Source: an archaeon (GTDB lineage Archaea; Iainarchaeota; Iainarchaeia; Iainarchaeales; CSSED10-239). Taken from it: a DNA stretch of 25,365 nt. Location: NCBI GenBank assembly GCA_035357435.1, contig DAOPNM010000006.1, positions 1 to 25,365 of the forward strand, written 5' to 3'. Each line of letters starts with the position of its first letter. The first letter of the stretch is position 1. Below the pieces are notes generated by a model. The model was given only the letters and a program-made list of their open reading frames with translations, had not been told where the DNA came from and did no database searches. The position numbers and the translations under genes were made by a program. Below, piece by piece: positions 1-25,365 of the stretch.

Positions 1-1203
1 ACCCTGTATCTTTATAATCTCTTTAAACTTAGATAGGGCTTGACCAGACAAAATTGTTTCTTTTGCAACTTTATAACCAGTACCTTCCTGTGCACCACCA
101 ACTAATTCTAATAAAGCACCTGCAATCTCACAACTTTTGTTTCCTAAATTATCAAAATGTTTTCCTTCTAATAATCTTAAAACCTCTCTTGCTTCTAAAG
201 ACGGCCCAAATGCCCTTCCACATGGTTCTTCACCATCAGTTAAAAGAGCTTTTGTTTTAATTCCTAAAGATCTTCCAATTAATATAAATTTCTTTGCTAA
301 TCTTTGTCCTTGTTCTTTATCTTTCACTTTAACATTTGAACCTATAGGAATATCAATAACTAAATAGGTAACCCCTGTTGCTTTTTTCTTTGAAAGAATA
401 GAAGCAATCATTAAACCTTCAGGGTTTATATGTAATGAATGTTCTATTCTAATAAAAGTGTTATCTACTGGAGAAATATCAACCTCTCCTTCCCAAGTAA
501 TAACCCCTTTTACTTGATCAATCATATGCTTTATTTCATCAACTTTAAAAGAAACAGGGGCTAACACTTCCATAGCATCTGCAGTTCCTGCTGCAGAACT
601 TATAGAACGAGAAGATGTTTTTGGAATATTATAACCAAGAGATGCAATTATTGGAACTATAACCATTGAAACTCTACCATTTATTCCACCTATAGAATGT
701 TTATCTAAAATTTCTTTCTTCCCAAAACTTAATCTGTCACCTATATCAATCATCGCATTACACAAAAAACCAGTTTCTTCTATATTTAATCCATTAATAT
801 ATAGTGCAGTAACAAATGCAGACAATTCTGTTTCTAAAATTTTATTATGTTTTACATCATCTATAATGGTATAAATTTCATCTTTCAAAAGAACATTGTT
901 ATTTATTTTTTTCAAAATATATTCAAGAGACTTAGGGTAAGGCAACAAACTCACTTTAAGTTCTTCTTCTGGCTTTAATCCCAAACTATTGGCAAGATCT
1001 TCAAATATACCAATATGATTAACATCTACATATTGGTCAGAAATATCTAAAATACATGTTGTCTTTAATCTATGGTCTTTAACTTCCAATCTACTTAATG
1101 GATATGCACCCAATAATTCTGCATTTTTTGAATTTAAAAGAGCAACAGGATAATTTGCTAAAATATTTATAATCTTTACTTTTAAACTAATTACACTTTC
1201 CAT
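1..1203 (-). CDS. deoA: AMP phosphorylase (thymidine-phosphorylase family); N-terminal 401 aa, 3' end runs off the window
   Basis: This gene is absent from the supplied ORF track because its stop lies beyond position 1. Reading the minus strand from the ATG at 1203..1201 gives an uninterrupted 401-codon frame down to position 1: MESVISLKVKIINILANYPVALLNSKNAELLG...DKHSIGGINGR...PKTSSRSISSAAGTADAMEVL...GPSLEAREVLRLLEG. The HSIGG and SSRxIxSAAGTAD motifs, together with the roughly 80-aa N-terminal extension, are typical of archaeal AMP phosphorylase. Confidence 0.8.
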   Translation of the reverse strand, partial: MESVISLKVKIINILANYPVALLNSKNAELLGAYPLSRLEVKDHRLKTTCILDISDQYVDVNHIGIFEDLANSLGLKPEEELKVSLLPYPKSLEYILKKINNNVLLKDEIYTIIDDVKHNKILETELSAFVTALYINGLNIEETGFLCNAMIDIGDRLSFGKKEILDKHSIGGINGRVSMVIVPIIASLGYNIPKTSSRSISSAAGTADAMEVLAPVSFKVDEIKHMIDQVKGVITWEGEVDISPVDNTFIRIEHSLHINPEGLMIASILSKKKATGVTYLVIDIPIGSNVKVKDKEQGQRLAKKFILIGRSLGIKTKALLTDGEEPCGRAFGPSLEAREVLRLLEGKHFDNLGNKSCEIAGALLELVGGAQEGTGYKVAKETILSGQALSKFKEIIKIQG

Positions 1204-1219
1204 AAAATAAATTCCCCAC

Positions 1220-1549
1220 TTATTTTTTTAAACTTTCAACCATTTGTTTTAAAATCTCTAAAGGCATAACCCCTACTTGTTGTTTAACAAGCTTTCCATC
1301 TTTAAAAAACAAGACAGTTGGTATTGACATAACATTGTATCTTTGAGAAATATCTCTATTTTGATCAACGTTTACTTTCAAACATACAACATCTTCATTG
1401 TCTTTTGCAAAAGTATCATATATTTTAGAAAACATTCTACATGGGCCACACCATTCTGCCCACATATCAACAATTACAATTCCTTTTTTATTAATTTCTT
1501 TATCAAACTCTTTTGCATCCGTTATTTCTTTTATATATTTACTACTCAT
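1220..1549 (-). CDS. trxA: thioredoxin
   Basis: 109 aa with a WCGPC active site (DMWAEWCGPCRMF) and a cis-Pro region (SIPTVLFF). The length is right for a thioredoxin fold. A GGTGAT Shine-Dalgarno lies 3 nt upstream of the ATG. Confidence 0.9.
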   Translation of the reverse strand: MSSKYIKEITDAKEFDKEINKKGIVIVDMWAEWCGPCRMFSKIYDTFAKDNEDVVCLKVNVDQNRDISQRYNVMSIPTVLFFKDGKLVKQQVGVMPLEILKQMVESLKK

Positions 1550-1552
1550 CTT

Positions 1553-1558
1553 ATCACC
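1553..1558 (-). promoter_or_regulatory. Shine-Dalgarno site of the thioredoxin gene
   Basis: Minus strand reads GGTGAT followed by AAG and then the ATG at 1549. Confidence 0.5.
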
Positions 1559-1583
1559 ACACCAAATTTTTAACTATTACAAA

Positions 1584-2630
1584 CTATAATAAAAAAATAA
1601 TTAATATTAAAATAATTACACCAATAATAATTAAAAGCAAATCTTTCCCAGAATTCAAACCAATATTCTGTGCCCATTCATTTAATTTTGAACTAGTTCT
1701 ATTTAAAAATGAAGCATTTGTATCAACAGAGGCAATCAAAACATTATCTGAAATATTATCAACACCAACAATAATTGGCTCTTGAGAAACATTCTCATCA
1801 GGAGAACTATTTTCAGAATTTAATGTATCTTGTTTTTTAACAACAACCAAAACATCTTTCAAATTATAGGTGTAATATTTATTAAATGCAACACAGGATA
1901 CAAAATAAATGTCTGGAATAACATTAATGTCTTTATTTAAGGAAAAATTAATATCAAATGACTTATTCCCTTTATATAAAATATTTACAATAATTTCTTT
2001 TGGGGCAATACAATTTATATCATAAATATAAGGATCATCAACATATTCTGTTAAAGAAATTATATCATAATCATTATTATTCAAAAGATAAACTATATTT
2101 CTAGAATAATTATACCCTTTCAATATTTTTTTTGCAGAATCTATTTCTGTTAGTGGAAATAAATTATTTGAATCTTTAGAAGTAATTGTTATATATTTAT
2201 TAGCAGTTTCTAAAACATTTCCATAACTATCATAAAGCTTAGCATAAATCTTTAAATTAACAGTATTATCTTTAAAATTTTTAGAAACCAAATTAAGTGC
2301 AATATCTGTATCCACTGTTGAAGTAAACAAACCATAATCTTTTGATAATTCAATTGACAAAGAACCATTTAATGGATTATCTGGATAAACATCTACAAAA
2401 TATTTCACTAATGTATTACTATATTGATTTGGTGGAAGATAATCTGAAGAAATATTCAAATATATTTGCTTAAACATATTTGGATACATATAAAAAACAT
2501 TATCCCCATAATCAGGAGAGGTTTTCAAAGAAATTGACAATGAAGAATATGCAAAAATATTTTGCATTAACGGGAACATAAAAAATAATAAAATTAACAA
2601 CAACACATATTTTTTTTGCATAACATTCAT
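1584..2630 (-). CDS. hypothetical secreted, C-terminally membrane-anchored surface protein
   Basis: 348 aa. The N-terminus has a hydrophobic signal-like segment (KKYVLLLILLFFMFPLMQNIFAYSS). The last 18 residues form a transmembrane helix (LLLIIIGVIILILIIFLL). The middle is a beta-rich, Asn/Tyr/Asp-rich ectodomain. I recognise no family. Confidence 0.6.
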   Translation of the reverse strand: MNVMQKKYVLLLILLFFMFPLMQNIFAYSSLSISLKTSPDYGDNVFYMYPNMFKQIYLNISSDYLPPNQYSNTLVKYFVDVYPDNPLNGSLSIELSKDYGLFTSTVDTDIALNLVSKNFKDNTVNLKIYAKLYDSYGNVLETANKYITITSKDSNNLFPLTEIDSAKKILKGYNYSRNIVYLLNNNDYDIISLTEYVDDPYIYDINCIAPKEIIVNILYKGNKSFDINFSLNKDINVIPDIYFVSCVAFNKYYTYNLKDVLVVVKKQDTLNSENSSPDENVSQEPIIVGVDNISDNVLIASVDTNASFLNRTSSKLNEWAQNIGLNSGKDLLLIIIGVIILILIIFLL

Positions 2631-2665
2631 ATTTATTAATTGCTTATCTATAAATATCTATAAAC

Positions 2666-2971
2666 TTAATCTTTTAAAATAGTATTTATTGCACTCAAAA
2701 CCTCTTTCAAAAGAACTCTTGCCACATCTTCTGAAATTTGATCTTTTATAAGAATTTTTAAAGAATTAAATATTGTGATCTTCCCATTTGAAGAATTAAC
2801 ATCTATAAAAAAAGGAGACCCATCTTTATCTAAATAATACCCTTTTTTTTGTAATTCCTTTGACAACATAGAAACATCTATTTTTTTTGAAAACCTTGGA
2901 TAAAATTCAAAACCAGGTGTAGATTTACAAGTGTCCATTATAAACATATCTTCAGATAACATAAATATCAT
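2666..2971 (-). CDS. hypothetical small alpha/beta protein
   Basis: 101-aa ORF in a tight co-directional array, 58 bp after the ATPase gene and 35 bp before the surface-protein gene. An AAGGT SD-like motif abuts the ATG at 2971, so the ATG at 2962 is an alternative start with better spacing. No motif recognised. Confidence 0.45.
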   Translation of the reverse strand: MIFMLSEDMFIMDTCKSTPGFEFYPRFSKKIDVSMLSKELQKKGYYLDKDGSPFFIDVNSSNGKITIFNSLKILIKDQISEDVARVLLKEVLSAINTILKD

Positions 2972-3029
2972 ACCTTTCTATAATATCTAGTAAATTATAT
3001 AATTAACCAATATTTAATTATATCATTAA

Positions 3030-5591
3030 TTATATCTTTTGCCCTAACACCCCGTCAATTACAATAACCTTCTCATTATTTGACTTATTTGTTAAAAATA
3101 TATTCCAAAGAGGCCAATAAATTTCTTCAAAAGAAACAAATTCTATATCTCCCCACAACTTTATTAAAAGCTCTTTTATTTTATTAATATCAAAAACAAT
3201 TTGTTCAACATCTGCCACATTCTCCTTTTTTAAGGGCAAACCATCTAAGGTCATTAACAATTTATGTTGAGCATCAAAAGGGATATCAAAAACATCTTCA
3301 TTAACTTTAAAATAATTCACTTTGTTTTTTTGAGAAACTGCTAAAATATTTTTACATTTAAATAAATCAATAGATGCTATAATGTCAGACTCTGAAAGAT
3401 TCAATTTCTTTTCTAAAACAGAAATTGGTTGTGGACTTTTCAGAAGATAAAGAATATCTAAATCCTTATCAGAAAACTCAGAAATTAAAGGGAAACCTTT
3501 TGACTCTTTAAAATGAATGCCTAAAAAATGTATAAATTCACCCGTGACTGAATCTATATAACAAGTCATTCTTTTAAATTGATCATTATCAAGATAAAGA
3601 TTATAACTTATTTTATAAATTAGTCTATACTTTAAAACAATATCTTTAATTTTCTCTTTAGATTGAAAAAAAAGACCTTTTGAAATACTTGCTTTTGCAA
3701 TATTTTGTATTTCATAATTATTTATTCTTAATGGCAAACAATATTTTATATTCTCTTTTAGAAGAACATGTTGAACTATTTCTTCTTTATTATCTAAAGG
3801 TTCTTCAAAAGTTTCTTTTGCATCCACATTCTGAGAATCAATATTTTTCACAGAATTCTGTGTTTTAAAAGAAAGAACATTTTTTATTAAAACAACATCA
3901 TTTGCTAAAAGTTTTTCTAAAACATCTTCAAACAAAACATTTGTTTTATATTTTGAATTTACAACATCCAAAATATCTTGAGCAACACTTAGTTTTAATG
4001 ATCCATTTTTTTCTAATTTTTCATAAATTAATTTATAAGCTATATTCAAAACTTGGGAATTACTTAATTTCTTTATATCTCTAATTGTTTCCATATCCCT
4101 TCCTTCATGTTGGCTAGCTCTTGGTGCAACTCTTAAAATAAATGCACGAGAGGTTTCTTCTGATCTGTCTCCAACTAAGGCTGTTGCAAATGGAAGCGTT
4201 TTTATAAAATTTGGATCTTTATATTCATTTGGAATAATTGCAGGCATCCTTTTTTGAATAGCATGAATATCATCATTAAAAATTAACTTATGACTAATCA
4301 AAATATCAACTTGAGAAAGAACCTTTGTATTTATTGCAGAAGGTTGTTGTGTTGCAAAAACTAACGAACAACCTGGTCTCCTACCTTGTTTGACATACTC
4401 AATTAATGCAGAACTTGCAGGAGTTTGTAAATTGCCAGCAGGAATCAATGTGTGTGCTTCATCAATATATAACCAAGTTGGAGGAATTTCTATTTCTAAA
4501 AGCTCCTCTGCATCCATCTCTTTTTTTGATAATTTTTTAATAGCTTCTTCTCTAGCAAGCATTTTTCTTGCAGAAAGTATTCTTCTTGCAAGAATACCTA
4601 TAACCAATGCAGTAATATTCTCTTCTAAAAGAGAAGTATCTAAAACGGTTAATTGCCCTTCTCTAGAAAGCTTACTCAATGGCGTACCAGAATCAGAAAA
4701 AATACCCCAAGATTTTGCAGCATCAAATCGTGAAGATAATGCCCTTATAGAATCTGGTTTATACCCTTTTTTTTGATCTAAAAAATCAGAAGCATTTTGT
4801 AAACAAAAAATAATGTCTTCTAAAGTATAATTATTTCCTTTCCCAGTAATTGATTTAACATCTTTTTTTTCCTGTGTTCCCCCAACTGTATACCCTTTTT
4901 TCACATAATCTATTGTCTTTTCTAACAACAAACCACTTGGACTAAATCTATCAATACCAAATGTAAGACACCAATCATCAACAGTTAACATTGAAGGAGA
5001 CATAGAAAAATAATCATCAAATGTTTCTTTTGAAACATTTTGTGACAAACCAAATGGTACAAACACTTTTAAATTTTTTACACCTTCTGGTTTAAGCCCC
5101 CATTCTTGTAAAATAGAAATTTCTTTTTTTTCTTTATTTGGAAACTTCATACTCCAAAATACACCGACAGGGTCTACAACAATTTGACCAATATACAGAT
5201 TATTTTTAGACAACTGTTCTGCAATAACTCCTAAAACATAACTTTTACCAGTTCCTCTTGCACCATCTAAAAAAATAACATGTGGATTAAGACCGTCTAA
5301 ATAAACCAATTTATTTTTTTGGTCTTCTTCTGCAACTTTACCAATAAGTGCATTTCCAATATTACCATATTGTTTAAGAACACTTTTCTTTTTTCCAATA
5401 TATACACAATTGGGATCTGTTTCTGACTCTAAAAATTTAAGTTCTGGCTTAATTTTTTGAAATTGCTTAGAAAGGTTTTCTGTAGATGAAGATGAAGCTA
5501 TTGATGACGATAATTGTACATCTTTTGAAGAACTATTTTCTGTATCCTCAAAAAAATCGTTTTCTGTACTTTTTGAATGTTTAATTACCAT
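3030..5591 (-). CDS. HerA/FtsK-superfamily (DUF87/COG0433-like) P-loop ATPase with a roughly 350-aa C-terminal extension
   Basis: 853 aa. Walker A is GARGTGKS (aa 110-117, nt 5241-5264). Walker B is WLYIDEAH (aa 373-380). The post-Walker-B block RRPGCSLVFATQQPSAIN and PRASQHEGR are typical of HerA-like ATPases. The N-terminal 60 aa are Ser/acidic low complexity. From about aa 505 to 853 lies an extra region with two winged-helix-like segments and two related beta-rich modules. Confidence 0.8.
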   Translation of the reverse strand: MVIKHSKSTENDFFEDTENSSSKDVQLSSSIASSSSTENLSKQFQKIKPELKFLESETDPNCVYIGKKKSVLKQYGNIGNALIGKVAEEDQKNKLVYLDGLNPHVIFLDGARGTGKSYVLGVIAEQLSKNNLYIGQIVVDPVGVFWSMKFPNKEKKEISILQEWGLKPEGVKNLKVFVPFGLSQNVSKETFDDYFSMSPSMLTVDDWCLTFGIDRFSPSGLLLEKTIDYVKKGYTVGGTQEKKDVKSITGKGNNYTLEDIIFCLQNASDFLDQKKGYKPDSIRALSSRFDAAKSWGIFSDSGTPLSKLSREGQLTVLDTSLLEENITALVIGILARRILSARKMLAREEAIKKLSKKEMDAEELLEIEIPPTWLYIDEAHTLIPAGNLQTPASSALIEYVKQGRRPGCSLVFATQQPSAINTKVLSQVDILISHKLIFNDDIHAIQKRMPAIIPNEYKDPNFIKTLPFATALVGDRSEETSRAFILRVAPRASQHEGRDMETIRDIKKLSNSQVLNIAYKLIYEKLEKNGSLKLSVAQDILDVVNSKYKTNVLFEDVLEKLLANDVVLIKNVLSFKTQNSVKNIDSQNVDAKETFEEPLDNKEEIVQHVLLKENIKYCLPLRINNYEIQNIAKASISKGLFFQSKEKIKDIVLKYRLIYKISYNLYLDNDQFKRMTCYIDSVTGEFIHFLGIHFKESKGFPLISEFSDKDLDILYLLKSPQPISVLEKKLNLSESDIIASIDLFKCKNILAVSQKNKVNYFKVNEDVFDIPFDAQHKLLMTLDGLPLKKENVADVEQIVFDINKIKELLIKLWGDIEFVSFEEIYWPLWNIFLTNKSNNEKVIVIDGVLGQKI

Positions 5592-5922
5592 AAATATTCA
5601 TAATATATTTAATAAAAAAGAAATATATACATTTGCTTTTTTTTAAAAATGTAAATGTATTACATAAACATAGTGTATAAAATAAAATAAATAATTTTTT
5701 CTTTCTTAACCAAGTATATTTAGAAATATTATCAAATATATATACTTATTAACCATTATTAATAAAGATGACTTTATGAAAGCATTATTAGATTTACCTC
5801 AAAATAATTTTAGTTAATATTTTTAGAAGATTAGTATAAAACTTGGTATATACCTATTTCATAACAAACTCTATGCCAAATAAACTAAAAATTATGGAAA
5901 ACAAAAGACAACAATACAAAAA

Positions 5923-6951
5923 TTATTTACTTCTTTTTGTAGCAATTATTATGTCCCTTACTTTATTTCCAGGGACATTTGCATTTATTAACCCTAATGC
6001 AACATCGTCCACACTAGCACCTGCTTTAAACATTGCAGATGCAACAGTATATGGATCTATCCCACATTTAAGTAGTGCGGTTGTTTCTTTAGATGGCCTT
6101 ATATTTGCATCAAGAATTGCCTTTGCAATTTTTGGAAGGGTAACATTATTTTCAATAAAACCCTTATTTATATCTAATAAATTAAAATTAACAGCAATAA
6201 GTCCTTTTGCTGTTTTATTAATATCTATACCTGAATCTTTTATACACATTTTAATAATAGATGGAACATTATAATGCATTACATTTAAAGTTTTAATAAT
6301 ATCAGAAATAGGCACTTTTAAAATATTCAAATTTCTAACAATATTCTCAATGGGAATTCCGTGATCAACCATGGCATTTACTATATATAACATATTAACA
6401 TTTTTTGAACTTAACATACCTTTTAAAATAACAATATCAGTTACACCTGGTAAATCAATAACAGCATCTATGATATCTCCTGGTAAACAATGATGCTCTC
6501 GCATAATTTTTATAATCTCTTCAGGAGAGATATTTTGTTTAAACAATACATTTGCAACATCATTAACTTTATTAAGTTTTATACCTACATCAACAATTTC
6601 AGAAATGGTATACCCTTCTTTTAATGCAAGAGAAAGAATAGATTCAAAATTATAACCTAAATGAGATAAATCTTCTAATGGCAAAACTTTAATTAAATCT
6701 TTTAAAAAAATGCCTTTTGTATATAACTCACTAGCATTTAATTTAAAACCTAAAAGAATCTCAGAGGGCTTATTATAAAATCGTATTTGATCAATTAAAG
6801 AAATTAGCTCTTCTCGTTTTAATGTATGTGGATTTATTTTCTTAAACTTAGGTTTCTTTTTTAATTTGCTTAAGCCACTCTGTAGTATCTCTTTTTTAGA
6901 TACTGGTTTTATATGCAATGGATATTTTTTTGGTTCTTTTCTAAATGCCAT
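5923..6951 (-). CDS. hypothetical helical-repeat protein (about 14-residue repeat), paralog 1
   Basis: 342 aa with a Lys-rich N-terminal tail (KLKKKPKFKK). It shares a conserved block with the neighbouring gene (LLGFKLNASELYTKGIFLKDLIKVLPLEDL). About 16 tandem units of the form [VI]x4[IV]x3[LM]x3[GN] follow, for example IDPYTVASAMFKAG, ASVDDVALGLINAN and VPGNKVRDIIIATK. Confidence 0.7.
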   Translation of the reverse strand: MAFRKEPKKYPLHIKPVSKKEILQSGLSKLKKKPKFKKINPHTLKREELISLIDQIRFYNKPSEILLGFKLNASELYTKGIFLKDLIKVLPLEDLSHLGYNFESILSLALKEGYTISEIVDVGIKLNKVNDVANVLFKQNISPEEIIKIMREHHCLPGDIIDAVIDLPGVTDIVILKGMLSSKNVNMLYIVNAMVDHGIPIENIVRNLNILKVPISDIIKTLNVMHYNVPSIIKMCIKDSGIDINKTAKGLIAVNFNLLDINKGFIENNVTLPKIAKAILDANIRPSKETTALLKCGIDPYTVASAMFKAGASVDDVALGLINANVPGNKVRDIIIATKRSK

Positions 6952-7034
6952 AATATTCTCATTTAAAATAATTAGATATAACTTTTTTATTATAAATAGT
7001 TAAGGAAGGAAAAATATAAAAACGTTTATTAAAA

Positions 7035-8045
7035 CTATTTATTTGAAAAAATATCTCTGATTGTGTCTTTATCCACATCTGCATTAAGTAAACCTAATGC
7101 AATATTGTCAATATTGGCACCAGCCTCTGACAAATAGCGTGTCGTAGAATAGGCATCTATCCCTAATTTAATAAAAATTTCTGCCAATTTACTTTCTTTT
7201 ACTTTTGAAGACAACATTGCTTTTGCAACAAGTACAGGTGACACTCCGGCTCTTAATAATGACCTTGTTGTTTCAAAAACAGAATATTTAGAATAAAGCA
7301 TCACTTTTGCAATAGTTGAAGGAGATTCAGAAACAGACAACAATGTTTTTGAAATAGTTTCTGCATCAATATCTATATTCTTCATCACATCAACTAAATT
7401 TTCTAAAGGTACATTAAAAGAAGCCAATTCTTTTGTAATTTCTATTAAATCATAATTATTAAAATATAAATTAGAGAAAATATCATAAACTTTAACTTTT
7501 TTTAACTCTAACAAACTTTTAACAAGTACATGCAACTTAACTTTGTTTTTTACTGCACCAATTGTTTCATATAAAGAGACATTATTTTTTAACATTGACT
7601 GAATAATTTCCTCTAACTTAATCTTTTGTGCCAACAATGCACTTGTGGCTTTATCTAATTTTTTATACCTTGTTCCAAATGAAATAACGTCATTTATGTT
7701 TTTATTATTATTTAATTTTAAAGACAACTGTGCAACTGATTCAAAATCAAAACCTAATTTATATAAATCATCTAATGGCAAGATAGAAATTATATCTTTT
7801 AAATAAATACCTCTTGAATACAACTCTGCAGCATTTAATTTGAACCCCAATAACATCTTTGATGGATTTTTAAGTTTACTTGCTTGATCTAAGATAGCTA
7901 TCACATCACGACGTGTTAATTCTTCTGGTTTAAGTATTTTTAGACCTTTATTTTGTAAAGGCTCACTCTTTTTTTTAAACTCCTCATGTTTTAATCGCAC
8001 AGATTTGTGCATTTTTTTTCTTTCATGTGGCAACATATTTATCAT
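7035..8045 (-). CDS. hypothetical helical-repeat protein (about 14-residue repeat), paralog 2
   Basis: 336 aa, clearly paralogous to 5923-6951. Shared blocks are LLGFKLNAAELYSRGIYLKDIISILPLDDL and the C-terminal GANIDNIALGLLNADVDKDTIRDIF. The 14-residue periodicity is the same. The start is uncertain, with in-frame ATGs at 8045, 8036 and 8012. Confidence 0.7.
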   Translation of the reverse strand: MINMLPHERKKMHKSVRLKHEEFKKKSEPLQNKGLKILKPEELTRRDVIAILDQASKLKNPSKMLLGFKLNAAELYSRGIYLKDIISILPLDDLYKLGFDFESVAQLSLKLNNNKNINDVISFGTRYKKLDKATSALLAQKIKLEEIIQSMLKNNVSLYETIGAVKNKVKLHVLVKSLLELKKVKVYDIFSNLYFNNYDLIEITKELASFNVPLENLVDVMKNIDIDAETISKTLLSVSESPSTIAKVMLYSKYSVFETTRSLLRAGVSPVLVAKAMLSSKVKESKLAEIFIKLGIDAYSTTRYLSEAGANIDNIALGLLNADVDKDTIRDIFSNK

Positions 8046-8175
8046 TTATTTAAATGTATTTATCAGTTAGATTTATTTAAATTTATTAAATACAATATTA
8101 TTAATTAATCAATTATTAATTAAAATACTAAATATATTAAATAAGTTAAATATAAAAAGAGAATTCAACAATCTA

Positions 8176-8871
8176 TCAAATACTTTCCAAAAAAGTCAAA
8201 GCACATGGAATTTCTTTAAAAGACAAAACTTCAAAATCAGCAATCTTCTTCTTAAGAACACAACTTCGTTTTGTTAAACCATACTTTGCAAGAACAGTTT
8301 TTAATCCCACTTTTTTTGCACCTAAAATGTCTCTTTTTAAATCATCACCAATCATTACAATTTCTTGAGGGGCAGAGCCCATCTTTTTAACTGCTAATTT
8401 AAATGCTTTAGGATCTGGTTTCTTTGTTTTAACATCATCACTAGTTAGCACAATATCAAACATTTTATGAAGATCCATAGATGCTAATCTTAACCATGCT
8501 TGAATTTTAGGTGCATCTGTTAAAATACCTAATTTATAACCTTTACTTTTTAAAAAAAAAAGTGTATCTTTAACATCAGGATATGGTAAAAAATGATTTT
8601 GTTTTTCATTTTTATATGCTACAATACCCGGTGCCAAAATAGAATAATCTATTCTGCTCATGTGATTTAAAAGAAGCTTTTGAAAAACCTTTTGATACTC
8701 CCAACCATATTTTTTATAAATGTCCCATATTTCTTTTTCTGCATCTTTTTGAGTTAATGGCAAACCATTTTTAATCATTGCCTTTGCAGCTTTCTTTACA
8801 CATTGCTCTTTCATCTTTACAAAATCAATTAAGGTATTATCTAAATCAAAAAGAATTGCTTTAATTTTCAT
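8176..8871 (-). CDS. HAD-superfamily hydrolase (phosphatase)
   Basis: 231 aa carrying all four HAD motifs: I FDLDNTL, II ILTDA, III KKPDPKAF, IV GDDLKRD. Confidence 0.85.
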   Translation of the reverse strand: MKIKAILFDLDNTLIDFVKMKEQCVKKAAKAMIKNGLPLTQKDAEKEIWDIYKKYGWEYQKVFQKLLLNHMSRIDYSILAPGIVAYKNEKQNHFLPYPDVKDTLFFLKSKGYKLGILTDAPKIQAWLRLASMDLHKMFDIVLTSDDVKTKKPDPKAFKLAVKKMGSAPQEIVMIGDDLKRDILGAKKVGLKTVLAKYGLTKRSCVLKKKIADFEVLSFKEIPCALTFLESI

Positions 8872-8890
8872 AAATAATCATTAATTAAAA

Positions 8891-8973
8891 CGCAGAGGAT
8901 GGGATTTGAACCCATGTAGTCGTGAGACTCCAGCTCTCAAGGCTGGTGCGTTTGGCCACTCCGCCACCTCTGC
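8891..8973 (-). tRNA. tRNA-Ser (anticodon UGA), class II with a long variable arm, no encoded CCA
   Basis: Minus-strand fold: GCAGAGG-TG-GCGGAGTGGCCAAACGC-A-CCAGC-CTTGAGA-GCTGG-AGTCTCACGACTAC-ATGGG-TTCAAAT-CCCAT-CCTCTGC-G. This gives a 7-bp acceptor stem, a 5-bp anticodon stem, a 7-nt loop with anticodon TGA, a 14-nt variable arm and a T-loop TTCAAAT. It is a GC-rich island in AT-rich DNA. Confidence 0.93.
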
Positions 8974-9061
8974 TTTATTTAAAATTGGAATTGATATAAA
9001 CATAAATTGAAATAAAACATTTATATACTATTTTATTATACAAAAACAAAAATTAACAAAA

Positions 9062-9409
9062 CTATCTAATTATACTCCCCTCTTTTACAGGCACACTTGG
9101 AAACAAAAGTGCATCAACATCTTCATCTCCTATTGCTAAAATCATTCCTTGACTTTCTAAACCCATTAATTTTCTTGGTTCCATATTTATAATAACAGGA
9201 ACTTGCTTATTAATTAAATCTTCTGGTTTATACTTTGTGCCAATCCCTGCAATAACTTGTCTTTGAAAACTTCCAAAATCAATTAATAATTTTAATAGCT
9301 TTTTACTATCTTTTACAGTTTCTGCATTAATAATTTTTCCAACTCTTAAATCTAATTTACTAAAATCATTATAACTTATATTTGGTTTTAGATAATCTAA
9401 TTCTGTCAT
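9062..9409 (-). CDS. tRNA-binding OB-fold protein (Trbp111 / CsaA / MetRS C-terminal-domain-like)
   Basis: 115 aa from the ATG at 9409; the track's 9412 start is a TTG one codon upstream. The sequence FSKLDLRVGKIINAETVKDSKKLLKLLIDFG...RQVIAGI...PEDLINKQVPVIINMEPRKLMGLESQGMILA is the classic EMAP/Trbp111 tRNA-binding domain pattern. A GAGGA SD-like motif lies upstream. Confidence 0.85.
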   Translation of the reverse strand: MTELDYLKPNISYNDFSKLDLRVGKIINAETVKDSKKLLKLLIDFGSFQRQVIAGIGTKYKPEDLINKQVPVIINMEPRKLMGLESQGMILAIGDEDVDALLFPSVPVKEGSIIR

Positions 9410-9435
9410 CAATTATTCCTCTTTAACATTAAACA

Positions 9436-9518
9436 CGCAGGAGACGAGATTCGAACTCGCGTAGTCGTGAGACCCCAGCTCTCCAAGCTGGTGCGTTTGG
9501 CCACTCCGCCACTCCTGC
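9436..9518 (-). tRNA. tRNA-Ser (anticodon GGA), class II, no encoded CCA
   Basis: Minus-strand fold: GCAGGAG-TG-GCGGAGTGGCCAAACGC-A-CCAGC-TTGGAGA-GCTGG-GGTCTCACGACTAC-GCGAG-TTCGAAT-CTCGT-CTCCTGC-G. The D arm, anticodon stem and variable arm are nearly identical to the UGA isoacceptor. The acceptor and T stems differ. Confidence 0.93.
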
Positions 9519-9647
9519 ATTTTGTTTAAGTTAGTTGACTGGTAAATATAATATATCTATAAAAGTATATAAATATATACAACCTATAATTACACATCTA
9601 AAATAACTTAAATTAAAAAAACAAAAGTCTTAAAAAAATAAAAAACA

Positions 9648-9731
9648 CGCAGGGAATGAGATTCGAACTCATGTGGTCTTAAAGACCCTGGTTTTCGAGA
9701 CCAGTGCATTTAACCACTCTGCCATCCCTGC
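9648..9731 (-). tRNA. tRNA-Ser (anticodon CGA), class II, no encoded CCA
   Basis: Minus-strand fold: GCAGGGA-TG-GCAGAGTGGTTAAATGC-A-CTGGT-CTCGAAA-ACCAG-GGTCTTTAAGACCAC-ATGAG-TTCGAAT-CTCAT-TCCCTGC-G. The variable arm is 15 nt. Confidence 0.92.
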
Positions 9732-10214
9732 ATAAATAAATTGTGAAAAGAAAACCATAAAAAGAGGAATTTTTATAAAACATATACAAAAAAAAAGAGG
9801 CAAAACAATTTTAAAAAAAATAAACTAGAAACAATCTATTTAAAAAAACAAATTTCAAGATGAGGGAAACCTTACACATTATTTGCCTTACAAACTTGGT
9901 GAGTTTATTCCCTCAACTTTCTTTCATTAATTTATGATGCATTTTCTCACAACCTTTTTTATCACTCCCGGATGTATATCCTTTTACAAAGACTCCAAAA
10001 AATCATTCAATATCCATTCTGGAAAATCTTTGGAATATCTCAATCCGAATATATAAAATAATTAGAGAATATATATACTGTCTAAGTTTAAATGTACAAA
10101 AAAGAACATGAAAAAATAAATAAACACACAAAAAAATAATCACCATAAAAAATAAGGTAAAAACAGAAAAACCATACAAAATAATTAAACAAAATGAATA
10201 TTTAAAAAAACACA

Positions 10215-11588
10215 TTATAACAAAAACTTTTCTTTAGGTAAAAAAAAATCAGAAAAAAAATTATTTAACTTAGAGGTATTTTCTAAATAAAAAGACTTAA
10301 TCTCGTCATCAACAAGGACAATTACATCTAAATCAAAACTTGTTTTTGCAAAATCTAAAATAATATCAGAGATATTTACTTCATCTCTTTGCTTAATAAT
10401 ATACCATTTATTATCCCTAATATATGGGCCATATAAAGGGCTTGTATTTCTTATAAAATTTTCAGAGGCATTAATATCTGTTACTAATGGGCCTTGCCCT
10501 ATTGTAAATTTACTTAATTGCAAACTGTCAACTAATAAAAACAAAAAAGCATTATCTTCTCCATCATAATAATAATTCTCAAACTTTAATACTTTAAAAC
10601 CTTCTGATTCCAAATATTTAATTAACTTATTTGTATTTTTTCTGAGTTTCGCCCATACAATATCTTTTAACATATCTTTAACATTAAATTTTAAAATAAC
10701 CATAGGCAATCTACTTAAATGCACTAACAATTGATTATAAGAAAACGATTTTGGTTGTTTTTTAAAAAACTCAGAATAGGGGGTATACAAAAATTCTCTT
10801 GATGCAGCAATAAATACACACAATTGCTTTTCACTAACTGCAGCAGCAACATTTCTATTAGAATCTACAGGATCAATAAAAACTAAGGGATCATTAAATT
10901 TATCCAAAAATGGAAACTGTTCTTGTAATAATGCCAACTTTACAGGAATATTCCAATTTGCTACATTTGTTAATACATTCAAAAAATCTTTATAATAAAG
11001 AACTAACAACTCACAAAGATATCCAGAAAATCCAAATGTAGAAGAATCTGCACCATATGTCCCTATATATTTCATAAAATATTTTAACAGTCTAACATCG
11101 TCTCTTTGTTTATCAGAAATATTCTTATTAACAAACATTAAATGAAACAAAGTTCTATCTACAGAAGAAAGTAAATTATCAGTGGACTCTATTTTATATG
11201 CAGGAACAATTTCTATTCTTTGACCATCAATAATTCCAGAAATATAAGGATGTTCAGAATACTTTTTTTCCCAAAAATATCCTTTAAATACATTTTGACC
11301 AACGTTTAGACCTTCTCTTACAAACTCCTCTCTTGGCAATGTTGGAGGATAAAGAACAAAAATATCAAAATCTTTAGAATCTTTTAATTGTGTACCTTTC
11401 CCAAAAGAACCAGCAACAACTGCAGTAATGTGTTTTCCAGGCATCTTTTTTATTTTCTTTAGGATTGAATCTAAAAGTTTCCTTTCTTGAATCAATTGTT
11501 TAGATGTTGGTTTAATTTCTTGTAACAAAAATCGCCTTGTTTTTTCATAATCTTCTAATTTATTTTTATCAATATTAACATAAGACAT
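10215..11588 (-). CDS. cca: CCA-adding enzyme (archaeal class-I tRNA nucleotidyltransferase)
   Basis: The class-I nucleotidyltransferase signature GSFGKGTQLKDSKDFDIFVLY is present, and the overall length is about 457 aa. The track ORF extends to 11675 only through a TTG start and 29 hydrophobic codons. The ATG at 11588 (MSYVNIDKNKLEDYEK...) sits about 27 nt downstream of a TTTTAAATAT box, which fits a leaderless start. Confidence 0.85.
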   Translation of the reverse strand: MSYVNIDKNKLEDYEKTRRFLLQEIKPTSKQLIQERKLLDSILKKIKKMPGKHITAVVAGSFGKGTQLKDSKDFDIFVLYPPTLPREEFVREGLNVGQNVFKGYFWEKKYSEHPYISGIIDGQRIEIVPAYKIESTDNLLSSVDRTLFHLMFVNKNISDKQRDDVRLLKYFMKYIGTYGADSSTFGFSGYLCELLVLYYKDFLNVLTNVANWNIPVKLALLQEQFPFLDKFNDPLVFIDPVDSNRNVAAAVSEKQLCVFIAASREFLYTPYSEFFKKQPKSFSYNQLLVHLSRLPMVILKFNVKDMLKDIVWAKLRKNTNKLIKYLESEGFKVLKFENYYYDGEDNAFLFLLVDSLQLSKFTIGQGPLVTDINASENFIRNTSPLYGPYIRDNKWYIIKQRDEVNISDIILDFAKTSFDLDVIVLVDDEIKSFYLENTSKLNNFFSDFFLPKEKFLL

Positions 11589-11610
11589 ATCAATAATATT
11601 ACAACAAAAC

Positions 11611-11620
11611 ATATTTAAAA
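11611..11620 (-). promoter_or_regulatory. candidate TATA box for cca (leaderless-type spacing)
   Basis: Minus strand reads TTTTAAATAT, centred about 27 nt upstream of the ATG at 11588. There is no SD between the box and the ATG. Confidence 0.35.
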
Positions 11621-11675
11621 AGACAAGAAAATATCTAAAACATACATCCACAAAATATTTAAACAAAATGCACAA

Positions 11676-11685
11676 TTAAATATAT
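11676..11685 (+). promoter_or_regulatory. candidate TATA box for dph2 (divergent from cca)
   Basis: TTAAATATAT is centred about 24 nt upstream of the ATG at 11705. No SD is present. Confidence 0.35.
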
Positions 11686-11704
11686 ATTAAAAAACAAGAA
11701 AAAT

Positions 11705-12667
11705 ATGATTCAAGAAACATTAATTAAAGAAATAAACAAACTAAAAATTAAAGAAAAACCAATTGCAATACAAATCCCAGAAGGACTAAAACAATATAGT
11801 ACAGACATATTAAACAAATTTAAAGAAAACGACCCTATTTTATTTGTAGACCAGTGTTATGGGGCGTGTGATCTAAAAGACATTGAAGCAAAAAATCTAG
11901 GATGTAAACTACTTATTCATTTTGGGCATTACCCTGTAATTAAATCAAAAATAAAAACTATTTATATTCCATTAAACTACGAACTAGACAATGAAACAAT
12001 AAACTATATTGTTGAAGAAATAAAAAAATTAAACTTAAAAAAAATAAATTTAGTAACCACAATACAATACATAAACAACATTGAAAAAATAAAAACAAAA
12101 CTAAAACAAGAAAACATACAAACATTACCTGGGAAAAAAACAAAAAGAACAATAGAACATGTAGTGTTAGGTTGTGATTGCTCAACAATAAATGACAAAA
12201 CATATCCAATTATATTTATTGGAGACGGCTACTTTCATGTAACCAACATTGCATACATTTACAATTCACAAAAAATATATTTAATAAACCCATTTACAAA
12301 AGATACAAAACAAATAACAGAACCACAAGAATTTATTAAAAGAAGATATGCAATAATATCAAGAGCTAAAAACGCACAATCATTTGGGATAATTGTGTCT
12401 ACAAAACCTGGCCAAACAAGACTAAAACTTGCAAAAAGCATTCAAAATAAACTACAAAAACAAGGTAAAAAAGCATATTTACTAATTGCTGACAATATAA
12501 AAGATGAACTATTTACAGGGATAAACATTGACTGCTATATAAATACAGCTTGCCCAAGAATAACATATGATGACTATTATTTATTTAAAAAACCAATGCT
12601 TGCACCACCAGAAATTGAATTGCTATTTAATATTTATAAAAAATTAGAAATAGACCAAATGACATAA
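11705..12667 (+). CDS. dph2: diphthamide synthesis enzyme Dph2 (2-(3-amino-3-carboxypropyl)histidine synthase)
   Basis: 320 aa, collinear with archaeal Dph2. Matching blocks are IAIQIPEGL, YGACD, GCKLLIHFGH, VVLGCD, FIGDGYFH, FIKRRY, SFGIIVSTKPGQ and INTACPRI, which include the three Fe-S ligand Cys contexts. Confidence 0.85.
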   Translation: MIQETLIKEINKLKIKEKPIAIQIPEGLKQYSTDILNKFKENDPILFVDQCYGACDLKDIEAKNLGCKLLIHFGHYPVIKSKIKTIYIPLNYELDNETINYIVEEIKKLNLKKINLVTTIQYINNIEKIKTKLKQENIQTLPGKKTKRTIEHVVLGCDCSTINDKTYPIIFIGDGYFHVTNIAYIYNSQKIYLINPFTKDTKQITEPQEFIKRRYAIISRAKNAQSFGIIVSTKPGQTRLKLAKSIQNKLQKQGKKAYLLIADNIKDELFTGINIDCYINTACPRITYDDYYLFKKPMLAPPEIELLFNIYKKLEIDQMT

Positions 12668-12756
12668 ATAAATTTCACTTACGCAAAATAAATAACAAAA
12701 AACAATTTATTTAAAATTTGAATTTACTAAAAAGTGTTAAAAAACAATTGTACAAA

Positions 12757-12767
12757 TAATAAATATA
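12757..12767 (+). promoter_or_regulatory. candidate TATA box for rnz
   Basis: TAATAAATATA is centred about 30 nt upstream of the ATG at 12793. Confidence 0.35.
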
Positions 12768-12792
12768 CAAACAATTTAAAATTGTGAAAAAA

Positions 12793-13725
12793 ATGAGCAA
12801 CAAAATAAAAATATACTTTTTAGGAACAAGTAGTTCTGTACCTACAAAAACAAGAAACTTAACAGGGGTACTAATTAACTATTTGGGGGACAACTACTTA
12901 TTTGATGCCCCAGAAAATGTACAACAACAAATAATTAAAACTAACCAAAGCTTTATGAAAATAAACAATATATTTATTACACATTTACATGGAGACCACA
13001 TATATGGAATATTAGGACTACTTTCTACAATGGAGTTAAACAACAGAGAAAAAGAACTAAACATATTTGTACCAAAAGGATATAAAAAAATATTAATAGA
13101 ACTATTAAAAGCAGGGGGCATAAAAACATCATTTGATTTAAAAATAAATGAAGTTGGGAAAAATTATAGTATAAATTTGGAAAATGTACAAATAAAAAGC
13201 ATAAAATTAAACCACACAATAAACACATATGGATACATATTTAAAATAAAAGACAAAATTGGAAAATTTAACAAACAAAAAGCTAAAAAATTAGGAATAC
13301 CAGAAGGACCATTATATAGACAACTACAACAAGGAAAAAAAATAAAAATGGACAACAAAGTAATTTATCCAGAGCAAGTAATTGACTATAACTATAAAAA
13401 AAATGGAGAATCTATTGCATATATATTAGACACACAAACATTAACAAAAATACCTACTCAATTAAAAAACATAAGTATATTAATTCATGAAGCAAGCTTT
13501 CTAGATGATCAAAAAGAAAAAGCAAAACAAAAAAAACATTCTATTGCTTCGGATGTTGCAAAATTTGCAAAAAAGATTAATGCAAAAAAATTATGTATTG
13601 TACATATCTCTCCAAGATACACAGACAATCAACAAATATTAAAAGATACAAAAAAATATTTTAAAAACACAATTATACCAAACGATTTAGATGTTTTAGA
13701 AATTGAAGATTATTCTAACAAATAA
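12793..13725 (+). CDS. rnz: ribonuclease Z (tRNA 3' endonuclease, metallo-beta-lactamase fold)
   Basis: The sequence MSNKIKIYFLGTSSSVPTKTRNLTGVLI...ITHLHGDHIYGILGLL carries the HxHxDH motif and is typical of short-form RNase Z. The track starts at a GTG (12784). The ATG at 12793 lies about 28 nt from a TAATAAATATA box. Confidence 0.85.
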   Translation: MSNKIKIYFLGTSSSVPTKTRNLTGVLINYLGDNYLFDAPENVQQQIIKTNQSFMKINNIFITHLHGDHIYGILGLLSTMELNNREKELNIFVPKGYKKILIELLKAGGIKTSFDLKINEVGKNYSINLENVQIKSIKLNHTINTYGYIFKIKDKIGKFNKQKAKKLGIPEGPLYRQLQQGKKIKMDNKVIYPEQVIDYNYKKNGESIAYILDTQTLTKIPTQLKNISILIHEASFLDDQKEKAKQKKHSIASDVAKFAKKINAKKLCIVHISPRYTDNQQILKDTKKYFKNTIIPNDLDVLEIEDYSNK

Positions 13726-13731
13726 AAACAA

Positions 13732-14424
13732 TTATATCTTAAAAAGCTGACCAGGATTTAAAATAACTGTCTTTATTGGATACCTTGTATCTTCTAATTT
13801 ATACTTTAATAGATTTGCATTAACTTTAATATCATCAAATGTATTATAATGCATAGGTATAAGATACTCTGGTGCCATCTTCTTAGAAACTCTTACTGCA
13901 GAACTAATATCCATTGTTCTTTTCCCACCAATTGGTAAAATTGCAATGGTTGGTTTAATCAAATCATGCTCATTTGTCATAAATGTATCTCCTGCAAAAA
14001 AAACACTTTTCCCACCTTTTTCTTTAATTAGAAAACTTAAAGGATAAAATGAAGAAGGATGGTGAGCAGGATATGCAGTAATCTCAATATCATCCATCTT
14101 CTTTGTATCAAATTCATCTATAGAAATTTTATTTTGTGCAGAAATACTTAACTTATTTAGTACACTTTCATGGGAAATAACACTACAGTCATACCTATTA
14201 CATAAATAATTAATACTATCTGCATCACAAGAATCCATATGCTCATGGCTTACTAAAATGGTATCAATCTTTGGTAAATTAAAAACATCAACTGCACAAG
14301 GCACTAAACGTTTCTTAGTACCTAAAGGCGTAGATGAAAAATATGGATCAGTAAGAATTTTTTTTGAACCAACATTTAATAAAAAAGAGGAATGCCCTAA
14401 ATATTTGACACCAATGATACCCAT
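13732..14424 (-). CDS. metallo-beta-lactamase-fold hydrolase (UPF0173/COG2220-like)
   Basis: 230 aa with YLGHSSFLL...ILTDPYF at the N-terminus, an HEHMD metal motif (SHEHMDSCD), a later AGDT and a distal H (PMHYNTF). Confidence 0.75.
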   Translation of the reverse strand: MGIIGVKYLGHSSFLLNVGSKKILTDPYFSSTPLGTKKRLVPCAVDVFNLPKIDTILVSHEHMDSCDADSINYLCNRYDCSVISHESVLNKLSISAQNKISIDEFDTKKMDDIEITAYPAHHPSSFYPLSFLIKEKGGKSVFFAGDTFMTNEHDLIKPTIAILPIGGKRTMDISSAVRVSKKMAPEYLIPMHYNTFDDIKVNANLLKYKLEDTRYPIKTVILNPGQLFKI

Positions 14425-14543
14425 ATAAATATTAAATATAGAATCATTATTTAAAACATATTGTTTTTATAAGAAAAGTTTTGTTTTAAAATGTTTCTAC
14501 ATATATATAGATAATTTAAGATAAAATATATTTTGTGTAATAT

Positions 14544-15368
14544 ATGAAACAAGAAAAAAAACAAATAAAATATAATAAATGGATACTGCTAACTATTATA
14601 ATATACATATCCTTATTCACAATTTTGCCTAAAATAAACGGTGCAGAACTAAACAATTTCAAAATAAATATAGATATAACCTCTCCAAACTCAGCAAAAA
14701 TTACAGAAAATTGGCAAATCACATATTCTTCACAAGAAGATTTACAAAAATTCAAAAACCAAATATTACAAGCAAACATTGATTTAACAAAATTAGCAAA
14801 AATATCAGATAAACTAAAACCACATATCTATATAAACAACTTTTTTAATTTAACAGTAGGCTTAGATGAAATAAACAACTATGTAAGACTAACATATGAA
14901 ACAAATGATTTAATATTAACAAAATATTTTGAAAATGAAGAAGAAATATTGTGGAAATTTAATGAAAATTTATTTAAAGATTTTACATCAAATAACTTAT
15001 ATCATATACCAATAGACTCATACCTCATAATATCTGTATATTCGCCACTTATAATACAAGACCCTGTGCCACAAGGAATTATTGAAAAAACCAAACTAAC
15101 GTGGACAGGAATATCTTCAAACGAATTAAGATTATTAGCACTAGAAAAAAAACCACCAAAACCAAGTTTTGCTGTATCTTTAGAACAACAAAGGATTACT
15201 AAAACCTATATAATAATAATTATAATCTTAATAATACTTACAATAATTGTAATGAACAAAAAAACAAACAAAAAAATAGAAAAATTTGTAATAAATCATT
15301 CAGAAATAAAACCAGCAAAAATAAATGATATTCACAAACTAGAGAACGAAGAAATTGAAATAAAATAA
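14544..15368 (+). CDS. hypothetical type-I membrane-anchored protein
   Basis: 274 aa. An N-terminal hydrophobic segment (WILLTIIIYISLFTILPKING) is followed by an ectodomain of about 190 aa, a transmembrane helix (YIIIIIILIILTIIVM) and a charged 38-aa tail. It lies 33 bp upstream of pheS on the same strand. Confidence 0.55.
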   Translation: MKQEKKQIKYNKWILLTIIIYISLFTILPKINGAELNNFKINIDITSPNSAKITENWQITYSSQEDLQKFKNQILQANIDLTKLAKISDKLKPHIYINNFFNLTVGLDEINNYVRLTYETNDLILTKYFENEEEILWKFNENLFKDFTSNNLYHIPIDSYLIISVYSPLIIQDPVPQGIIEKTKLTWTGISSNELRLLALEKKPPKPSFAVSLEQQRITKTYIIIIIILIILTIIVMNKKTNKKIEKFVINHSEIKPAKINDIHKLENEEIEIK

Positions 15369-15401
15369 AAATCTTTTTTTAAAAACACAAAAATTGATAA
15401 T

Positions 15402-16892
15402 ATGGAAAAAACATACATATTCAATGAAACAGATAAACAAATATACGAATACTTACAAAAAAACAAAAAAGCAACATTAGAAGAAATATTCCAAAACATA
15501 AAAACAGGACAAGACAATATAAGAAGATCTATAGAATATTTAAAAATGCAAGAAATAATAAAAGAACAAACACAAAACAAAGAAAAATATGAAGTTACAA
15601 ATCTTGGAGAAAATGCAATAAATGGGAGACTTATAGAAAAAATATTTTGTGAAAAAATAAAAGACAAACAAATATCTGTTTCTGAATTAAATAATATAAA
15701 CATTCCAGAACTAACACCTTCTGAAAAATCAATTGCATTTGGGATATGTAAAAACAAAGAATTGATCACAATTGAAGACAATAAAATAAAAATAAATAAA
15801 AACTTTGAAAAAATAATAAATCAAACAATAGAAGAACTAAAACAAATTAAACAAAATAAAAAAATCCAACAAGAAAAAATCAATGAATATATAAAAAGAA
15901 AATTTATAATAAAAAAAGAAGAAACAGAAAAAATATATTCTCTAATACAAGAAATAAAATACAATGTTCAACAAAATGAAATAATTGACTTAACTAGTGA
16001 CCTAATTAAAACAAAAGAATACAAAAACAAAAAATTTAAAGAATATGATGTTGAAATATTACCAGCACCTGCAGAAATAGGGAGAATACACCCACTACGA
16101 CAAATAATTAATTACATTCGAGAAATATATTTAGAAATGGGATTTATTGAAATGACTGGGCCATATGTAGATGTTGCATTCTGGCCTATGGACTCAATGT
16201 TTATTTCACAAGATCATCCTATGAGAGACATACAAGACACATTCTATTTGCCACAACAAGGAGATTTACCAAACTCTAAAAAACTCATAAACACAATCAC
16301 TAAGCTCCATAAAGATGGGTGGAAGACAGGATCAATTGGCTACAAATATGACTGGAATCCAGAACTCGCAAAACAACTTGTACTAAGACCGCACACAACA
16401 TCTTTAAGCTTTAGAAAATTTTATGAACTACAAAATCCAAAAAACACAAAATATTTCAGTGTTGGGAAGGTTTTTAGAAATGAAACAATTGATCAAAGCC
16501 ACCTCCCTGAATTTCATCAAGCAGAAGGATTTGTAATTGGAGATGATTTAAGCTTAGCTGATTTAATGGGATTCATTAAAGAATTTTTTTATAGATTAGG
16601 AATACAAAAAATAAAATTTAAACCTACTTATAACCCATACACAGAACCTAGTGTAGAATGCTATGCATATTTTGAAAAAGAAAAAAAATGGATAGAACTA
16701 ATAAATGCAGGAATATTTAGAAAAGAAGCGATTGCCCCATATGGTATAAAACAAAATGTAATTGCATGGGGGCTTGGCATAGAAAGAGTAGCAATGATCA
16801 TATACCAAAAAAGCATAAAAGAAATTTATGGAGACGAATGTAACCTTGATTGGTTAAGAACATACCCTCTTCCAAAAAGAGAAATACAATAA
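15402..16892 (+). CDS. pheS: phenylalanine--tRNA ligase alpha subunit (archaeal type)
   Basis: 496 aa. Class-II aaRS motif 2 is FRNETIDQSHLPEFHQAEGFV and motif 3 is GLGIERVAMI. N-terminal winged-helix repeats are typical of archaeal PheS. Confidence 0.92.
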   Translation: MEKTYIFNETDKQIYEYLQKNKKATLEEIFQNIKTGQDNIRRSIEYLKMQEIIKEQTQNKEKYEVTNLGENAINGRLIEKIFCEKIKDKQISVSELNNINIPELTPSEKSIAFGICKNKELITIEDNKIKINKNFEKIINQTIEELKQIKQNKKIQQEKINEYIKRKFIIKKEETEKIYSLIQEIKYNVQQNEIIDLTSDLIKTKEYKNKKFKEYDVEILPAPAEIGRIHPLRQIINYIREIYLEMGFIEMTGPYVDVAFWPMDSMFISQDHPMRDIQDTFYLPQQGDLPNSKKLINTITKLHKDGWKTGSIGYKYDWNPELAKQLVLRPHTTSLSFRKFYELQNPKNTKYFSVGKVFRNETIDQSHLPEFHQAEGFVIGDDLSLADLMGFIKEFFYRLGIQKIKFKPTYNPYTEPSVECYAYFEKEKKWIELINAGIFRKEAIAPYGIKQNVIAWGLGIERVAMIIYQKSIKEIYGDECNLDWLRTYPLPKREIQ

Positions 16893-16922
16893 ATAATATT
16901 TAAAAACAAAAAGAGAAAGAAA

Positions 16923-18575
16923 ATGGCAACAATAGATACAAAATTAGAAAAAATAAAAACAAGCTTAAACAAACCAGAACTAACGTTAGAACAACTAGAA
17001 GAAATATTATTTGAATTTGGATTAGAGATAGACACATATAATCCAAAAACAGATGAAATAAAAATAGAAATAACTGCAGAAAGAACTGATCTTCTATCAT
17101 ACGAAGGACTTATTAGAGCATTAAAAGGATATATGGGAATTGAAAAATGCCCTACATATAAAGTAAACGAATCAGGACTAAAGGTAATTGTAAACCAAGA
17201 AGTTATAGACTACAACAAAACATATACACTAAGTGCAATAATAAAAGACATAACATTAGATCAAGAAAAATTAAAAGAAATAATTAATTTTCAAGAAAAA
17301 CTACATTTAACATATGGAAGAAAAAGAAAAGCCATTGCAATGGGGATATACCCATTAGACAAAATAAAATTTCCAATATACTTACTTTGTAAAAAACCAG
17401 AAGAAATTTCATTTATCCCATTAGGCGAAACAAACCAAATGACTGCAGATGAAATTTTAAAAAACCACCCTACAGGAAAAGAATATGCACACCTATTTGA
17501 AGACAAAAAAAAGTACACAATATTCAAAGATAGTGACAATCAAATATTATCTATGCCTCCAATCATAAATTCTGCAAACACTGGAAGAGTTACAGAAAAA
17601 ACAAAAGACCTATTTATTGAATGCACAGGAAATAATCTCTACAAAATGGAAAAAGCAATAAACATGATTGTAACAATGCTTGCAGATATTGGTGGAAAAA
17701 TCTATTCATTAGAAATATCATATCCAGAAAAAAAAATAATATCACCTACATTAACTCCTGAAAAAAAAATAGTTTCATTAAAATATATGAACAAACTATT
17801 GGGTACAAACATAGAAATAGACACAGCAATAAAAATATTAGAAAAAATGCTATATACGTGTAAAAAAATTGACAAAGACAAAATAGAAATATCAATACCA
17901 CCATTTAGAACAGATGTATTACATGACAATGACATTGCAGACGACTTGGGAAGAGGATTTGGATTTTCAAACATCCCATTAAGAACACCAAAAATTGTAA
18001 CTATTGGAGGGAAAGATGAAACATCAATAAAACAAGAAAACATCATTACAATTATGACAAACATGGGCTTTCAAGAAATAATGGGAATGAGTTTAGGATC
18101 AAAAAAAGAATGCTTTGAAAATTTTAATATAATTGGAACAGACTATATTGCACTTGGTGACACAAAAGAACAATCATTAAACATTATAACTAACTGGTTA
18201 ACACCAAAACTTCTAAAAACACTAATAAACAATCAACATAGAAAATTCCCACAAAAAATATTTTCATGTGACTACATTGTCAAAGCAAACCCTAAAAAAG
18301 ACGTAAGAAGTGACACAATACTACATACAGCAGGCATGATTGCAAACTACAAAACATCATTTTCTGAAATAGCATCCGTGCTGTTAACCTTATGTAATAC
18401 ATTGGGATTAAATTTAAAACTTGAAAAAGAAAATTATCCATACTATATTAAAGGGCGTGGTGCAAAAATAACAATAAATAACAAAGAATGTGGAAGTATT
18501 GGAGAGTTATCACCCTTAGTTTTAGAAAAAAACAGCTACCATAACCCTGTTTGTGTATTTGAAATTGAAATATAA
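16923..18575 (+). CDS. pheT: phenylalanine--tRNA ligase beta subunit (archaeal type)
   Basis: 550 aa. B3/4- and B5-domain patterns are present: AERTDLLSYEGLIRALKGY, MPPIINS and IPPFRTDVLHDNDIADDLGRGFGF. It lies 30 bp downstream of pheS. Confidence 0.9.
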   Translation: MATIDTKLEKIKTSLNKPELTLEQLEEILFEFGLEIDTYNPKTDEIKIEITAERTDLLSYEGLIRALKGYMGIEKCPTYKVNESGLKVIVNQEVIDYNKTYTLSAIIKDITLDQEKLKEIINFQEKLHLTYGRKRKAIAMGIYPLDKIKFPIYLLCKKPEEISFIPLGETNQMTADEILKNHPTGKEYAHLFEDKKKYTIFKDSDNQILSMPPIINSANTGRVTEKTKDLFIECTGNNLYKMEKAINMIVTMLADIGGKIYSLEISYPEKKIISPTLTPEKKIVSLKYMNKLLGTNIEIDTAIKILEKMLYTCKKIDKDKIEISIPPFRTDVLHDNDIADDLGRGFGFSNIPLRTPKIVTIGGKDETSIKQENIITIMTNMGFQEIMGMSLGSKKECFENFNIIGTDYIALGDTKEQSLNIITNWLTPKLLKTLINNQHRKFPQKIFSCDYIVKANPKKDVRSDTILHTAGMIANYKTSFSEIASVLLTLCNTLGLNLKLEKENYPYYIKGRGAKITINNKECGSIGELSPLVLEKNSYHNPVCVFEIEI

Positions 18576-18633
18576 AAACAAGATTTGTTGGACACTCTTT
18601 ATTAAACACCCTCAAAGAAACATTAAAAAAACA

Positions 18634-18936
18634 CTAATGCAAATATTCTGTCAAAAGCTTGCTTATTGATTGAGAAGTATGTAAATTAAAAATAACTTTT
18701 GCAAAATAATCTGCAAGAACAACAGAAACATACCAAGGATTTTCTTTTTCAAAATTTGGGTCTAAATTAACTACATCTGTACCTATAACTTTTTCAATTT
18801 TACCATGACTATACAACTCATTTATCCTTTCAATTGCAAGGCCATTAAACAAAGGAAGAGAACATGCAAAATAAAATTTTATTTGCAAAAGATTTACCTG
18901 ATTCACAAGCCATAACACAAATCCCTGTACCAACAC
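18634..18936 (-). pseudogene. prs: remnant of ribose-phosphate pyrophosphokinase (PRPP synthase): C-terminal part only
   Basis: 100-codon ORF with a GTG start and a stop codon immediately upstream in frame. The sequence FACSLPLFNGLAIERINELYSHGKIEKVIGTDV...YVSVVLADYFAKVI matches my recollection of the archaeal PRPP-synthase C-terminus (ACxHPxxxxxAxxxLYSxGxExVxGTD...VSVA). The roughly 190 N-terminal residues, including the PRPP-binding loop, are missing. Only 104 non-coding bp separate it from the rtcB stop. Confidence 0.5.
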
Positions 18937-19040
18937 TCATCCATTTTCACCATTTTTATTTATAATAAAATACAAACCATAATATATTATAAAAAACTTT
19001 TCATAAAAAACACAATACAATAACACCTCTTAAACAAATC

Positions 19041-20420
19041 TTAACCTGTTAAAACAATCAATGGTTTTAATTTTACAACAGGTTTTACAATACCTGCACA
19101 AACCATAGAATTAACAACATCCTCTGAAAATTTATAAGCATTAGGTTGCTCCTCCCGCATAGTGTTTATAGACTTCCCAGAAAGTAAAACATTCTCTTTA
19201 GCCATCCATTTTCTCAAACTATCAATAGACATATTTTGCTTTGCAGATGTACGCGACATTGCCCTGCCTGAACCATGAGCAACAGTAGACATTGTTTCTT
19301 TTTCTATATTTTTTGTAGGCACCAAAACATAACTAGGCCAAAGCATTGACCCTGGAAGAATAATTGGGGTACCTGTTTTTGAAAAAACAGAACCAGCAGG
19401 AAGATCATTAGCACAAACTGCATGGGTAGCCCCTTTTCTATGTACAACTAAATCTTGTTTATTATGCTTTTCTATAGAGGCAATGTTATGACACAAATCA
19501 TAAAGAAGTTCAAACTCAATGTCTTTGTGTCCAACATTTAATGTTTTTTTTATAATGTCAATTATTTTAAATGAAAGGACCGCCCTATTTACAAAAGCAT
19601 AATTGCCTGCAGCAAGCATAGAAAAATAATATTTTTGGCCTAACTCAGAATTAAATTCTTGATAGCTAATTGGTTTCTTATAAAAAAATGCATCATTAAA
19701 CTCTGTTGCAATTTGGTGCCCAAAACCACGTGAACCAGTATGTAACATTATACAAATCTGATTTTGTGACAACCCAAATTCTCTTGCAACAATTGGGTCA
19801 ATAACTTCTTGTATTTCTAAAATATCAATAAAATGATTGCCAATACCTAATGTCCCAACTTCAGTAATTCCACGTTTAATTGCCAAAGAAGATATAAAAT
19901 CAAATTTTGCATCTTTTAAAAAACCATTTTTCTCAATATATTTTTTATCCCTAGAATTACAAAAATTATTCGAAACACACCAATTTACACCAGTCAACAA
20001 AATATCATCAAATTGAGATTTAGATAATGAAATTCCATCCTGAGATAAACCTAGTGGCAATTTTTGTAAATTCTTTAAAAGAATAAATAATTGTTCTTTA
20101 GAAACATCTTTTTTATAAAGATTTGTTTTTATAAGTCTTATTCCACAGTTTATATCAAACCCTACTGCTTCACTACTTATAATACCATTAGACGTTGGAG
20201 AGCCAAATGCAGAACCAATTGGCACACCATACCCTACATGCATGTCAGGAAAACCAAGTATAGGATCTGCAATATTTGGAAGGTCTGCAATAGATAACAA
20301 TTGATTCAATGAATCTTTTTCAATACCATTAAAAAGAGAATTATTTGAAATAACTTTTATTAAATGATTATTTTTTGTTGTAGAATAAATACAATTAGAT
20401 TGGGCACTAAAATCAACCAT
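19041..20420 (-). CDS. rtcB: RNA-splicing ligase RtcB (3'-phosphate/5'-hydroxyl tRNA ligase)
   Basis: 459 aa carrying PDMHVGYGVPIGS, GFDINCGIR, GSRGFGHQ, HRKGAT, the nucleophile-containing CHNIA and HGSGR. Confidence 0.92.
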   Translation of the reverse strand: MVDFSAQSNCIYSTTKNNHLIKVISNNSLFNGIEKDSLNQLLSIADLPNIADPILGFPDMHVGYGVPIGSAFGSPTSNGIISSEAVGFDINCGIRLIKTNLYKKDVSKEQLFILLKNLQKLPLGLSQDGISLSKSQFDDILLTGVNWCVSNNFCNSRDKKYIEKNGFLKDAKFDFISSLAIKRGITEVGTLGIGNHFIDILEIQEVIDPIVAREFGLSQNQICIMLHTGSRGFGHQIATEFNDAFFYKKPISYQEFNSELGQKYYFSMLAAGNYAFVNRAVLSFKIIDIIKKTLNVGHKDIEFELLYDLCHNIASIEKHNKQDLVVHRKGATHAVCANDLPAGSVFSKTGTPIILPGSMLWPSYVLVPTKNIEKETMSTVAHGSGRAMSRTSAKQNMSIDSLRKWMAKENVLLSGKSINTMREEQPNAYKFSEDVVNSMVCAGIVKPVVKLKPLIVLTG

Positions 20421-20443
20421 AAACTATCAAATAAAAATATAAT

Positions 20444-20478
20444 AAAAAAAAATAAAAAGAGATTGTAAAAATAAAAAA
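20444..20478 (-). terminator. candidate oligo-T terminator after tuf-rps10
   Basis: On the minus strand a T6 run (20473-20478) directly follows the rps10 stop, and a T8 run lies at 20444-20451. Oligo-T tracts are the usual archaeal termination signal. The background is so AT-rich that specificity is low. Confidence 0.3.
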
Positions 20479-20787
20479 CTATTCCTTCAATTCAATTGAC
20501 ATCTGAATATCAGAAGGTACATCAACCTTTATAATTTTTCTAAGCATTTTATCATCTGCTTTAATATCAATTATTCTTTTATGTATTCTTAATTGATACT
20601 TTTGGTAGGTTTCTGTACCTCCTCCAGACACCCCTCTTCTTGTAGGAACAACTAATTTTTTTGTTTTAAGTGGAATTATTCCAGAATGCTTAACTCCATT
20701 CTTTTTTGCCACACTTAAAATTTCTTCACAAAATTGCTGTAACTTTTCATAATCTGTACTAGTTAGGATGAGTCTTGCCATTTGCAT
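20479..20787 (-). CDS. rps10: 30S ribosomal protein S10 (uS10)
   Basis: 102 aa (ARLILTSTDYEKLQQFCEEIL...PLKTKKLVVPTRRGVSGGGTETYQKYQLRIHKRIIDI). It lies 19 bp downstream of tuf, which is the conserved archaeal tuf-rps10 arrangement. Confidence 0.92.
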   Translation of the reverse strand: MQMARLILTSTDYEKLQQFCEEILSVAKKNGVKHSGIIPLKTKKLVVPTRRGVSGGGTETYQKYQLRIHKRIIDIKADDKMLRKIIKVDVPSDIQMSIELKE

Positions 20788-20806
20788 AATTATTGCCTTC
20801 TTTTAT

Positions 20807-22081
<1,275 letters not shown>

Positions 22082-22086
22082 TAAAT

Positions 22087-22095
22087 ATCACTCCT
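22087..22095 (-). promoter_or_regulatory. Shine-Dalgarno site of tuf
   Basis: Minus strand reads AGGAGTGAT with a 5-nt spacer to the ATG at 22081. It is complementary to the canonical 16S rRNA 3' end (GAUCACCUCCU). Confidence 0.6.
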
Positions 22096-22251
22096 TCTTT
22101 TTTTTTAATTTTTATAAATAATTTTAAATATAATACCTATATAATAATACACCATTCTATTTTTAAAGATTTAGTGTTTATGCATACAGACAAAACAATA
22201 AAAAGAAACAAATAAAAACAAAATAAGGCATATATACATAGAGGAAAAAAT

Positions 22252-23190
22252 ATGGCATTGCTAAAAATAATGAAACAAAAAAGTATAATTGAAAAAGAAC
22301 AAAACATTTGGAAACAAATAGAGATACTAAATAATAAAAAAAAAGAACTAATTGAACAAAAAAACAAACTAATAGAATCTAAAAACTATGAAGATGCAGA
22401 AAACATAAGTCAAGAAATAATAGATTTAGAAGCAAGAAAAAGTAATTTATATCTTGAACTAGAACAAATACAAAGGGAAAACAACAACACAGAAAAAAAA
22501 AGGAAATACAACGAATTTTATGAACTAATACGTGCAAATCAAAAACTAATATCTGAAAACAATCAATTAAAAAATATTATAGAAAAACAAAAAAAAGAAA
22601 TTGAAACAAAAGAAAATAAAAAAGAAAAATATTACAAAGCGGTTATTGAAAAAAACAAAGAAAAATTAAATGAATTTAACAACAAAACAATTACTGAAAT
22701 AAAAAACACAATAAACCCAGATGATTTAACAATAAAAAACATTGTAGAAAAATTTAAACCAATAGGATATGATTTCAATAAAGATTATTTAAACACACTA
22801 AAAACAATATATAATTTTTTAAAACAAGAAATCACAATAATTGACCCTGAATTAAAAATATTAATATATGACGATGCTACAACAATTATTAAAAACAAAA
22901 TTACAAACGACATAAGTGCAGCAATAATGCTTTGTAGCATAATGTGTGCACTGGGGGATGAAAACGCAATGGTGGAAGCAGTACTCTTGGAAAAAGAAGG
23001 CAACCATGCATTTGTAAAAACAAAATATAAAAACAAATATTACATATTTGATTTGAGCCAAGACAACTCTTTTGAAAAATACAATGACAAAAATATTGAA
23101 AATCTTTACCAAAACTATACATATGATAATAAAAAAATTGTAAAAAAAATATTTAATTTTAATCAAAACATTTATATGAACTATTTATAA
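22252..23190 (+). CDS. hypothetical coiled-coil protein with a C-terminal transglutaminase-like(?) domain
   Basis: 312 aa. Residues 1-150 are Lys/Glu/Asn-rich with heptad character. Residues 200-270 (IYDDATTIIKNKITNDISAAIMLCSIMCALGDENAMVEAVLLEKEGNHAFVKTKYKNKYYIFDLSQ) have the helix...H...D layout of transglutaminase-like cores. A GAGGA SD lies 6 nt upstream. Confidence 0.55.
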   Translation: MALLKIMKQKSIIEKEQNIWKQIEILNNKKKELIEQKNKLIESKNYEDAENISQEIIDLEARKSNLYLELEQIQRENNNTEKKRKYNEFYELIRANQKLISENNQLKNIIEKQKKEIETKENKKEKYYKAVIEKNKEKLNEFNNKTITEIKNTINPDDLTIKNIVEKFKPIGYDFNKDYLNTLKTIYNFLKQEITIIDPELKILIYDDATTIIKNKITNDISAAIMLCSIMCALGDENAMVEAVLLEKEGNHAFVKTKYKNKYYIFDLSQDNSFEKYNDKNIENLYQNYTYDNKKIVKKIFNFNQNIYMNYL

Positions 23191-23203
23191 AAAAAAGAAA
23201 AAT

Positions 23204-24301
23204 ATGGCTACAACAAATATAGAAGTAACAAGCACATGTATATATTACATTTCAAAAATATTAAATGAGGAACTATCACAAGGATACATCAATAACATAC
23301 AACAAATAAATGAAGAATATATAAAAATAAAAATACACAAACAACAAACAAAACAACTAATTATAATGCCTAACATCTGCTTTTTGTCAAATTACTCATT
23401 ACAAACACTGCCATTAACAGGGTTTATTAAATATTTAAGAAACACATTATATAACCAAAAAATAAAAGAAATAAAACAAGATAAAAATAACAGAGTAATT
23501 TATTTAAAATTAGATAAATATTATCTAATATTTGAACTATTCAGTAACTCAAATATCATATTAACAGACACAAACTATAAAATAATATCAAGCAAACAAA
23601 AAGAAACATGGAAAGATAGAACAATTAAAAAAAATGAGATCTATTTATTTCCAAATGGAGAAGACATTAAAGAAAAAAACATTCAAGAAATTTTAAACCA
23701 AACAAAAAAAACGATTGGAGATAAGCCCACAAAAAAACAAATAATTAGTTACTTCGTTAAAAATTACAACATATCCCCATATGAGTTAGAAAAAATAGAA
23801 TATACTGAAAATACACAATTAGAAGAATATATTGGAAACCTTAAAAAAATATTTGAATACAAAAACCCTAAGTTTATTATTGATGAATACAATGGGAAAA
23901 AAATAATTAGTGTAACCGAAAATCAAAAAGAAACATATGAAAATAACATATTTGAAGAAATAAATCAACTATTTCTAAAAGAATATATTAAAAAAAAAAT
24001 AGAAGGGAAAAATATAAAAAAACAAAAAATAGAAAACGTCTTAAAACAACAAATAGAAAGCAAACAAACGATAGAAAGAAAAATAGGTGAACTAGACAAA
24101 GAAGCACAAGAAATATATAACCATTTAACACTCATAGATGATATAAATAAACAAATACAAATTGCAACAAACAAAAAAATAGACAAAACAGAAATTATAA
24201 ACAAACTAAATAATTATTTTTTACAACAAAAAATTTGTGTTAAAATAAAAGACATAGATTTGAAAAATAAAACATACACATTAGTTGTAGAAAATAACTA
24301 A
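23204..24301 (+). CDS. NFACT-N domain protein (short Rqc2/RqcH/FbpA-family homologue lacking NFACT-R)
   Basis: 365 aa. The N-terminal 150 aa follow the NFACT-N pattern (IYYISKILNEEL..GYINNIQQINEEYIKIKI......LIIMPNICFLSN....P.TGFIKYLRNTLYNQKIKEIKQDKNNRVIYLKLDKYYLIFELFSNSNIILTD). Residues 250-330 are coiled coil. The ORF ends without any NFACT-R/DUF814-like region. Confidence 0.65.
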   Translation: MATTNIEVTSTCIYYISKILNEELSQGYINNIQQINEEYIKIKIHKQQTKQLIIMPNICFLSNYSLQTLPLTGFIKYLRNTLYNQKIKEIKQDKNNRVIYLKLDKYYLIFELFSNSNIILTDTNYKIISSKQKETWKDRTIKKNEIYLFPNGEDIKEKNIQEILNQTKKTIGDKPTKKQIISYFVKNYNISPYELEKIEYTENTQLEEYIGNLKKIFEYKNPKFIIDEYNGKKIISVTENQKETYENNIFEEINQLFLKEYIKKKIEGKNIKKQKIENVLKQQIESKQTIERKIGELDKEAQEIYNHLTLIDDINKQIQIATNKKIDKTEIINKLNNYFLQQKICVKIKDIDLKNKTYTLVVENN

Positions 24302-24424
24302 ATTAACAATAATATATTCAAAAAAACATAGTTAAAAATAAACAAAACTAAAAAAATAGAGAAATGAATAACCCATTCCTGAATTTACAAATCCACCTAT
24401 TGTAAAATAAGAGAAAAATAAAAA

Positions 24425-24688
24425 TTATTTTTTCTCTAATAATTGTGCTTCATCTACTATGAAAACATCACTTACAGCAAGTACACTTTTGTATGGTATT
24501 TCTAACATGTTCCCTTGTACTTGTAACTTTTGTATAAATGCAGATGATGGATCTACTTCTACAATAATGGATTCTATATCTCCAGTTGTTTCATTTACAT
24601 TCAAATCAATTAAACGACCTACATTATCTCCTTTGTTTGTTATTAATTTTTTTGTAGCTAATTGTCTTGCAATTACATATTTGTACAT
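24425..24688 (-). CDS. PRC-barrel domain protein
   Basis: 87 aa. The sequence ATKKLITNKGDNVGRLIDLNVNETTGDIESIIVEV...LEIPYKSVLAVSDVFIVD is the typical archaeal PRC-barrel pattern. An AGGAGAT SD lies 5 nt upstream. Confidence 0.75.
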   Translation of the reverse strand: MYKYVIARQLATKKLITNKGDNVGRLIDLNVNETTGDIESIIVEVDPSSAFIQKLQVQGNMLEIPYKSVLAVSDVFIVDEAQLLEKK

Positions 24689-24693
24689 ATCAT

Positions 24694-24700
24694 ATCTCCT
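24694..24700 (-). promoter_or_regulatory. Shine-Dalgarno site of the PRC-barrel gene
   Basis: Minus strand reads AGGAGAT with a 5-nt spacer to the ATG at 24688. Confidence 0.5.
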
Positions 24701-25052
24701 TTTTGTTTTTTTATTTTTTTTATTTTTTATAATTTAATGTTTATTAAATAAAATATACTATAAACTATTTTATATGTAAACAAATATATTTATATACATT
24801 TCTATTTTGAAAAGGAAAGTAAATATGTTATTTATTTAAGAAACCAACCTGTTAAAAACAACAATAGTTAAAAAAAACATTAACTTACAAAAATTAACTG
24901 CAAAAAAAGTAACAAACTAGCCTGTGCAAAACAATATAAAATAATGGAAAAAATAAACAGACTACTTCATTTAAATTAACTTTTAAAAGTTATTTCTAAT
25001 AGAATAATAATCATAATAATTACATTTTAAAAACAAACAAAAAACAAAAAAA

Positions 25053-25346
25053 TTACACAATAATTTTTCCGTCAACAATATGGAATCTTTTTTTTGAAAG
25101 AGTTTTAGTAGATTTTGAAATTCTATCTTTATAATTAATAATTCCTTTTTTATCATCAATTGCAACAACCTCTCCTAGAAACAAACCATATTTTGAAAAA
25201 ACAGGCAAACCAATTAAAAGAGAAGTTACTTTAGTTGTAACATCAAAAACACTTGTAACCTTATAAAGCAAAATTAACATAATTGTTGACAAAATAATTA
25301 AAGTGATAAAAAAATAAAAACTATTATTATAAATAATTATTTGCAA
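25053..25346 (-). CDS. hypothetical small protein, possibly a membrane-anchored PRC-barrel-like protein
   Basis: The sequence LIGLPVFSKYGLFLGEVVAIDDKKGIINY...FHIVDGKIIV resembles a PRC-barrel core. The 97-aa form starts at a TTG and adds a hydrophobic helix. An ATG at 25280 would give 75 aa. Confidence 0.4.
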   Translation of the reverse strand: MQIIIYNNSFYFFITLIILSTIMLILLYKVTSVFDVTTKVTSLLIGLPVFSKYGLFLGEVVAIDDKKGIINYKDRISKSTKTLSKKRFHIVDGKIIV

Positions 25347-25365
25347 AGATTAATCAATAAAAATA

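Follow-up and report, generated by a model that had tools for sequence, protein, structure and literature searches.

Tandem paralogs built of a 14-residue helix-turn repeat in a Diapherotrites archaeon, and their candidate role as binding scaffolds

Two adjacent genes and their parts

The stretch of DNA considered here, ‘the window’, is 25,365 nucleotides long and carries two co-directional open reading frames (ORFs) on its minus strand, separated, per the window's ORF list, by 83 bp. I use here the terms p1 and p2 both for these genes and for their products. Both are genuine genes of expressed type, from a Diapherotrites (DPANN) archaeon. Public copies of both are annotated ‘hypothetical protein’, with p2 copies coming from Candidatus Diapherotrites archaeon. 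Strain copies are 99.0-99.9% identical, i.e., with at most 10 codons differing, and dN/dS across these copies is therefore uninformative. The parts of the pair are as follows:

5923..6951, minus strand: gene p1, an ORF of 342 aa (AlphaFold2, hereafter AF2: pLDDT 86.6, pTM 0.75)
6817..6951, minus strand: basic disordered N-terminal tail of p1, residues 1-45 (charge +13, pI 10.6; pLDDT <50 at 1-37)
6661..6816, minus strand: conserved head of p1, residues 46-97, of four short units (helices 62-68, 73-78, 83-86 and 92-97)
5926..6660, minus strand: array of p1, residues 98-342, 17 units of ~14 residues with boundaries taken from the AF2 helices
6952..7034, minus strand: 83-bp AT-rich spacer between p2 and p1 (T-runs past the p2 stop; TATA-like TTTATA before the p1 start)
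7035..8045, minus strand: gene p2, an ORF of 336 aa (single-sequence AF2 pLDDT 88.7, pTM 0.77)
7914..8045, minus strand: basic N-terminal tail of p2, residues 1-44 (charge +6, pI 10.0; pLDDT <50 across most of 1-35)
7758..7913, minus strand: conserved head of p2, residues 45-96, of four short units (helices 61-67, 72-77, 82-85 and 91-96)
7038..7757, minus strand: array of p2, residues 97-336, 17 units of ~14 residues with an AF2 helix every 13-15 residues

In-frame alternative p2 starts are found at 8036 (giving 333 aa) and 8012 (giving 325 aa), and public annotations indeed are of 336, 333 or 325 aa. As the genome is ~25% GC, I infer only tentatively that the spacer may serve as terminator and promoter for p2 and p1. 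An antisense ORF at 5843-6274 (plus strand) is put down to a frame artefact arising from the repeat gene p1. Neither protein displays a signal peptide or transmembrane segment, with KD19 hydropathy peaking at 1.44. Over the first 45 residues the net charge is +13 in p1 and +7 in p2, which are the highest values among the window's 20 ORFs, the others spanning -6 to +5. The repeat domains are not strongly basic (+1 in p1, +7 in p2), and the whole-protein pI of ~9.4 is ordinary in the host's AT-rich genome.

By BLASTP, p1 and p2 are 32% identical across 304 residues (E 8e-48). Common to both are an N-proximal block, LLGFKLNA.ELY..GI.LKD.I..LPL.DL, and a C-terminal block, GA..D..ALGL.NA.V....RDI. 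Units of the same index score a similarity of 16.5 vs 3.1 for units of different index, with p1 units 1, 4, 13, 16 and 17 conserved with p2 and units 8-12 diverged. Both proteins keep exactly 17 units, in register, and the 17-unit array, as read from these sequences, was in place before the genes duplicated. Identity is spread across all 14 unit positions, that is, without one or two hypervariable positions standing out. The first-pass annotation had described two ORFs with these lengths and this gap, a tandem paralogy with conserved ends and a diverged middle, and Lys-rich N-terminal tails. Both ORFs are recovered on the minus strand, and the alignment and the tail charges bear out the rest; the labels of the public copies place the host among DPANN archaea.

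The repeat unit and its predicted structure

Autocorrelation (BLOSUM62) has a peak at lag 14, where z is 6.7 (p1) and 6.1 (p2) over the whole protein, and 7.5 and 5.7, respectively, over the repeat region alone. In shuffles, the largest z at any lag exceeds 3.2 in just 5% of cases. Within the p2 repeat region, lags of 14, 28, 42 and 56 give z of 5.7, 5.1, 6.0 and 4.0, while p1 has no consistent super-period of 28 or 42 residues, hence none of three units. No odd/even pattern is seen upon comparing unit similarities, and a 28-residue hairpin repeat is rejected on that basis. All helices being equivalent, with no such hairpin super-period, there is therefore one helix per unit.

The consensus of that unit is AGVDLEDIAKALLK, with G or N at unit position 2. 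Positions 3, 5, 8, 9, 12 and 13 are hydrophobic, which is not an a/d heptad pattern. All 13 prolines of the two arrays fall at unit positions 1-6, none at 7-14, and a Pro, Gly or Asn is found at every unit boundary. The charge pattern inside units resembles ordinary helix capping.

Models of both proteins (AF2; pLDDT 87-89, pTM 0.75-0.77) consist of 10-residue helices joined by 4-residue turns, with array helices at pLDDT >90, and two independent models, one of them single-sequence, give p1 and p2 an identical helix-turn pattern. AF2 is prone to high confidence given idealised helical repeats. With a significant repeat, and with a predicted helix plus turn per unit, p1 and p2 fit the alpha-helical tandem-repeat class in their sequence periodicity and unit structure. 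The units may stack into an elongated superhelix, on which the observations are the pTM values and Foldseek probabilities of 0.87-1.0 to designed helical-repeat proteins. A pTM of 0.75 also speaks for a single continuous fold and against beads of three-helix bundles. This structural description is what computation shows, in the form of predicted models.

As 14 is twice seven, the alternative arises that there is no folded repeat, that is, that the arrays are coiled coils of two heptads or instead amphipathic lipid-binding helices, with the AF2 solenoid an artefact. Two coiled-coil-like, 14-periodic but unrelated proteins, P0039 and P0040, do reach E ~1e-6 against the family profile, and the idealised P0027 repeat, searched against PDB sequences, returns designed coiled coils and MCP signalling domains. 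The break in the helix every 14 residues, the prolines at turn positions, the non-heptad hydrophobic pattern and the short, confidently predicted helices of both paralogs nevertheless make this alternative scarcely credible, and a two-heptad coiled coil is rejected given the prolines and the 10-residue length of the helices.

Neither p1 nor p2 finds a family in Pfam, NCBIfam, PHROGs or PADLOC, where matches are at noise level only, and PDB sequence searches with p1, the family profile and the idealised P0027 repeat yield either nothing or spurious coiled-coil and ferritin matches. Foldseek searches of PDB and of the predicted viral structures in BFVD with the models find no fold match either (TM <=0.41, rmsd >8 A), their sole significant matches being to de novo designed helical-repeat proteins, and TM is <=0.28 to PPR, PUF and ARM proteins, designed ones included. 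A search of the published literature for a 14-residue helical repeat returned nothing relevant. Much of the first-pass annotation of the repeat stands upon these results, i.e., a 14-residue helix-turn periodicity, all-helical repeat structures, a lack of any nameable family, and a consensus of [VI]x4[IV]x3[LM]x3[GN], which agrees with AGVDLEDIAKALLK. Its count of about 16 copies is revised here to 17 units of ~14 residues plus four shorter ones of ~10.

Particular classes can be set aside individually. The ankyrin unit is 33 residues, with two helices and a beta-hairpin loop, vs a period here of 14, and there is no Ank match at E <=10. TPR, PPR, PUF, HEAT, ARM, TALE and mTERF repeats are rejected in light of the absence of Pfam or NCBIfam matches, the low Foldseek TM just given, and p1's lack of a consistent 28- or 42-residue super-period. 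UBA and tri-helical HTH domains are rejected as the p1 score to UBA_9 (E 0.16) is 12.3 bits vs a cutoff of 27, and as relatives display many summed sub-threshold partial matches (UBA_DHX29, UBA_3, UBA_9, RecX_HTH and RepB_primase_C) with 0 significant stretches. Helix-hairpin-helix (HhH), of which the first-pass annotation had seen a faint resemblance, is dropped since the GhG hairpin is absent: unit position 4, where its second Gly would stand, is not a Gly in any of the 34 units, and no HhH Pfam family matches at E <=10.

Might p1 and p2 instead be so diverged a version of a known family (ankyrin, HhH, tandem UBA or HTH three-helix bundles, ARM, or RecX-like) that profiles miss it? The sub-threshold matches are consistent with this, as too are the top weak BFVD matches, which are ankyrin-repeat proteins (E >=0.011), and three 14-residue units would make up the 42-residue ARM period, at which lag p2 peaks. 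Nonetheless, this reading is highly unlikely, with none of those matches individually significant over any stretch, a period of 14 rather than of 33, 42 or 50, no GhG motif, no library entry above a TM of 0.41, and a pTM which favours a continuous fold.

Relatives and gene neighbourhood

HMMER, run exhaustively over 1.84 billion representatives, returns one true full-length relative, P0029, which shares the head of p1 and p2, this being the most conserved block among the three, and which has fewer units. The same search returns rare other proteins having the unit AG[YVI]xxxx[IV]AxAL[KL]x. Against that unit the profile-profile score of p1/p2 is +2.6 at shift 0 and -8 to -17 elsewhere, with AGVDLEDIAKALLK and AGYAANQIASALKS aligned only at shift 0. 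On sequence grounds p1 and p2 belong to this unnamed 14-mer type, sharing with it period, register, A1, G2, a hydrophobic residue at 3, I/V8, A9, A/G11 and L12, a likeness which may reflect ancestry or convergence alike because unrelated 14-periodic proteins reach E ~1e-6. Between these other proteins and p1 or p2, the heads cannot be aligned.

Carriers of the array include proteins of Micrarchaeota (L026, P0042) and Omnitrophota (P0028, P0030, P0034), a LamG protein of Saprospiraceae (P0051) and TrbI/VirB10-like proteins (P0044, L008). The repeat region of the L026 protein matches p1 at E 1e-6 and p2 at 4e-8 (BLASTP), and its genome encodes at least three tandem paralogs having a conserved basic head and arrays that differ by whole-unit indels. 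Like p1 and p2, these Micrarchaeota proteins are small, with basic termini and in tandem. The bacterial carriers, by contrast, are long, multi-domain proteins, secreted or periplasmic, in which the array lies between a membrane anchor and the TrbI/VirB10 domain, or else, in the long secreted ones, accompanies LamG, eCIS-core or lipase-like domains. A DNA pattern for QIAxALKxAGY found 40 loci, 38 of which are incidental single motifs without a 14-residue period (e.g., response-regulator-like), leaving L026 and L008 as the truly 14-periodic ones. A peptide-pattern scan of GTDB genomes gave no relatives, and a word-indexed homology search gave self-clusters alone. Nor were relatives found among IMG/VR viral contigs or GenBank phages and, there being no PADLOC or PHROGs match, p1 and p2 fall in none of the anti-phage defence or phage families which those models cover.

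The presence of the array in secreted and periplasmic bacterial proteins favours a generic function, as rod or spacer, over DNA binding. From this perspective p1 and p2 would be passive structures, i.e., stiff, evolvable helical rods, spacers or protein-protein adaptors with no nucleic-acid role, and the two paralogs, differing in length or surface, would bridge or organise protein partners. The near-neutral charge of the repeat domain is compatible with that, as is the fact that P0029 and the Micrarchaeota paralogs vary in array length by entire units. In p1 and p2 themselves both arrays are at 17 units, in register, so length is not what varies here, and the basic disordered tails and conserved head of the stand-alone DPANN proteins would be left unexplained. 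A purely passive function is therefore a lesser, though still appreciable, prospect.

Genes of double-strand-break repair are found near three of four DPANN loci. At the p1 locus a HerA-like ATPase gene lies 331 bp downstream and an Mre11-like gene ~7 kb off; at the P0029 locus Rad50 is 51 bp upstream and HerA 3.5 kb downstream; and at the P0042 locus an Mre11-like gene is ~1 kb away. The Micrarchaeota triple-paralog locus is without an Mre11, Rad50 or HerA gene. These loci do not share a gene-by-gene context, the HerA-like neighbour of p1 is unusual in being 853 aa long and in matching PADLOC mad8 best, and the argument from proximity was formed after seeing the data. The 348-aa gene downstream of that ATPase was considered as NurA and rejected, there being no Pfam, NCBIfam or PDB support. 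Genes related to tRNA are also found near p1 and p2 in the window.

These neighbours bear upon a further alternative, which is that the arrays read nucleic-acid sequence much as TALE, PUF or PPR proteins do, each unit contacting one or a few nucleotides by way of variable exposed positions, with p1 and p2 having different DNA or RNA targets. In its favour are the modularity of the array, its caps being conserved and its centre diverged, and the basic tails of both proteins. DNA repair and replication genes near several loci, along with the tRNA-related ones, fit as well, and designed PPR-RNA complexes are among the weak Foldseek matches of p2. The even spread of p1/p2 identity over the unit, however, leaves no ‘code’ position; no basic or polar contact residue is conserved at an exposed position across the wider repeat type; the p1 repeat domain has a net charge near zero; TM to PPR, PUF and ARM is low; and the 14-mer repeat is found in extracytoplasmic proteins of bacteria. 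Sequence reading is, on balance, unlikely.

A candidate role, and comparison with known repeat classes

The reading preferred here, with moderate confidence, is that p1 and p2 are unnamed alpha-helical tandem-repeat proteins which act as soluble, cytoplasmic binding scaffolds of rod or solenoid form and which a basic tail may link to DNA. Each would consist of a basic disordered tail of ~45 residues, a head of four short units, the 17-unit array and a conserved C-terminal cap, with each array unit contributing a 10-residue helix and a 4-residue G/N turn, and with positions 3, 5, 8, 9, 12 and 13 building the core. The contact made by the conserved head and cap may be a constant one and may extend to p1-p2 pairing, while the diverged central units may supply surfaces which are particular to each paralog. 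The basic tail could hold the protein to some acidic partner, for which DNA is the most plausible candidate. It is the binding role and the link to DNA which I infer beyond the predicted structure, the tail and the loose but repeated proximity to Mre11, Rad50 and HerA together hinting at an association with DNA. A broader version, in which p1, p2 and the Micrarchaeota paralogs are DPANN-wide solenoids of one helix per unit, serving as dedicated partners of the archaeal Mre11-Rad50-HerA DNA-end machinery or as programmable DNA or RNA readers with a defined stretch of nucleic acid contacted by each 14-residue unit, is something of a long shot.

Should the models be right, then this is a natural single-helix repeat of 14 residues, less than half the unit of any named alpha-solenoid and with no PDB counterpart, i.e., a new geometry among repeat folds as well as a compact, evolvable scaffold for protein design. 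Tandem duplication of this family, uncharacterised to date, has occurred separately in two or more DPANN lineages, whose genomes are so small that paralogs kept there are probably not idle. Bacteria use its 14-mer unit again, as a spacer, in secretion-system proteins and in toxin-like ones. If the Mre11/Rad50/HerA link were true then p1 and p2 would be a new accessory factor in archaeal DNA-end processing. If instead they were programmable readers, then theirs would be the shortest known modular nucleic-acid-recognition repeat.

Methanopyrus topoisomerase V contains tandem (HhH)2 domains, and arrays of HhH bind DNA non-specifically. Such arrays resemble p1 and p2 in being of archaeal proteins, in consisting of many short tandem helices, and in having a Gly-hydrophobic turn. 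Three-helix bundles of HTH, UBA or RecX type are similar to the p1/p2 unit more locally, with a turn Gly, a hydrophobic residue, and then I/V-A and L on one face of a helix. The motif of LuxR and sigma-70 region 4, G-x-S-x-x-E-I-A-x-x-L, thus is locally like the p1/p2 unit, as if that motif had been chained end to end. HTH and UBA bundles, however, are closed domains of 40-55 residues, whereas in p1 and p2 the helix-turn is iterated 17 times with its helices equivalent. The alpha-solenoid classes (ANK, ARM, HEAT, TPR, Sel1, PPR, PUF and TALE) are built of units of 30-47 residues with two or three helices (PMC11514114). With these p1 and p2, which are predicted to be non-globular, share tandem helical units, a periodic hydrophobic core, conserved caps and a variable interior. 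They differ from the named alpha-solenoids in having a 14-residue, single-helix unit, no Pfam match, and a TM of <=0.41.

The tandem paralogs and their 14-residue unit

Under study are two co-directional genes, here p1 and p2, which are separated by 83 bp:

5923-6951, minus strand: p1, ORF of 342 aa
7035-8045, minus strand: p2, ORF of 336 aa

The first-pass annotation had these as tandem paralogs sharing an N-proximal and a C-terminal conserved block. That description holds, with both ORFs present at these coordinates, with 32% identity between their products across 304 residues (BLASTP, E 8e-48), and with both blocks seen in the p1-p2 alignment. Public copies carry 'hypothetical protein' as their sole annotation; the MAGs they come from are labelled Candidatus Diapherotrites archaeon or simply 'archaeon', which confirms the DPANN origin suspected earlier. 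Among copies from many metagenomes, DNA identity at strain level is 99.0-99.9%, with changes too sparse for selection to be assessed. The start of p2 is ambiguous, with in-frame ATGs at 8045, 8036 and 8012 (minus strand) giving 336, 333 or 325 aa, and all three are used in public annotations. Antisense to the p1 3' end is a 143-aa ORF (5843-6274, plus strand), hydrophobic, of low complexity and lacking support, which most likely is a frame artefact.

A 14-residue repeat had been proposed for both proteins, and BLOSUM62 autocorrelation bears this out. There is a sharp peak at lag 14, with z of 6.7 (p1) and 6.1 (p2) for whole proteins and of 7.5 (p1) and 5.7 (p2) for the repeat regions alone; p2 has further peaks at lags 28, 42 and 56. 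As 1000 shuffles put the chance level (95th percentile of the top z across 60 lags) at approximately 3.2, the repeat is real and statistically supported. Cutting both arrays at AlphaFold2 helix starts yields 34 units, the consensus of which is AGVDLEDIAKALLK. That is, units tend to have G/N at position 2, V/I/Y at 3 and I/V at 8, followed in the second half by A/I/V at 9, A/G at 11, L/M at 12 and L/I at 13. All 13 array prolines fall at unit positions 1-6, with none at positions 7-14, a confinement expected of helix N-caps and incompatible with continuous coiled coils. The possibility that the repeat is a coiled-coil artefact is contradicted by this placement of prolines, and of glycines as well.

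Predicted architecture and array evolution

The AlphaFold2 models of p1 (two-sequence alignment; pLDDT 86.6, pTM 0.75) and p2 (single sequence; pLDDT 88.7, pTM 0.77) have a common layout. This begins with a basic, low-confidence tail of approximately 45 residues and then one 11-residue helix. Next come four short helices of 4-7 residues, approximately 10 residues apart, which fall on the most conserved block, and then 17 helices of approximately 10 residues, with a start every 13-15 residues and 4-residue turns between them. The earlier reading of these proteins as putative repeat solenoids is supported within the reach of the tools used. Transmembrane segments and signal peptides are absent from both proteins. 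A whole-protein pI of approximately 9.4 is nothing unusual for this 25%-GC genome, nor is the lysine content. Net charges over the first 45 residues, of +13 (p1) and +7 (p2), are the top values among 20 ORFs of the window, the others ranging from -6 to +5. By computation, then, p1 and p2 come out as predicted soluble proteins in which a disordered basic tail precedes a conserved head, followed by a repeat of 17 single-helix units and by a cap that is conserved as well.

Comparison of p1 with p2 units gives a mean BLOSUM sum of 16.5 at the same index along the array versus 3.1 at different indices. The 17-unit array therefore predates the gene duplication, with both copies keeping all units in register. 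Units 1, 4, 13, 16 and 17 are best kept (5-9 of 14 residues identical), while units 8-12 are nearly unrecognisable between the two (0-2 of 14). An odd/even pattern was looked for among these units and none was seen, so that the structural repeat is one helix rather than a two-helix hairpin.

Relatives, and the same unit in other proteins

Word-indexed homology searching recovered self-clusters only. Exhaustive HMMER profile searching of 1.84 billion cluster representatives recovered 23 proteins at E <= 1e-3, among which the only full-length relative besides p1 and p2 themselves is P0029, a 295-aa protein of an 'archaeon' MAG; it has the head block in common with them and fewer units. The family thus is extremely rare, i.e., one other full-length member among 1.84 billion representatives. 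Most other matches are long proteins with runs of a 14-residue unit:

Proteins with AGYSxxQIAxALKx-type arrays (HMMER search)
Omnitrophota: P0028, P0030, P0034
Saprospiraceae: LamG protein
Micrarchaeota: P0042
TrbI/VirB10-like proteins: P0044
eCIS-core protein: P0037

In profile comparison, the p1/p2 unit matches that of P0027 in one register only, with A1, G2, I8, A9, A11 and L12 in common. Two clearly unrelated proteins with perfect 14-residue periods, P0039 and P0040 (LDELNKTLESKNIR and RTHKYNI..LV.AL), nevertheless match the p1/p2 profile at E of approximately 1e-6. For this query, significance in HMMER is inflated by periodicity alone, and homology of the weaker matches therefore is not established. 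Pfam scans of the 14-residue-unit relatives gave summed partial UBA, HTH and RecX three-helix matches, with no stretch individually significant. Their unit resembles a generic G-h-S-x-x-E-I-A-x-x-L helix-turn for which a dedicated family model is absent.

Scanning the GTDB genome collection for DNA encoding QIAxALKxAGY gave 40 loci, two of them truly periodic. One (L026; Candidatus Micrarchaeota MAG WALN01000035.1, 1-3190, minus strand) holds at least three tandem co-directional paralogs built of the 14-residue unit, of 242 aa, 320 aa and, for the third, extending past the locus edge. Each of these paralogs has a KKVKKK tail, His-rich units (GY[D/N]HK[K/Q]IAEALKH[V/I]) and a basic head of approximately 85 residues; conservation among the heads is high, and between arrays there are indels of approximately 1-2 units (12-28 residues). 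Tandem paralogy is recurrent in DPANN. The DNA repeats at this locus also give long spurious ORFs in other frames. The other (L008; Gammaproteobacteria MAG, 2-1804, minus strand) encodes, as does P0044, a TrbI/VirB10-like (DotG/IcmE-type) protein, in both of which the unit fills the stretch from N-terminal membrane anchor to TrbI domain, suggesting a periplasm-spanning rod. Such use of the repeat as a spacer in bacteria supports the rival view that p1 and p2 may be purely structural rods or protein adaptors.

Neighbourhoods, proposed role and known systems

The window's minus-strand order is HAD hydrolase, p2, p1, a 331-bp gap, an 853-aa HerA-like ATPase, a 101-aa protein, a 348-aa protein, and thioredoxin:

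1584-5591, minus strand: HerA-like ATPase plus two ORFs, directly downstream of p1

The ATPase (DUF87 + HerA_C) is atypical and is extended by 370 residues at its C-terminal end, and PADLOC matches it best to mad8 (E 5e-16, full profile); the 101-aa and 348-aa proteins match no family. Together these three could be an uncharacterised HerA-based module, of defence or DNA processing. Elsewhere in the window, three tRNA-Ser genes (anticodons TGA, GGA, CGA) lie inside 850 bp (8891-9732, minus strand), with a tRNA-binding-domain protein (9062-9412) amid them and a CCA-adding enzyme just past the cluster.

On the longer contig holding these genes (L001), an Mre11-like phosphoesterase is found approximately 7 kb beyond p1. 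At the P0029-type locus (L007, 5517-13765), that gene is 51 bp downstream of Rad50, and PriS and Gins51 come after it; canonical HerA is 3.5 kb further downstream of that gene, and no Mre11 is seen beside this Rad50. The P0042 gene is approximately 1 kb from an Mre11-like gene, and the Micrarchaeota triple-paralog locus has no Mre11/Rad50/HerA-type neighbour. A double-strand-break repair gene thus is within approximately 7 kb in three of four DPANN loci, which is suggestive given a chance of approximately 6% per locus in a genome of approximately 1 Mb, by my rough estimate and for a pattern noticed post hoc. This proximity is a lead rather than functional evidence, the neighbours being heterogeneous and the window's HerA-like protein atypical.

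As to role, p1 and p2 would most likely be rod or solenoid scaffolds. Through their conserved ends they would keep up a constant contact, perhaps by p1-p2 pairing or by docking to a partner. The diverged array centre would give each its own binding surface, and the basic tail would serve as a tether to an acidic ligand, with DNA the most plausible candidate. Sequence reading in the manner of TALE or PUF proteins is not favoured, because the units have neither hypervariable 'code' positions nor a conserved contact residue, and the p1 repeat domain is nearly neutral.

The first-pass annotation could name no family, and neither do the searches: Pfam and NCBIfam scans of p1 and p2 gave noise only (E >= 0.007), PHROGs and PADLOC no match, and all PDB sequences (phmmer and hmmsearch) no meaningful match. 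Foldseek of both models against PDB found, at E <= 1e-3, only de novo designed helical-repeat proteins, every PDB match having TM <= 0.39 and rmsd > 8 A; in BFVD nothing matched to E 1e-3, the weak top matches being giant-virus ankyrin proteins (TM <= 0.41). UBA, HTH and ankyrin noise is a weak hint that the proteins could be far-diverged members of some known family. The faint resemblance to helix-hairpin-helix motifs once noted does not survive, with the defining G-h-G hairpin in 0 of 34 units, and that identity for the repeat is rejected. The alpha-solenoid classes of a recent review are ANK, ARM, HEAT, Sel1, PPR, PUF, TAL and TPR (PMC11514114), and the p1/p2 unit is shorter than any of theirs. 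Having no structural counterpart, p1 and p2 would, on their models, nonetheless belong among alpha-helical tandem-repeat proteins, as those with the shortest unit found.
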